Virus record (IMG/VR): IMGVR_UViG_2718218131_000003
Span: 1-41,280 of that record
DNA from: a virus
Lineage: Duplodnaviria; Heunggongvirae; Uroviricota; Caudoviricetes
Reading direction: 5' to 3' (one strand)
Length of the DNA stretch: 41,280 nucleotides
Part shown: positions 1 through 41,280 of the stretch, one piece after another
Position numbering within the stretch: position 1 is the stretch's first letter
How the letters are laid out: the number at the start of each line of letters is the position of its first letter
Notes under the pieces: generated by a model
Seen by the model: only the letters and a program-made list of their open reading frames with translations
The model's database searches: none
What the model was told of the DNA's origin: nothing
Position numbers and translations under genes: made by a program

Positions 1-1131
1 TCAAATGACCAGTTTTTTCCACTCCTTACCGCGTGCATCGTTGTAAATATCGGTCATTTTTTGATTCGAATGACCCAGCAAAATTTTAGTATCAATTCCC
101 TGTTCTCTGAACAATCTTTCTGATAAAGATCTTTGCTCATGGAAAGAGGGGGGGGTGCCATTAGCACGCCAGTTGTAATCCACAGAATCCCGGGCTTTTT
201 TAAATGCAACTGTTAACGTTGCTGGTTTAACCATCCCGCCGCGCTTACCCATCCCCTTAGCGTGATGATGGTGCAATAACCACGGACTAAGGATGTAATC
301 ACGACAGGATGACACCACGTCACCCAGGGTCAGATTTAATTTGTCGCAACGCAGAGCCAGAGGAATGGCTATCCGGGCTCCTGTTTTTTGCTGTTCGACA
401 TGAAGATAACCATCCCGGATATCCGAAAATTGCATTTTGCAAATATCTGAAAGGCGCTGGCCTGTCATCAGTGCCAGCAGCATGCCGCGCTGTAAAAAGT
501 AACCATCCTTTTCCGCTGCGTTATAAATCATCGTCCACTCATCAAAAGTCAGTCGCTGTCTTGATATCCGCACCTGCGGTTTTTTTGCCGATTCTGCAGG
601 GTTAAAGCCTGGCGGGACATCGCCCGTTTGCTGAGCTTCCCGGAAAACATCGATCAGTACCTTCCTGAAAATTTGTCCCATTCTGTTATGTCCTCTGGCC
701 TTGTACTCTTCCAGCACCGATACCACATCTTTTACGGTTATGGTATCTAACGGTCTGGTGCCAAAACGTTCACCAAATACCTTGAGAGGGGCCGCTTTTT
801 GTTTCAGCGTGTTGAGTTTGATCTCTCCGTTCTCATATCTTTCCTGTTGAATTTTTCTGTAATTATTCAGAAAAATGGAAACGGTTGATGAACCTCCGGT
901 ATCACTAATAATCTTCTCCTGCAGACTGAGCATTTGCTCCATTTGTTGTCTGGCAAGACGGCTGTTCGCTTCTGCTGCAATGGTTTCCGCCAGTTTCTGG
1001 TCAATACTGCCGAGTCCATGATTTTTACCTGTGATGGGATGCCTGTAACGCCAGTAAACTTTGTTATTTCTTTTGTCAAAATACGGAGATAAACCCGGAA
1101 CATCGGTTTTATATTTTCGCGGGCGCGCCAT
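1..1131 (-). CDS. int: tyrosine integrase (lambda Int family)
   Basis: 376-aa ORF; C-terminal catalytic region with conserved His and Tyr (LLGHSNQKMTDIY); lies next to xis at the prophage end; stop codon at window positions 1-3. Confidence 0.9.
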   Translation of the reverse strand: MARPRKYKTDVPGLSPYFDKRNNKVYWRYRHPITGKNHGLGSIDQKLAETIAAEANSRLARQQMEQMLSLQEKIISDTGGSSTVSIFLNNYRKIQQERYENGEIKLNTLKQKAAPLKVFGERFGTRPLDTITVKDVVSVLEEYKARGHNRMGQIFRKVLIDVFREAQQTGDVPPGFNPAESAKKPQVRISRQRLTFDEWTMIYNAAEKDGYFLQRGMLLALMTGQRLSDICKMQFSDIRDGYLHVEQQKTGARIAIPLALRCDKLNLTLGDVVSSCRDYILSPWLLHHHHAKGMGKRGGMVKPATLTVAFKKARDSVDYNWRANGTPPSFHEQRSLSERLFREQGIDTKILLGHSNQKMTDIYNDARGKEWKKLVI

Positions 1132-1357
1132 CTTCCAGTATCCTCTTCAAAGCAGGGTGATCTGTGGCGATCACCTCCGGCTTGTTTACCATTCCTACAA
1201 AGCGAGCGTGTGGATCCACTCGCCAGTGTCTCCCAACTTTTTTGGGGAGAGGAAATATCATTCCGGCTTTAGCGTATTTACTTAACGTACCCGGAGTAGG
1301 GATCGGTTCACTGAATTCCTCTTTTGCCCACTCAGTGAGCAGAATAAGTCTTGCCAT
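1109..1357 (-). CDS. xis: excisionase-like protein
   Basis: 82-aa ORF immediately upstream of int and overlapping its start; Xis-like pattern of W/R/P residues (LTEWAKE...IFPLPKKVGRHWRV). Confidence 0.7.
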   Translation of the reverse strand: MARLILLTEWAKEEFSEPIPTPGTLSKYAKAGMIFPLPKKVGRHWRVDPHARFVGMVNKPEVIATDHPALKRILEDGAPAKI

Positions 1358-1421
1358 GAGCGTCGTTCGCTAATCATGGTCGCCGCCACTATAGCTGGTG
1401 GGCGACGACCGGGGTTGAACA

Positions 1422-3797
1422 TTAAAAATCAGCCTGACTCGGGATCAGTTTTTGTATCGTAGCTGTAACGTATTTTGCCTGGTGACGGGCGTCATCCAGT
1501 GCATTGTGGCGCACGCCTTCGAATGGAATAACGGTTCTGGCATCAAAGTCGATTGTTTTTCCCAGCTCAACGATTGTGCGTACATCGCGATCGTTGTGGT
1601 AGCGCCACGGGCAGGGGATGTCCAGACGTTCGTATGAGGTGCGCAAAATTGCGTTATCGAAAGTCGCACCATTACCCCATACCTGAACGAATTTTTCATC
1701 TGAATATTCGTTGATGAACTTCCGAAACTGCGAAAGGGCATCCTTCAGTTTTACCTGGTCTGTTAAAATGGCAGCTCTGGCTTCACTGGACTGCTTCAGC
1801 CACCATTCGATGGTTCCACCGTCAGGAACAGCCCCTGTATTCATTGCGTCAGTCAGACTGATAACGATATAAAATACTGGCCCGATTTCCCCTGTTTGTG
1901 GGTCGAAGAAAACCGCACCAATAACCACGATGGGCGCATTGGTGTTGGTTCCCATTGTTTCAAGGTCGATCATCAGGTGATACCACACTCTGCTGGTGGA
2001 TGTGATAACGTGATGACCGTTCACCGTAATTAAGGGATCCGCCGTCTCGCCAGTTTCACTATCGCTGGCGTGGTCCTGAGCGCTGCCAGCATTCTCCTTG
2101 TGTGGATGTTCAGCGCCTTCCATTTCCTTCGGATCATTTTCCTGAACTTCAACCTGATTCTCTTCATCGAATGTTTCCTGGTATGTTGCGTCGCCCATCA
2201 CCGCGCCACAATCAGGGCAGTTGCCGCCGCCCGTCTGACCGCAGGCGGTGCAGATTTTTTCCGCTTCCTGTTGCGCTACTGGCTCAGGCTGTTTCGTTTC
2301 TGGCTCGTTTTGTAACCCCTTCACCCATTTCGGATCATTCGGGTCGCTAATCCCCTCAACAAATTCTCCGCGAGAGGCAGCAAGCAACTTATCGGCGTCA
2401 GGCTGGCTGATATTGGCTGCCTGCATAATTTTGTTTACTTCGTCAGCGGTAACTTTTACCTGATAAACCGGATCTATCTGTGCTTGAGTATCCAGCGATT
2501 GCGTGCCCTGCCGATGTTCAGTTGTATCCGGTTCCATTGTTTCAGCCGTTGCCTGCTCACCTGCCATTGCGTCAGACGGTTGTGATTTTTCCTCATTATT
2601 TTTTTCTTCTTCTGTTTCGTGTTCAGCAGCCAGTTCGCGGTTAACTTCTTCCAGAATATCTTTTTCCGGTGTATGTCGTGCAGCAGCGAGAGTTTCCTCG
2701 GAAGGGTTCTCGTGATCAGTCTCTGTTAAATTGGCGTTGATATACCCCTGAAGACGTCCCGGGTAATGATAAAACTCAGGGTGTGCGCTCCGGATAAGTG
2801 CAAAAATAGCGGCGCGGGAATAATCCAGGATACCCGGGATTGCGCGAAGTGCTGCGGACCATTCTTTGAACGGACTTTCTTTCTTCCGGACGATTTCTTT
2901 TGCGCGACGATAAACGCTGCCCGGAATTTCATAAATATTAAAATCCATCGGAAGTGTGGCCGCTGCAATCTCCACATCCAGCGTATCGAAGGTGTGTACT
3001 AAATTCGGATTGCGATCGGTTTTGTTCCCTCCACCGGCATTAGCACCGGAAGCCGTGCGGGTGATGCGTGAAACACGATTCCCTTTCATCCACTCTTTTG
3101 TCAGCAGACCGCGATCGGTGTAGTCAGCGCCCAGGTATGCTTCGAAAAAAGCAGTCATTAGCCCCAGGTCTGAATTACCAGGATTAGGGAAAACTTTGTC
3201 AGTATCACGCACCAGTTTATGGAGATCGCGAATTTCCAGTGGTTCGAGTTGCGCTGCTTTATTTGAGATGGCCAGCGCGGTAACAGCGGGAAGTTTTTCA
3301 TCCTGTGCGTTATGTAATGCGCGCAGTTCGTCCCGCGAAACGTGCGTTACTGGTTTTTCGCTGTTGTGTTGCGCCAGCCATCGAACAGGCAGAATCTGAC
3401 CTGAAACTGGCAGGAGCATATTCTCCTCAATCTCAGTCATGTCTTCACCGTTGACGTTGGTATTGTCAGTGCTGGCTGGTTTGTCCTGAACAGAGGGCAC
3501 GATAAGTACCATTGTGATACCATCTTCCCCGCCTTTTTCGTATCGGTTGCAGAATTCGGTATCAAACACGCCTTCCGGAGGAAGGTCATTCACAACGGGT
3601 AAATGGACGCGAACAGGTTTTTTAAAATCCTCTTCGTCAAATCCTGCATCGTCCATTGCGACAACACCGCGTGATATTGCAACCGATAATTTTTTTGCTG
3701 TGCGCCAGTAAAAACCGCCTTTAATCCCAAGACGTTTTCTGACTTTGTCATTTTTGGCTTCGTAATATAGTGCAATTTCTTCTTTATCAGTGCTCAT
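1422..3797 (-). CDS. phage exonuclease with C-terminal DEDDh (DnaQ-like) 3'-5' exonuclease domain
   Basis: 791-aa ORF; C-terminal motifs IDLETMG (Exo I) and HNALDDA (Exo III); long acidic low-complexity linker; N-terminal domain of unknown function. Confidence 0.75.
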
Positions 3798-3874
3798 TGA
3801 TAAACCTCATTACAGATTTAAGGGTGAACAAATCCCTGCCATTGCTGGCATATAAAAATGAAACCGGATATTTA

Positions 3875-4078
3875 TTACGGTGCTGTTTTAAGTCCCGCCG
3901 GGATTTCGTTATTGTCCATGTGAATAACTTTATCAACCGGATAACAGTTACCGGGAATTTTCTGTTCTGCTGCGGCAGCCATGCATTCTTTCATGGAACC
4001 GTAAATGTCAATAACCAGGTCAACAGGCTCGCCCGTATTAAGAAAAACTGTCAGAGTGAGAGCAACAGCAGTATTCAT
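3875..4078 (-). CDS. ydfD: YdfD-like small protein
   Basis: 67-aa product (MNTAVALTLTVFLNTGEPVD...KIPGNCYPVDKVIH) matches my memory of Qin prophage YdfD; start chosen at the internal Met that forms an ATGA overlap with the dicB stop. Confidence 0.7.
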   Translation of the reverse strand: MNTAVALTLTVFLNTGEPVDLVIDIYGSMKECMAAAAEQKIPGNCYPVDKVIHMDNNEIPAGLKTAP

Positions 4079-4263
4079 TGCCAGTATCCTTTTTGCATCA
4101 GGCGTAAACGGGCCAGCATTGAAACAATGCATATTTGATTTAATAGCTCCCGTTCGTGTTTTCTCTTATTAATGGCATCTTCAGTAAATACAGGGTTGCT
4201 GATTTTGACACCAATTTCAAAACAACCTTCAGACGTATTAACGTTTGGTAATAACGTTTCCAT
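4075..4263 (-). CDS. dicB: cell division inhibitor DicB
   Basis: 62-aa product METLLPNVNTSEGCFEIGVKISNPVFTEDAINKRKHERELLNQICIVSMLARLRLMQKGYWQ, near-identical to DicB as recalled; start taken at internal Met of the longer ORF 4075..4368. Confidence 0.8.
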   Translation of the reverse strand: METLLPNVNTSEGCFEIGVKISNPVFTEDAINKRKHERELLNQICIVSMLARLRLMQKGYWQ

Positions 4264-4432
4264 TATCGCGTCCTCAACAATGAATTTTGTGATGCGGTGC
4301 CTGGTGCCTCCAGGTGACGTTAACCAGTTAACAATTAACGCCGGATACAGAGAATCCACCCATAACACTGTTTTTGGTTTTAACTGTTCCGCGTGCGCTT
4401 AGCCGCATTCACCGCATCACAAAATTCACTTT

Positions 4433-4490
4433 AAAAAGGGCGGCAGAGCAGTCACGGAGTAAAACTGATACCGCCAAACGTCACCAGAAA
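4433..4490 (-). ncRNA. dicF: DicF small RNA (ftsZ-targeting sRNA)
   Basis: Reverse complement of 4438..4490 reads TTTCTGGTGACGTTTGGCGGTATCAGTTTTACTCCGTGACTGCTCTGCCGCCC, followed by a T-tract (intrinsic terminator hairpin GGCGG...CCGCC); matches DicF as recalled; sits between the ydfA-side genes and dicB as in the dicB operon. Confidence 0.8.
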
Positions 4491-4794
4491 ATTGATAACA
4501 GAGGGCGTTGCAGTGGGGTTGTCACTTAAGCGTATGGTCAACCTGACAACCCGGTGTCCTCAACGGGGAAGGAATAACCCCGCCATACTTACCGCCGCGC
4601 CATTTCGCGGATTGCCACAACCGGAAGCGCACGATCGAATTAAATTTAACGACGACCTATACAGAGAGACTAACTTCGCCGGGCGCTTTCGTGTTATGCC
4701 CTGACTTTTCAGGGATATATCCTTTTCAGTAAACTGTCAGTGCCGGATTCTTATCCGTGTCCGGCGCACGCACTCTACCTCACCTGTGAATAAA

Positions 4795-5181
4795 TTAATG
4801 ATTAATTGATATTTTGTTGTTTGATTCAACTTTCCCATCGGATGTGTGATGCTTTAAATCACAGGAATTAATACTGCTCGCTGTAAAATGATTTTCAAGG
4901 GGAGCTATTCGAATCCCTTTCTTTTTCATTAACAAGCCAAATCCTTTATTAATGATGTCCATTAATTCCAGGAAGTATTTTTCATGTAAATCCTGGTTAT
5001 CAGAGAGCTGCTTCTCTTCGTACAGACCGATAAAGGCACGACGCACGTTACCGGATATAGTATCGATGGTTTCTTTTTCTACGGTACTCAGGTCAAGAGT
5101 CGCCAGTTGAGAGCGAACCACATTCGATGCCATTTCCTGGAATGGTACTGGTAAATCTTTAAATTCCATCGTCAACCTCAT
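4795..5181 (-). CDS. hypothetical protein of the dicB operon (YdfB/YdfC-like position)
   Basis: 128-aa ORF; start forms an ATGA overlap with the ydfA stop (translational coupling); no recognisable domain. Confidence 0.5.
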   Translation of the reverse strand: MRLTMEFKDLPVPFQEMASNVVRSQLATLDLSTVEKETIDTISGNVRRAFIGLYEEKQLSDNQDLHEKYFLELMDIINKGFGLLMKKKGIRIAPLENHFTASSINSCDLKHHTSDGKVESNNKISINH

Positions 5182-5333
5182 CAGTCAGTGTTTCTGGTTA
5201 ACCAGCGACGCGCGCCAGCTTCAGTTTTAAACGTTTTGCTTCTGGTATACGTCATCGCGGTAAACGTGCCGTCCTGGTTGGGAAACACGCCGTACACCAG
5301 AGATTCGTTGTTGCCAAGATCGATAGTATCCAT
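5181..5333 (-). CDS. ydfA: YdfA-like protein (DUF1391)
   Basis: 50-aa product MDTIDLGNNESLVYGVFPNQDGTFTAMTYTRSKTFKTEAGARRWLTRNTD matches my memory of YdfA; first gene downstream of the repressor on the leftward strand. Confidence 0.7.
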   Translation of the reverse strand: MDTIDLGNNESLVYGVFPNQDGTFTAMTYTRSKTFKTEAGARRWLTRNTD

Positions 5334-5415
5334 GCTGACCTCATTTCCCCTTAACGCTGGGGTAGCGGAACTGTTTGCTGAGAACACCGTGCGGTGTCTT
5401 GATGGGTGGTAATTT

Positions 5416-5461
5416 AGTTTTCTCATGAATGTTGGTCAAGTATTTTTAATGAGAAAACTCA
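5416..5461. promoter_or_regulatory. putative repressor operator repeats upstream of the leftward (dicB-type) operon
   Basis: Motif TGAGAAAACT occurs at 5450..5461 (palindromic TGAG-AAAA-CTCA) and as reverse complement AGTTTTCTCA at 5416..5425; the same palindrome recurs at 5982..5995. Confidence 0.4.
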
Positions 5462-5523
5462 ATATTTAATGCAAAATAAAGCCAATACATTGAAATGTAA
5501 GGCTTTAAAATTTGTGAAGGGGG

Positions 5524-5931
5524 TTACTGATGTTTGTTACGTTTGCGAGCTTCTAGTAGCTCGGTGAATAGGCGATTAAAATTCTCAACGCGGGCACGGA
5601 GTTCGCTGATTTGTGCTTGCTGCTCTGATTTTGGAAGTGCGCGATACAATCGCAACATCTCCAACTCATCTTCCGATAAGTCTAAGGCGCTGTTGAGTGC
5701 AACTGGTGGATCTGGTGTTTTATCCTCGTCACCAAACAGTATCCAAGTTGGTGAACATTGCAATACCTCAGCCAGGCGATGCAAATTTTGCCCGCGCGGG
5801 GCTGTATGGTCGCTTTCCCATAGTGAAATTGATGAGCCAGATACGCCAGCGGCTTTGCTTAAATCGTTTTGACTTAAACCAACCTGTTTGCGTCTTTCTC
5901 TAATTCGTTGACCTAAAGTTTTCTCGTTCAT
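5524..5931 (-). CDS. dicA: DicA-like HTH (XRE family) prophage repressor
   Basis: 135-aa ORF with N-terminal HTH (LSQNDLSKAAGVSGSSISLWE) and the block LQCSPTWILFGDEDK shared with DicA as recalled; divergent from a Cro-like gene. Confidence 0.85.
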   Translation of the reverse strand: MNEKTLGQRIRERRKQVGLSQNDLSKAAGVSGSSISLWESDHTAPRGQNLHRLAEVLQCSPTWILFGDEDKTPDPPVALNSALDLSEDELEMLRLYRALPKSEQQAQISELRARVENFNRLFTELLEARKRNKHQ

Positions 5932-5952
5932 ATTTAGATATCTTAATAACCC

Positions 5953-5995
5953 TTGACTTGAGATTCCTTGAGTGATTACTATTGAGAAAACTCAA
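5953..5995 (+). promoter_or_regulatory. putative rightward promoter and operator for dicC
   Basis: TTGACT (5953..5958), 18-nt spacer, TACTAT (5977..5982), then 14-bp palindrome TTGAGAAAACTCAA (5982..5995) just upstream of a GGAGG RBS and the dicC ATG at 6009. Confidence 0.45.
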
Positions 5996-6008
5996 CTTTG
6001 GAGGGGTG

Positions 6009-6236
6009 ATGTTTAAATCAGACGTAATTAATTTTTATGGGACGAAAGCCAAAGTAGCGAAAGCTGCTGGTGTTGATCCATCTGCTGTTTCTCAATGGGG
6101 GGAACTGGTTCCTGAAGGTCGCGCGATGCGCCTGCAAGAGGCATCCGGCGGGGAACTTCAGTACGACCCCAAAGTTTATGACGAATATCGTAAGGCAAAG
6201 CGGGCGGGGCGGTTGAACAATGAAAATCACCCCTGA
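6009..6236 (+). CDS. dicC: DicC-like (Cro-like) regulator
   Basis: 75-aa product from the ATG at 6009 with a GGAGG RBS 5 nt upstream; small basic HTH-type protein divergent from the repressor; resembles DicC as recalled. Confidence 0.7.
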   Translation: MFKSDVINFYGTKAKVAKAAGVDPSAVSQWGELVPEGRAMRLQEASGGELQYDPKVYDEYRKAKRAGRLNNENHP

Positions 6237-6771
6237 ACAGGTTTGTGAGGCTCTGGATGCCTGGGTATGTCGACCAGGAATGACACAGGAGCAGGCGACG
6301 ATATTAATCACGGAAGCATTCTGGGCTCTGAAAGAACGCCCGAACATCGATGTTCAACGCGTCACGTTTAATGATGGCGAGGTTGATCAACGGGCGCTGG
6401 GCGTTAACCGGGTGAAGATATTCGAACGCTGGAAAGCTATCGACACCAGGGATAAGCGGGAAAAATTCACGGCGCTGATTCCGGCAATTATGGAGGCTAT
6501 CCGGATCAGCGATTTCAGGTTGTATTGTGAAATTACTGACGGAAAAAGCATTACGTACATGATCGCCGGGTTAAACAAAGAATATGGCGATGTGGTGGAG
6601 TCCGGGCTGCTTTTTGCGGATCCATCTGTTGTGGAACGTGAGACTGACGAGCTTATAGAAAAAGCTATTGCTTTCAAGCATGCGTATCGTCAGCAATATC
6701 AATATTACTTTGCAGATAAACAAATGTCTGCCAGGGGTTCGTATGAGTATCGATGCACTACGATGGGCTAA
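6220..6771 (+). CDS. hypothetical regulatory protein (CII-like/YdaT-family, tentative)
   Basis: 183-aa ORF immediately after the Cro-like gene and overlapping it by 17 nt; position equivalent to cII/ydaT; no motif I can verify. Confidence 0.4.
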   Translation: MKITPEQVCEALDAWVCRPGMTQEQATILITEAFWALKERPNIDVQRVTFNDGEVDQRALGVNRVKIFERWKAIDTRDKREKFTALIPAIMEAIRISDFRLYCEITDGKSITYMIAGLNKEYGDVVESGLLFADPSVVERETDELIEKAIAFKHAYRQQYQYYFADKQMSARGSYEYRCTTMG

Positions 6772-7783
6772 AAAGGTGAAAACCGGCAGTTCATCCAGTA
6801 AGTCTGTATTGACCTGGCTTGCTGATATGTGCGGTGCCGATTTGTGTGCATACCCGTCTGTATCTGCACTGGCAGAAGTAACGGAACTGAACAAAAAGAC
6901 TGTGCAGGACAGCTTACGACACCTGATGGAGATTGGGTTAATTGTTGATACCGGTGAGAGAAAAGGCAGAACAAAGCAAATTGTGGTGTACCGACTTATC
7001 GGTGTAGAAGAAAGTGTTGCCGAGCCTGAATACACCCAAAAACGGGAGTCTTTAAAGGTGGGTAAAATTGGTGCTGTTAATAAAAACAGTACCGAAAATG
7101 GTTATGTTTCAGCACAAAACAGACCCAAAAACGGAACTCTTAGCTGCATGGAAAATAACCAAAGACACCCAAATTTTCCATCAAAGACACCCAAAAACGG
7201 ATCACGGAACCCAAAGGAACCCAAAGATCTAAACCCCACACATAACGCACGCGAGAGTGCTCCGACCAGTGAGCAGGAAGTTTTATCGTTACAGGCAGCA
7301 CCCCTTGTATTCCTGGATGGCCTGAGCGAACCCATCGGAAAATTTCCGATGACCGATAGCTGGTATCCGTCACGGGATTTTCGACGACGGGCTGCGTTGT
7401 GGGGGATGGCTTTGCCGGAGACAGAATTTACACCTGCTGAACTTGCCGCCTTCCGGGACTACTGGGCAGCGGAGGGGAAAGTGTTTACGCAGATTCAGTG
7501 GGAGCAGAAATTCGCCCGTCACGTAAATCACGTCAGGGCGCAGGTTAAACCAGTCAGCAAGGGGGGGAGCCATGCAGCAGCACCAGGTGGCACCGCATCA
7601 CGGGCAGTTCAGGAAATTCGGGCAGCACGTGAGCAGTGGGAACGTGAAAACGGATTTATCAGCGACGGAAACGGCGTGGAAGCTGTGGGAACTCATGGGG
7701 GATGTTTATTCGAACCGCTGGACCCAGAAGAACGGGGTCGCACCTTCGAAGCTCTGGATTGCACAGATTGGCGCGATGACTGA
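6743..7783 (+). CDS. replication initiation protein (O-like, N-terminal HTH); 3' end uncertain
   Basis: ATG at 6743 (MSIDALRWAKK...); N-terminal winged-helix region typical of phage replication initiators; C-terminal ~70 codons overlap the P-like ORF in another frame (see finding). Confidence 0.55.
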   Translation: MSIDALRWAKKVKTGSSSSKSVLTWLADMCGADLCAYPSVSALAEVTELNKKTVQDSLRHLMEIGLIVDTGERKGRTKQIVVYRLIGVEESVAEPEYTQKRESLKVGKIGAVNKNSTENGYVSAQNRPKNGTLSCMENNQRHPNFPSKTPKNGSRNPKEPKDLNPTHNARESAPTSEQEVLSLQAAPLVFLDGLSEPIGKFPMTDSWYPSRDFRRRAALWGMALPETEFTPAELAAFRDYWAAEGKVFTQIQWEQKFARHVNHVRAQVKPVSKGGSHAAAPGGTASRAVQEIRAAREQWERENGFISDGNGVEAVGTHGGCLFEPLDPEERGRTFEALDCTDWRDD

Positions 7784-8237
7784 GCAGCAAATCCGACAGG
7801 TCTGCCGCCAGTGCATGGACCGCTGCCGGGCGGGTGAAACATGGCCTCCTGACCTGGCTGAGTTTGTGGCGTTGATTTCAGAAAGTGGAGCCAATCCATT
7901 CGGTCTGACGGTAGATGCCGTGATGGAAGAGTACCGCCGCTGGCGCAACGAGTCCTGGCGATACGACGGGAGCGATAAATACCCGTGGTCTCAGCCTGTA
8001 CTGTATCACATTTGCCTCGAAATGCGGGCAAAAGGGATTGAGCGCCAGATGACCGATGGGGAGTTAAAACGGCTTGCAGAACGGCAACTGACGAAATGGA
8101 CAAAGCATGTTGGTATGGGCCTGAGTGTTCCGCCTGTCCGGCGACAACTGGTTGCACCTAAACGCCCGTCGGGACCAACGCCAATTGAGTTGCTGAAACA
8201 GGAATATGAACGCCGGAAAGCGGCTGGGTTTGTTTGA
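7572..8237 (+). CDS. replication protein P-like (helicase loader); 5' end uncertain
   Basis: C-terminal two thirds follow lambda P layout (PPDLAEFVALI...YPWSQPVLYHICLEMRAKG...TDGELKRLAERQL); alternative in-frame ATG at 7695. Confidence 0.65.
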   Translation: MQQHQVAPHHGQFRKFGQHVSSGNVKTDLSATETAWKLWELMGDVYSNRWTQKNGVAPSKLWIAQIGAMTEQQIRQVCRQCMDRCRAGETWPPDLAEFVALISESGANPFGLTVDAVMEEYRRWRNESWRYDGSDKYPWSQPVLYHICLEMRAKGIERQMTDGELKRLAERQLTKWTKHVGMGLSVPPVRRQLVAPKRPSGPTPIELLKQEYERRKAAGFV

Positions 8238-8269
8238 GTTGAGAAGTAATTTTTACCGGGAGGAAATTT

Positions 8270-9040
8270 ATGGAGACTGTTTTTGACGCACTGAAAGCGA
8301 TGGGAAAAGCCACGTCGGTAGAGCTGGCTGCGCGACTTGATATCAGTCGTGAAGAAGTGCTGAACGAGCTGTGGGAACTGAAAAAGGCTGGCTTTGTTGA
8401 TAAAAGCGTATACACCTGGCGTGTGGCTGGCGAAGGTGAATCCGGGGTAACCGAAGAGCAGTCAGCACAATCTGAAGCACAGGATGTGCTAACCAGGGAG
8501 GTCGAACAAAAAGTTACCGCTGACATGATGATTGAGTTTATCGGTCAGGAGGGGGCTAAAACGTGTGAGGAGCTGGCGGGTAAGTTCGGTGTCAGCACTC
8601 GCAAGGTTGCTTCCACGCTGGCGGTAGTAACCGCAACGGGGCGGCTGGCACGCGTAAACCTGAACGGTAAATTTCGCTACTGCATGCCGGGCGAGAATTT
8701 ACCAGTAAAGCCGAAAGTCGCATCGGTAACGGAAAATGATGGTAAAGCCTTTCCTCAGCCAGCAGGTGTTGCGTTACCAGTACAGGAAGTTGCAACACAG
8801 GAAGATATTAAAACAGAAACTGTGGCTGATATTGTGCAATCGTTGCCATCGTTTACTGAAGCGCGAGCGGATGACTTGGTTTTACCATCGCTGCATATGG
8901 CAAACCGCGAATTGCGGCGGGCGAAAAATCATGTTCAGAAGTGGGAGCGAGTCTGCGCCGCGCTGCGGGAGCTGAACAAGCACCGGGATATTGTTCGACA
9001 GATTACTGATTCTTCCCGCCGTATTGTATCGGAAAAGTGA
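8270..9040 (+). CDS. hypothetical protein with two winged-helix-like repeats
   Basis: 256-aa ORF; two similar N-terminal segments ([28 protein letters not shown] and [28 protein letters not shown]). Confidence 0.55.
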
Positions 9041-9055
9041 TTGTCGGAGGCGCTT

Positions 9056-9478
9056 ATGGCAAAAGTATTTACACAAGAAGAGCGGGAAAAAATTAAATGG
9101 CAGGTGGTGGAACTCGTGCGCCAGAGCGGCCGTGAGACGTTACGGCAACTGGAAGCTAAAACAGGTGCGACTAGATATCTGATGAGCGTTCTTGCCAGAG
9201 AGCTGGTAGCCAGTGGCGATGTATACAACTCCGGCTACGGGTTATTCCCCTCTGAACAGGCGCGTAAGGACTGGCAAAACGCCCGCAAAAAACTCTCGAG
9301 GGCAAAGGTGAAGAAACCTGCTGTGGTTGATCCGGACCTTATCTGGTCATCACCTGACGGAGAAATACGTCGCTACGACAGCCGCCTAAACATAATCTGT
9401 CGCGAGTGCCGGAAAAGCAAGGTTATGCAGCGTGTGCTGGCGTTTTATCAGGGTAATTTTCAGGAGGTGATGGCGTGA
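9056..9478 (+). CDS. hypothetical protein
   Basis: 140-aa ORF from the ATG at 9056 preceded by GGAGG (9046..9050); first gene of a chain of translationally coupled ORFs. Confidence 0.5.
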   Translation: MAKVFTQEEREKIKWQVVELVRQSGRETLRQLEAKTGATRYLMSVLARELVASGDVYNSGYGLFPSEQARKDWQNARKKLSRAKVKKPAVVDPDLIWSSPDGEIRRYDSRLNIICRECRKSKVMQRVLAFYQGNFQEVMA

Positions 9479-9780
9479 GGGTGAGGGTTTATATCGCTGG
9501 TCCGATGACCGGGTATAAAAATTTCAACCGTGAGGCGTTCCACAATGCGGAAGAGGAACTGAAACGGGAAGGGCATACAGTCTTAAACCCGGCAGTGCTT
9601 CCGGACGGGCTCACACAGCCACACTATATGGATATTTGCATGGCAATGATTCGTTGTGTGGATGCGATTTACATGCTGAAAGGCTGGCAGCGGTCAGCAG
9701 GTGCTAAGGCAGAACTGGCGCTGGCGGAGAAACTGGGGCATGCGGTTATTTTCCAGGAGACAACCAGTGAGCGAAATTAA
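9475..9780 (+). CDS. DUF4406-like protein (nucleoside 2-deoxyribosyltransferase-like fold)
   Basis: 101-aa product beginning MRVRVYIAGPMTGYKNFNREAF, the N-terminal signature I associate with DUF4406; start overlaps the upstream stop. Confidence 0.55.
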   Translation: MRVRVYIAGPMTGYKNFNREAFHNAEEELKREGHTVLNPAVLPDGLTQPHYMDICMAMIRCVDAIYMLKGWQRSAGAKAELALAEKLGHAVIFQETTSERN

Positions 9781-10096
9781 TTACCAGGCACTGCGTGAGG
9801 CAGCAGAAGCAATAAAAGTCGTGGCAACGCCGCAAAAATTGCTTGCGTTTCGTATGAAAGTCACACCGCAGGTTGTGCTGGTGCTGCTGGATGAACTAGA
9901 AGCTAAAAACAAACGCATTACAGAACTGGAAGCGAGGGAAGTTCAATTACCGACTCGCTACGACCTTCGATATGGGCACCCAATAAATGCTGATAAGCGA
10001 CATGTCATGATACCTAAAGAAAATGGCAGTTGGCTTTGCCTGATTGACTTAGAACACGCACTACGCGTCGCTGGCATTCGCATCAAAGGAGAGTGA
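9767..10096 (+). CDS. hypothetical protein
   Basis: GTG start at 9767 overlapping the upstream stop; ~109 aa; coiled-coil-like stretch KNKRITELEAREVQL. Confidence 0.45.
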   Translation: MSEINYQALREAAEAIKVVATPQKLLAFRMKVTPQVVLVLLDELEAKNKRITELEAREVQLPTRYDLRYGHPINADKRHVMIPKENGSWLCLIDLEHALRVAGIRIKGE

Positions 10097-10097
10097 T

Positions 10098-10613
10098 ATG
10101 GCGTTAACACACCGCGAACTCTGTCAGATTGCGTACAAGTTCCTTAAGCGCAACGGGTTCAAGGTTTGCTTTCATGACCGCTTTATAGCTGTAACCAGTA
10201 CCGGAGAACAGCCAGATGCTATGGGATTCAGAAATTCAGCATCATGCCTGATAGAGGTGAAGTGTTCTCGTGCTGATTTGTTGGCAGATAGAAAAAAGCG
10301 TTTCCGTAAAAATCCCTCTCTTGGCATGGGCGACTGGCGATTCTTTATTAGTGAGCCGGGAATTATTTCAGTTGAGGATTTACCTCCTGGCTGGGGATTA
10401 CTTCACGTTGTTAACGGAAGAGTACGGAAAGTACATGGATGGCCCAGGGGTAATTGCTGTTGGGGTAATCCTGACGATAAGCCATTTACCGGGAATAAGC
10501 AGGTTGAATGCGATTACATGTTATCTGCATTAAGGCGCATGGAGTTGAGAGGGCACCTTAATGAAATATATGACGGTGTGATTGTTAATAAGAAAGAAGG
10601 AAACGCGGCATGA
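10098..10613 (+). CDS. putative PD-(D/E)xK-fold nuclease-like protein
   Basis: 171-aa ORF with GEQPDAMGF ... CLIEVKCSRADL, i.e. a PD ... ExK arrangement at the spacing seen in restriction-endonuclease-like folds; inference only. Confidence 0.45.
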   Translation: MALTHRELCQIAYKFLKRNGFKVCFHDRFIAVTSTGEQPDAMGFRNSASCLIEVKCSRADLLADRKKRFRKNPSLGMGDWRFFISEPGIISVEDLPPGWGLLHVVNGRVRKVHGWPRGNCCWGNPDDKPFTGNKQVECDYMLSALRRMELRGHLNEIYDGVIVNKKEGNAA

Positions 10614-11347
10614 TCACTATTACCAAAGATCGACTGCTGACAATCAAGCAGTGGCGCGAAATATACGGACCTGGTAGCAACGTTGTACTGCCAGCAGAAG
10701 AAGCGGAAGAACTGGCACGAATTGCTCTGGCATCGCTGGAAGCAAAACCAATAGGTGCTTTCCACATTGCAGAACAGCGAGTTGACGGCACAAGTGACTA
10801 CCTCAAGGATGGAGAATGGCCTATTGATAATGGAATTATTGAGGTCTACGCCGCCTCACCGATGACGGTAGTGCTGAACGATGTATCTGGACCTCTTGCT
10901 CTTGCTTACAAAGAGCTTACACCTGCGATTATGCGCAACCATATCGCTGTATTCGAACGATACGGAATAACCCCAAACGATAGCATCACTACAATTCATG
11001 CGCTTCGAATTGCGCTGGATGGCATAGAGCGGAGCGACGCCATGCTTCATGCCGGAAACTTTAGGGAAAACGCGAATTCGTCAACCAATAATTTTCGGGA
11101 AATTACGGAAACGTCAACCAACTCTCTGGTAACTCCGGATGGTTGGATAAGCTGTAGTGAGCGAATGCCGGATGATGGTCAGCACGTAATTATTTTATGT
11201 GATGGCGCATTCGTTCTTTATGCGCAATATCGAGACGGTGAGTTTTTTGATGTAGTCCGTGATGGTGATGAATTTTTCGAAACACAGAGCCGCAATGTAA
11301 CCGACTGGATGCCGCTACCAGAACCGCCGCAGGAGGTGCGCCAATGA
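10610..11347 (+). CDS. hypothetical protein with C-terminal DUF551-like domain
   Basis: 245-aa ORF; C-terminal segment DGWISCSERMPDDGQHVIILCDG...WMPLPEPP resembles the DUF551 phage domain. Confidence 0.5.
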   Translation: MITITKDRLLTIKQWREIYGPGSNVVLPAEEAEELARIALASLEAKPIGAFHIAEQRVDGTSDYLKDGEWPIDNGIIEVYAASPMTVVLNDVSGPLALAYKELTPAIMRNHIAVFERYGITPNDSITTIHALRIALDGIERSDAMLHAGNFRENANSSTNNFREITETSTNSLVTPDGWISCSERMPDDGQHVIILCDGAFVLYAQYRDGEFFDVVRDGDEFFETQSRNVTDWMPLPEPPQEVRQ

Positions 11348-11427
11348 ACTGGCCTGAAGCATTTGCAATTACAGGCGTTGCTATGGCTATCGCTTTTTTA
11401 GTATATGTTATTTGTCGGTGGGGGTAA
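11344..11427 (+). CDS. small hydrophobic peptide (27 aa)
   Basis: ATG at 11344 overlaps the upstream stop (ATGA); product MNWPEAFAITGVAMAIAFLVYVICRWG has a single predicted TM helix; not in the ORF track (under 60 aa). Confidence 0.35.
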   Translation: MNWPEAFAITGVAMAIAFLVYVICRWG

Positions 11428-11462
11428 AAACGTTCGCCGGGATTAACACCAAAGGAGGGAAT

Positions 11463-11567
11463 ATGTCGGATGATATATCACTGGCAATGGAAGGTGCGCT
11501 GGCTGTTGTTGCTGTTGTGGGCGTTTACTGCCTGGTTGTGTTTTTGATGGATCGACTAGGGAACTGA
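11463..11567 (+). CDS. small hydrophobic peptide (34 aa)
   Basis: ATG at 11463 preceded by AAGGAGGG (11452..11459); product MSDDISLAMEGALAVVAVVGVYCLVVFLMDRLGN has one predicted TM helix. Confidence 0.4.
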   Translation: MSDDISLAMEGALAVVAVVGVYCLVVFLMDRLGN

Positions 11568-11813
11568 ATTCATTACGATATGGGAATTCCCATATCGGGT
11601 AAAAACGGTTTGCGGGAAAAGGAGAGTTAAGTAGAATTGCTGCGGGTGCTTGAGGCTATCTGTCTCAGGCATGAACACCAAAAGGCAGATAGAGAAAAGC
11701 CCCAGTTAACATTACGCGTCCTGCAAGACGCTTAACATTAATCTGAGGCCCAATCTATGTCTCACAAATGTAGGTTAGCCTCTTACGTGCCGAAAGGCAA
11801 GGAGAAGCAGGCT

Positions 11814-11969
11814 ATGAAGCAGCAAAAGGCGATGTTAATCGCCCTGATCGTCATCTGTTTAACCGTCATAGTGACGGCACTGGTAACGAGGAAAGACCTC
11901 TGCGAGGTACGAATCCGAACCGGCCAGACGGAGGTTGCTGTCTTCACAGCTTACGAACCTGAGGAGTAA
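11814..11969 (+). CDS. hokD: Hok/Gef-family type I toxin (HokD/RelF-like)
   Basis: 51-aa product MKQQKAMLIALIVICLTVIVTALVTRKDLCEVRIRTGQTEVAVFTAYEPEE matches HokD (RelF) as recalled; AAGGAGAAG RBS upstream; the in-frame upstream extension from 11757 may be a mok-like leader. Confidence 0.85.
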   Translation: MKQQKAMLIALIVICLTVIVTALVTRKDLCEVRIRTGQTEVAVFTAYEPEE

Positions 11970-12038
11970 GAGACCTGGCGGGGGAGAAATCCCTCGCCAC
12001 CTCTGATGTGTCAGGCATCCTCAACGCACCCGCACTTA

Positions 12039-12070
12039 ACCCGCTTCGGCGGGTTTTTGTTTTTATTTTC
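12039..12070 (+). terminator. intrinsic terminator downstream of hok
   Basis: Hairpin CCCGC-TTCG-GCGGG (12040..12053) followed by TTTTTGTTTTTATTTT. Confidence 0.65.
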
Positions 12071-12186
12071 AACGCGTTTGAAGTTTTAGATGGTGCCGGA
12101 ATAGAATCAAAAATACTTAAGTAGCGCGCAGGGAGAAGAGGGATGGACCCCGAACAGGGGAGTGCTATTTATCTGGAAGGATTCTG

Positions 12187-12450
12187 TTGATGAAAATCGA
12201 AGAATTACGTGAAATTTTTAGTGAAGATGGCCTCTATACTGTGCGCGTTGAGAATGGTGCTATTGTCAGCCACTGCCGTATTAAATGTTTACAGTCTCAA
12301 CAAAGGAAGAGTGGAGCTGCGTTAATTCATTTTGTGGATGGGCTTGTGACGGATGGTTTTATTTTGCGTGCAAATGAATTTGTCACATCGTTGCCGTCTC
12401 TGAAAGAAGCTGGGATTAAGGCTGGTTTTTCTGCTTTTGAAGATGAGTGA
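12187..12450 (+). CDS. hypothetical protein
   Basis: 87-aa ORF between hok and the DUF968 gene; no recognisable domain. Confidence 0.45.
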   Translation: MMKIEELREIFSEDGLYTVRVENGAIVSHCRIKCLQSQQRKSGAALIHFVDGLVTDGFILRANEFVTSLPSLKEAGIKAGFSAFEDE

Positions 12451-12516
12451 ATTCATCTACAATTCAGCGCAGGGCTGAACCCCTGTTGAGTAACGCTGTG
12501 CCACCGGAGAAAGCCG

Positions 12517-12795
12517 ATGGCGCAAAATTCCAGACTACACAATTCTGATAATTCAGCCGTCTTTGCCAGCGGGCACGGGCGGCGTTCTCACGCATTCAAA
12601 TATGACTGGTATCAGCACGATCCCTGCACTGAAGAACAGGCCGAATGGCTGATTCATAACTACCGCAGACGTGGATATGAGTTTAAGAAAGCCCTTAGCC
12701 TCGACTACCGTCACTGGATAATCTACGTCAGGCTCCCTTATTCCGAACGCCCGCCGCGTCCATCCCGCACATACCAGCAACGGATCTGGAGGTAA
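12517..12795 (+). CDS. hypothetical protein
   Basis: 92-aa ORF; basic C-terminus; stop directly precedes the DUF968 gene start. Confidence 0.45.
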   Translation: MAQNSRLHNSDNSAVFASGHGRRSHAFKYDWYQHDPCTEEQAEWLIHNYRRRGYEFKKALSLDYRHWIIYVRLPYSERPPRPSRTYQQRIWR

Positions 12796-12796
12796 C

Positions 12797-13855
12797 GTGC
12801 GGGTATTACTTCGACCTGTTCCGGTGCCGGAACTCGGGCTGGTGGTCCTTAAGCCGGGCCGTGAATCCATGCAGGTATTTCATAATCCCCGGGTACTGGT
12901 GGAGCCGGAACCGAAAAGCATGCGTAATCTGCCGTCCGGGGTCGTTCCTGCCGTTCGCCAGCCGCTGGCGGAGGATAAATCATTACTGCCATTTTTCAGC
13001 GACGAACGAGTGATTCGTGCTGCTGGTGGCGCTGGCGCACTGTCTGACTGGCTCCTGCGTCATGTCAAATCCTGCCAGTGGCCTCATGGTGACTACCATC
13101 ACAGTGAAACCGTCATACATCGTTATGGTACCGGCGCAATGGTGTTGTGCTGGCACTGCGACAACCAGCTGCGCGACCAGACCTCCGAATCACTCGGGCA
13201 ACTTGCTCACCAAAACCTGTCTGCATGGATGATTGACGTCATACGCCATGCAATGAATGGCTCGCAGGAACGGGAATTATCGCTGGCTGAATTATCCTGG
13301 TGGGCGGTCCGCAATCAGGTGGCGGACGCGCTACCGGAAGCGGTATTACGTCGTTCGCTGGGGTTGCGTGCGGAAAAAATCCGCTCAATGTACCGTGAAA
13401 GCGACATCGTACCGGGAGAGCAGACCGCCACCAGCATACTGAAGCAGCGCACAAAAAATATTGCTCCGTTGCCTCACGCCCACCAGCAACAGAATCCACC
13501 ACAGGAAAAGACGGTGGTCAGCATTGCCGTTGATCCGGAGTCACCGGCTCAGTATCTCCAGCGCCAGAAACCACAACGGGAAGATATGCCTGTATACACG
13601 CGTTGGGTAAAAACGCAGAAATGCATGACGTGTGGCAATCAGGCAGATGATCCGCATCACATCATTGGTCATGGACTGGGAGGGATGGGAACAAAGGCTG
13701 ATGATTTGTTTGTTATTCCGCTGTGCCGTAAATGCCATAGCGAACTACACGCCGGGGTAAAAGATTTTGAAGAAAAACACGGCAGCCAGCTGTTGTTGCT
13801 GATTCGTTTTTTAATGCACGCGAGAAATTCGGGTGTCCTGAAGTGGAAAGCATGA
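12797..13855 (+). CDS. DUF968-family protein (YdfU-like) with C-terminal HNH-like Cys/His motif
   Basis: GTG start at 12797 with GGAGG RBS (12787..12791); 352 aa; C-terminal CMTCGNQADDPHHIIGHG...CRKCHSELH motif; lies immediately upstream of rusA as ydfU-type genes do. Confidence 0.6.
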   Translation: MRVLLRPVPVPELGLVVLKPGRESMQVFHNPRVLVEPEPKSMRNLPSGVVPAVRQPLAEDKSLLPFFSDERVIRAAGGAGALSDWLLRHVKSCQWPHGDYHHSETVIHRYGTGAMVLCWHCDNQLRDQTSESLGQLAHQNLSAWMIDVIRHAMNGSQERELSLAELSWWAVRNQVADALPEAVLRRSLGLRAEKIRSMYRESDIVPGEQTATSILKQRTKNIAPLPHAHQQQNPPQEKTVVSIAVDPESPAQYLQRQKPQREDMPVYTRWVKTQKCMTCGNQADDPHHIIGHGLGGMGTKADDLFVIPLCRKCHSELHAGVKDFEEKHGSQLLLLIRFLMHARNSGVLKWKA

Positions 13856-14221
13856 ATGACTGAACGCATAGAATTTGTTTTGCCTTACCCGCCAACGGTG
13901 AACACTTACTGGCGACGTCGTGGCAGCACATATTTTGTATCAAAAGCCGGTGAGCGTTATCGCCGTGATGTGGCGCTTATTGTTCGCCAGCAGCGGCTGA
14001 AATTAAACCTGTCCGGAAGGCTGGCGATAAAGATTATTGCAGAGCCACCGGATAAGCGTCGTCGTGACCTGGACAATATCCTGAAAGCACCACTGGATGC
14101 GCTGACGCATGCCGGACTTCTCATAGACGACGAGCAGTTTGATGAAATCAATATTGTGCGCGGTCAGCTCGTTCCTGGGGGGCGGCTGGGCGTGAAGATT
14201 TACAAAATTGAGAGTGAGTGA
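13856..14221 (+). CDS. rusA: Holliday junction resolvase RusA
   Basis: 121-aa product with RusA blocks (LPYPPTVNTYWRRRG...PDKRRRDLDNILKAPLDALTHAGLLIDDEQ) aligning to RusA as recalled. Confidence 0.85.
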   Translation: MTERIEFVLPYPPTVNTYWRRRGSTYFVSKAGERYRRDVALIVRQQRLKLNLSGRLAIKIIAEPPDKRRRDLDNILKAPLDALTHAGLLIDDEQFDEINIVRGQLVPGGRLGVKIYKIESE

Positions 14222-14772
14222 TCGTAAATATGATATATCCGGAAATTACAGGCAAAAGCGGCGAGCATTTACGTCTAAAAACGCTGGAAGCCGTCTGGAT
14301 CCAGGGGAAATTACGGATGTGGGGGCGTTGGTCGTATATAGGTGGTGGCAAACCAGGAAATATGTTCAATCAGTTGCTGACATCCAAAAAACTGACAAAA
14401 ACCGCGATCAATGAAGCCCTGCGTAGAATCAGGGAGTCAGGGATTGATAAACCAGAGCTGGAAGCATTCTTGCGAGAGATGATCGCTGGCAGACAGAAGA
14501 GCTGGTTGTCTCACTGTACTGATGCAGAGGCGTTACGCATTGATGGGGTGATAAGTAAAGCGCTTGCACGTTATCCTGGATTGATTGATATCCTGCGGCA
14601 AAGGTACGAAGGGCGGGGGATGAGTAAACGCAAAATGGCTGAATTGTTGAATGAGGTTCACCCTGAGTGGTGCTATGCAACATGCCGCAATCGTATAGAT
14701 ATGTGGCTGAGAATAGCTGAGTTTATTCTGTATCCACTGATGCGAGATGCATTTTCTTTTACTGACGCTTAG
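14218..14772 (+). CDS. late-gene antiterminator (Q-like), assigned mainly by position
   Basis: 184-aa ORF overlapping the rusA stop; followed by an intrinsic terminator and then the late region, the classic Q / late promoter / tR-prime arrangement; sequence-level assignment not verified. Confidence 0.5.
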   Translation: MIVNMIYPEITGKSGEHLRLKTLEAVWIQGKLRMWGRWSYIGGGKPGNMFNQLLTSKKLTKTAINEALRRIRESGIDKPELEAFLREMIAGRQKSWLSHCTDAEALRIDGVISKALARYPGLIDILRQRYEGRGMSKRKMAELLNEVHPEWCYATCRNRIDMWLRIAEFILYPLMRDAFSFTDA

Positions 14773-14939
14773 AATCTGGAGGGCGTTTGTTGTTGCACGA
14801 AGAGGATTTTTGGCTGGTAGTAAGGTTTGTGCAGTTTTAGAAAAAAAGCTTGTATTTTTAGCCATAAACTGTTTCAATCCAGCTACGCTTCGCAAAGCTG
14901 TACCGCGAGGCGAATAGCAGACATGGACACCTGAAAGAA

Positions 14940-14961
14940 CCCGCTTTATGCGGGTTTTTTT
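14940..14961 (+). terminator. intrinsic terminator (tR-prime-like) downstream of the Q-like gene
   Basis: Hairpin CCCGC-TTTAT-GCGGG followed by TTTTTTT (14955..14961). Confidence 0.65.
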
Positions 14962-15102
14962 ATGCCTGAAAAACGGCACAGAACATTAAACGCGCTGGTT
15001 GTTGTGAATACTGGTCTTTCAGCTTGCTGGCTTTTTCGACAAGAGGTATTGGTATGTCACGTTAACCGGAAAAGGGAAAAAGGCATACTAAAACAGCAGG
15101 AT

Positions 15103-15282
15103 ATGACCGAAACCGCCAGAGTGGTGTTTAATGAATTAAGCGTCACCGAACCGGCGACCGTCGGGGAAATTGCGCAGAATACTGACCTTTCACGCGAACG
15201 CTGCCAGTTAATACTGACTCAGCTTGTTATGGCGGGTCTGGCAGATTATCAGTTCGGTTGTTACAGACGCCTTCCGCAGTGA
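15103..15282 (+). CDS. possible small HTH protein (weak)
   Basis: 59-aa product from the internal ATG at 15103 (MTETARVVFNELSVTEPATVGEIAQNTDLSRERCQLILTQLVMAGL...); RBS spacing is poor; the ORF-track start at 14962 lies inside the terminator T-tract. Confidence 0.25.
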   Translation: MTETARVVFNELSVTEPATVGEIAQNTDLSRERCQLILTQLVMAGLADYQFGCYRRLPQ

Positions 15283-15432
15283 AGGCTTTTTAATTTGTGG
15301 TAATGGGCGGCTGGTGGGTGTTAGCGGCACCTGCCAGCCATCTGCTCATGCGTTGGGGTCACAAGCAAACCTCAGGCCCATCTGCTTTGCGCAAAAGCGG
15401 TATGAGCCTATCAGAGAAGTGCTTATTGATCT

Positions 15433-16481
15433 ATGGCTAATACTGTAAAAATATCCAGTTGTGAGTTAATCAACGCTGATTGCCTGGAATTTATCCAGAC
15501 CTTACCGGAAAATTCTGTCGATCTGATAGTCACAGACCCGCCATACTTTAAAGTGAAGCCCGAGGGCTGGGATAACCAGTGGAAGGGCGACGATGATTAC
15601 CTGAAATGGCTGGATCAGTGTCTGGCGCAATTCTGGCGGGTACTGAAACCTGCCGGAAGTCTCTACCTGTTCTGTGGTCATCGCCTGGCATCTGACACCG
15701 AAATCATGATGCGTGAGCGCTTTAATGTGCTGAACCACATTATCTGGGCGAAGCCGTCCGGACGCTGGAACGGGTGCAATAAGGAAAGTCTGCGGGCGTA
15801 TTTTCCGGCAACAGAGCGCATTCTGTTTGCAGAACATTATCAGGGACCGTATCGCCCGAAAGATGATGGCTATGTGGAGCAGGGGCGCGAGCTAAAACAG
15901 CACGTCATGGCCCCGCTGATTTCTTACTTTCGTGATGCGCGTAAATCACTGGGAATAACGTCAAAACAGATAGCGGAAGCCACCGGAAAGAAAAACATGG
16001 CTTCGCACTGGTTTGGTATCAGTCAGTGGCAGTTACCGAACGAGGGTGATTACAACAAATTGCAGGCGTTGTTTGCGCGTGTTGCGGCAGAAAAACATCA
16101 GCGCGGGGAACTGGAAAAGCCACACCACCAGCTGGTCAGCACATACAGTGAGCTGAACCGGCAGTATACGGAACTGCTGAGTGAATATAAAAATTTGCGG
16201 CGGTATTTCGGTGTGACGGCGCAGGTTCCGTACACCGATGTCTGGACGCATAAACCGGTGCAGTACTATCCAGGGAAACATCCGTGCGAAAAACCGGCAG
16301 AAATGCTGCAGCAGATAATCAACGCGAGCAGTCGTCCGGGAGACCTGGTTGCAGATTTTTTATGGGTTCAGGTTCAACGGTAAAAGCGGCGATGGCACTG
16401 GGGCGTTGTGCGATTGGTGTTGAGCTGGAGACCGGACGCTTTGAACAGACAGTCAGGGAAGTTCAGGATTTAATCGTTTGA
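15433..16481 (+). pseudogene. DNA N6-adenine methyltransferase (DPPY motif), split by a frameshift at a T6 tract
   Basis: ORF 15433..16383 carries DPPY (motif IV) and ends ...DLVADFLWVQVQR; ORF 16284..16481 in another frame carries FFMGSGSTVKAAMALG (motif I, FxGxG). Frames meet at TTTTTT 16356..16361; one additional T would give a continuous ~349-aa enzyme. Confidence 0.75.
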
Positions 16482-16530
16482 AACGGATGAGATTGCAGAA
16501 TTAATTACGCACCATTATTATTCTGCTCCC

Positions 16531-16606
16531 GGCCCTTTAGCTCAGTGGTGAGAGCGAGCGACTCATAATCGCCAGGTCGCTGGTTCAAATCCAGCAAGGG
16601 CCACCA
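16531..16606 (+). tRNA. tRNA with CAU anticodon, ileX-like (tRNA-Ile2, lysidine type) or Met
   Basis: 76 nt, acceptor stem GGCCCTT/AAGGGCC, anticodon loop CTCATAA, GTTCAAATC T-loop, 3' CCA; closely resembles E. coli ileX as recalled. Confidence 0.8.
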
Positions 16607-16607
16607 A

Positions 16608-16684
16608 CCGCCACTAGCTCATCAGGAAAGAGCGTCAACCCTTTAAGTTGAGTGTGCGAGGTTCGAGTCCCCGGTGGCGGTCCA
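16608..16684 (+). tRNA. tRNA, atypical; anticodon loop CCTTTAA (UUU/Lys if canonical), isotype uncertain
   Basis: 77 nt; acceptor CCGCCAC/GTGGCGG, D-stem GCTC/GAGC, anticodon stem TCAAC/GTTGA, T-loop TTCGAGT, 3' CCA; position 33 is C rather than the near-universal U and C1-G72 starts the acceptor stem. Confidence 0.5.
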
Positions 16685-16686
16685 GT

Positions 16687-16762
<76 letters not shown>

Positions 16763-16765
16763 TAT

Positions 16766-16840
<75 letters not shown>

Positions 16841-17048
16841 GTTAGAGTCTTTCGGTCTGCGATGATGGGAAATCCCGGAGTGACTGAAAGACGTTTAGGT
16901 TATGAATGATCGCCTTTTTTTTGCAAAATTGCTGTGCAGAAATACCAACCTTCGGGCAGGCGATCATTCATAAGCACTCTGCTTTTATTCCGATTAACTG
17001 TGGGTGGTTTGTTGGATAGAGTGCTTTCCTGACTGTAGATCCAATTTC

Positions 17049-17073
17049 GCCCGCTTTTGCGGGCTTTTCTTTT
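17049..17073 (+). terminator. intrinsic terminator downstream of the tRNA array
   Basis: Hairpin GCCCGC-TTTT-GCGGGC followed by TTTTCTTTT. Confidence 0.6.
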
Positions 17074-17133
17074 CAAATCCCTTTCATCTCTCAGTGTAAA
17101 ACTACGCCATCCGTTATTTGCGGAGGTGAGGCT

Positions 17134-17349
17134 ATGAAATCCATGGACAAAATTTCAACGGGCATTGCCTACGGCACCTCCGCAGGCAGTGCTGGCTACT
17201 GGTTTTTACAGTGGCTTGATCAAGTCAGTCCGTCACAGTGGGCTGCGATTGGTGTACTGGGGAGTCTGATTCTGGGCTTCCTGACTTATCTGACAAATCT
17301 GTACTTCAAAATCAGAGAAGACAAGCGTAAGGCTGCACGGGGAGAGTAA
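17134..17349 (+). CDS. S: class II holin (phage 21 S-type pinholin) with dual-start motif
   Basis: 71-aa product [71 protein letters not shown]; Met1-Lys-Ser-Met4 dual start and two TM segments as in S21. Confidence 0.85.
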
Positions 17350-17353
17350 TTCA

Positions 17354-17668
17354 ATGACTCAAAACTATGAAGTGATTGTGAAAGGGATCCGCAATTTTGA
17401 GAATAAAGTTACGGTAACTTTAGCGTTACGGGACAAAAAACGCTTTGACGGTGAAATTTTTGACCTGGACATCTCGCTGGACCGTGTTGAAGGTGCCGCG
17501 CTGGAGTTTTATGAGGCAGCAGCCAGAAGGAGCATCAGACAGGTCTTCCTGGATGTTGCTGCCGGGTTATGTGAAGAGGACGAGCTGTTGCCAGAAACGC
17601 GCCCCTGTTCAGAGGCGCGGTATACTATAAAAATTAACAGTTCTGATAACTCGATTACAGGTTGTTAG
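17354..17668 (+). CDS. hypothetical protein inserted between holin and endolysin
   Basis: 104-aa ORF starting 5 nt after the holin stop; soluble, acidic, no TM segment; no family recognised. Confidence 0.5.
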   Translation: MTQNYEVIVKGIRNFENKVTVTLALRDKKRFDGEIFDLDISLDRVEGAALEFYEAAARRSIRQVFLDVAAGLCEEDELLPETRPCSEARYTIKINSSDNSITGC

Positions 17669-17723
17669 CTTTTTGCAGTTGGCTTTCCAGTATCTTTCAT
17701 TGGTAGCATCCTGATAAATATCC

Positions 17724-18257
17724 ATGAGCGCAAAAATCAAATACGGCCTGTCAGCTGCTGTTCTGGCGCTGATTGCTGCAGGCGCGTCTGCTCCTCAAAT
17801 ACTTGACCAGTTTCTGGATGAAAAAGAGGGTAACCACACTACGGCATACCGCGATGGTTCCGGTATATGGACCATCTGTCGTGGTGCCACAATGGTGGAT
17901 GGTAAGCCCGTCATACCGGGAATGAAGCTGTCGAAGGAAAAATGCGACCAGGTTAACGCTATTGAACGTGATAAGGCGCTGGCATGGGTGGAGCGCAATA
18001 TTAAAGTACCACTGACCGAACCACAGAAAGCGGGTATAGCGTCATTCTGTCCCTATAACATTGGCCCCGGTAAGTGTTTCCCGTCGACGTTTTATAAGCG
18101 GCTGAATGCCGGTGATCGTAAGGGCGCATGCGAGGCGATTCGCTGGTGGATAAAAGATGGTGGGCGCGATTGCCGCATACGTTCAAATAACTGCTATGGA
18201 CAGGTTATTCGTCGTGACCAGGAAAGCGCATTAGCCTGTTGGGGGATAGATCAGTGA
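17724..18257 (+). CDS. R: SAR endolysin (T4 lysozyme-like, GH24) of phage 21 R type
   Basis: 177 aa; N-terminal signal-anchor-release segment ([19 protein letters not shown]); catalytic E-x8-D-x5-T arrangement ([20 protein letters not shown]). Confidence 0.85.
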
Positions 18258-18721
18258 GCAGAGTCGCAGCGATTATTTATACTCTGGTTATCTGCACCAT
18301 CGTCTGCCTGTCGTGGGCGGTCAATCATTACCGTGATAACGCCATCACCTACAAAGAACAGCGTGATAAAAAAGTCAGTGAGCTGAAGCAGGTGACCGCC
18401 ACCATCGCTGACATGCAGCAGCGTCAGCGTGATGTTGCTGCGCTCGATGCAAAGTACTCGAGAGAATTAGCCAATGCGAAAGCTGAAAATGAAACTCTGC
18501 GCGCTGATGTTGCCGCTGGTCGTAAGCGCCTGCGGGTCAATGCCAGTTGCTCCGCAGCCGTGCGTGAAGCCACCGGACCCACCAGCGTGGATAATGCAAC
18601 CAGCCCCCGACTGGCAGACACCGCTGAACGGGATTATTTCATCCTCAGAGAACGGTTGATGACAATGCAGAAGCAGCTGGAAGGGGCACAGGACTATATC
18701 CGCACTCAGTGCCTGAACTAA
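18254..18721 (+). CDS. Rz: i-spanin Rz
   Basis: GTG start overlapping the endolysin stop (GTGA); N-terminal TM helix ([17 protein letters not shown]) followed by coiled-coil periplasmic domain. Confidence 0.75.
18474..18659 (+). CDS. Rz1: o-spanin Rz1 (lipoprotein) embedded in the +1 frame of Rz
   Basis: Signal peptide with lipobox LVVSAC, proline-rich mature part ([24 protein letters not shown]); entirely inside Rz in another frame. Confidence 0.7.
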
Positions 18722-19135
18722 GTTTTGCTGATGCGCCGTATCGTCACCGTATTCCTGCATTAACAGAGACCGCAGCCCGACAGGGAGACTCCTCTGCGAG
18801 AGTGTGCGGGGATAATCAAAAACGATACACACCGGGGTTTACCGCGTTAACGGAGCGCGGTGTTGTCCCCTCATAGTCGCCAGTCCGGTGCGATGGTGGA
18901 AGAAACTGGATTTTGTTGCAAATGATAACCATTATCATTTTTTGCGGGTCCTCCTGGTGGGGTGGGCCTGAACACGGGGCGGGCGGCGCGGAAAAAGGCG
19001 CATTTTTTGATTTTTATGGCACCATCACCACCAGTGTAAGTTATTGATATATAGAAAAATAAAAATTTTTAGTGTCGAATCTGGTTGTTTTTTGTTCATC
19101 ACTGGTGTGTGTTTACATAATTTTCAGGGGGAGTT

Positions 19136-19612
19136 ATGGATCGTGAATTAAAAAATCTGCATCTGAATATTTCCCAACTGGCCGCATTATCCGGTGCTCA
19201 TCGACAGACTGTTGCGGCTCGGGTAAAAAACATAAGCCCAGCCGGTGGTCATGAGAGCAATCTCAAACTGTACCGACTGACAGATATCCTTGCCGAGCTG
19301 ATGAAAGCTCCTCTGCCTGTAGATAACAAGGAAATGGATCCTCATGCGCGTAAAGCATGGTACCAGTCAGAACGTGACCGACTGAAATTTGAGCAGGAAA
19401 CTGGTCAGCTTGTGCCAGTCAGTGATGTCAGGCGGTCCTTTTCTGTCGTGGTGAAAGCGATAGTTCAGGTACTGGAAACCTGGCCTGACCGGCTGGAAAG
19501 GGACAGGGGGTGGACCGCATCACAACTGAATGAAGTACAGATTGTGGTTGATGAGATCCGCGATACACTGGAAAAGGCAGTCATTGACTGTTGTGATGAG
19601 GCCGATATGTGA
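19136..19612 (+). CDS. terminase small subunit (Nu1-like, N-terminal HTH)
   Basis: 158-aa ORF with N-terminal HTH (ISQLAALSGAHRQTVAARVKN), directly upstream of and overlapping the large terminase gene; preceded by a cos-like GC-rich segment. Confidence 0.7.
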   Translation: MDRELKNLHLNISQLAALSGAHRQTVAARVKNISPAGGHESNLKLYRLTDILAELMKAPLPVDNKEMDPHARKAWYQSERDRLKFEQETGQLVPVSDVRRSFSVVVKAIVQVLETWPDRLERDRGWTASQLNEVQIVVDEIRDTLEKAVIDCCDEADM

Positions 19613-21732
19613 ATCAGGTGAACGAGAGCCATAGCCGCGCATCCGATATCTGGCGCGAAGTGGCCTCGCTGTTTCGCCCACCCAGCCGGTTACCAGTAGC
19701 GGAAGCCATCAGGCGTTATATGCGGGTTCCACGGGGAGCCAATACTTCCGGTCCGTGGGAGTCATCGCTGACGCCCTATATGATTGACCCCATTAATACA
19801 TTATCAGCCCGTGAATATGACGCGGTGGTGTTTGTGGGACCTGCGCGAACCGGGAAAACCGAAGGGCTGATTGATGGCTGGATTGTGTACGGCATCATCT
19901 GTGATCCGGCGGATATGCTGGTGGTGCAGATGACTGAGACGAAGGCGCGTGAGCATTCCAGAACGCGTCTTTCCAGGACGTTTCGCCACAGTCCGGAGGT
20001 CAGCAAGCGCCTCAGTCCTTCCCGTAATGACAACAACGTCCACGATAAAATGTTTCTTGACGGCTCCTTCCTGAAGATTGGCTGGCCGTCGATCACCGTC
20101 TTTTCCTCTTCGGATTACCGTCGTGTGGCGCTGACGGATTATGACCGTTTCCCTGAAAATGTGGACGGGGAAGGGGATGCCTTCACGCTGGCCTCAAAGC
20201 GTACCACCACCTTTATGTCCTCGGGGATGACCCTGGTCGAGAGTTCACCGGGGCGGGATATCACCGATACCAAATGGCGTTGTGGTGGCGCACATGAGGC
20301 ACCGCCAACAACGGGGATCCTGTCACTGTATAACCGGGGAGACCGCCGCCGGTGGTACTGGCCGTGTCCGCACTGCGGGGAATATTTTCAGCCGGTGATG
20401 GATAACATGACCGGATACCGGAATAACCCGGATTTTGTGGCTGCCGGTCAGGCTGCCCGTCTGATGTGTCCGCATTGTCGCGGGCTGATTGCCCCTGAGC
20501 AGAAACGCGAACTGAATAACCAGGGGATCTGGCTTCGTGAAGGTGAACGGGCGGCGGCGGACGGCAGTATCACCGGAACGCCACGAAACTCCCGGATTGC
20601 GTCATTTTGGATGGAGGGGCCAGCTGCGGCGTTTCAGACCTGGGAACAACTGATTTTTAAACTGCTGGCGGCAGAAGAAGAGTATGAGCGAACCGGCAGT
20701 GAAGAGACCCTGAAAGCGGTGGTGAACACCGATATCGGACGACCCTATCTTCCCCGTTCAGCCACGGAACAGCGTAAAAGTGAACTGCTTGAACAGCGTG
20801 CCGAGCCGTTTCCCCGGCGATCTGTGCCGGATGGTGTGCGTTTTATTGAGGCAACGGTTGACGTACAGGGCGGTAAAAATCGCCGTTTTGTTGTGCAGAT
20901 CACCGGATACGGAGAGCAGGGGGAACGCTGGATTGTTGATCGCTACAACATCCGGCATTCACTGCGCTGCAGTCCCAACGGTGAAAGTCTGCCGGTTGAT
21001 CCGGCGGCATATCCGGAGGACTGGGATTTGTTGCTGACGGATGTGTTCCATAAAACATGGCCGCTGGCTTCTGATCCGGATGTGCGCATGCGTCTGATGG
21101 CCATGGCGGTGGATACGGGAGGGGAAGCCGGGGTGACAGATAACGCCTATCGTTTCTGGCGTCGTTGCCGGAGTGACGGACTGGGCAACAGGGTGTTTCT
21201 GTTCAAGGGGGATGGACTTCGCCGTGACAGGCTGATTAACCGAACCTTCCCGGATAATACCGGCAGAAGTGCCCGCCGTGCCAGAGCCAGTGGCGATGTC
21301 GCGCTGTGGCTGGTTCAGACGGATGCGTTTAAGGATCGTGTAAATAATGCCCTGTGGCGTGACACACCAGGGCCGAACTATATCCACTTTCCCGACTGGC
21401 TGGGGCGGTGGTTTTACGATGAGCTGACCTATGAAGAGCGCGGCAGTGACGGAAAATGGCGAAAACCGGGCAGGGGCGCTAACGAAGCGTTTGACCTGCT
21501 GGTTTATGCGGATGCGCTTGCCGTTCTGCATGGTTACGAAAAGATCCGCTGGCCCTCCGCACCGGACTGGGCACAGCGGGAAACGTGGCTCGTCTTCCCG
21601 CAGGAGCGTTCTGGTGAAACGGTATCCCCGGAACTGACGGCCGGGGCAGAAAAACGCCGTCGCCGGAAGAAAAAACTGCGGACGGAGCGTGCGGAAGATA
21701 ATCCATGGATAACATCAGGAGGCTGGTTGTGA
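19609..21732 (+). CDS. terminase large subunit (lambda gpA-like)
   Basis: 707-aa ORF; N-terminal layout like gpA (SLFRPPSRLPVAEAIRRY...), Walker-A-like GPARTGKTE, C-terminal nuclease region; GTG start overlapping the small-subunit stop. Confidence 0.85.
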   Translation: MNQVNESHSRASDIWREVASLFRPPSRLPVAEAIRRYMRVPRGANTSGPWESSLTPYMIDPINTLSAREYDAVVFVGPARTGKTEGLIDGWIVYGIICDPADMLVVQMTETKAREHSRTRLSRTFRHSPEVSKRLSPSRNDNNVHDKMFLDGSFLKIGWPSITVFSSSDYRRVALTDYDRFPENVDGEGDAFTLASKRTTTFMSSGMTLVESSPGRDITDTKWRCGGAHEAPPTTGILSLYNRGDRRRWYWPCPHCGEYFQPVMDNMTGYRNNPDFVAAGQAARLMCPHCRGLIAPEQKRELNNQGIWLREGERAAADGSITGTPRNSRIASFWMEGPAAAFQTWEQLIFKLLAAEEEYERTGSEETLKAVVNTDIGRPYLPRSATEQRKSELLEQRAEPFPRRSVPDGVRFIEATVDVQGGKNRRFVVQITGYGEQGERWIVDRYNIRHSLRCSPNGESLPVDPAAYPEDWDLLLTDVFHKTWPLASDPDVRMRLMAMAVDTGGEAGVTDNAYRFWRRCRSDGLGNRVFLFKGDGLRRDRLINRTFPDNTGRSARRARASGDVALWLVQTDAFKDRVNNALWRDTPGPNYIHFPDWLGRWFYDELTYEERGSDGKWRKPGRGANEAFDLLVYADALAVLHGYEKIRWPSAPDWAQRETWLVFPQERSGETVSPELTAGAEKRRRRKKKLRTERAEDNPWITSGGWL

Positions 21733-21941
21733 GCACAGAAGAAGCCAGAGAAATGATACAGCGGTACCGTGAAGCGGAAATGGCCGTACTGGAGGGAAAG
21801 TCTGTCACCTTCAACGGGCAGCAACTGACGCTGGAAAGCCTTTCTCAGATCCGCGCCGGACGTCAGGAGTGGGAACGCAGGCTTGCCGCGATGGTGAGCC
21901 GCAGGCGGGGAAAACCGGGATTTAAACTGGCGAGGTTTTAA
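21729..21941 (+). CDS. head-tail joining protein (lambda gpW-like)
   Basis: ~70 aa from a GTG overlapping the terminase stop; C-terminus RRGKPGFKLARF resembles the lambda W C-terminus; sits between terminase and portal. Confidence 0.65.
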   Translation: MSTEEAREMIQRYREAEMAVLEGKSVTFNGQQLTLESLSQIRAGRQEWERRLAAMVSRRRGKPGFKLARF

Positions 21942-23443
21942 TGGCAATTATTGATGATGTGATCGGCGTGTTTTCCCCCGGGTGGAAAGCAGCCAGACTG
22001 CGTTCAAGGGCGTTAATCATGGCCTATGAGGCGGTGAAACCGACCCGGACACATAAAGCCCGGCGGGAAAATCGCTCTGCTGATCAGCTCAGTAAATACG
22101 GTGCGGTTTCCCTGCGGGAGCAGGCCCGTTTTCTGGATATCAATCATGACCTGGTGATTGGTGTGTTTGACAAGCTGGAAGAGCGGGTGATTGGTGCCAG
22201 GGGAATTATTGTGGAGCCTCAGCCATTACGAAAAAACGGGGAAATGGCGGCTGAGCTGGCTGCGGATATCCGCCGTTTGTGGGCTGAATGGTCCGTGAGT
22301 CCGGATGTGACAGGGCAGTATACCCGTCCTGTGCTTGAACGTTTACTGCTGCGGACCTGGCTGCGGGATGGTGAAGTGTTTGCGCAGATGGTCAGTGGTG
22401 CGGGAAACGGTCTGGAACGGACGGCGGGAGTGCCATTCTGGCTTGAGGCGATGGAGCCGGATTTTGTTCCCATGCGCACTGATGAATCCGCCGGACTGAA
22501 TCAGGGGGTTTTTCTTGATGAGTGGGGAAGACCGAAAAAATATCTGGTTTATAAAAATTATCCGGTCAGCGGCCGGCAGAGTGATACGAAAGAAATCGCT
22601 GCCGGAAAAATGATCCACCTGAAGTTCACTCGTCGTCTGCATCAGACGCGAGGCTCATCCATGTTATCGGGGGTGCTGATGCGGATCAGTGCCCTTAAGG
22701 AGTATGAGGATGCGGAACTGACAGCGGCGCGTATTGCTGCGGCGCTGGGACTGTATATCCGTAAAGGTGACGGACAGGACTATGAAGATCCGGGGATCAA
22801 AGAGACTGAGCGGGAAGTCCATATCACCCCGGGTATTATTTATGACGATTTGCGCAAGGGCGAGGATATCGGCATGGTCAAATCTGACCGTCCCAATCCC
22901 AACCTTGAAACTTTCCGCAACGGCCAGTTGCGTGCAGTGGCAGCAGGCAGTCGTCTGAGTTTTTCCAGTGCGGCGCGTAACTATAACGGCACCTACAGCG
23001 CCCAGCGGCAGGAGCTGGTCGAGTCCACGGATGGTTACCTGATCCTGCAGGACTGTTTTATTGGCGCGGTAACCCGCCCGGTGTACCGGACATGGCTGAA
23101 TATGGTGGTTGCGGCAGGTCTGCTGAAAATTCCGGCGGATGTGGAGATGAAAACGCTATATAACGCGACGTATTCCGGTCCGGTGATGCCGTGGATCGAC
23201 CCGGTTAAGGAAGCTGAAGCCTGGAGAATTCAGATCCGGGGTGGTGCAGCGACAGAATCTGACTGGGTGCGTGCCGGTGGGCGCAATCCGGATGAGGTCA
23301 AACGTCGCCGCAAGGCTGAAATTGATGAAAACAGCAGACTGGGGCTGGTCTTTGATACTGACCCCGTCAACGACAAAGGAGGCAACAGTGCCGGAACTGA
23401 ACGACAGTATCAGCGCGACACCGAAAGCCAGCATGAAGAATAA
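21941..23443 (+). CDS. portal protein
   Basis: 500-aa ORF immediately after W and before the protease/capsid gene; size and position of the lambda-family portal. Confidence 0.7.
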   Translation: MAIIDDVIGVFSPGWKAARLRSRALIMAYEAVKPTRTHKARRENRSADQLSKYGAVSLREQARFLDINHDLVIGVFDKLEERVIGARGIIVEPQPLRKNGEMAAELAADIRRLWAEWSVSPDVTGQYTRPVLERLLLRTWLRDGEVFAQMVSGAGNGLERTAGVPFWLEAMEPDFVPMRTDESAGLNQGVFLDEWGRPKKYLVYKNYPVSGRQSDTKEIAAGKMIHLKFTRRLHQTRGSSMLSGVLMRISALKEYEDAELTAARIAAALGLYIRKGDGQDYEDPGIKETEREVHITPGIIYDDLRKGEDIGMVKSDRPNPNLETFRNGQLRAVAAGSRLSFSSAARNYNGTYSAQRQELVESTDGYLILQDCFIGAVTRPVYRTWLNMVVAAGLLKIPADVEMKTLYNATYSGPVMPWIDPVKEAEAWRIQIRGGAATESDWVRAGGRNPDEVKRRRKAEIDENSRLGLVFDTDPVNDKGGNSAGTERQYQRDTESQHEE

Positions 23444-25412
23444 ATCCTGGTTCAGGATGCAAGCTGGGGGGCCGGGTGACGCGGATATTTATATTTATGA
23501 CGAGATTGGTTTCTGGGGAGTTACCGCGAAGCAGTTTGTCAGCGAACTGAATGCACTGGGTGATATCACCCACATTAATCTCCATATCAATTCACCGGGT
23601 GGCGATGTCTTTGAAGGCATCGCCATTTTTAATGCCCTGAAAAATCAGGGGGCGACCATTACCGTGTATGTGGATGGCGTTGCCGCCTCGATGGCATCTG
23701 TGATTGCGATGGCCGGTGATACGGTCATTATGCCGGAAAATGCCTTCATGATGATCCATAAGCCATGGGGATTCAGTGGCGGGGATGCTGAGGATATGCG
23801 CAGTTATGCCGATTTGCTGGATAAAGTCGAATCGGTACTGTTGCCAGCCTATGCGCAGAAAACCGGAAAAACCACCGATGAAATTGCCGCCATGCTGGCG
23901 GATGAAACCTGGATGTCCGGTGCCGAATGTCTGGCACACGGATTTGCTGACCAGGTGACACCCGCTGTTGAGGCAATGGCATGTATTCAGTCAAAACGTA
24001 CAGAGGAATTTAAAAAGATGCCGGAATCCATCCGAAACATGATTACTCCGCCACGCAACAGTGCCCCGCGTGATACCACAGTGACAATCCCTGCACCGGC
24101 GGTAACAGAACCATCACCGGTACCGGCAGTGTCTGATGAGGCGACCATTCGCGCCCGCGTTATGGCAGAACAGAAAGCCCGCATGTCAGGCATTAACGAT
24201 CTGTTTGCCATGTTCGGCGGTCGCTATCAGACGCTTCAGGCACAGTGCGTGGCTGATCCTGACTGTTCGCTGGAAATGGCCCGTGAACGACTGCTGAATG
24301 AAATGGGCAAGGAGTCCTCGCCGACCAACAAAAATACACCGGCCCATATTTATGCCGGAAACGGCAATTTTGTGGGGGACGGGATCCGCCAGGCGATGCT
24401 GGCCCGTGCCGGATTTGAAAATGTCGAGAAGGATAACGCCTATAACGGGATGACCCTGCGTGAATGGGCTCGCATGTCACTGACGGAGCGCGGTATTGGG
24501 GTGGCCAGTTATAACCCCATGCAGATGGTCGGGCTGGCGCTGACGCACAGCACCTCTGATTTTGGCAATATTCTGCTGGATGTGTCGAACAAGGGGCTGA
24601 TCCAGGGCTGGGAGGAATCAGAAGAAACCTTCCAGAAGTGGACCCGTAAGGGACGCCTGTCAGACTTCAAAACAGCGTATCGCGTGGGGATGGGCGGTTT
24701 TGGTTCTCTGCGCCAGGTTCGTGAGGGGGCGGAGTATAAATACATCACCACCTCAGATCGCAAGGAGACCATTGCACTGGCCACTTACGGGGAGATTTTC
24801 TCCATCACCCGCCAGGCCATTATCAATGATGATCTGAATATGCTGGTGGACGTGCCGATGAAGATGGGGCGTGCGGCGAAGGCAACGATTGGTGACCTGG
24901 TCTACAAGGTGCTGACGGATAACCCGAAACTGTCCGACGGTAAGGCGCTGTTCCATGCCGATCACAAAAATATTGCCACCGGGGGGATCTCCGTTTCCGG
25001 ACTGGATGCGGCCCGTCAGATGATGCGCCTGCAGAAAGAAGGCGATCGTGCCCTGAATATCCGTCCGGCCTTTATGCTGGTACCGGTGGCACTGGAGACG
25101 GTGGCGAACCAGACCATCAAATCGGCCAGTGTGAAAGGGGCGGATGCAAACGCCGGTGTCATTAACCCTATCCAGAACTTTGCTGAGGTGATTGCAGAAG
25201 CGCGTCTTGATGCGGCAGACCCGAAAACCTGGTATCTGGCGGCGGCACAGGGCACTGACACCATTGAAGTGGCCTGGCTGGATGGTGTGGACACGCCATA
25301 CATTGATCAGCAGGAAGGTTTCACCACTGACGGCATTGCCACAAAAATCCGTATTGATGCCGGAGTGGCACCACTTGACTGGCGCGGGCTGGTGCGTTCG
25401 TCGGTGGCCTGA
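23433..25412 (+). CDS. prohead protease (ClpP/S49-like) fused to major capsid protein
   Basis: ATG at 23433 overlapping the portal stop; N-terminal ClpP-like domain (INSPGGDVFEGIAIFNAL...VDGVAASMASVIAMAGD...MMIHKP), central Pro/Ala-rich linker, C-terminal ~350 aa capsid-like region. Confidence 0.65.
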   Translation: MKNKSWFRMQAGGPGDADIYIYDEIGFWGVTAKQFVSELNALGDITHINLHINSPGGDVFEGIAIFNALKNQGATITVYVDGVAASMASVIAMAGDTVIMPENAFMMIHKPWGFSGGDAEDMRSYADLLDKVESVLLPAYAQKTGKTTDEIAAMLADETWMSGAECLAHGFADQVTPAVEAMACIQSKRTEEFKKMPESIRNMITPPRNSAPRDTTVTIPAPAVTEPSPVPAVSDEATIRARVMAEQKARMSGINDLFAMFGGRYQTLQAQCVADPDCSLEMARERLLNEMGKESSPTNKNTPAHIYAGNGNFVGDGIRQAMLARAGFENVEKDNAYNGMTLREWARMSLTERGIGVASYNPMQMVGLALTHSTSDFGNILLDVSNKGLIQGWEESEETFQKWTRKGRLSDFKTAYRVGMGGFGSLRQVREGAEYKYITTSDRKETIALATYGEIFSITRQAIINDDLNMLVDVPMKMGRAAKATIGDLVYKVLTDNPKLSDGKALFHADHKNIATGGISVSGLDAARQMMRLQKEGDRALNIRPAFMLVPVALETVANQTIKSASVKGADANAGVINPIQNFAEVIAEARLDAADPKTWYLAAAQGTDTIEVAWLDGVDTPYIDQQEGFTTDGIATKIRIDAGVAPLDWRGLVRSSVA

Positions 25413-25434
25413 TAACCGCGTTATCACAATCACT

Positions 25435-25453
25435 GCCCGAAAGGGCTTTTTTT
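25435..25453 (+). terminator. intrinsic terminator downstream of the capsid gene
   Basis: Hairpin GCCC-GAAA-GGGC followed by TTTTTTT; a second hairpin AGCCCC-ACAG-GGGCT at 25457..25471. Confidence 0.5.
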
Positions 25454-25499
25454 ATGCCTGAAAAACAGCCCCACAGGGGCTGTCCGGAGAAACAGCATT

Positions 25500-25826
25500 A
25501 TGGCGAAAAATTTTGTACAGGACGGTACCACCATTGAACTGGTGAATGCCGGAGATCAGACCATCCTGAGCGGTGCTGCGGTGGTGGTCGGCAGTATGGT
25601 GGCCGTGGCCATTACCGATATTCCTGCCGGTGAGGCCGGTGACGGTTTTGCCGAAGGCGTGTTCCTGCTGCCCAAACAGTCTGCTGACGACATTCAGTCC
25701 GGCGCGGTGGTTTATCTGAAGGACGGGGTTGTGCAGTTGGCTGCCGACGGTGCGGTGGCCGCGGGGGTAGCCTGGGAAAATGCTCCTGCAAACAGCGCCA
25801 CTGTGGCGGTAAAAATCAATGTCTGA
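25500..25826 (+). CDS. head-associated protein (DUF2190-like, possible decoration/stabilisation protein)
   Basis: 108-aa Gly/Ala/Val-rich ORF directly after the capsid gene; assignment by position and composition. Confidence 0.45.
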   Translation: MAKNFVQDGTTIELVNAGDQTILSGAAVVVGSMVAVAITDIPAGEAGDGFAEGVFLLPKQSADDIQSGAVVYLKDGVVQLAADGAVAAGVAWENAPANSATVAVKINV

Positions 25827-26100
25827 TCTGTTTACGCGAATGTGTTGCCGGATGGACGTGGCGACCGTTCGGATGATGGGCAAACAGGCGGAGATTAACG
25901 GCGTCGTGTACGACGTGATGCCGGAGGAAGAGTCCGCGGAGATGGGGGCGCTTTCGGGCAGCCAGTTGTCACTGGTGGTGTTTTCAGCCCGGTACCGTCC
26001 GGCCCGTCATGATGTTGTTGTGTTTGAGGGCCGCACACTGACGGTGACCCGTTATGACACGTACAACGGTAAACCCCGGATTTTTGTCGAACAGGAATGA
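25819..26100 (+). CDS. head completion / head-tail connector protein (FII-like position)
   Basis: 93-aa ORF between the head and gpZ-like genes, overlapping its neighbours. Confidence 0.45.
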   Translation: MSDLFTRMCCRMDVATVRMMGKQAEINGVVYDVMPEEESAEMGALSGSQLSLVVFSARYRPARHDVVVFEGRTLTVTRYDTYNGKPRIFVEQE

Positions 26101-26726
26101 GTATGGCAATAAAAGGTCTGGCGCAGGCCATGAAAAATCTGGATGCAATTGACCGCCGTGCCGTTCCCCGGGCTGCCGCCACGACACTTAACCGTGTGGC
26201 GGAGTCCATCATCGCGAAAACGGCCTCTTCGGTTGCCAGGGAGCTGGCGGTTCCGCGCCGTCTCATCCGTGAGCGTATCCGCCTGCAACGGGCCAGTGCA
26301 GACAGGGTTTATGCGAAGGTCATCATCAACACCGGTAATCTGCCCGCCATAAAACTGGGGACGGCCAGCGTGCGGCTTTCCCGCAGAAAGCGACGAAAGA
26401 AAGGCGAGCGTTCGGTCACGAAAGGCGGTGGCAGTGTGCTGATTGTGGGGAAAAGACGGATCCCGGATGCCTTTATCACCCGGCTGGCTAACGGACGCTG
26501 GCATGTGATGCAGCGTATGCCGTGGGCATCATCGTCCACCGGCGCTGACAGCAAAGGGAGGCCGAAACGCCACCGTCTGCCGACTGAAGTGGTGAAGATT
26601 CCGACTGCCGGACCGCTGGCAGAAACCTTTGAACGTGAACGGGACCGGATGTACCGGGAAAAATTACCGGCGCAGATGATGAAAGCCATGACGCATCAGT
26701 TACGTCTGGTGCTGAAAAGAAAATGA
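26097..26726 (+). CDS. Z: tail completion protein (lambda gpZ-like)
   Basis: 209 aa; aligns to lambda Z as recalled (MAIKGL..., RRKRRKKG, GGGSVL, NGRWHVMQR, VVKIP). Confidence 0.8.
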   Translation: MSMAIKGLAQAMKNLDAIDRRAVPRAAATTLNRVAESIIAKTASSVARELAVPRRLIRERIRLQRASADRVYAKVIINTGNLPAIKLGTASVRLSRRKRRKKGERSVTKGGGSVLIVGKRRIPDAFITRLANGRWHVMQRMPWASSSTGADSKGRPKRHRLPTEVVKIPTAGPLAETFERERDRMYREKLPAQMMKAMTHQLRLVLKRK

Positions 26727-26738
26727 CTGGGAGGGTGT

Positions 26739-27137
26739 ATGAAACACCGTGAAATACGGGCGGCAGTTCTGTCTGCCCTGAAAGAAAATATTTCTGAGAG
26801 GGTGAGCTGGTTTGACGGTCGCCCGGTTTTTATTGATGAACAGGAACTGCCTGCTGTTGCTGTTTACCTGACAGATGCGTCTGCTGCTGACGAGTTCGTT
26901 GATGAGGGAACCTGGGAGGCGACACTGCATATTGAGGTTTTTCTCAGGGCAAAAGAACCGGACTCGGCACTGGATATGTGGATGGAAGAAAAAATTCTTC
27001 CTGCGCTGGAGGCAGTTCCCGGGCTCAGTGCATTACTGCTGAAGATGAATCTTCAGGGGTATGACTACCGCCGGGATGATGAGTTTATGATGTGGGGATC
27101 GGCAGATCTCCTGTGGAAAATTACATACGAGATGTGA
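26739..27137 (+). CDS. U: tail terminator protein (lambda gpU-like)
   Basis: 132 aa; [14 protein letters not shown]...PAVAVYLT...HIEVFL...GYDYRRDD...ITYEM closely parallels lambda U. Confidence 0.85.
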
Positions 27138-27144
27138 GGACGAT

Positions 27145-27897
27145 ATGGCAACACCAAATCCCCTTGAGCCGGTAAAAGGTGCCGGTACCACTCTGTGGGT
27201 TTACAACGGCAAGGGTGATGCTTATGCAAACCCGTTGTCAGACGATGACTGGCAGCGACTGGCTAAGGTGAAGGATCTGACGCCGGGCGAGATGACGGCA
27301 GAACCCTACGATGATAACTACCTGGATGATGAAGACGCGGACTGGACCGCGACCGGGCAGGGGCAGAAGTCTGCAGGAGATACCAGTTTTACGCTGGCCT
27401 GGAAACCGGGAGAAGAAGGTCAGAAAGGGCTTATAGGCTGGTTTGAAAGCGGGGATGTGCGGGCCTATAAAATCCGTTTCCCAAATGGCACGGTGGATGT
27501 GTTCCGTGGCTGGGTCAGCAGTATCGGTAAGGCCGTGACGGCGAAAGAAGTGATCACCCGCACGGTGAAAGTCACTAACGTGGGCAAACCTTCCGTGGCG
27601 GAAGAACGCAGCGAAATTACGCCGGCCACTGCAATTAAGGTGACACCGACATCCGGTACGGTGGCAAAAGGGAAAACAACCACCCTGACTGTTTCTTTTG
27701 AGCCGGAAAGTGCAACCGACAAGACGTTCAGAGCGGTTTCCGCCGATCCGTCGAAAGCCACCATTAGTGTGAAAGATATGACAATTACGGTAAACGGCGT
27801 GGCGACAGGTAAGGTGCAGATCCCTGTGGTGAGCGGAAATGGTCAGTTCGCCGCAGTGGCTGAAGTCACCGTTACTGAAGCGGGCGCTGCAGGGTAA
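27145..27897 (+). CDS. V: major tail protein (lambda gpV-like, C-terminal Ig-like domain)
   Basis: 250 aa; long identical blocks to lambda V as recalled ([76 protein letters not shown]). Confidence 0.9.
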
Positions 27898-27910
27898 ACG
27901 GAGGTAATAC

Positions 27911-28333
27911 ATGTTTCTGAAAACAGAACAATTTGAATATAACGGTGTGTCCGTCACGCTTTCCGAATTGTCTGCGCTGCAGCGGTTTGATTATATAAAG
28001 TTTGTTTCAGACGCAGAACAACAGGAGACAACGAAGCATGATGTCGTGCACATTAACCAGCGATATCTGGAAACGGCATCCCTGCTTGTGGCGATGTCGC
28101 TATGGCATTCCCATTCCCTCAAAGGCACTCTGGCCTCTCCGGAGACAGAGATGCAGCAGATCCGCCGTGAAGTGATGCTGGGATGGCCTGCTGATGCACT
28201 GAATCAGGCAACGAACCGGGTGCTTTATCTTTCAGGTATGCTGGATAACCGGCACGATGCCGATCCTGAACAAACCGGGAAAGCAGAAGCGACTGAGCCG
28301 GTAACATCAAAAAAGCATTCGAAGGCGAGCTGA
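27911..28333 (+). CDS. G: tail assembly chaperone (lambda gpG-like)
   Basis: 140 aa; MFLKTEQFEYNGVSVTLSELSALQR...LVAMSLWH parallels lambda G. Confidence 0.85.
   Translation: MFLKTEQFEYNGVSVTLSELSALQRFDYIKFVSDAEQQETTKHDVVHINQRYLETASLLVAMSLWHSHSLKGTLASPETEMQQIRREVMLGWPADALNQATNRVLYLSGMLDNRHDADPEQTGKAEATEPVTSKKHSKAS
28309..28315 (+). promoter_or_regulatory. programmed -1 ribosomal frameshift site A_AAA_AAG (G to G-T)
   Basis: Heptamer A AAA AAG sits in X_XXY_YYZ phase in the G frame, 18 nt before the G stop; the -1 frame is open from 28297 and continues as the T-like sequence (KKAFEGELNFVLKLAREMGRPDWR...). Confidence 0.7.
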
Positions 28334-28668
28334 ACTTTGTCCTGAAACTGGCGCGAGAGATGGGGAGACCCGACTGGCGCGCCATGCTTGCCGGGATGAC
28401 ATCCACCGAATATGCCGACTGGCGACGTTTTTACTGCACGCATTATTTTCAGGATACCCAGCTGGATATGCATTTTTCCGGGCTGACGTACGCCGTACTC
28501 AGCCTGTTTTTTTGCGATCCGGATATGCATCCGGCGGATTTCAGCCTGTTCGCTCCGGAGGCAGAGGAAGGGCAGGCGGAGACGCCGGACGAAAATGATG
28601 TACTGATGCAGAAGGCGGCGGGCCTCGCCGGTGGAGTCCGTTTCGGGGAGGAGGGAAGGAGGTTGTGA
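28315..28668 (+). CDS. T: tail assembly protein T segment (translated as G-T fusion by -1 frameshift)
   Basis: -1 frame relative to G; product region FEGELNFVLKLAREMGRPDWRAMLAGMTSTEYADWRRFY...VLMQKAAGLAGGVRFG parallels the lambda gpT portion of G-T. Confidence 0.8.
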   Translation, partial: AFEGELNFVLKLAREMGRPDWRAMLAGMTSTEYADWRRFYCTHYFQDTQLDMHFSGLTYAVLSLFFCDPDMHPADFSLFAPEAEEGQAETPDENDVLMQKAAGLAGGVRFGEEGRRL

Positions 28669-28702
28669 CAGTTATTGATGGTATCAGAGGACATTTCAGG
28701 AG

Positions 28703-31357
28703 GTGACCACGATGGCAGGTAATTTTGCCGATCTGACAGCCGTGCTGACACTGGATTCTGCCCGTTTTTCTGAAGAGGCAGCGCGGGTAAAAAAAGAGCT
28801 GGGTGAAACCAGTGCGCTTGCTGATTTGATGTCCGGGAAAGTCAGTCAGTCTTTCAGAAAACAGGCTGATGCTGCTGAGCAGAGTCTGAGCCGACAGGCG
28901 CTGGCTGCACAAAAAGCCGGGATATCAGTCGGACAGTATAAGGCTGCCATGCGCACACTGCCCGCACAGTTCACGGATATTGTCACTCAGCTTGCCGGTG
29001 GTCAGAATCCCTTCCTTATCATGCTGCAGCAGGGGGGGCAGATCAGCGATTCATTCGGTGGACCGCTCAGCCTGCTTACCCTGCTGAAGGAGGAACTTCT
29101 CGGGATCAGGGATGCCTCTGAATCATCAGAGGAGTCGCTGTCAGATACGGCAAATGCACTGGCTGAAAATGCCCGGAATGCCGGTGAGCTGGGACGATTT
29201 ATGTCGGTGGCCCGTGTGGCGGCAGGTGGCGGGGTTGCCGTACTGGCCGCGCTTGCTGCCGCCGCCTGGCAGGCAGAGCAGGCTGACCGGGCCTTATTGC
29301 GTTCACTGACCCTGACCGGAGGGGCTGCTGCCACCACAACGGCAGAATTGTGGAAAATGGCCGGGGTGATCAGCGATGAAGCCGGTGGTGGTATCAGACA
29401 GGCGGCAGAAAATCTGGCCCGTCTGGCAGAAAGCGGGAAATATACCGCCGGGCAGCTACGGATCATGGGGGAAACCTCTCAGAGATGGCTGCAGACGGTG
29501 GGGGACGATGCCGGGAAGGTGGAAAAAGCCTTTGAAGGGATTGCAGCAGATCCGGTGAAGGCGCTGGCCTCCCTGAATCAGCAGTATAACTTCCTGAGCG
29601 TTTCCCAGTTACGCCATATTGATGAGCTTGAGCGCACGAAAGGTAAACAGGCTGCGGTGACGGAGGCGATGTCCCTGTTTGCGGATGTCATGAATGCACG
29701 TCTGGAGCAACTTGATAAAGCGGCCACGCCGGTGGAAAAAATCTGGGACGATGTTAAAACCTGGACTTCTGACGCATGGGCATGGATAGGTGATCATACA
29801 CTGGGGGCACTCAGTCTGATCACTGACGTGGTGGCCGGAACCGTTGAACAAGTGAAGCTGCTGCTTGTGCAGGGGGATCTGGCGCTGGCTGAATTTATTC
29901 AGTCAGCCTGGGAAACGACAAAGAATGTGCCCGGCGTTGGTGCGTTGTTTGGTGAACTGGCAGAAGAGAACCGCGTATTTATTGAGAAAACAAAACGTGA
30001 TGAACTGGCGCTGAGAAAATCCATTGCGGAACGGGATGCGCGTATACGCCAGGGGGAAATGGGGTACATCAACCGCTCGCGTGCAACAGGCGTCAGCAAA
30101 GGTCCTGGGCAGCAGGAAGCCGTCAGCCGTCTGGCTGAAGAGCTGACAGGTAAAAAGCATACATCACCGAAAACGCGCTCTGCCGGGGAGAGGGAAGAGG
30201 AGCAGGCAAGAGAGGCTCTGCTTGCCCTTGAAGCTGAGCTCAGGACGCTGGAAAAACACAGCGGTGCGAATGAGAAAATCAGTCTGCAGCGCCGGGATTT
30301 ATGGAAGGCGGAAAGTCAGTATGCGGTCCTGAAAGAGGCTGCCACGAAACGACAGTTATCTGAGCAGGAAAAATCCCTGCTGGCGCATAAAGACGAGACG
30401 CTGGAGTACAAACGCCAGCTGGCTGAGCTGGGCGACAAGGTTGAACACCAGAAACGCCTGAATGAGCTGGCACAGCAGGCGGTGCGGTTTGAAGAGCAGC
30501 AGAGCGCGAAGCAGGCCGCCATCAGCGCAAAAGCCCGCGGTCTCACTGACCGTCAGGCGCAGCGGGAGTCTGAAGCGCAGCGTCTTCGGGACGTGTACGG
30601 TGATAATCCGGCTGCGCTGGCGAAGGCCACATCGGCACTGAAGAACACCTGGTCTGCGGAGGAGCAGCTTCGTGGAAGCTGGATGGCCGGGCTGAAGTCC
30701 GGCTGGGGCGAGTGGGCGGAAAGTGCGACGGACAGTTTTTCGCAGGTTAAAAGTGCTGCCACGCAGACCTTTGACGGTATTGCACAGAATATGGCGGCGA
30801 TGCTGACCGGTGCAGAGGCAGACTGGCGGGGATTCACCCGTTCCGTGCTGTCCATGATGACAGAAATTCTGCTTAAGCAGGCAATGGTGGGAATTGTCGG
30901 GAGTATCGGCAGCGCCATTGGCGGTGCTTTCGGTGGTGGTGCGTCTGCCTCCACGGGGACGGCCATTCAGGCTGCGGCGGCGAACTTCCATTTCGCGACC
31001 GGGGGATTTACGGGAACCGGCGGCAAATATGAGCCAGCGGGGATTGTTCACCGTGGTGAATTTGTCTTCACGAAGGAGGCAACCAGCCGGATTGGTGTCG
31101 GCAACCTGTACCGCCTGATGCGGGGCTATGCGGAAGGTGGTTATGTGGGCGGTGCCGGAAGTCCGGCGCAGATGCGGCGGGCTGAAGGCATTAATTTTAA
31201 TCAGAACAATCACGTGGTGATTCAGAACGACGGTACGAATGGTCTGCCAGGTCCACAGATGATGAAGGCAGTGTATGACATGGCCCGCAAGGGTGCCCGT
31301 GATGAAATTCAGACACAGATGCGCGATGGTGGTCTGTTCTCCGGAGGTGGACGATGA
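28703..31357 (+). CDS. H: tail tape measure protein (lambda gpH-like)
   Basis: 884 aa; C-terminal half near-collinear with lambda H as recalled (LQAELRTLEKHSGANEKISLQRRDLWKAESQYAVL..., GGFTGTGGKYEPAGIVHRGEFVFTKEATSRIGVGNLYRLMRGY, final MRDGGLFSGGGR). Confidence 0.9.
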   Translation: MTTMAGNFADLTAVLTLDSARFSEEAARVKKELGETSALADLMSGKVSQSFRKQADAAEQSLSRQALAAQKAGISVGQYKAAMRTLPAQFTDIVTQLAGGQNPFLIMLQQGGQISDSFGGPLSLLTLLKEELLGIRDASESSEESLSDTANALAENARNAGELGRFMSVARVAAGGGVAVLAALAAAAWQAEQADRALLRSLTLTGGAAATTTAELWKMAGVISDEAGGGIRQAAENLARLAESGKYTAGQLRIMGETSQRWLQTVGDDAGKVEKAFEGIAADPVKALASLNQQYNFLSVSQLRHIDELERTKGKQAAVTEAMSLFADVMNARLEQLDKAATPVEKIWDDVKTWTSDAWAWIGDHTLGALSLITDVVAGTVEQVKLLLVQGDLALAEFIQSAWETTKNVPGVGALFGELAEENRVFIEKTKRDELALRKSIAERDARIRQGEMGYINRSRATGVSKGPGQQEAVSRLAEELTGKKHTSPKTRSAGEREEEQAREALLALEAELRTLEKHSGANEKISLQRRDLWKAESQYAVLKEAATKRQLSEQEKSLLAHKDETLEYKRQLAELGDKVEHQKRLNELAQQAVRFEEQQSAKQAAISAKARGLTDRQAQRESEAQRLRDVYGDNPAALAKATSALKNTWSAEEQLRGSWMAGLKSGWGEWAESATDSFSQVKSAATQTFDGIAQNMAAMLTGAEADWRGFTRSVLSMMTEILLKQAMVGIVGSIGSAIGGAFGGGASASTGTAIQAAAANFHFATGGFTGTGGKYEPAGIVHRGEFVFTKEATSRIGVGNLYRLMRGYAEGGYVGGAGSPAQMRRAEGINFNQNNHVVIQNDGTNGLPGPQMMKAVYDMARKGARDEIQTQMRDGGLFSGGGR

Positions 31358-31683
31358 AGACCTTCCGCTGGAAAGTGAAACCCGGTATGGATGTGGCTTC
31401 GGCCCCTTCCGTCAGGAAAGTGCGCTTTGGTGATGGCTATTCCCAGCGAGCGCCTGCCGGGCTGAATGCCGACCTGAAAACGTACAGCGTGACGCTGTCT
31501 GTCTCCCGTGAAGAGGCCACGGCGCTGGAGTCGTTTCTGGCTGAGCACGGGGGCTGGAAGGCCTTTCTGTGGACGCCGCCTTATGGTTACAGGCAGATAA
31601 AGGTGACCTGCGCAAAATGGTCGTCGCAGGTCCGTATGTTGCGTGTTGAGTTCAGCGCAGAGTTTGAACAGGTGGTGAACTGA
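31354..31683 (+). CDS. M: tail tip protein (lambda gpM-like)
   Basis: 109 aa; MKTFRWKVKPGMDVAS...VTCAKWSS...VEFSAEFEQVVN matches lambda M; ATGA overlap with the H stop. Confidence 0.85.
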   Translation: MKTFRWKVKPGMDVASAPSVRKVRFGDGYSQRAPAGLNADLKTYSVTLSVSREEATALESFLAEHGGWKAFLWTPPYGYRQIKVTCAKWSSQVRMLRVEFSAEFEQVVN

Positions 31684-32381
31684 TGCAGGATATCCGGCAG
31701 GAAACACTGAATGAATGCACCCGTGCGGAGCAGTCGGCCAGCGTGGTGCTCTGGGAAATCGATCTGACAGAGGTCGGTGGAGAACGTTATTTTTTCTGTA
31801 ATGAGCAGAACGAAAAAGGTGAGCCGGTCACCTGGCAGGGGCGACAGTATCAGCCGTATCCCATTCAGGGGAGTGGTTTTGAACTGAATGGCAAAGGCAC
31901 CAGTACGCGCCCCACGCTGACGGTTTCTAACCTGTACGGTATGGTCACCGGGATGGCGGAAGATATGCAGAGTCTGGTCGGCGGAACGGTGGTCCGGCGT
32001 AAGGTTTACGCCCGTTTTCTGGATGCGGTGAACTTCGTCAACGGAAACAGTTACGCCGATCCGGAGCAGGAGGTGATCAGCCGCTGGCGCATTGAGCAGT
32101 GCAGCGAACTGAGCGCGGTGAGTGCCTCCTTTGTACTGTCCACGCCGACGGAAACGGATGGCGCTGTTTTTCCGGGACGTATCATGCTGGCCAACACCTG
32201 CACCTGGACCTATCGCGGTGACGAGTGCGGTTATAGCGGTCCGGCTGTCGCGGATGAATATGACCAGCCAACGTCCGATATAACGAAGGATAAATGCAGC
32301 AAATGCCTGAGCGGCTGTAAGTTCCGCAATAACGTCGGCAACTTTGGCGGTTTCCTTTCCATTAACAAACTTTCGCAGTAA
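31683..32381 (+). CDS. L: tail tip protein (lambda gpL-like)
   Basis: 232 aa; conserved Cys cluster (CTWTYRGDECGY, CSKCLSGC) as in lambda L. Confidence 0.85.
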   Translation: MQDIRQETLNECTRAEQSASVVLWEIDLTEVGGERYFFCNEQNEKGEPVTWQGRQYQPYPIQGSGFELNGKGTSTRPTLTVSNLYGMVTGMAEDMQSLVGGTVVRRKVYARFLDAVNFVNGNSYADPEQEVISRWRIEQCSELSAVSASFVLSTPTETDGAVFPGRIMLANTCTWTYRGDECGYSGPAVADEYDQPTSDITKDKCSKCLSGCKFRNNVGNFGGFLSINKLSQ

Positions 32382-32385
32382 TCCC

Positions 32386-33129
32386 ATGACAGAGACAGAA
32401 TCAGCGATTCTGGCGCACGCCCGGCGATGTGCGCCAGCGGAGTCGTGCGGCTTCGTGGTGAGAACGCCGGAGGGGGAAAGCTATTTTCCCTGCGTGAATA
32501 TTTCCGGTGAGCCGGAGGATTATTTCCGGATGGCTCCGGAGGACTGGCTGCAGGCAGAAATGCAGGGTGAGATTGTGGCGCTGGTCCACAGCCACCCCGG
32601 TGGTCTGCCCTGGCTGAGTGAGGCCGACCGGCGGCTGCAGGTGCAGAGTGATTTGCCGTGGTGGCTGGTCTGCCGGGGGGCGATTCATAAATTCCGCTGT
32701 GTGCCGCATCTCACCGGGCGGCGCTTTGAGCACGGGGTGACGGACTGTTACACGCTGTTCCGGGATGCTTATCATCTGGCGGGGATTGAGATGCCGGATT
32801 TTCATCGCGAGGATGACTGGTGGCGTAACGGTCAGAATCTCTATCTTGACAATATGGAGGCGACGGGTTTTTACCGTGTCGCACTGACAGAGGCGCAGCC
32901 TGGCGATGTGCTGCTGTGCTGTTTTGGTTCATCGGTGCCGAATCATGCCGCCATTTACTGTGGTGACGGCGAGCTGCTGCACCATATTCCTGAACAACTG
33001 AGCAAACGAGAGAGGTATACCGACAAATGGCAGCGACGCACACACTCCCTCTGGCGTCACCGGGCATGGCGCGCATCTGCCTTTACGGGGATTTGCAACG
33101 ATTTGGCCGCCGCATCGACCTTCGTGTGA
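32386..33129 (+). CDS. K: tail tip assembly protein (lambda gpK-like, NlpC/P60 / JAB-type domains)
   Basis: ATG at 32386, 5 nt after the L stop; HSHPGG metal-binding motif and Cys-His segment (CYTLFRDAYHL) as in lambda K. Confidence 0.8.
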   Translation: MTETESAILAHARRCAPAESCGFVVRTPEGESYFPCVNISGEPEDYFRMAPEDWLQAEMQGEIVALVHSHPGGLPWLSEADRRLQVQSDLPWWLVCRGAIHKFRCVPHLTGRRFEHGVTDCYTLFRDAYHLAGIEMPDFHREDDWWRNGQNLYLDNMEATGFYRVALTEAQPGDVLLCCFGSSVPNHAAIYCGDGELLHHIPEQLSKRERYTDKWQRRTHSLWRHRAWRASAFTGICNDLAAASTFV

Positions 33130-33698
33130 AAACGGGGGCTGAAGCCATCCGCGCACTGGCCACACAGCTCCCGGTGTTTCGTCAGAAACTGAGCGACGGC
33201 TGGTATCAGGTACGGATTGCCGGGCGGGACGTCAGCACGTCCGGGTTAACGGCGCAGTTACATGAGACTCTGCCTGACGGCGCTGTGATTCATATTGTTC
33301 CCAGAGTCGCCGGGGCCAAGCCAGGGGGCGTATTCCAGATTGTTCTGGGGGCTGCCGCCATTGCCGGATCATTCTTTACTGCCGGAGCCACCCTTGCAGC
33401 ATGGGGGGCAGCCATTGGGGCCGGTGGTATGACCGGTATCCTGTTTTCTCTCGGTGCCAGTATGGTGCTCGGTGGTGTGGCGCAGATGCTGGCACCGAAA
33501 GCCAGGACGCCCACGGCAGCAAGTACAGATAACGGCAAACAGAACACCTATTTCTCCTCACTGGATAACATGGTTGCCCAGGGCAATGTTCTGCCGGTTC
33601 TGTACGGTGAAATGCGCGTGGGGTCACGCGTGGTTTCTCAGGAGATCAGCACGGCAGACGAAGGGGATGGTGGTCAGGTTGTGGTGATTGGTCGCTGA
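33027..33698 (+). CDS. I: tail tip assembly protein (lambda gpI-like)
   Basis: 223 aa; N-terminus MAATHTLPLASPGMARICLYGDLQRFGRRIDLRVKTGAEAIRALATQLP matches lambda I as recalled; overlaps the K 3' end in another frame. Confidence 0.85.
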   Translation: MAATHTLPLASPGMARICLYGDLQRFGRRIDLRVKTGAEAIRALATQLPVFRQKLSDGWYQVRIAGRDVSTSGLTAQLHETLPDGAVIHIVPRVAGAKPGGVFQIVLGAAAIAGSFFTAGATLAAWGAAIGAGGMTGILFSLGASMVLGGVAQMLAPKARTPTAASTDNGKQNTYFSSLDNMVAQGNVLPVLYGEMRVGSRVVSQEISTADEGDGGQVVVIGR

Positions 33699-33758
33699 TG
33701 AAAAACGTTTTATGTGAAACCGCCTGCGGGCGGTTTTGTCGTATATGGAGCATGACGA

Positions 33759-36700
33759 ATGGGTAAAGGCAGCAGTAAGGGGCATACCCCGCGTGAAGCG
33801 AAGGACAACCTGAAATCAACGCAGTTGCTGAGTGTGATTGATGCCATTAGTGAAGGCCCGATTGAAGGTCCGGTGGATGGGTTAAAAAGCGTGCTGCTGA
33901 ACAGTACGCCGGTGCTGGACAGTGAGGGGAATACCAACATCTCCGGCGTCACGGTGGTGTTCCGGGCAGGTGAGCAGGAGCAGACACCGCCGGAAGGTTT
34001 TGAATCCTCCGGCTCCGAGACGGTGCTGGGTACGGAAGTGAAATATGACACGCCGATCACCCGCACCATCACGTCGGCAAACATCGACCGTCTGCGCTTT
34101 ACCTTCGGTGTGCAGGCACTGGTGGAAACCACCTCAAAGGGGGACCGGAATCCGTCGGAAGTTCGCCTGCTGGTTCAGATACAGCGTAATGGTGGCTGGG
34201 TGACGGAAAAAGACATCACCATTAAGGGCAAAACCACCTCGCAGTATCTGGCCTCGGTGGTGGTGGATAACCTGCCGCCGCGCCCGTTTAATATCCGGAT
34301 GCGCAGGATGACGCCGGACAGCACCACAGACCAGCTGCAGAACAAAACGCTCTGGTCGTCATACACCGAAATCATCGATGTGAAACAGTGCTACCCGAAC
34401 ACGGCACTGGTCGGCGTACAGGTGGACTCGGAGCAGTTCGGCAGCCAGCAGGTGAGTCGTAATTATCATCTTCGCGGGCGCATTCTGCAGGTGCCGTCGA
34501 ACTATAACCCGCAGACGCGACAATACAGCGGTATCTGGGACGGAACGTTTAAGCCAGCATACAGCAACAACATGGTCTGGTGTCTGTGGGATATGCTGAC
34601 CCATCCGCGCTACGGCATGGGGAAACGTCTTGGTGCGGCGGATGTGGATAAATGGGCGCTGTATGTCATCGGCCAGTACTGCGACCAGTCAGTGCCGGAC
34701 GGCTTTGGCGGCACGGAGCCGCGCATCACCTGTAATGCGTACCTGACCACACAGCGCAAGGCGTGGGATGTGCTCAGTGATTTCTGCTCGGCGATGCGCT
34801 GTATGCCGGTATGGAACGGGCAGACGCTGACGTTCGTGCAGGACCGACCATCAGATAAGGTGTGGACCTATAACCGCAGTAATGTGGTGATGCCGGATGA
34901 TGGCGCGCCGTTCCGCTACAGCTTCAGCGCCCTGAAGGACCGCCATAATGCCGTTGAGGTGAACTGGATTGACCCGAACAACGGCTGGGAGACGGCGACA
35001 GAGCTTGTTGAAGATACGCAGGCCATTGCCCGTTACGGTCGTAATGTCACGAAGATGGATGCCTTTGGCTGTACCAGCCGGGGGCAGGCACACCGCGCCG
35101 GGCTGTGGCTGATTAAAACGGAGCTGCTGGAGACGCAGACCGTGGATTTCAGCGTGGGTGCCGAAGGGCTTCGCCATGTGCCGGGTGATGTTATTGAAAT
35201 CTGCGATGATGACTATGCGGGGATCAGCATCGGCGGGCGTGTGCTGGCGGTGAACAGCCAGACCCGGACACTGACGCTCGACCGTGAAATCACGCTGCCA
35301 TCTTCCGGCACCACGCTGATAAGCCTGGTTGACGGACAGGGGAATCCGGTCAGCGTGGAGGTCCAGTCCGTCACCGACGGCGTGAAGGTGAAAGTGAGCC
35401 GGGTTCCTGACGGCGTTGCCGAGTACAGCGTGTGGGGGCTGAAGCTGCCGACGCTGCGCCAGCGCCTGTTCCGCTGCGTGAGTATCCGTGAGAACGACGA
35501 CGGCACGTATGCCATCACCGCCGTGCAGCATGTACCGGAAAAAGAGGCCATCGTGGATAACGGGGCGTACTTTGACGGCGACCAGAGCGGCACGGTGAAT
35601 GGTGTCACGCCGCCAGCGGTGCAGCACCTGACCGCCGAAGTCACCGCAGACAGCGGGGAATATCAGGTGCTGGCGCGCTGGGACACGCCGAAGGTGGTGA
35701 AGGGCGTGAACTTCCTGCTTCGCCTGACCGTGGCTGCGGATGATGGCAGTGAACGGCTGGTCAGCACGGCCCGGACGACGGAAACCACATACCGCTTCAG
35801 GCAACTGGCGCTGGGAAATTACAGGCTGACAGTCCGGGCGGCAAATGCCTGGGGGCAGCAGGGCGATCCGGCATCGGTATCGTTCCGGATTGCCGCACCG
35901 GCAGCGCCGTCGCGGATTGAGCTGACGCCGGGCTATTTTCAGATAACCGCCACGCCGCATCTTGCCGTTTATGACCCGACGGTACAGTTTGAGTTCTGGT
36001 TCTCGGAAAAGCGGATTACCGATATCAGGCAGGTTGAAACCACAGCCCGCTATCTTGGTACGGCGCTGTACTGGATAGCCGCCAGTATCAATATCAAACC
36101 GGGCCATGATTATTACTTTTATATCCGCAGTGTGAACACCGTTGGCAAATCGGCATTCGTGGAGGCTGTCGGTCGGGCGAGCGATGATGCGGAAGGTTAT
36201 CTGGATTTTTTCAAAGGCAAGATAACCGAATCTCATCTCGGCAAGGAGCTGCTGGAAAAAGTCGATCTGACGGAGGATAACGCCAGCAGACTGGATGAGT
36301 TTTCGAAAGAGTGGAAGGACGCTAACGATAAATGGAATGCCATGTGGGGCGTCAAAATTGAGCAGACCGAAGACGGCAGGCATTATGTCGCGGGGCTTGG
36401 CCTTAGCATGGAGGATACAGAGGAAGGCAAACTGAGCCAGTTCCTGGTTGCCGCTAACCGTATCGCGTTTATTGACCCGGCAAACGGGAATGAAACGCCG
36501 ATGTTTGTGGCGCAGGGCAATCAGATATTCATGAACGAAGTATTCCTGAAGTATCTGACGGCTCCTACCATTACCAGTGGCGGTAATCCTCCGGTATTTT
36601 CGCTGACACCGGACGGAAAGCTGACCGCTAAAAATGCGGATATCAGTGGCAGTGTGAATGCGAACGCCGGGACGCTCAACAACGTCACGATTAATGAGAG

Positions 36701-37151
36701 CTGTACTATTAAGGGGATGCTTGATGCTAACCAGGTGCGTGGTGATTTTGTAAAAACGACAGGGCATCGATTTCCGCACCCCGGGGAATACCCACAGGGT
36801 TCACTTACCGTTCATATTAAGGACGATCATGCCTTTGACAGGCAGATTATAATTCAACCAATCATGTACGGTGCACCACCATATTTTAGTAAAAAAGATG
36901 ACGCTAATATCTACGATACCTGCAGATTAATTGTGCGCAAAAATGGCAATGTAATCTATGACAAATCCACTAGTGGTTCGAAAAGGACAACAGTCGTGTA
37001 CAGCAATATCATTGATATGCCAGTGGGGGACGGAGATGTAATATTAACATTTGAAGTTCAGTCGAGCGGCAGTGGAGAGCCCAGAACATGGATCAGTGAT
37101 TTAATGGTCTCGGTAACGAAAAAAGCCGCATCCGGTATCAGTATCAGTTGA
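33759..37151 (+). CDS. J: central tail fibre / host specificity protein (lambda gpJ-like)
   Basis: 1130-aa ORF at the J position after I; size and fibronectin-type repeats typical of gpJ; C-terminal ~150 aa (receptor-binding region) not recognisably lambda-like. Confidence 0.9.
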
Positions 37152-37171
37152 AATTTTTATAACCCCAATAC

Positions 37172-37197
37172 GGGCGCCAGAAATGGCGCCTTTTTTA
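37172..37197 (+). terminator. intrinsic terminator downstream of J
   Basis: Hairpin GGCGCC-AGAAAT-GGCGCC followed by TTTTTT. Confidence 0.65.
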
Positions 37198-37220
37198 TTG
37201 CAGAAAAGCGAGAGGTAATT

Positions 37221-37820
37221 ATGCGTAAATTATGTGCTGTTATTCTGTCCGCAGTAGTCTGGCTGGTTGCCGCTGGTACGCCAGCGAGCGCAGCAGAGCA
37301 TCAGTCCACACTAAGCGCCGGGTATCTTCAGACCCATACTGATATGCCAGGCAGCGATGACCTGAAGGGCATTAACGTGAAATACCGTTATGAATTTACG
37401 GACACGCTGGGGCTGGTGACGTCATTCAGCTATGCAGGAGACAAGAATCGCCAGCTTACCCGTTACAGCGATACCCGCTGGCATGAAGATTCCGTGCGTA
37501 ACCGCTGGTTCAGCGTAATGGCGGGGCCGTCTGTGCGCGTGAATGAATGGTTCAGCGCGTATGCGATGGCGGGTGTGGCTTACAGCCGTGTGTCGACTTT
37601 CTCCGGGGATTATCTTCGCGTAACTGACAACAAGGGGAAAACGCACGATGTGCTGACCGGAAGTGATGACGGTCGCCACAGCGACACCTCTCTGGCGTGG
37701 GGAGCTGGCGTGCAGTTTAACCCGACCGAATCCGTGGCCATTGATGTCGCTTATGAAGGCTCCGGCAGTGGCGACTGGCGCACTGACGGTTTCATCGTGG
37801 GTGTCGGTTATAAGTTCTGA
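37221..37820 (+). CDS. lom: outer membrane protein Lom (Ail/Lom family beta-barrel)
   Basis: 199 aa with signal peptide ([14 protein letters not shown]) and C-terminal beta-strand ending GVGYKF; at the lambda lom position after J. Confidence 0.85.
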
Positions 37821-37847
37821 TTAGCCAGGTAACACAGTGTTATGACA

Positions 37848-37873
37848 GCCCGCCGGTTCAGGCGGGCTTTTTT
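37848..37873 (+). terminator. intrinsic terminator downstream of lom
   Basis: Hairpin GCCCGCC-GGTTCA-GGCGGGC followed by TTTTTT. Confidence 0.65.
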
Positions 37874-37878
37874 GTGGG

Positions 37879-41280: not shown

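Follow-up and report, generated by a model that had tools for sequence, protein, structure and literature searches.

The perfect inverted repeat found between the tRNA genes and the lysis genes of this prophage is the middle third of a three-hairpin element, a larger context that was missed in the initial annotation of the sequence. The element lies in a non-coding block of approximately 235 nt (16841-17075), within which the hairpins, here designated H1, H2, and H3, are followed in that order by an intrinsic terminator. It is very probable that the hairpins form a strand-specific RNA structure that is under selection and tied to the tRNA operon of the phage, and that is unannotated and undescribed in the sources searched.

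The window, the whole stretch of DNA that was analysed, is 41,280 nt long and is a lambdoid prophage. The features of interest start, in map order, with genes for RusA (13856-14221) and a Q-type antiterminator (DUF1133 / Phage_antitermQ; 14218-14772), followed by a pR'-type leader terminator at about 14940-14965, a frameshifted DNA methylase gene (15433-16481), four tRNA genes (16531-16840), and a non-coding interval of 293 nt (16841-17133). The lysis region begins at 17134 and encodes a phage-21-type holin, a DUF1327 protein, lysozyme, and Rz. The holin gene (17134-17349, + strand; Pfam PF04971, E = 1.4e-35) is the first of the lysis cassette and is part of the context, not of the element. 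The site is the late-gene leader, between Q and the holin gene.

The four tRNA genes are all on the + strand and were identified by ARAGORN and the Rfam tRNA model as tRNA-Met(CAT) at 16531-16606, tRNA-Lys(TTT) at 16608-16684, tRNA-Thr(TGT) at 16687-16762, and tRNA-Gly(TCC) at 16766-16840. The block starts immediately 3' of tRNA-Gly, the last gene of this operon. A sigma-70 promoter for the operon is predicted at 16493..16521 on the + strand, from a reading of the sequence and from the retention of the layout in relatives. It has a -35 of TTGCAG (16493-16498), a 17-nt spacer, and a -10 of TATTAT (16516-16521), after which there is a GC-rich discriminator. A generic promoter scan missed it, the -35 hexamer matching at only 3/6 positions. 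The same TTGCAx-17-TATTAT layout immediately precedes tRNA-Met in six contexts, the upstream DNA of the relatives otherwise being entirely different and consisting of a methylase, a terminator, or other genes.

At the other end of the unit is an intrinsic terminator (17049..17074, + strand), made up of a hairpin at 17049-17064 and a T run, with the sequence GCCCGC-TTTT-GCGGGC and then TTTTCTTTTC. This hairpin is the only + strand terminator found by the terminator scan in the interval, and the T run ends 60 nt ahead of the holin start codon. Relatives have terminators at the same position that are not homologous to it, for example CCTCGC-TTCG-GCGAGG or GGCTGCC...GGCGGCC, and with the strict detector used a terminator is the next feature after the element in 58 of 77 distinct loci. 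A terminator is needed here because transcription from the tRNA-operon promoter would otherwise reach the holin gene. With the promoter upstream of tRNA-Met and the terminator downstream, the repeat is placed inside the tRNA transcription unit; the element (16841-17048) is on the same strand as the tRNAs, between the last of them and the terminator and downstream of the operon promoter, which is the position of a trailer. Judged from its sequence, and with its promoter a predicted one, the combination of promoter, four tRNAs, H1-H2-H3, and terminator is an autonomous unit set into the late leader in the manner of a moron.

The repeat had been reported as a perfect 15-bp one located between the tRNA array and the lysis genes, and on re-examination it does lie after tRNA-Gly and before the holin gene. 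Both arms are present, TTATGAATGATCGCC at 16900-16914 and GGCGATCATTCATAA at 16959-16973, and T16915-A16958 adds one further pair beyond the 15-mers. The arms are thus 16 nt each (16900-16915 / 16958-16973), with 100% complementarity and 42 nt between them. The run of eight T residues that had been placed at the start of the spacer exists at 16915-16922, but its first T is a base of the stem. Among the perfect inverted repeats of the 41-kb window this one ranks second in length, the sole longer one being a 19 nt repeat at 4281-4428. When the window was shuffled 40 times with its dinucleotide content preserved, the longest perfect repeats of similar spacing reached 10-14 nt. RNA folding, which had been proposed as a check on the repeat, gives -31.6 kcal/mol for 16895-16980 (z = -4.8) and -87.4 kcal/mol for the whole block 16841-17075 (z = -5.85), in keeping with a structured RNA.

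H2 (16900..16973, + strand) is the hairpin formed by the reported repeat and is seen in both folds and covariation. Its outer stem of 16 bp, which is 16-18 bp among relatives, encloses a small junction composed of an 8 bp hairpin (16918-16925 / 16935-16942) with a 9-nt loop and a C(UUCG)G-type mini-hairpin (16949-16956). The H2 loop UUGCAAAAUUGCUGUG is highly conserved. Across 28 distinct variants the pairing holds in 94.6% of cells, against 30-54% when the partners are slid, and the covariation score of 0.209 compares with 0.129 in shuffles and was matched by none of 500. Seven pairs have changed on both sides among these 28 variants. In phage HK639 the double changes are A-T to T-A, T-A to G-C, and C-G to T-A, and the further differences amount to one G-U pair and one A.C mismatch. 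In another relative (L099), the interior of H2 has been swapped entirely for a plain 18-bp hairpin with 3 G-U pairs. A search for the repeat in related phages had also been suggested; the paired arms are indeed kept in diverged relatives, through compensatory and G-U changes.

H1 (16847..16892, + strand; MFE and consensus folds) begins 6 nt past the tRNA-Gly CCA. Its 11-bp outer stem is followed by an asymmetric internal loop, an inner stem of GGG/CCC, and an apical loop that varies. The outer stem covaries, with UC/GA changed to CU/AG, U-A changed to C-G in one variant (L222), and GUC/GAC changed to GCC/GGC in Yokenella. The internal loop, in which UGCGAUGAU at 16858-16866 faces GGAGU at 16877-16881, is almost invariant, its letters being unchanged in 31 of 34 genuine variants, and the GGG/CCC stem shows nearly as little variation. 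On the basis of its sequence, this loop can be read as a k-turn. The C stem would run to C16860-G16880, the bulge would be GAU (16861-16863), the G.A pairs would be G16864.A16879 and A16865.G16878, and the NC stem would start with U.G and continue with GGG/CCC. The letters of the two G.A pairs are invariant in all 34 genuine variants, and the G16859-U16881 wobble is present in every sequence. In Yokenella the first pair of the NC stem is changed from U.G to A.G, a pair that is disfavoured in a Watson-Crick helix.

In H3 (16974..17024, + strand; folds and covariation), a lower stem of 8 bp is separated by an asymmetric 7-nt loop from the upper stem, whose 6 + 4 bp flank a U.U mismatch and which is capped by the hexaloop GUGGGU. 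The pairing of 29 variants, which belong to three deeply different subtypes, holds in 89.9% of cells, and sliding the partners lowers this to 35-51%. Covariation scores 0.295, compared with 0.209 in shuffles, of which 0/500 matched it. The fold is kept with three unrelated lower stems in unrelated flanks. The 3' strand of H3, GGGTGGTTTGTTGG (17002-17015; also given as GGGUGGUUUGUUGG), is kept in 23 of the 29 aligned variants, and the remaining ones have a loop G replaced or a single base different. Its 5' partner drifts, being CCGAU, CCAAU, CCAGU, CCAAC, CCUGA, or others, and makes use of the tolerance of G-U pairing. Such a constant 3' strand facing a drifting 5' partner suggests that this near-invariant G/U-rich strand has a second job besides pairing. 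A search of the window for sites complementary to the 14-mer found none beyond chance.

RNAalifold, applied to 17 representative variants, recovered H1, H2, H3, and the terminator, with 13 pairs across H1-H3 showing compensatory changes; since the variants fall into few clades, such counts over-state the number of independent events, while the direction of the evidence is still consistent. The consensus energy is -66.2 kcal/mol on the + strand, compared with -31.3 on the minus strand, where H3 has no consensus structure. G-U pairs on the + strand, several of them frequent or without any variation, are numerous in the H2 inner hairpin and in most of the H3 upper stem; on the opposite strand they become A.C mismatches. 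The tRNAs, their promoter, the terminator, and the late operon are likewise on the + strand. Pairing that is confined to the + strand indicates that the element acts as RNA, and rules out that selection acts on a simple DNA palindrome.

The block is non-coding, because near-identical copies have anything from 6 to 9 Ts in the H2 run and the only sizeable + strand ORF ends after 10 codons in HK639. Candidate small ORFs, one of 37 aa on the + strand (16906-17019) and two of 41 and 58 aa on the minus strand, were rejected on these grounds, the frame being broken by the T-run variation and by the early stop in HK639.

Four E. coli phages, including the Stx phage phi467, carry the block at about 95% identity, and the copy in phage HK639 has about 75% identity. 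Of the complete E. coli genomes, 535 of 5426 (~10%) have the block, in all cases on the chromosome with no plasmid copies, and the median is one copy per genome. Most of the E. coli copies are 93-99% identical. Among the matches listed, none of the 60 E. coli records has any annotation under the block. Pattern scans and nhmmer found the block in IMG/VR contigs as well, and identified Shigella flexneri, Enterobacter hormaechei, Phytobacter ursingii, Yokenella regensburgei, and Citrobacter sedlakii as other carriers. Salmonella phage Fels-1 has H2 alone. Across these genera the hairpins have been maintained by compensatory and G-U changes. Known carriers include E. coli 042 (NZ_CP042934.2, near 1,637,689-1,637,922) and, besides phi467 and HK639, phage vB_EcoS-689R5. 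Between the window and HK639, the similarity extends from inside tRNA-Gly to the end of H3, and the terminator of HK639 is unrelated but in the same place.

The hairpins behave as independent, portable modules. The full arrangement of tRNA, H1, H2, H3, and terminator is present in 50 of 77 distinct loci. Where a tRNA is present, other arrangements are tRNA-Gly directly followed by H2 and H3, tRNA with H1 only, and tRNA with H1 and H2, and the first hairpin, whichever it is, always starts 0-8 nt past the tRNA CCA. Loci that have no tRNA include H2 and H3 after a divergent ORF, and H3 alone. The stand-alone H3 is a family of its own, with at least two more types of lower stem. Its copies often come just after a leader terminator of the pR' type or precede an ORF by about 20-100 nt, and one of them has an upstream leader with a weak resemblance to IsrK. 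A blastn search of GenBank phages with the stand-alone H3 consensus gave no match, the query probably being too short. All of the copies with readable neighbours are between a Q-type gene and the holin/endolysin cassette, on the sense strand. STnc100 adjoins the element downstream in HK639, Fels-1, and two further loci (L355 and L127), and in the window the Rfam search found no STnc100.

Taken together, the two readings offered in the initial annotation are partly supported. A long stem-loop RNA, as a processed tRNA-operon trailer or an sRNA, fits the compensatory and G-U changes in the stems, the + strand fold, and the presence of both promoter and terminator. A protein-binding palindrome upstream of the holin gene is not supported, given inner hairpins and many G-U pairs that form on one strand only and an element that travels with tRNA-Gly and not with the holin gene.

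Comparison with known RNAs gave no identity for any of the hairpins. At gathering thresholds, the 4227 Rfam models matched only tRNA, sok, and DicF in the window, and at E <= 10 the region 16780-17140 had only sub-threshold chance matches of <= 20 bits. Searches of the relatives, at both gathering and permissive settings, likewise returned no Rfam family for H1, H2, or H3. An exact-sequence full-text search of the literature for the conserved strings found nothing, nor was anything found in the literature on expression, processing, or chaperone binding of the element; the papers on prophage sRNAs of the Q-to-holin interval describe other RNAs.

Several specific identities were considered and rejected. 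For the Pas sRNAs (PasA, PasB, PasC, PasD1/2), blastn with a word size of 7 between 16761-17140 and the four E2348/69 loci gave only chance matches of 10-16 nt (E >= 0.36). STnc100 / PasD (RF02076) has no match in the window, and its model matches separate, adjacent loci in relatives, making it a neighbour. The convergent sRNAs of Tree et al. are on the opposite strand, and their Rfam models give no match. A T-box is not supported, as H1 is without a specifier loop and there is neither a competing antiterminator nor an Rfam match. A GcvB mimic was considered on account of the shared GGUCUGCGAU and UUUGCAA-UUG, but the alignment score was reached by 55 of 500 shuffles. An internal promoter based on TTGCAA in the H2 loop has no acceptable -10 after it, by inspection or in the promoter scan, and a terminator made from the left arm and the T8 run was dismissed as no hairpin ends at the T run in the terminator scan. 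The repeat is not a MITE, its flanks TTTAGG and GCACTC not being duplicated and the element having a median of one place per genome, always in the same prophage context; nor is it an attachment site, there being no duplication and no dispersal.

The closest parallels are in organisation. In E. coli, 3'ETS-leuZ is the trailer of a tRNA operon and a sponge of RyhB and RybB, and rtT RNA comes from the tyrT operon. By analogy with these, the element lies between the last tRNA and the operon terminator on what would be the same transcript, from which ordinary tRNA 3' processing would free it. In contrast to them, it has no sequence or Rfam relation to either, rtT being an Rfam family without a match here. 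Its ~235 nt and three conserved hairpins put it well beyond 3'ETS-leuZ in length and in degree of structure, and it is phage-borne. 3'ETS-leuZ is itself present in the EPEC data set. A similar analogy may be drawn with the T4 tRNA cluster, which includes two small stable RNAs, species 1 and 2 (rnaC and rnaD), that are structured, co-transcribed with the tRNAs, and freed by tRNA processing. Here the likeness would be one of organisation only, T4 being of another phage family and no sequence relation being expected.

With STnc100/PasD, PasA, PasC, AgvB, AsxR, and the IsrK-/StxS-type pR' leader RNAs, the element shares the niche of the late leader or moron and an end at an intrinsic terminator. 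It differs from the Pas RNAs in having no blastn similarity to the four EPEC Pas loci, PasA and PasC also being on the opposite strand, and from STnc100, AgvB, AsxR, Esr41, and IsrK in that their Rfam models have no match in the window. Unlike the prophage sRNAs of this interval, the element is co-oriented with tRNAs and fused to them. The put RNAs of HK022 and HK639 are, like it, cis-encoded, multi-hairpin, and lambdoid, and HK639 has both elements. The HK639 put-like RNA is 126 nt, about the size of H2 plus H3, but is unrelated in sequence and position; this annotated putL-like RNA closely follows pL, resembles the element nowhere in sequence, and has a weak fold of its own (z = -1.85). A put-type antiterminator was accordingly rejected, the element being in the Q-bearing late operon after tR', where it usually precedes a terminator that stops the transcripts of its own promoter.

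The best explanation, to which we would give an even chance, is that the element is a processed, stable non-coding RNA, the trailer of the tRNA operon, with the repeat as its structural core and with sequence-constrained loops that contact a partner. The operon promoter, joined in lytic growth by Q-modified polymerase, would transcribe through the block. Maturation of the tRNA 3' end would then cut a few nt past the CCA of tRNA-Gly, in the A/U-rich GUUAGA, and so free a trailer of about 230 nt. The 5' end of this trailer would be within 6 nt of a stable stem and its 3' end would be the terminator hairpin. Ends of this kind, each guarded by a hairpin, are those expected of a long-lived RNA, so that the trailer should be stable as a non-coding species. 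H2, with its perfect 16-bp stem, would be the core of the molecule, and the H1 loop, the H2 loop, and the G/U strand of H3 would contact the partner. We thus infer processing, stability, and a trans-acting role, be it as an sRNA, a sponge, or a protein-binding RNA. The location of PasA, PasC, and PasD in the same Q-to-holin interval of EPEC, and of the known prophage sRNA STnc100 next to the element in relatives, is a neighbourhood that fits this explanation. Against a trailer sRNA, classical Hfq-dependent sRNAs have longer U tails than the U4CU4 of this terminator. Against the trailer model in general, HK639 has no room for a promoter ahead of its tRNA, and its tRNA-Gly is degenerate. In addition, H3 alone, H2 with H3, and the Fels-1 copy of H2, where they occur without a tRNA, cannot be trailers and therefore point to a role inside the late mRNA.

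Such a role is the basis of the main rival, a tentative one that is possible although on the unlikely side, in which H1-H3 would be cis-acting processing or stability signals of the Q-dependent late transcript. They would serve both as RNase III or RNase E sites, comparable to those for RNase III between the genes of T7, and as hairpins that protect a 5' or 3' end, separating the tRNAs from the lysis and morphogenesis mRNA and shielding the new 5'-monophosphate end from RNase E. The consistent sense-strand location of the readable copies in the late operon, from Q to the lysis genes, is in accord with this, as are the single modules without tRNA or terminator, some at the short distances before an ORF given above. 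The first hairpin, with its start 0-8 nt past the CCA of the tRNA, is at the place that calls for a stem protecting the 5' end; H2 offers 16-18 continuous bp, and the lower stem, internal loop, and upper stem of H3 have the shape of T7-type RNase III signals. The conservation of the H3 14-mer (23/29), the H1 internal loop, and the H2 loop, however, exceeds what RNase III or a protective hairpin would need. Further, the terminator directly after H3 in most loci means that transcripts from the tRNA promoter never reach an mRNA to protect. The trailer RNA and the cis-element of the late mRNA are not exclusive of each other.

A bolder proposal is that H1-H2-H3 are a new class of phage regulatory RNA, in which the k-turn-like loop and the H3 strand would bind a specific host or phage partner, either as a decoy or sponge, produced along with the phage tRNAs, for an RNA-targeting host defence or a host sRNA, or as a sensor of read-through at the terminator ahead of the holin gene that helps to time lysis. 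This is unlikely to be correct. Also unlikely is a regulatory switch, sensing a signal such as tRNA or translation status or binding a protein and so setting terminator read-through into the holin gene, or alternatively a decoy, again produced along with the tRNAs, that blunts a host defence directed at RNA. The succession of a k-turn-like hairpin, a GGGUGG motif, and a terminator loosely recalls T-box leaders, and the relatives place a terminator, often two in tandem, directly before the lysis genes. For the decoy, some of the tRNA species concerned are targets of anticodon nucleases, and the co-transcribed tRNAs Lys, Met, Thr, and Gly, with Asn added in HK639, include such targets. Against a switch are the Rfam searches, which have no T-box or riboswitch match even at E <= 10, and the absence of an alternative pairing between H3 and the terminator, H3 being closed and stable 24 nt upstream of it. 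H2 and H3 are also found where no terminator follows.

It is equally improbable that the element has no function of its own and is a hitch-hiking spacer, maintained by recent divergence and by recombination at shared linkers. The near-identity of most E. coli copies would allow this, as would the mosaic nature of lambdoid genomes and the coincidence of module boundaries with hairpin edges. Yet the stems have been kept by double substitutions at 75% identity, the L099 H2 has been rebuilt as a different hairpin, and the H3 fold persists on unrelated lower stems and flanks. A role of the DNA itself, whether as a palindrome bound by a protein, as a site of recombination or attachment, or as a miniature inverted-repeat element, is very improbable: the perfect 16-bp repeat adjoins a tRNA 3' end, which is a common integration target, and the H2 outer stem, taken by itself, pairs about as well on one strand as on the other, but the H2 inner hairpin, H1, and H3 need G-U pairs, the consensus fold is lost on the minus strand, the arms change by compensatory substitution and are not kept as a binding motif, target-site duplication is absent, and an element with a median of one copy per genome and none on a plasmid is not dispersed.

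In lambdoid prophages, the region from Q to the lysis genes is known to harbour toxins and tRNAs, together with several sRNAs through which host gene expression is rewired. To this interval is now added a well-supported structured RNA, carried by approximately one in ten complete E. coli genomes, Stx2-phage and EAEC backgrounds included, and by several other enterobacterial genera. Both the RNA family and the stand-alone H3 motif appear to be new, the known kinds being tRNA-trailer RNAs, late-leader prophage sRNAs, and the small RNAs of phage tRNA clusters. As a motif standing on its own, H3 is also widespread among late leaders in other phages. With coordinates, a structure model, and carrier strains available, the question can be tested directly. 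Should tRNA processing release the element as a stable product, phages would have in it a counterpart of the 3'ETS regulators of the host and an echo of the small RNAs of the T4 tRNA cluster.

The third hairpin (H3) of the element, the conserved block of three hairpins H1 to H3, contains the 14-mer GGGUGGUUUGUUGG (window 17002-17015) and recurs as a stand-alone hairpin that is widespread in other phage contigs. Stand-alone copies are found in the loci L134, L168, L163, L339, L341-L344, L346, L348, L350, L354, L355, L357-L359, L361 and L362. They are carried on at least three unrelated lower stems, and are often located directly 3' of a pR'-type leader terminator or closely 5' of an ORF; one subtype is upstream of an ORF starting MKVFIAGPMTN. 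In a second type of trailer, an H1-like hairpin with a putative k-turn comes after the tRNA, and the place of H2 and H3 is taken by a different hairpin, GCATGAGCACTG...CAGTGCTCAGC. This arrangement is present on the minus strands of L274 (about 6857-6929) and L313 (15-62). Within H2 itself, the T run of the loop (window 16915-16922 and its homologues) ranges between T6 and T9 in copies that are nearly identical elsewhere, which is consistent with slippage at an unpaired, non-coding position.

At window 16608-16684, ARAGORN identifies a tRNA-Lys(TTT) whose score with the Rfam tRNA model is only 44 bits, compared with 65 to 74 bits for its three neighbours. Neither the 689R5 record nor the phi467 record has it annotated at the corresponding position, and this tRNA may have diverged or be atypical. 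In HK639, the tRNA-Gly (L001 2912-2991) has an unchanged 3' half and has lost its 5' acceptor strand, and is called by neither ARAGORN nor Rfam. The hairpins have therefore been kept beside a degenerate tRNA. In this phage the tRNA-Asn starts 8 nt downstream of a terminator, thus there is no space for a promoter between them. Upstream of the tRNAs, the DNA methylase gene identified by Pfam (window 15433-16481) is split into two overlapping frames, of 316 aa (Pfam positions 1-188) and 65 aa (Pfam positions 188-219). The ORF is at least 352 aa in the relative L208, and the split appears to result either from a frameshift in a pseudogene or from an error in sequencing.

The longest perfect inverted repeat of the window (19 nt, 4281-4428, arms about 110 nt apart) directly adjoins the DicF gene (4438-4489, minus strand; Rfam, 77 bits). 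The same prophage has a match to the sok antitoxin RNA (11644-11819; Rfam, 120 bits), therefore a hok/sok module is implied. At the holin gene, a perfect 10-nt inverted repeat (17119-17128 / 17175-17184) pairs the Shine-Dalgarno region (TGCGGAGGTG) with holin codons 14-17, adjoining the dual-start MKSM motif. This structure may control translation of the class II holin.

In relatives, copies of the prophage sRNA STnc100 (RF02076) adjoin the element on its downstream side, as at L001 (HK639; 3254-3459), L355 (8805-9005) and L127 (6596-6800). Three are present in the Fels-1 Q-to-holin interval (L364 1273-1486, 1687-1809 and 2810-3028), and there is no STnc100 in the window. Given the copies 3' of the element and the three in Fels-1, the late leader appears to be built as an array of units, each an RNA plus a terminator.

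Follow-up and report, generated by a model that had tools for sequence, protein, structure and literature searches.

A YdfR/DUF1327 family gene with a mosaic C-terminus lies between the pinholin and endolysin genes of a lambdoid lysis cassette

The open reading frame located between the holin and endolysin genes of the window (the whole stretch of 41,280 nucleotides analysed here) almost certainly encodes an ordinary YdfR/DUF1327 protein, one of the small cytoplasmic accessory proteins found in E. coli lambdoid phages. Its family membership, position, conservation and modular anatomy are established here; the gene is a routine representative of its family, with near-identical copies in sequenced phages and matches in thousands of E. 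coli genomes. DUF1327 is among the commonest E. coli prophage genes and belongs to the class of lysis cassettes that has been studied most. From comparison of sequences, we tentatively propose that the window protein is a late-expressed accessory protein whose N-terminal domain may engage the catalytic half of the host RNase E/G. The lysis region is composed of the following genes and signals:

17134 to 17349, plus strand: S21-type pinholin/antiholin of 71 amino acids (PF04971 'P21 holin S', E = 1.4e-35; 97.2% identical to phage 21 S)
17339 to 17346, plus strand: Shine-Dalgarno GGGGAGAG inside the last holin codons, its core GGAG ending 9 nt before the ATG (from reading of the sequence and comparison of junctions)
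17354 to 17668, plus strand: YdfR/DUF1327 family gene, ATG start, 104 codons, TAG stop (Pfam PF07041 and PHROG 2735)
17708 to 17723, plus strand: conserved leader cctgataaatatcc directly before the R start, with no obvious Shine-Dalgarno
17724 to 18257, plus strand: endolysin of 177 amino acids, Qin/933W type (PF00959); its N-terminal hydrophobic segment is rich in Ala and Gly (SAR-like), and the translation shows an E-x8-D-x5-T motif
18254 to 18721, plus strand: Rz i-spanin (PF03245, E = 8.5e-50), with a probable GTG start at 18254, as annotated in mEp460
18474 to 18659, plus strand: Rz1 o-spanin lipoprotein embedded in Rz (PF06085, E = 7.5e-19)

The holin TAA ends at 17349 and a 4-nt spacer (TTCA) separates it from the ORF, whose ATG lies 5 nt past the stop. 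At the other end, 55 nt (17669 to 17723) lie between the ORF stop and the endolysin ATG at 17724, S and R being separated in total by 374 nt (17350 to 17723) that comprise the spacer, the 315-nt DUF1327 gene and this gap. The product has a molecular mass of 11.8 kDa, an acidic pI of 4.76 and a GRAVY of -0.29, and no hydrophobic segment. A soluble acidic ORF of 104 residues between holin and endolysin is what the original prediction had described, and its coordinates, the length of the gap and the acidic character all agree with our results.

That prediction had recognised no family for the protein, but it matches Pfam DUF1327 (PF07041) with 131.3 bits for a cut-off of 25 (E = 1.6e-38), residues 1–96 aligning on positions 1–90 of the 93 of the profile, and PHROG 2735 from end to end (1–104 on 1–105, E = 2e-54); NCBIfam has no model for it. 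Nor is the gene new, since it is already annotated as "YdfR family protein" in phages and E. coli genomes. The proteins of phages mEp460, PhiR47_1 and Perceval are 96–98% identical to that of the window along its entire 104 residues. An alignment of 22 members contains 24 invariant columns, and the window protein has every one of them; the conserved N-domain residues include K10, G11, R13, N14, E16, K18, G33, E34, I35, D37, G47, A48, L50, F52, Y53, E54 and A57, of which Y53, E54 and A57, together with Y5, are retained even by members with only 28–37% identity. The family is narrow, with 251 clusters among 5.8 billion proteins, all the named ones from Escherichia, Shigella or Salmonella, and a profile search retrieved just 77 representatives from 1.84 billion sequences.

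The gene is routinely present, and annotated, in phage-21-like cassettes, a finding that the original prediction had named as one that would count against it. Of 5,426 complete E. coli genomes, 3,639 (67%) contain a megablast match to the 315-nt ORF; the annotations read "YdfR family protein" or "DUF1327 domain-containing protein", and K-12 Qin ydfR is one of the matches. In the phage collection, 101 records encode a DUF1327 protein and 438 an S21-type holin, a ratio of about one quarter. We also examined the 80 IMG/VR loci with a holin sharing at least 90% identity with that of the window; five were too short to be judged, and the gene is present in 49 of the 75 informative loci and absent from 26. 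A phage-21-type R abuts S in 25 of the 26 loci devoid of the gene, and the 177-aa lysozyme is found in every DUF1327-bearing locus that extends far enough. The junction itself, 4 nt past an S21-type holin and before a 177-aa lysozyme, is identical in K-12 Qin, mEp460, 2H10, BP-4795 and the 49 IMG/VR loci, and the gene is annotated as YdfR family protein in mEp460, BP-4795, Stx2-86, YYZ-2008 and K-12 Qin.

Calling the gene "extra" nevertheless remains correct relative to phage 21, which has no insert and whose R (165 aa) overlaps S, and to cassettes of the 933W type such as VT2-Sakai, where the 177-aa R begins 4 nt after S, again with no insert. As it is missing from both, the DUF1327 gene is accessory to lysis. 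The moron-like accessory role that had been suggested fits these data, the gene being extra and dispensable in the late operon. The description of the surroundings as a phage-21-type S/R/Rz/Rz1 cassette stands for the holin, lysozyme, Rz and Rz1, all recovered by Pfam, but not for the identity of the endolysin, which is not R21: it has 177 residues where the phage 21 enzyme has 165, does not overlap S, and is about 34% identical to R21, compared with 93.8% to K-12 rrrQ and 92–94% to the Qin/933W-type lysozyme. The holin N-terminus (MKSM...) carries a Met1/Met4 dual start, as in S21-type class II pinholins.

Other features of this region were recorded. The mechanical list of ORFs places the Rz start at a TTG at 18239; the GTG at 18254, which overlaps the R stop (GTGA), is likelier, and mEp460 Rz has 155 residues. 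Upstream of the lysis genes, the reading frame of a DNA methyltransferase (15433 to 16481) is broken by a -1 frameshift in a homopolymer at about 16356 to 16361, which reads T6 here and T7 in the intact 350-aa gene of mEp460. The result is an ORF of 316 aa overlapped by one of 65 aa; a pseudogene, an error of sequencing or a phase-variable tract could each account for it. Between the methyltransferase and the holin, 16531 to 16840 contain a tandem array of four tRNA genes (Met-CAT, Lys-TTT, Thr-TGT and Gly-TCC), at a site where phage 21 has tRNA-Asn and tRNA-Thr and mEp460 none. A strong hairpin resembling a terminator (GCCCGC-TTTT-GCGGGC, then a T-run) is found at 17049 to 17064, some 70 nt before the holin gene begins; it is presumably a terminator read through by Q-modified RNA polymerase.

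The protein is made of two parts, and the 3' end of its gene overlaps a segment specific to its type:

17354 to 17569, plus strand: N-domain, codons 1–72 (AlphaFold2 pLDDT 70–86; 58 of 72 residues identical to K-12 YdfR; stand-alone homologues of 71–76 aa stop here)
17570 to 17665, plus strand: C-terminal mosaic module, codons 73–104, with an acidic Cys/Pro-rich linker CEEDELLPETRPC and a short strand motif RYTIKINSSDN (pLDDT below 50)
17606 to 17707, plus strand: type-specific mosaic segment, comprising the last 20 codons, the stop and about 40 nt (from the blastn block structure)

AlphaFold2, run on the 22-sequence alignment, predicted antiparallel strands (residues 5–14, 18–27 and 34–43) packed on a helix (50–74) in the N-domain, and residues 74–104 with low confidence. 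No function could be derived from this fold, since a sequence search of the PDB with the window protein gave no match at E ≤ 1 and a fold search of BFVD nothing at E ≤ 1e-3. Family members of 72, 103, 104, 114, 116, 169, 174, 183, 243, 268 and 287 residues share residues 1–72 and the Cys/acidic/Pro linker and then diverge into alternative C-terminal modules. Long variants (L003 2501 to 3010, L004 2501 to 3052, L008 2537 to 3268, L077 3221 to 4027 and the 287-aa P0133) carry extra C-modules in various combinations, among them a helical 'SEKDDIES...EQFAAFYDYC' segment and a 'WECNRPSFVV...' domain.

The same limit at residue 72 appears in the K-12 data, the sole experimental clue to function, where a two-hybrid screen in bacteria that used RNase G as bait yielded a fragment spanning residues 1–72 of YdfR three times (Göpel et al. 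2026, RNA Biology, PMC13232886). In the same study, full-length YdfR gave a signal with RNase E 1–597, and Rne1-598-FLAG co-eluted with Strep-YdfR in an eluate rich in DNase-resistant nucleic acid; no nuclease control was included for YdfR, so the contact with RNase E could be bridged by RNA. Overproduction of K-12 YdfR changed few transcripts and left growth unaffected (PMC13232886). As a weak hint of a phenotype, ydfR overexpression raised the streptomycin MIC 3-fold in a screen. Our proposal of an RNase E/G function for the window protein derives from its 58 residues shared with this 72-residue binding fragment. We infer that the window protein may bind RNase E like its K-12 paralogue and that binding may matter in lytic growth.

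The highly significant Pfam match and the in-frame dN/dS of the N-domain (0.37–0.42, versus 0.71 and 2.55 in the two other frames) indicate that the ORF is not a chance one, and the N-domain values fit a translated gene under moderate constraint. The ratio is 0.77 inside the near-identical 104-aa type and 0.19, from few substitutions, for codons 73–104. A gene of current use is not the only reading of such values: with dN/dS around 0.4, and 0.77 among close relatives, a hitch-hiker without current function, kept because it sits in a tightly packed and selected cassette, would also tolerate a highly variable C-terminus and the truncated or fused variants frequent in databases, and K-12 YdfR overexpression indeed had no strong phenotype (PMC13232886). 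We consider this very improbable, as the in-frame values lie clearly under the out-of-frame controls, the 24 invariant columns hold across 22 diverse members, the N-domain persists as an intact ORF down to about 28–37% identity in differing contexts, and two thirds of E. coli genomes carry the gene.

The way in which the gene is slotted into the cassette raises the question of a role in lysis timing. In every E. coli example, the 4-nt spacer and the GGGGAGAG Shine-Dalgarno serve the DUF1327 gene, and in insert-less 933W-type cassettes R uses the identical holin-embedded Shine-Dalgarno and spacing. In the presence of the insert, R stands behind the cctgataaatatcc leader, which is common to all DUF1327-containing cassettes (including L001–L005, L011, L015 and L032). 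Blocks of shared DNA frame the variable part: nt 1–252 of the gene (codons 1–84) are common to most other types and the block starting 16 nt before the R ATG to all, while the roughly 100 nt of the mosaic segment are partly 74% similar to the 169-aa form, and longer C-extensions and convergent ORFs occupy this position in relatives. The holin-to-R distances fall into discrete classes, from 377 to 1,266 nt. The protein could modulate lysis by acting on holin or endolysin in trans; a cis effect would come from pushing R onto a leader lacking a Shine-Dalgarno and thereby giving less or later endolysin. The invariable order in E. coli phages (always 4 nt past the S21-type holin, the 177-aa lysozyme always next), the appropriation of the exact signal used by R in the 933W type, the overlap of the K-12 ydfR stop with the R start, and the occurrence, itself a weak hint, of the ydfR deletion in the hit lists of a CPRG envelope-integrity screen (supplement only, the main text being silent; PMC3879167) would agree with such a role.

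We regard it as unlikely all the same. Control of holins and SAR-endolysins takes place in the membrane or periplasm, whereas the DUF1327 protein is soluble, acidic and without membrane or signal segment; the phage 21 and 933W cassettes lyse without it; K-12 YdfR overproduction causes no growth defect (PMC13232886); and polarity on rrrQ could explain the hit in the envelope screen. Antiholin or lysis-regulator features were looked for in the window protein, which matched Pfam DUF1327 only, fell outside the PHROGs 'lysis' category and had no hydrophobic segment, and a literature search on DUF1327 or essQ/rrrQ/ydfR found no lysis study. In addition, a profile search revealed stand-alone proteins of 71–76 residues that match residues 1–72 alone at 28–37% identity, confirmed by reciprocal searches and absent from all deposited phage genomes. 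One is encoded between tail genes L and K, one between M and L, and one upstream of two unrelated holins. The domain is therefore not tied to the S-R junction, and its distant members in tail operons, far from lysis genes, argue against a dedicated lysis role. The idea of a lysis-timing regulator, put forward in the original prediction, has gained no positive support. The distant homologues of 72–76 aa lie at L089 3501 to 3731, L093 511 to 741 and L094 529 to 747, in lambda-like tail operons or before the unrelated Phage_holin_8 and holin_3_7, and not at an S-R junction.

The distant loci have another property in common, as a convergent ORF lies on the opposite strand within about 20–50 nt of the stand-alone DUF1327 gene in 11 of 11 cases. 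Partner ORFs of stand-alone genes are the following:

L088 693 to 992; L094 768 to 1070; L096 1340 to 1639; L032 1066 to 1362; L089 3773 to 4321; L098 768 to 1328; all minus strand: convergent partners of stand-alone DUF1327 genes

A partner of PHROG 25324 (98–100 aa) occurs 3' of a 72-aa DUF1327 gene in the S-R slot of E. coli (L032) and is also paired with DUF1327 lineages only about 35% identical, and one of PHROG 18578 (182–186 aa) is paired with two other lineages. Convergent ORFs (PHROGs 2411, 2572 and 1853) are also present in the S-R gap of about 20 of 52 E. coli-type loci. In L015 (3531 to 3803, minus strand) and seven similar loci, a convergent ORF of 90–92 aa (PHROG 2411) fills the 343-nt gap from the 114-aa DUF1327 gene to R, in a type of cassette that is common among E. 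coli prophages. No convergent partner accompanies the gene in the window, in K-12 or in the 116-aa type. A 43-aa ORF on the minus strand of the window (17609 to 17740) was considered as a possible remnant of one; it clusters only with its counterpart in loci of the same type, and as it matches no partner family we treated it as an antisense shadow.

Recurrent pairing of this kind could mark a moron-type gene for defence or counter-defence in phage-phage or phage-host conflict, perhaps one half of a two-gene module whose convergent gene may be expressed in the lysogen, the window having a partner-less derivative. The regularity of the convergent ORF in distant and E. coli-type loci, the recurrence of the PHROG 25324 and PHROG 18578 partners across divergent DUF1327 lineages, and the insertion of the pair at different late-operon sites, in a slot that is a mosaic hot-spot, point in this direction. 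Several observations weigh against it and make it rather unlikely: no PADLOC model matched the window protein at E ≤ 0.1 or gave a credible match to any of nine convergent partner ORFs (a single weak match, E = 0.027, lacked a qualifying stretch); the partners match nothing in Pfam; DUF1327 is kept alone in the window, in K-12 and in the 116-aa type; and partners drawn from several unrelated families would equally fit independent insertions at a hot-spot. A more elaborate combination, which we consider improbable, would see DUF1327 as the late half of a mobile module with a convergent small gene, its N-domain engaging RNase E/G and a lysogen-expressed partner acting in exclusion or defence, the window again having a partner-less derivative. 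This combination would also entail insertion at varied points of the late operon, and would have made the S-R junction of E. coli lambdoid phages an exchange hot-spot between two conserved blocks. Whatever the role of the pair, its recurrence marks the S-R junction as a place to seek new accessory or conflict genes.

The action of DUF1327 on RNase E/G, which we tentatively prefer over these alternatives, could proceed as follows. The gene would share a transcript with the lysis genes, initiated at the Q-antiterminated late promoter, and its translation would depend on the strong Shine-Dalgarno at the 3' end of the holin gene; lysis itself can do without the product. The 72-aa N-domain would bind host RNase E through the catalytic N-terminal half of the enzyme, and RNase G less strongly, perhaps with RNA taking part, so that late in infection RNase E-dependent RNA processing or decay might be shifted to the benefit of the phage. 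The mosaic C-terminal tail may only tune this effect or add partners.

Comparison with named relatives places the window gene within a graded series. Its closest equivalents, gp55 of mEp460 and those of PhiR47_1 and Perceval ('YdfR family protein' or 'hypothetical protein'), have the same 55-nt gap, holin, lysozyme and Rz/Rz1, and the 1.2 kb of DNA from holin to lysozyme are 95–99% identical to these phages (98.7% for PhiR47_1). The mEp460 locus is essentially like that of the window and differs upstream, where its methyltransferase is intact and tRNA genes are lacking. YdfR of K-12 Qin (P76160, in essQ-ydfR-rrrQ-rzpQ) shares with the window protein the Pfam family, the 4-nt spacer after a 71-aa S21-type holin and the 177-aa lysozyme that follows. 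The two proteins are 65% identical overall, with conservative changes in the N-domain, whereas the K-12 C-terminal module (...SEKVESYLQHQYSFKIENPANKHERPHHKYL) is unlike that of the window; moreover, the ydfR stop overlaps the R start where the window has its 55-nt gap, and the Qin spanin is of the DUF2514 type instead of Rz/Rz1. The DUF1327 proteins of Stx phages (BP-4795 ORF47, H-19B, Stx2-86 and YYZ-2008; 114 aa) and the forms of 169–287 aa occupy the same slot and share the N-domain fold unit, but their N-domains are about 50–55% identical to that of the window, their C-modules are different, with extensions that are often long, and a convergent ORF often precedes R.

Beyond the family, classical morons of lambda-type late operons, e.g. 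bor and lom, come with a promoter and a terminator of their own, and the lysogen expresses them. The DUF1327 gene resembles them in being dispensable, in lying between essential late genes and in its patchy distribution among similar phages. In contrast to classical morons, it is translationally slotted behind S, and scans of the cassette detected no promoter or terminator that would separate it from S and R. Finally, T4 Srd, T7 gp0.7 and phiKZ Dip are phage proteins that target RNase E. No sequence or fold similarity was found between the window protein and the solved phage RNase E modulators (phiKZ Dip and others); the likeness, if the K-12 YdfR result holds, would be that of a small phage protein engaging the host RNase E. 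Should this interaction be real and active in lytic growth, manipulation of the main RNA-decay enzyme of the host would extend from T4, T7 and phiKZ to the temperate lambdoid phages.

Follow-up and report, generated by a model that had tools for sequence, protein, structure and literature searches.

Why should a palindrome resembling an operator for Fur, an iron sensor of the bacterial host, lie beside a cos-like element at the junction between the lysis and packaging genes of a lambdoid prophage? This is the question raised by the window analyzed here, the whole 41,280-nt stretch of viral DNA, in which a first-pass annotation had placed both elements between Rz and the terminase genes. Open reading frames and Pfam matches bear out that location: Rz, the last lysis gene left of cos, ends at 18721, and the terminase genes run from 19136. 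Upstream of cos come a P21-type holin, a DUF1327 gene, a lysozyme gene and Rz; from the palindrome rightward the order is Fur box, T-run, cosQ, a 21-nt spacer, cosN, a cosB-like segment, terS and terL. The features are as follows, with the strand given where one applies.

18239..18721, plus strand: Rz spanin gene (open reading frame list; Pfam Phage_lysis, E = 8.5e-50)
18474..18659: Rz1, embedded in Rz
18920..18940: predicted Fur box, a perfect 9-3-9 palindrome, AAATGATAA-CCA-TTATCATTT (inverted repeat, 100% complementary)
18923..18937: 7-1-7 core of the Fur box, TGATAAC-C-ATTATCA (consensus match)
18938..18945, plus strand: T-run linker TTTTTTGC, from box core to cosQ
18946..18952, plus strand: cosQ heptamer GGGTCCT, packaging-termination subsite (identity to lambda 48473..48479)
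18972..18993: putative cosN (left half and flanking ACG as in lambda, ...ACG/GGGCGGCGACCT)
18974..18991: GC element ACGGGGCGGGCGGCGCGG, within cosN
19029..19107: cosB-like segment, inverted 8-mers around an IHF consensus (sequence features only)
19029..19036: cosB-like inverted 8-mer CACCAGTG
19037..19049, minus strand: predicted IHF site TATCAATAACTTA in the cosB-like segment, the sole match to WATCAANNNNTTR in the window
19100..19107: cosB-like inverted 8-mer CACTGGTG
19136..19612, plus strand: gene at the small-terminase position, DUF1441 family, not Nu1 family (PF07278, E = 3.8e-49)
19609..21732, plus strand: large terminase (TerL), gpA family, with ATPase and endonuclease domains (PF05876, E = 1.8e-81; PF20454, E = 6.2e-84)
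21941..23443: lambda-family portal (PF05136, E = 2.8e-80)

The GC element is, by sequence, the cosN of a lambda-type cos site that is complete with cosQ and a cosB-like segment. The window reads ...AAATGATAACCATTATCATTTTTTGC GGGTCCT CCTGGTGGGGTGGGCCTGAAC ACG GGGCGGGCGGCG CGG; the right end of lambda reads ...GATGATAATCATTATCACTTTAC GGGTCCT TTCCGGTGATCCGACAGGTT ACG, and its left end begins GGGCGGCGACCT CGCGGG. The heptamer cosQ, 7 bp and highly conserved (PMC4669245), is identical to that of lambda and to those annotated in phages 21 and 434. Lambda also has the left half of cosN, GGGCGG, and CG stands beside both nick positions (ACG/GGGCGGGCGGCG/CG, 18974..18990), in keeping with the variable right half and conserved flanking CG described by Feiss and colleagues for this phage group (PMC4669245). 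From the first base of cosQ to the predicted top-strand nick is 31 nt, against 30 in lambda and an expectation of about 30. We infer nicks after 18976 on the top strand and after 18988 on the bottom strand, which would leave a 12-nt 5' cohesive end, GGGCGGGCGGCG (18977..18988), with CG on either side. A gpA-type terminase would nick this cosN in staggered fashion, with cosQ as the termination signal. Indirect support for the predicted cohesive end comes from phage LLS, a member of the same TerL clade, whose annotated 5' end is GGGCGGCGCGCT and whose record ends ...CCACG. The record of mEp460_4F5, which belongs to the class without the box, is cut 5 nt left of the predicted nick rather than at it, and is therefore uninformative on the nick.

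The surroundings are equally lambda-like, since cos lies directly upstream of terS, a gpA-family terL and a lambda-family portal; relatives of the DUF1441 open reading frame (19136..19612) carry the annotation "terminase small subunit". The opposed 8-mers with a predicted IHF site between them give the cosB-like segment a layout similar to the R3-I1-R2 arrangement of lambda cosB (PMC4669245). In sum, the window and lambda cos have in common the cosQ heptamer, the cosN left half, the flanking CG dinucleotides, an IHF consensus between the cosB inverted repeats, the place between Rz and the terminase genes and a Fur-type palindrome just left of cosQ. They differ in the predicted cohesive end (GGGCGGGCGGCG versus GGGCGGCGACCT, with five of the six right-half positions changed), in the cosB repeats, which in the window are unrelated to the lambda R sites, and in the small-terminase family. 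The first-pass annotation had the sequence of the GC element exactly, and its suggested likeness to lambda cosN holds, by identity to lambda, by cosQ, by the cosB-like segment and by the terminase genes. Its position did not hold: the element occupies 18974..18991 rather than about 18953..18970, some 21 nt further right, such that the end then given for the whole feature, 18975, leaves most of it out. The cosQ heptamer, which sits between the palindrome and the GC element, was missed.

The region is the cos of a common lambda-like prophage of STEC. The cos module was matched in 673 of 5,426 complete E. coli genomes, and in the O121 strain RM8352 it is 100% identical to the window. Matches listed for the pattern GGGTCCT-N15-30-ACGGGGCGG over genome contigs were mostly chance occurrences in high-GC genomes, and they were not used for host range.

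What, then, of the palindrome? By consensus, matrix score and orthology, it is a predicted high-affinity Fur-type operator. Its core carries 13 of the 14 specified positions of the 7-1-7 consensus TGATAAT-N-ATTATCA, just as the first-pass annotation had it with its one mismatch, and is the sole match at two or fewer mismatches in the 41,280-nt window, where 0.07 are expected and 7 of 100 shuffles give one. The sequence of the palindrome had also been given exactly; only the coordinates needed correction, from 18922..18942 to 18920..18940. For scoring, a symmetric matrix of 21 columns was built from 12 K-12 Fur sites in Table 4 of Chen et al. 2007 (PMC2189734) that footprints or gel shifts support, with nohA and nohB left out; these 12 validated sites themselves depart from the 7-1-7 consensus at one to three positions. 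The window box scores 28.3 bits, near the top of the leave-one-out range of the training sites (19.8-28.7), while the next best 21-mer in the window reaches 8.8 bits and the background mean is -30. Boxes at other cos sites scored 29.6 bits in phi80, 26.2 in 434 and DLP12, 22.0 in phage 21, 21.3 in N15 and 21.0 in lambda and Qin; Gifsy-1 scored 3.5. The matrix is small, at 12 sites, and its ranking of DLP12 above Qin agrees with the values of Chen et al. It is highly probable that Fe2+-Fur dimers occupy this copy in iron-replete cells.

Two other readings of the palindrome can be weighed at this point. The first makes it an intrinsic terminator, folding in RNA together with the T-run to stop transcription of the lysis cassette. 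A hairpin followed by TTTTTT is indeed present, and satellites carry a genuine GC-rich terminator at the same position, 6-7 nt before cosQ. Yet the hairpin is weak (-7.4 kcal/mol, with one G-C pair in the stem) and not better than shuffled sequence (z = -1.7), a terminator scan of the window gave no match at the palindrome, the lambda copy has no T-run, and what is conserved among copies is the base sequence, with Fur-like substitutions, rather than pairing. The reading was rejected on the fold and the scan, and we regard it as exceedingly improbable. The spacer from Rz to cosQ likewise folds no better than shuffles (z = -1.2), and an Rfam search of 18500-19300 returned no match to a known RNA family at E <= 1.

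The second reading, which the first-pass annotation had put forward beside Fur, takes the palindrome for a binding site of IHF or the small terminase. It has some appeal for an AT-rich sequence adjoining cos, where both proteins act, but the consensus WATCAANNNNTTR is absent from the palindrome, its single match in the window lying within cosB at 19037..19049. Nor does the box follow the small terminase: the same box accompanies Nu1-type small subunits at 36-99% identity to lambda Nu1 as well as DUF1441-type ones, and it does not co-vary with the cosB specificities that differ among those types. This alternative can be given hardly any credence, whereas the Fur reading, on consensus, score and orthology to the nohA and nohB sites, appears sound.

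That orthology is to sites long catalogued in K-12. Chen et al. 2007 (PMC2189734) list a Fur site 233 bp upstream of nohA in the Qin prophage, at 22.3 bits, and another upstream of nohB/nohD in DLP12, at 25.3 bits. The nohA site was shifted in gels with 150 nM Fur, its fragment having come from an in vivo selection for Fur binding (PMC2189734); the nohB site is attributed there to the Fur titration assay of Stojiljkovic 1994, and Stojiljkovic 1994 and Vassinova & Kozyrev 2000 are cited as earlier reports on these sites. In K-12, nohA, a Nu1 homologue, is listed as Fur-repressed. In an FNR ChIP-seq study, a listed summit at 1634625, 1 bp from the Qin box, falls among Fur-bound, Fur-repressed operons. 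On the MG1655 sequence (NC_000913.3), the coordinates of Chen et al. fall on palindrome centres, TGATAAT-C-ATTATCA at 1636600 in Qin, which equals lambda in sequence across this stretch, and TGATAAT-T-ATTATCA at 580601 in DLP12, and at both GGGTCCT follows 6 bp later, then cosN. Because the coordinates coincide and cosQ and cosN follow, the nohA and nohB Fur boxes and the window box are, as read from sequence, one element lying directly left of cosQ.

The loci have much in common: a Fur palindrome, a T-run, GGGTCCT 6-8 nt on, cosN, cosB and a gene for a small terminase. The window differs from nohA and nohB in one base of the core (TGATAAC versus TGATAAT), in a gap to cosQ of 8 nt instead of 6 and in having a DUF1441 small terminase rather than a Nu1 homologue; it differs from DLP12 in having no -35-like hexamer. 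Its TerL is only 22-25% identical to the lambda-type TerLs at related cos loci. By matrix score, the window box is comparable or higher (28.3 bits, against 26.2 for DLP12 and 21.0 for Qin). In contrast to the cryptic prophages of K-12, the prophage of the window looks intact.

How widespread is this arrangement? To keep the palindrome out of the selection, cos sites in viral contigs were picked by cosQ and the left cosN half only. At three or fewer mismatches, the palindrome occurred within the 30 nt before cosQ at 40 of 68 sites, whereas each of 12 control intervals had it at 0-1 of 68 and shuffled sequence predicts 0.5. Once named phages are included, the box is found at 59 of 107 distinct cos sites, in 27 families of unrelated upstream flanks; between it and cosQ lie 3-8 nt, most often 6. 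Between -25 and -6 the sequence carries about 0-0.4 bit of information, and this value climbs steeply at the box; AA before and TTT after the 15-mer are also conserved, though they stand outside the selection criteria. Where the palindrome is missing, the stretch at -8..-4 before cosQ is still rich in T (T fraction 0.47-0.68, in 19 flank families).

Lambda, 434, 21, phi80, N15, DLP12 and Qin all have the box, as do one Klebsiella phage and one site beside a Gifsy-1-type terminase. In lambda it is perfect and unannotated, TGATAAT-C-ATTATCA at 48452-48466, 6 bp before GGGTCCT; for phages 21, 434 and phi80, curated entries mark cosQ and not the palindrome. A Fur box at the boundary of lysis and packaging, which had been expected to be unusual, is thus recurrent among lambdoid cos sites and already catalogued in K-12.

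The box has also been preserved in a manner that suggests Fur. When, as a control for ascertainment, natural sites with k mismatches were compared with random variants of equal k on the independent Fur matrix, the natural sites summed to 540 against 487 +/- 9 for random sets, none of 2000 of which reached 540, with the proviso that the phage cores in this test are not all independent. The dominant classes of substitution are those shared with chromosomal Fur sites. The substitution pattern indicates selection, probably in active phages, for binding by Fur or by another protein that shares its specificity. The simplest assumption is a host factor, given that the box does not change over unrelated small-terminase families and over TerL clades 22-25% identical.

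One may ask whether the box needs a function at all, for it could be a linker maintained by mosaic recombination, or a hitch-hiking operator of moron genes to its left. The flank family of the window joins one left block, from the end of Rz through the box to cosQ, to at least three different cosN/cosB/TerS modules, and this sets mosaic junctions to the left and to the right of an invariant island of box and cosQ. Junctions of this kind are what a linker would show, a third of phages are without the box, and in the family of lambda, 434 and DLP12 a leftward DUF3950 gene, an example of such a moron, starts about 170 nt from cosQ. Against this, most flank families have Rz or an unrelated rightward open reading frame on the left, no leftward promoter is predicted, and the flanks are unconserved while the box varies in a Fur-like pattern. 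The absence of any present function in the phage is accordingly improbable, in our estimation.

The box is linked to the terminase genes. It is present at 40 of the 62 cos sites that a TerL follows and absent from the other 22; of 16 sites without a TerL, 3 have it. E. coli PICIs of the EcCICFT073 type carry cosQ and cosN nearly the same as those of their helper phages (PMC6739421, PMC9026076), and in our set PICI-like satellites with cosQ-cosN near-identical to that of phages rarely have the box. Two such loci, L058 and L112, match the cosQ-cosN of the window with 0-1 differences; L058 carries an integrase, a D5 primase, a Nu1-like gene and a capsid gene. Unlike the window, the PICI-like cos sites have no large terminase downstream, and at the position of the box they have a GC-rich hairpin and T-run, with the stem ending 6-7 nt before cosQ. 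A further locus, L076, seemingly a phage in which a terminator replaces the box beside a TerL of the window type, was set aside: its TerL reading frame is truncated (373 aa), and it has the look of a satellite/prophage junction. Packaging does not require the box, since it is rare in satellites and missing in about a third of phages; it would be an accessory tied to the terminase module, outside the packaging signal proper.

An accessory could still touch packaging itself, with Fur, or terminase, attached 3-8 bp to the left of cosQ. Such a protein might act as a "speed bump" that slows the motor before it reaches cosQ and cosN, for efficient termination nicking, or might assist in handling the right chromosome end, which is packaged last and injected first. 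Defects in cosQ are reportedly suppressed, in genetics from the Feiss laboratory, by slower translocation. Several observations sit well with a role of this sort: the box stays 3-8 nt from cosQ through 27 flank families and several genera, it forms with cosQ the invariant island between mosaic junctions, and Citrobacter phage Chris1 retains it despite a diverged equivalent of cosQ. Others tell against it, in that satellites and 22 TerL-bearing phages dispense with the box although their cosQ-cosN is the same or nearly so, its distance from cosQ ranges over 5 nt, half a helical turn, and in the cos literature consulted termination requires cosQ, cosN and I2 only (PMC4669245). Moreover, a genome-wide Keio screen that found 57 host genes on which lambda depends does not mention fur, which is weak evidence that Fur is dispensable for plaque formation. 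We judge a direct part in packaging to be unlikely.

The rarity of the box in helper-dependent satellites would also suit a quite different role, in which some 100 replicated phage copies draw Fur away from host genes for iron uptake and related functions and so derepress them in part, to the advantage of the phage. Such a decoy is favored by matrix scores that rank with the highest-affinity sites and by the titration assay to which the nohB site is attributed, an assay that detects cloned sites by their titration of Fur in vivo. Fur, however, is present in thousands of copies per cell, of which about 100 phage genomes with a single site each would bind a small fraction, and a decoy leaves the fixed place beside cosQ unexplained. 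It is slightly less probable still than a functionless linker.

The explanation that we favor is that the box is a cos-edge Fur operator of a lambdoid prophage with Fur-dependent silencing as its output, an account that, taken whole, stands about an even chance of being right. Fur bound to the box would occlude the -10-like hexamers within it, or block RNA polymerase lacking the Q modification, or both, and in the lysogen transcription from the left would thereby be kept out of cos and the terminase genes. Silencing would avoid stray terminase, which could cut the chromosome at cos, and Q-antiterminated late transcription would override the Fur block. On this account, box and cosQ would be tightly linked because selection holds the box to the terminase module against rampant mosaic recombination. 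Silencing fits the rarity of the box in satellites because satellites are without terminase, and it is the only function with an experimental claim behind it, namely that in K-12 the Nu1 homologue downstream of the box is reportedly repressed by Fur.

The details are less accommodating. DLP12 has a promoter-like site, GTGACA-16-TATCAT (10 of 12 positions), whose -10 is the right half of the box, but a promoter scan found no promoter-like site here in the window or in Qin, which equals lambda at this place. Nor are -35 hexamers enriched at promoter spacing across the 27 flank families (2.41 matches, versus 2.5-2.7 at control offsets). A conserved Fur-repressed promoter is, on these scans, not the general explanation. 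If the box stood in for a stop to transcription left of cos, terminators might be expected where it is missing; they replace it in only 2 of 22 boxless phages, terminators abutting cosQ being confined to satellite-like elements, and complementarity thus lends no support to a transcription stop left of cos. Silencing also explains the tight and constant adjacency to cosQ only indirectly, via linkage to the terminase module. That the specific consequence of Fur binding is transcriptional silencing toward the terminase genes is for these reasons a tentative proposal, somewhat short of probable.

A precedent for a host Fur operator in the late region of a lambdoid prophage exists in the Stx1-converting phages, in which the stx1 promoter, between Q and the lysis genes, is repressed by Fur. 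The window resembles these phages in that respect, with the difference that the stx1 box controls a defined toxin promoter, while the window box stands beside cosQ with no promoter or target gene identified.

A Fur operator and a lambda-type cos are both known kinds of element, and the window holds one more copy of the catalogued nohA/nohB Fur site. What seems to have gone unremarked is the place of this Fur site, directly against cosQ, and its conservation in lambda and most lambda relatives; the literature that we searched yielded no paper naming both Fur and cosQ. Studies of the Fur regulon, through nohA and nohB, and the packaging field, through cosQ 6 bp away, have described adjoining base pairs without citing one another. 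For the window, the result is mainly clarifying: the two elements mark a cos site, that of a common STEC prophage. For the lambdoid phages more broadly, conservation together with the Fur-like pattern poses the question of what role an iron sensor has at a packaging site, a question that can be tested cheaply in lambda. One answer, which we consider possible though doubtful, is that the box is a functional fourth cos subsite, through which Fe2+-Fur couples iron status to terminase expression, termination efficiency or the handling of the right end. If this were true, a host metal sensor would be a built-in accessory of lambda-type packaging, overlooked in decades of work on cos.

Between the end of Rz and the Fur box, the window contains a noncoding block:

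18790..18915, ~130 nt, GC-rich, lying after the stop codon of Rz and ahead of the palindrome.

This block is near-invariant in eight loci whose cos and terminase modules differ, and in the same comparison the hypervariable stretch separating it from the Fur box spans only ~10 nt. An Rfam search with the block gave no match, and its predicted fold was not better than those of shuffled sequences (z = -1.2). Rightward of cos, the gene in the small-terminase position (window 19136..19612) belongs to the DUF1441 family, not to Nu1, and is partnered by a gpA-type TerL that shares only 22-25% identity with the lambda-type TerLs at related cos loci.

In the lambda/434/DLP12 family and in Qin, a leftward DUF3950 ORF lies beside the Fur box, with copies as follows (loci L001, L124 and L246):

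Lambda, ~48300..48370, leftward, at the right end of the genome.
Qin, ynfO.
DLP12, ylcI.
Phage 434, CPT_434B_77.

The lambda ORF (MSTKNRTRRTTTRNIRFPNQMIEQINIALEQKGSGNF...), for which the examined portion of NC_001416 gives no annotation, starts ~170 nt from cosQ and is divergent to Nu1, with the Fur box lying in between. At the DLP12 box (L123 2083..2110; NC_000913.3 ~580582..580609) there is a rightward promoter-like site, GTGACA-16-TATCAT, matching at 10 of 12 positions; the box itself supplies, with its right half, the predicted -10 element, so transcription would be predicted to start approximately at cosQ. Phage 434 equals DLP12 in sequence over this stretch. A search for such a site found none in the window and none in Qin, whose sequence at this point is the same as lambda's.

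Satellite-like elements carry a strong GC hairpin followed by a T-run (-14 to -16 kcal/mol). The hairpin stem stops 6-7 nt short of cosQ, at precisely the place that the Fur box takes in phages:

PICI-like satellite cos sites: L058, L112, L048, L018, L087, L091, L113, L031 and L088.

At several of these loci there is more than one cos site (two or three, oppositely oriented), as has been reported for EcCICFT073. Gifsy-1 (L249, NC_010392) lacks the Fur box and, as does L028, has a different palindrome ~21-35 nt before cosQ, TGTTATA-T-TGTAACA, which resembles a Zur-type box. Yet a further locus, L030, combines a Gifsy-1-type terminase region (98.9% identical) with a Fur-type box.

A T-rich tract at -8 to -4 before cosQ (window 18938..18943) is common to all cos classes, including the 19 flank families without the palindrome (T fraction 0.47-0.68), and may belong to an extended cosQ context. 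On either side of cosQ-cosN stands one copy of an exact 9-nt direct repeat, CATTTTTTG, at a spacing of 65 nt. The first copy (18936..18944) overlaps the Fur box at its end, and the second (19001..19009) lies past cosN; this arrangement may be due to chance.

Citrobacter phage Chris1 (L265, ON041214) retains a 21-bit Fur-like box, AAATGACAATATTTCTCATTT, at ~9165..9185, with AGGTACT at the cosQ position and a differing cosN (CCGAGGGGGCGAGG). The box is conserved more than cosQ in the Chris1 lineage.

Follow-up and report, generated by a model that had tools for sequence, protein, structure and literature searches.

How does a lambda-like prophage make its G-T fusion protein when the lambda slippery heptamer, GGGAAAG, stands out of phase in its gene G and another heptamer, AAAAAAG, lies a little further downstream, and has the frameshift site moved relative to that of lambda? 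In lambda, the products of this region are gpG and a frameshift-made gpGT, with G binding the tape measure protein H and T recruiting the tail tube protein V (review by Atkins et al., PMC5009743); the -1 frameshift itself is the subject of Levin, Hendrix & Casjens 1993 and of Xu, Hendrix & Duda 2004, 2013 and 2014, as cited in that review. For the stretch of DNA analysed here (41,280 nt in full, henceforth the window), a sequence-only reading had proposed that the slippery site was relocated to a dnaX-type heptamer. The anatomy, orthology, conservation and domain content of the locus lead us instead to favour, with a probability of about 0.9, an ordinary programmed -1 ribosomal frameshift on an A_AAA_AAG that has stayed at the lambda position and would yield G-T; the occurrence and the rate of the shift we infer from these features.

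With protein identities set by Pfam and BLASTP, G (start ATG at 27911 and stop TGA at 28331-28333, coordinates recomputed) matches the lambda gpG family, PF06894 Phage_TAC_2 (E 3e-34), and aligns with lambda G across 140/140 residues at 43% identity and with zero gaps, both proteins being 140 aa long. The overlapping T segment matches PF06223 Phage_tail_T (E 4e-12), fusion residues 164-242 corresponding to profile positions 1-72 of 73, and shows 73% identity to lambda T. G lies between V and H, and the V-G-T-H gene order is that of lambda (Table 1). Judged from these proteins and their order, the locus encodes, in a lambda-like E. coli prophage, a tail assembly chaperone of the lambda G/G-T type. 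Its membership in the lambda G/G-T recoding family holds on every sequence-level criterion tested, with a gpG homologue, an overlapping gpT domain that has no credible start of its own, V and H on the flanks, and an in-phase heptamer at the lambda position.

Table 1. Features of the G-T region of the window, with the lambda and window codons from the heptamer to the G stop.
Feature	Position	Strand	Basis or detail
Major tail tube protein V	27145-27897	+	Pfam PF16461 (E 1e-68) and Big_2
Gene G, tail assembly chaperone (0-frame, 140 aa)	27911..28333	+	ORF list, translation, Pfam, BLASTP
GGGAAAG out of phase (GGG_AAA_G), look-alike	28277..28283	+	phase 0
-1-frame TGA, bounding the T-frame ORF of the window on its upstream side	28294..28296	+	frame computation
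Slippery heptamer A_AAA_AAG, predicted -1 frameshift site	28309..28315	+	X_XXY_YYZ phase; codons TCA AAA AAG, Ser133-Lys134-Lys135
T segment, -1 frame (117 codons + stop)	28315..28668	+	frame computation, Pfam
Predicted conserved mRNA structure, possible stimulator	28324..28392	+	folding; 8-nt spacer 3' of heptamer
Tape measure protein H, start GTG 28703 or ATG 28712	28703..31357	+	Pfam TMP_2, Tape_meas_lam_C
Lambda, heptamer region to G stop			TCT GCG GGA AAG TGT TCG ACG GTG AGC TGA
Window, heptamer region to G stop			ACA TCA AAA AAG CAT TCG AAG GCG AGC TGA

The frame arithmetic of the sequence-only reading held up on recomputation, with A_AAA_AAG in the X_XXY_YYZ phase and an open -1 frame leading into T. 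No stop interrupts this frame between 28297 and the TGA at 28666-28668, and it provides 117 T codons beyond the heptamer. The predicted G-T, join(27911..28315, 28315..28668), is 252 aa long; its predicted junction reads …EPVTSKK-AFEGELNF…, the continuation after EPVTSKK being AFEGELNFVLKLAREMGRPDW, and the predicted junction-spanning Glu-C peptide is ATEPVTSKKAFE.

As a word, neither heptamer is rare in the window: counting both strands, AAAAAAG occurs 17 times where shuffles predict 8.05, and GGGAAAG 10 times where they predict 5.93. An in-phase A_AAA_AAG is present in three long plus-strand ORFs (at 10292, 28309 and 38484), but a long -1 frame follows only in G, with 117 codons as against 3 and 7 at the other two. 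The latter (10292-10298 and 38484-38490, inside the ORFs 10098-10613 and 37879-39198, all on the plus strand) are probably incidental shift-prone sites. At the window's own rates, the chance of an in-phase A_AAA_AAG in the 37-nt G/T overlap, with its ~10 in-phase positions, is ~0.003, and that of any in-phase X_XXY_YYZ is ~0.04; positional orthology with the proven site of lambda is a stronger argument than these word-chance figures. The assignment of A_AAA_AAG at 28309-28315 as a functional site for a predicted shift into T is supported by this anatomy.

On this assignment, a minority of the ribosomes translating G would move back by one base on the heptamer. Its P-site AAA and A-site AAG have one decoder in E. 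coli, the sole tRNA-Lys (mnm5s2UUU), and this would re-pair with AAA AAA in the -1 frame. The shifted ribosomes would read on from 28315 through the 117 codons to the TGA at 28666-28668, giving a minority of 252-aa G-T beside abundant 140-aa G. As in lambda, binding of the tape measure H would fall to G and recruitment of the tail tube V to T, and the G:GT ratio would be set by the low shift rate. This rate would be lambda-like, at a few percent, and the conserved structure 8 nt downstream of the heptamer possibly helps.

As to whether the site has moved, in the window and in lambda alike the first base of the heptamer lies 24 nt ahead of the final base of the G stop, and the A_AAA_AAG of the window shares its alignment columns, codons 133-135 of 140, with the G_GGA_AAG of lambda. 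Because G aligns gap-free with lambda G and the distance from heptamer to stop is equal, the heptamer has not moved. Relocation by an indel is ruled out by the same gap-free colinearity, and the relocation put forward in the sequence-only reading gives way to a substitution at the lambda-orthologous codons. By alignment, the site is orthologous to that of lambda; its P-site codon is AAA in place of GGA, and the base ahead of it is A in place of G (GCG GGA AAG to TCA AAA AAG). The two loci further share an A-site A_AAG read by tRNA-Lys, as well as the downstream sequence and its predicted RNA structure. They differ in the P-site, which is GGA (Gly) in lambda and AAA (Lys) in the window, where both shifting tRNAs would be tRNA-Lys; in the junction, A-G-K-V in lambda and S-K-K-A here; and in T, which has 144 codons and two GGVRFG motifs in lambda but 117 codons and one motif in the window.

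The upstream GGGAAAG, which starts 32 nt before the A_AAA_AAG (28277 vs 28309), is identical in all seven letters to the lambda site, and a shift there as in lambda is one rival reading. However, its phase is wrong for tandem re-pairing, as the sequence-only reading had recognized ((28277-27911) mod 3 = 0). Further, a TGA is found in the -1 frame at 28294..28296, as had been stated, 11 nt past this word. The column of the word corresponds to the non-slippery GAGGACG of lambda, and it is not conserved in the clade: of the 34 AAAAAAG-clade members, 24 have GGGAAAG here, five GGGAAAA (including VT1-Sakai) and five GGTAAAG (e.g. L046). We therefore agree that it could not make G-T, although this conclusion can do without the TGA. 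A shift at this word has a practically negligible probability, and on alignment the word is a chance match outside the signal. The -1-frame TGA itself is present in 28/34 clade members, with AGA instead in 6/34 (e.g. phage ASU11); this absence rules it out as a designed block.

Aligning the G/T junctions of relatives, a check that the sequence-only reading had suggested, places the heptamer in the columns of lambda's. In 88 E. coli-type sequences (the window and 87 loci), the heptamer column holds GGGAAAG in 54 and AAAAAAG in 34, and nothing else; the AAAAAAG is kept in 34/34 members of the clade, while nearby bases vary. We also surveyed phi80, HK225 (N15-like), mEp043, Klebsiella Kp4865-4 and cdtI, along with 160 IMG/VR loci of the phi80, N15, Klebsiella and cdtI types; in these 160, the column holds GGAAAAG in 159 and GGGAAAA in a single locus (L188, as G_GGA_AAA). 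Four heptamers thus occur at the orthologous column, namely G_GGA_AAG, A_AAA_AAG, G_GAA_AAG and the single-locus G_GGA_AAA. Across 51 distinct relatives, the AAA at heptamer positions 4-6 (28312-28314) is invariant and the G at position 7 (28315) is conserved at 90% or more. The aligned junctions show a fixed site at which the P-site codon drifts among GGA, AAA and GAA.

The phi80, N15, HK225, mEp043 and Klebsiella G-T genes resemble that of the window in family, in the shift-site column, in a short T of ~115 aa and in the architecture of the downstream stem. They differ in that a P-site GAA gives no canonical XXX triplet, whereas the heptamer of the window is fully canonical. This non-canonical G_GAA_AAG stands at the shift column in phi80 (L107) and in L108-L111, L113 and L115-L274 of our locus list, L188 excepted, and the phi80 record FN582354 annotates it as a slippery sequence (heptamer 695-701 in L107) along with a joined G-T CDS. 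A comparable alternation of G_GGA_AAN and A_AAA_AAN is reported for the G-T genes of related haloarchaeal viruses (PMC5009743). In Vibrio phage HY01, the final base of the G stop lies 12 nt beyond the start of a C_CCA_AAA.

Some observations concern the composition of the locus set itself. One locus (L035, IMGVR_UViG_2713896770_000024) joins a G end of the 143-aa type, with GGGAAAG, to a T 5' sequence of the window type; this mosaic therefore has a recombination boundary at the slippery site. Scanning IMG/VR with the cdtI T returned near-identical copies only, and scanning genome contigs for wider diversity gained little, returning mostly lambda-identical low-coverage contigs in unrelated assemblies. 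The T region of such contigs (L090-L102), in assemblies of Neobacillus, Pseudomonas, Kitasatospora, Shewanella, Enterococcus and others, matches the query at 77%, like other lambda-type matches; many of the contig names give a coverage of ~1x or lower, and these contigs look like contamination by lambda control DNA. The lambda 95-nt junction sequence is present in 17 loci in total.

That T needs a frameshift at all may be asked, given that VT1-Sakai, ASU11 and RefSeq carry T as a separate CDS from the ATG at 28360, from which independent initiation would give a 102-aa protein. The bases before this ATG, GCGCGAGAG, hold no properly spaced Shine-Dalgarno sequence. Moreover, the 15 T-frame codons that precede it (AFEGELNFVLKLARE) match the VFDGELSFALKLARE of lambda, and conservation at the protein level extends, also with phi80, up to the heptamer. 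Untranslated codons are not expected to stay conserved, and an independent start is therefore disfavoured. An in-phase slippery heptamer is also conserved exactly where the T frame opens, the review of the lambda system gives gpG and gpGT as the products (PMC5009743), and the phi80 record has the joined CDS. We regard independent initiation of T as very unlikely.

Even with the T frame in place, the locus might be in decay, with T reduced to a truncated pseudogene of a defective prophage and the heptamer now a functionless relic. In a 100%-identical E. coli genome, T carries the PGAP label of a pseudogene 'missing C-terminus', and past the TGA at 28666 the frame continues into remnants of a long-T C-terminus (…LLMVSEDISGGDHDGR). 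Yet the Pfam T domain is complete, covering profile positions 1-72 of 73, and a T of 115-117 codons is found in 15 other loci of the clade and in one locus of the GGGAAAG clade, besides being the normal form in the phi80, HK225 and Klebsiella types. Phage ASU11, induced with mitomycin C, shares both this heptamer and this short T, and retention of the heptamer in 34/34 clade members amid varying neighbouring bases again speaks against a relic. We consider decay highly improbable. As observations on the T end, the window at 28666-28722 reads QLLMVSEDISGGDHDGR after the TGA in the same frame, resembling the C-terminal end of long T; against the long-T clade member L046 it shows two deletions of ~42 nt in total; and short and long forms of T occur with both heptamers.

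The six consecutive A residues of the heptamer raise a third way of reaching the T frame, by slippage of RNA polymerase with the ribosome uninvolved, of which bacteria and phages provide known examples at long A/T runs (PMC5009743, PMC3711429). The documented transcriptional cases, however, use runs of ~9 or more (PMC5009743, PMC3711429), and the orthologous sites with A3 (GGGAAAG) or A4 (GGAAAAG) keep the same architecture, so that a ribosomal mechanism explains all of them. A_AAA_AAG is, besides, a measured ribosomal shift site in E. coli (PMC4066793). Transcriptional slippage accordingly merits little credence, and is in our view hardly probable.

Immediately downstream of the heptamer, the mRNA is predicted to fold into an outer stem (28324-28330 with 28386-28392), an inner hairpin (28349-28356 with 28377-28384) and an apical stem (28358-28375), with an MFE of -34.4 kcal/mol and a z-score of -3.46; a matching architecture is predicted in lambda, phi80, HK225 and the Klebsiella relatives. 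In 51 distinct sequences, pairing holds in 87% of cells, compared with 22-43% in slid controls; both sides have changed in five pairs, as at columns 16-84, with AU in 30, GC in 18 and CG in three, and 0/500 shuffles reached the observed covariation score. These figures are to be read for what is the most conserved coding stretch, among related sequences, with a cdtI type that folds differently and several singleton variants that break pairs. Sliding RNAalifold over 450 nt without the cdtI type returned a strong fold only just 3' of the heptamer, where the consensus reaches -18 to -22 kcal/mol as against 0 to -7 elsewhere (80-nt windows); run on all 155 sequences, a set dominated by the divergent cdtI type, RNAalifold found no structure. 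Sharma et al. 2014 scored the lambda gpG cluster as having no Shine-Dalgarno (SD) element but a structure (PMC4066793). On these folding models, it is plausible that the downstream structure acts as a stimulator.

Published measurements bear on what the change of P-site codon would do to the shift rate. In E. coli, Sharma et al. 2014 obtained 0.29% for AAAAAAG and 0.28% for GGGAAAG with no stimulator, 4.3% and 3.8%, respectively, with the IS911 stimulator, and 39.0% and 43.0% with the IS3 stimulator (PMC4066793). In a second family of tail chaperones, Antonov et al. 2013 report 7% for an A_AAA_AAG cassette and 6% for a G_GGA_AAG cassette (PMC3711429, Table S2). Because AAAAAAG and GGGAAAG perform alike in these measurements, the substitution of GGA by AAA is expected to be near neutral for the G:GT ratio. 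For lambda G-T, the shift occurs in ~4% of passes, and thiolation of tRNA-Lys matters, hypomodified tRNA-Lys raising the rate (PMC3296357). With both slippery codons being Lys, it is plausible that the sensitivity of the window's site to tRNA-Lys modification would be similar to or above that of lambda. Because the bare heptamer shifts at ~0.3%, a rate of a few percent would imply a stimulator.

The label 'dnaX-type' given in the sequence-only reading fits only the letters of the heptamer. The dnaX tau/gamma system has the identical A_AAA_AAG, likewise decoded by the sole tRNA-Lys (PMC3711429, PMC5009743). However, an SD-like element precedes the dnaX heptamer and a stem-loop follows it, the shift there occurs at ~50% and the product is shorter, whereas the window has no SD-like element, extends its product from 140 to 252 aa and is expected to shift at a few percent. 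A search for an SD-like stimulator 6-17 nt upstream of the heptamer, the range following Sharma et al. 2014, encountered no GGAG, GAGG or AGGA (28292-28303, ACTGAGCCGGTA), and the dnaX hairpin is unrelated to the predicted downstream structure of the window. Another comparison is with the HK97-like chaperone (cluster A_AAA_AAG_25 of Sharma 2014, ECs1801; Phage_TAC cluster of Antonov 2013), which also uses A_AAA_AAG and has homologues with G_GGA_AAG at the same place. That protein, though, belongs to another family, extends from 124 to 226 aa, and is by these data not homologous to lambda G.

Four clustered tRNA genes lie on the plus strand of the window (16531-16840), for Met(CAT), Lys(TTT), Thr(TGT) and Gly(TCC). 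Among their anticodons, UUU and UCC are those that decode the codons found in AAAAAAG and GGGAAAG. Position 33 of tRNAs is normally a universal U. The 'Lys' tRNA (16608-16684) has the anticodon loop CCUUUAA, so that it carries C at this position; it scores 44 bits against Rfam, while the other three score 65-74, and it sits in the argN slot of Stx phages. One could imagine this phage tRNA (UUU, C33) as a dedicated decoder, shift-prone or shift-damping, that would tune G:GT independently of host tRNA-Lys modification, with the conserved downstream stem adding a second layer of control and leaving the P-site codon to vary freely among GGA, AAA and GAA; we hold this to be very improbable. A strict requirement of the G-T site for a phage tRNA-Lys is ruled out by ASU11, which has the same site with tRNA-Met/Arg/Arg. 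Rfam further identifies in the window a DicF RNA at 4438-4489 (minus strand, 76.7 bits) and a sok antitoxin RNA at 11644-11819 (plus strand, 120.1 bits).

The locus is widely distributed. Its DNA shows 100% identity to a prophage of E. coli Z1323CEC0006 and 99% identity to VT1-Sakai, CP-1639 and several Stx2a phages, and 641 of 5,426 complete E. coli genomes match over at least 80% of the query. The records that we inspected carry T as a separate gene or a pseudogene, and never as a slippage product. This weighs on the other side from the favoured frameshift, as none of the inspected clade records annotates slippage and the evidence for G-T here lies at the level of the sequence. Our literature search, which did not take in the primary survey of Xu et al. 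2004, found no paper on the heptamer of this clade.

The proposed mechanism is ordinary, and the recoding itself is textbook biology. For annotation, the correct gene model would be join(27911..28315, 28315..28668), and the variant that it describes is present in hundreds of E. coli genomes and in many Stx-converting phages. The family further offers a natural data point on slippery sites, in which GGA, AAA and GAA alternate in the P-site, whereas the Lys codon of the A-site (AAG except in one locus) and the downstream structure stay fixed; this alternation agrees with the published equivalence of AAAAAAG and GGGAAAG in E. coli.
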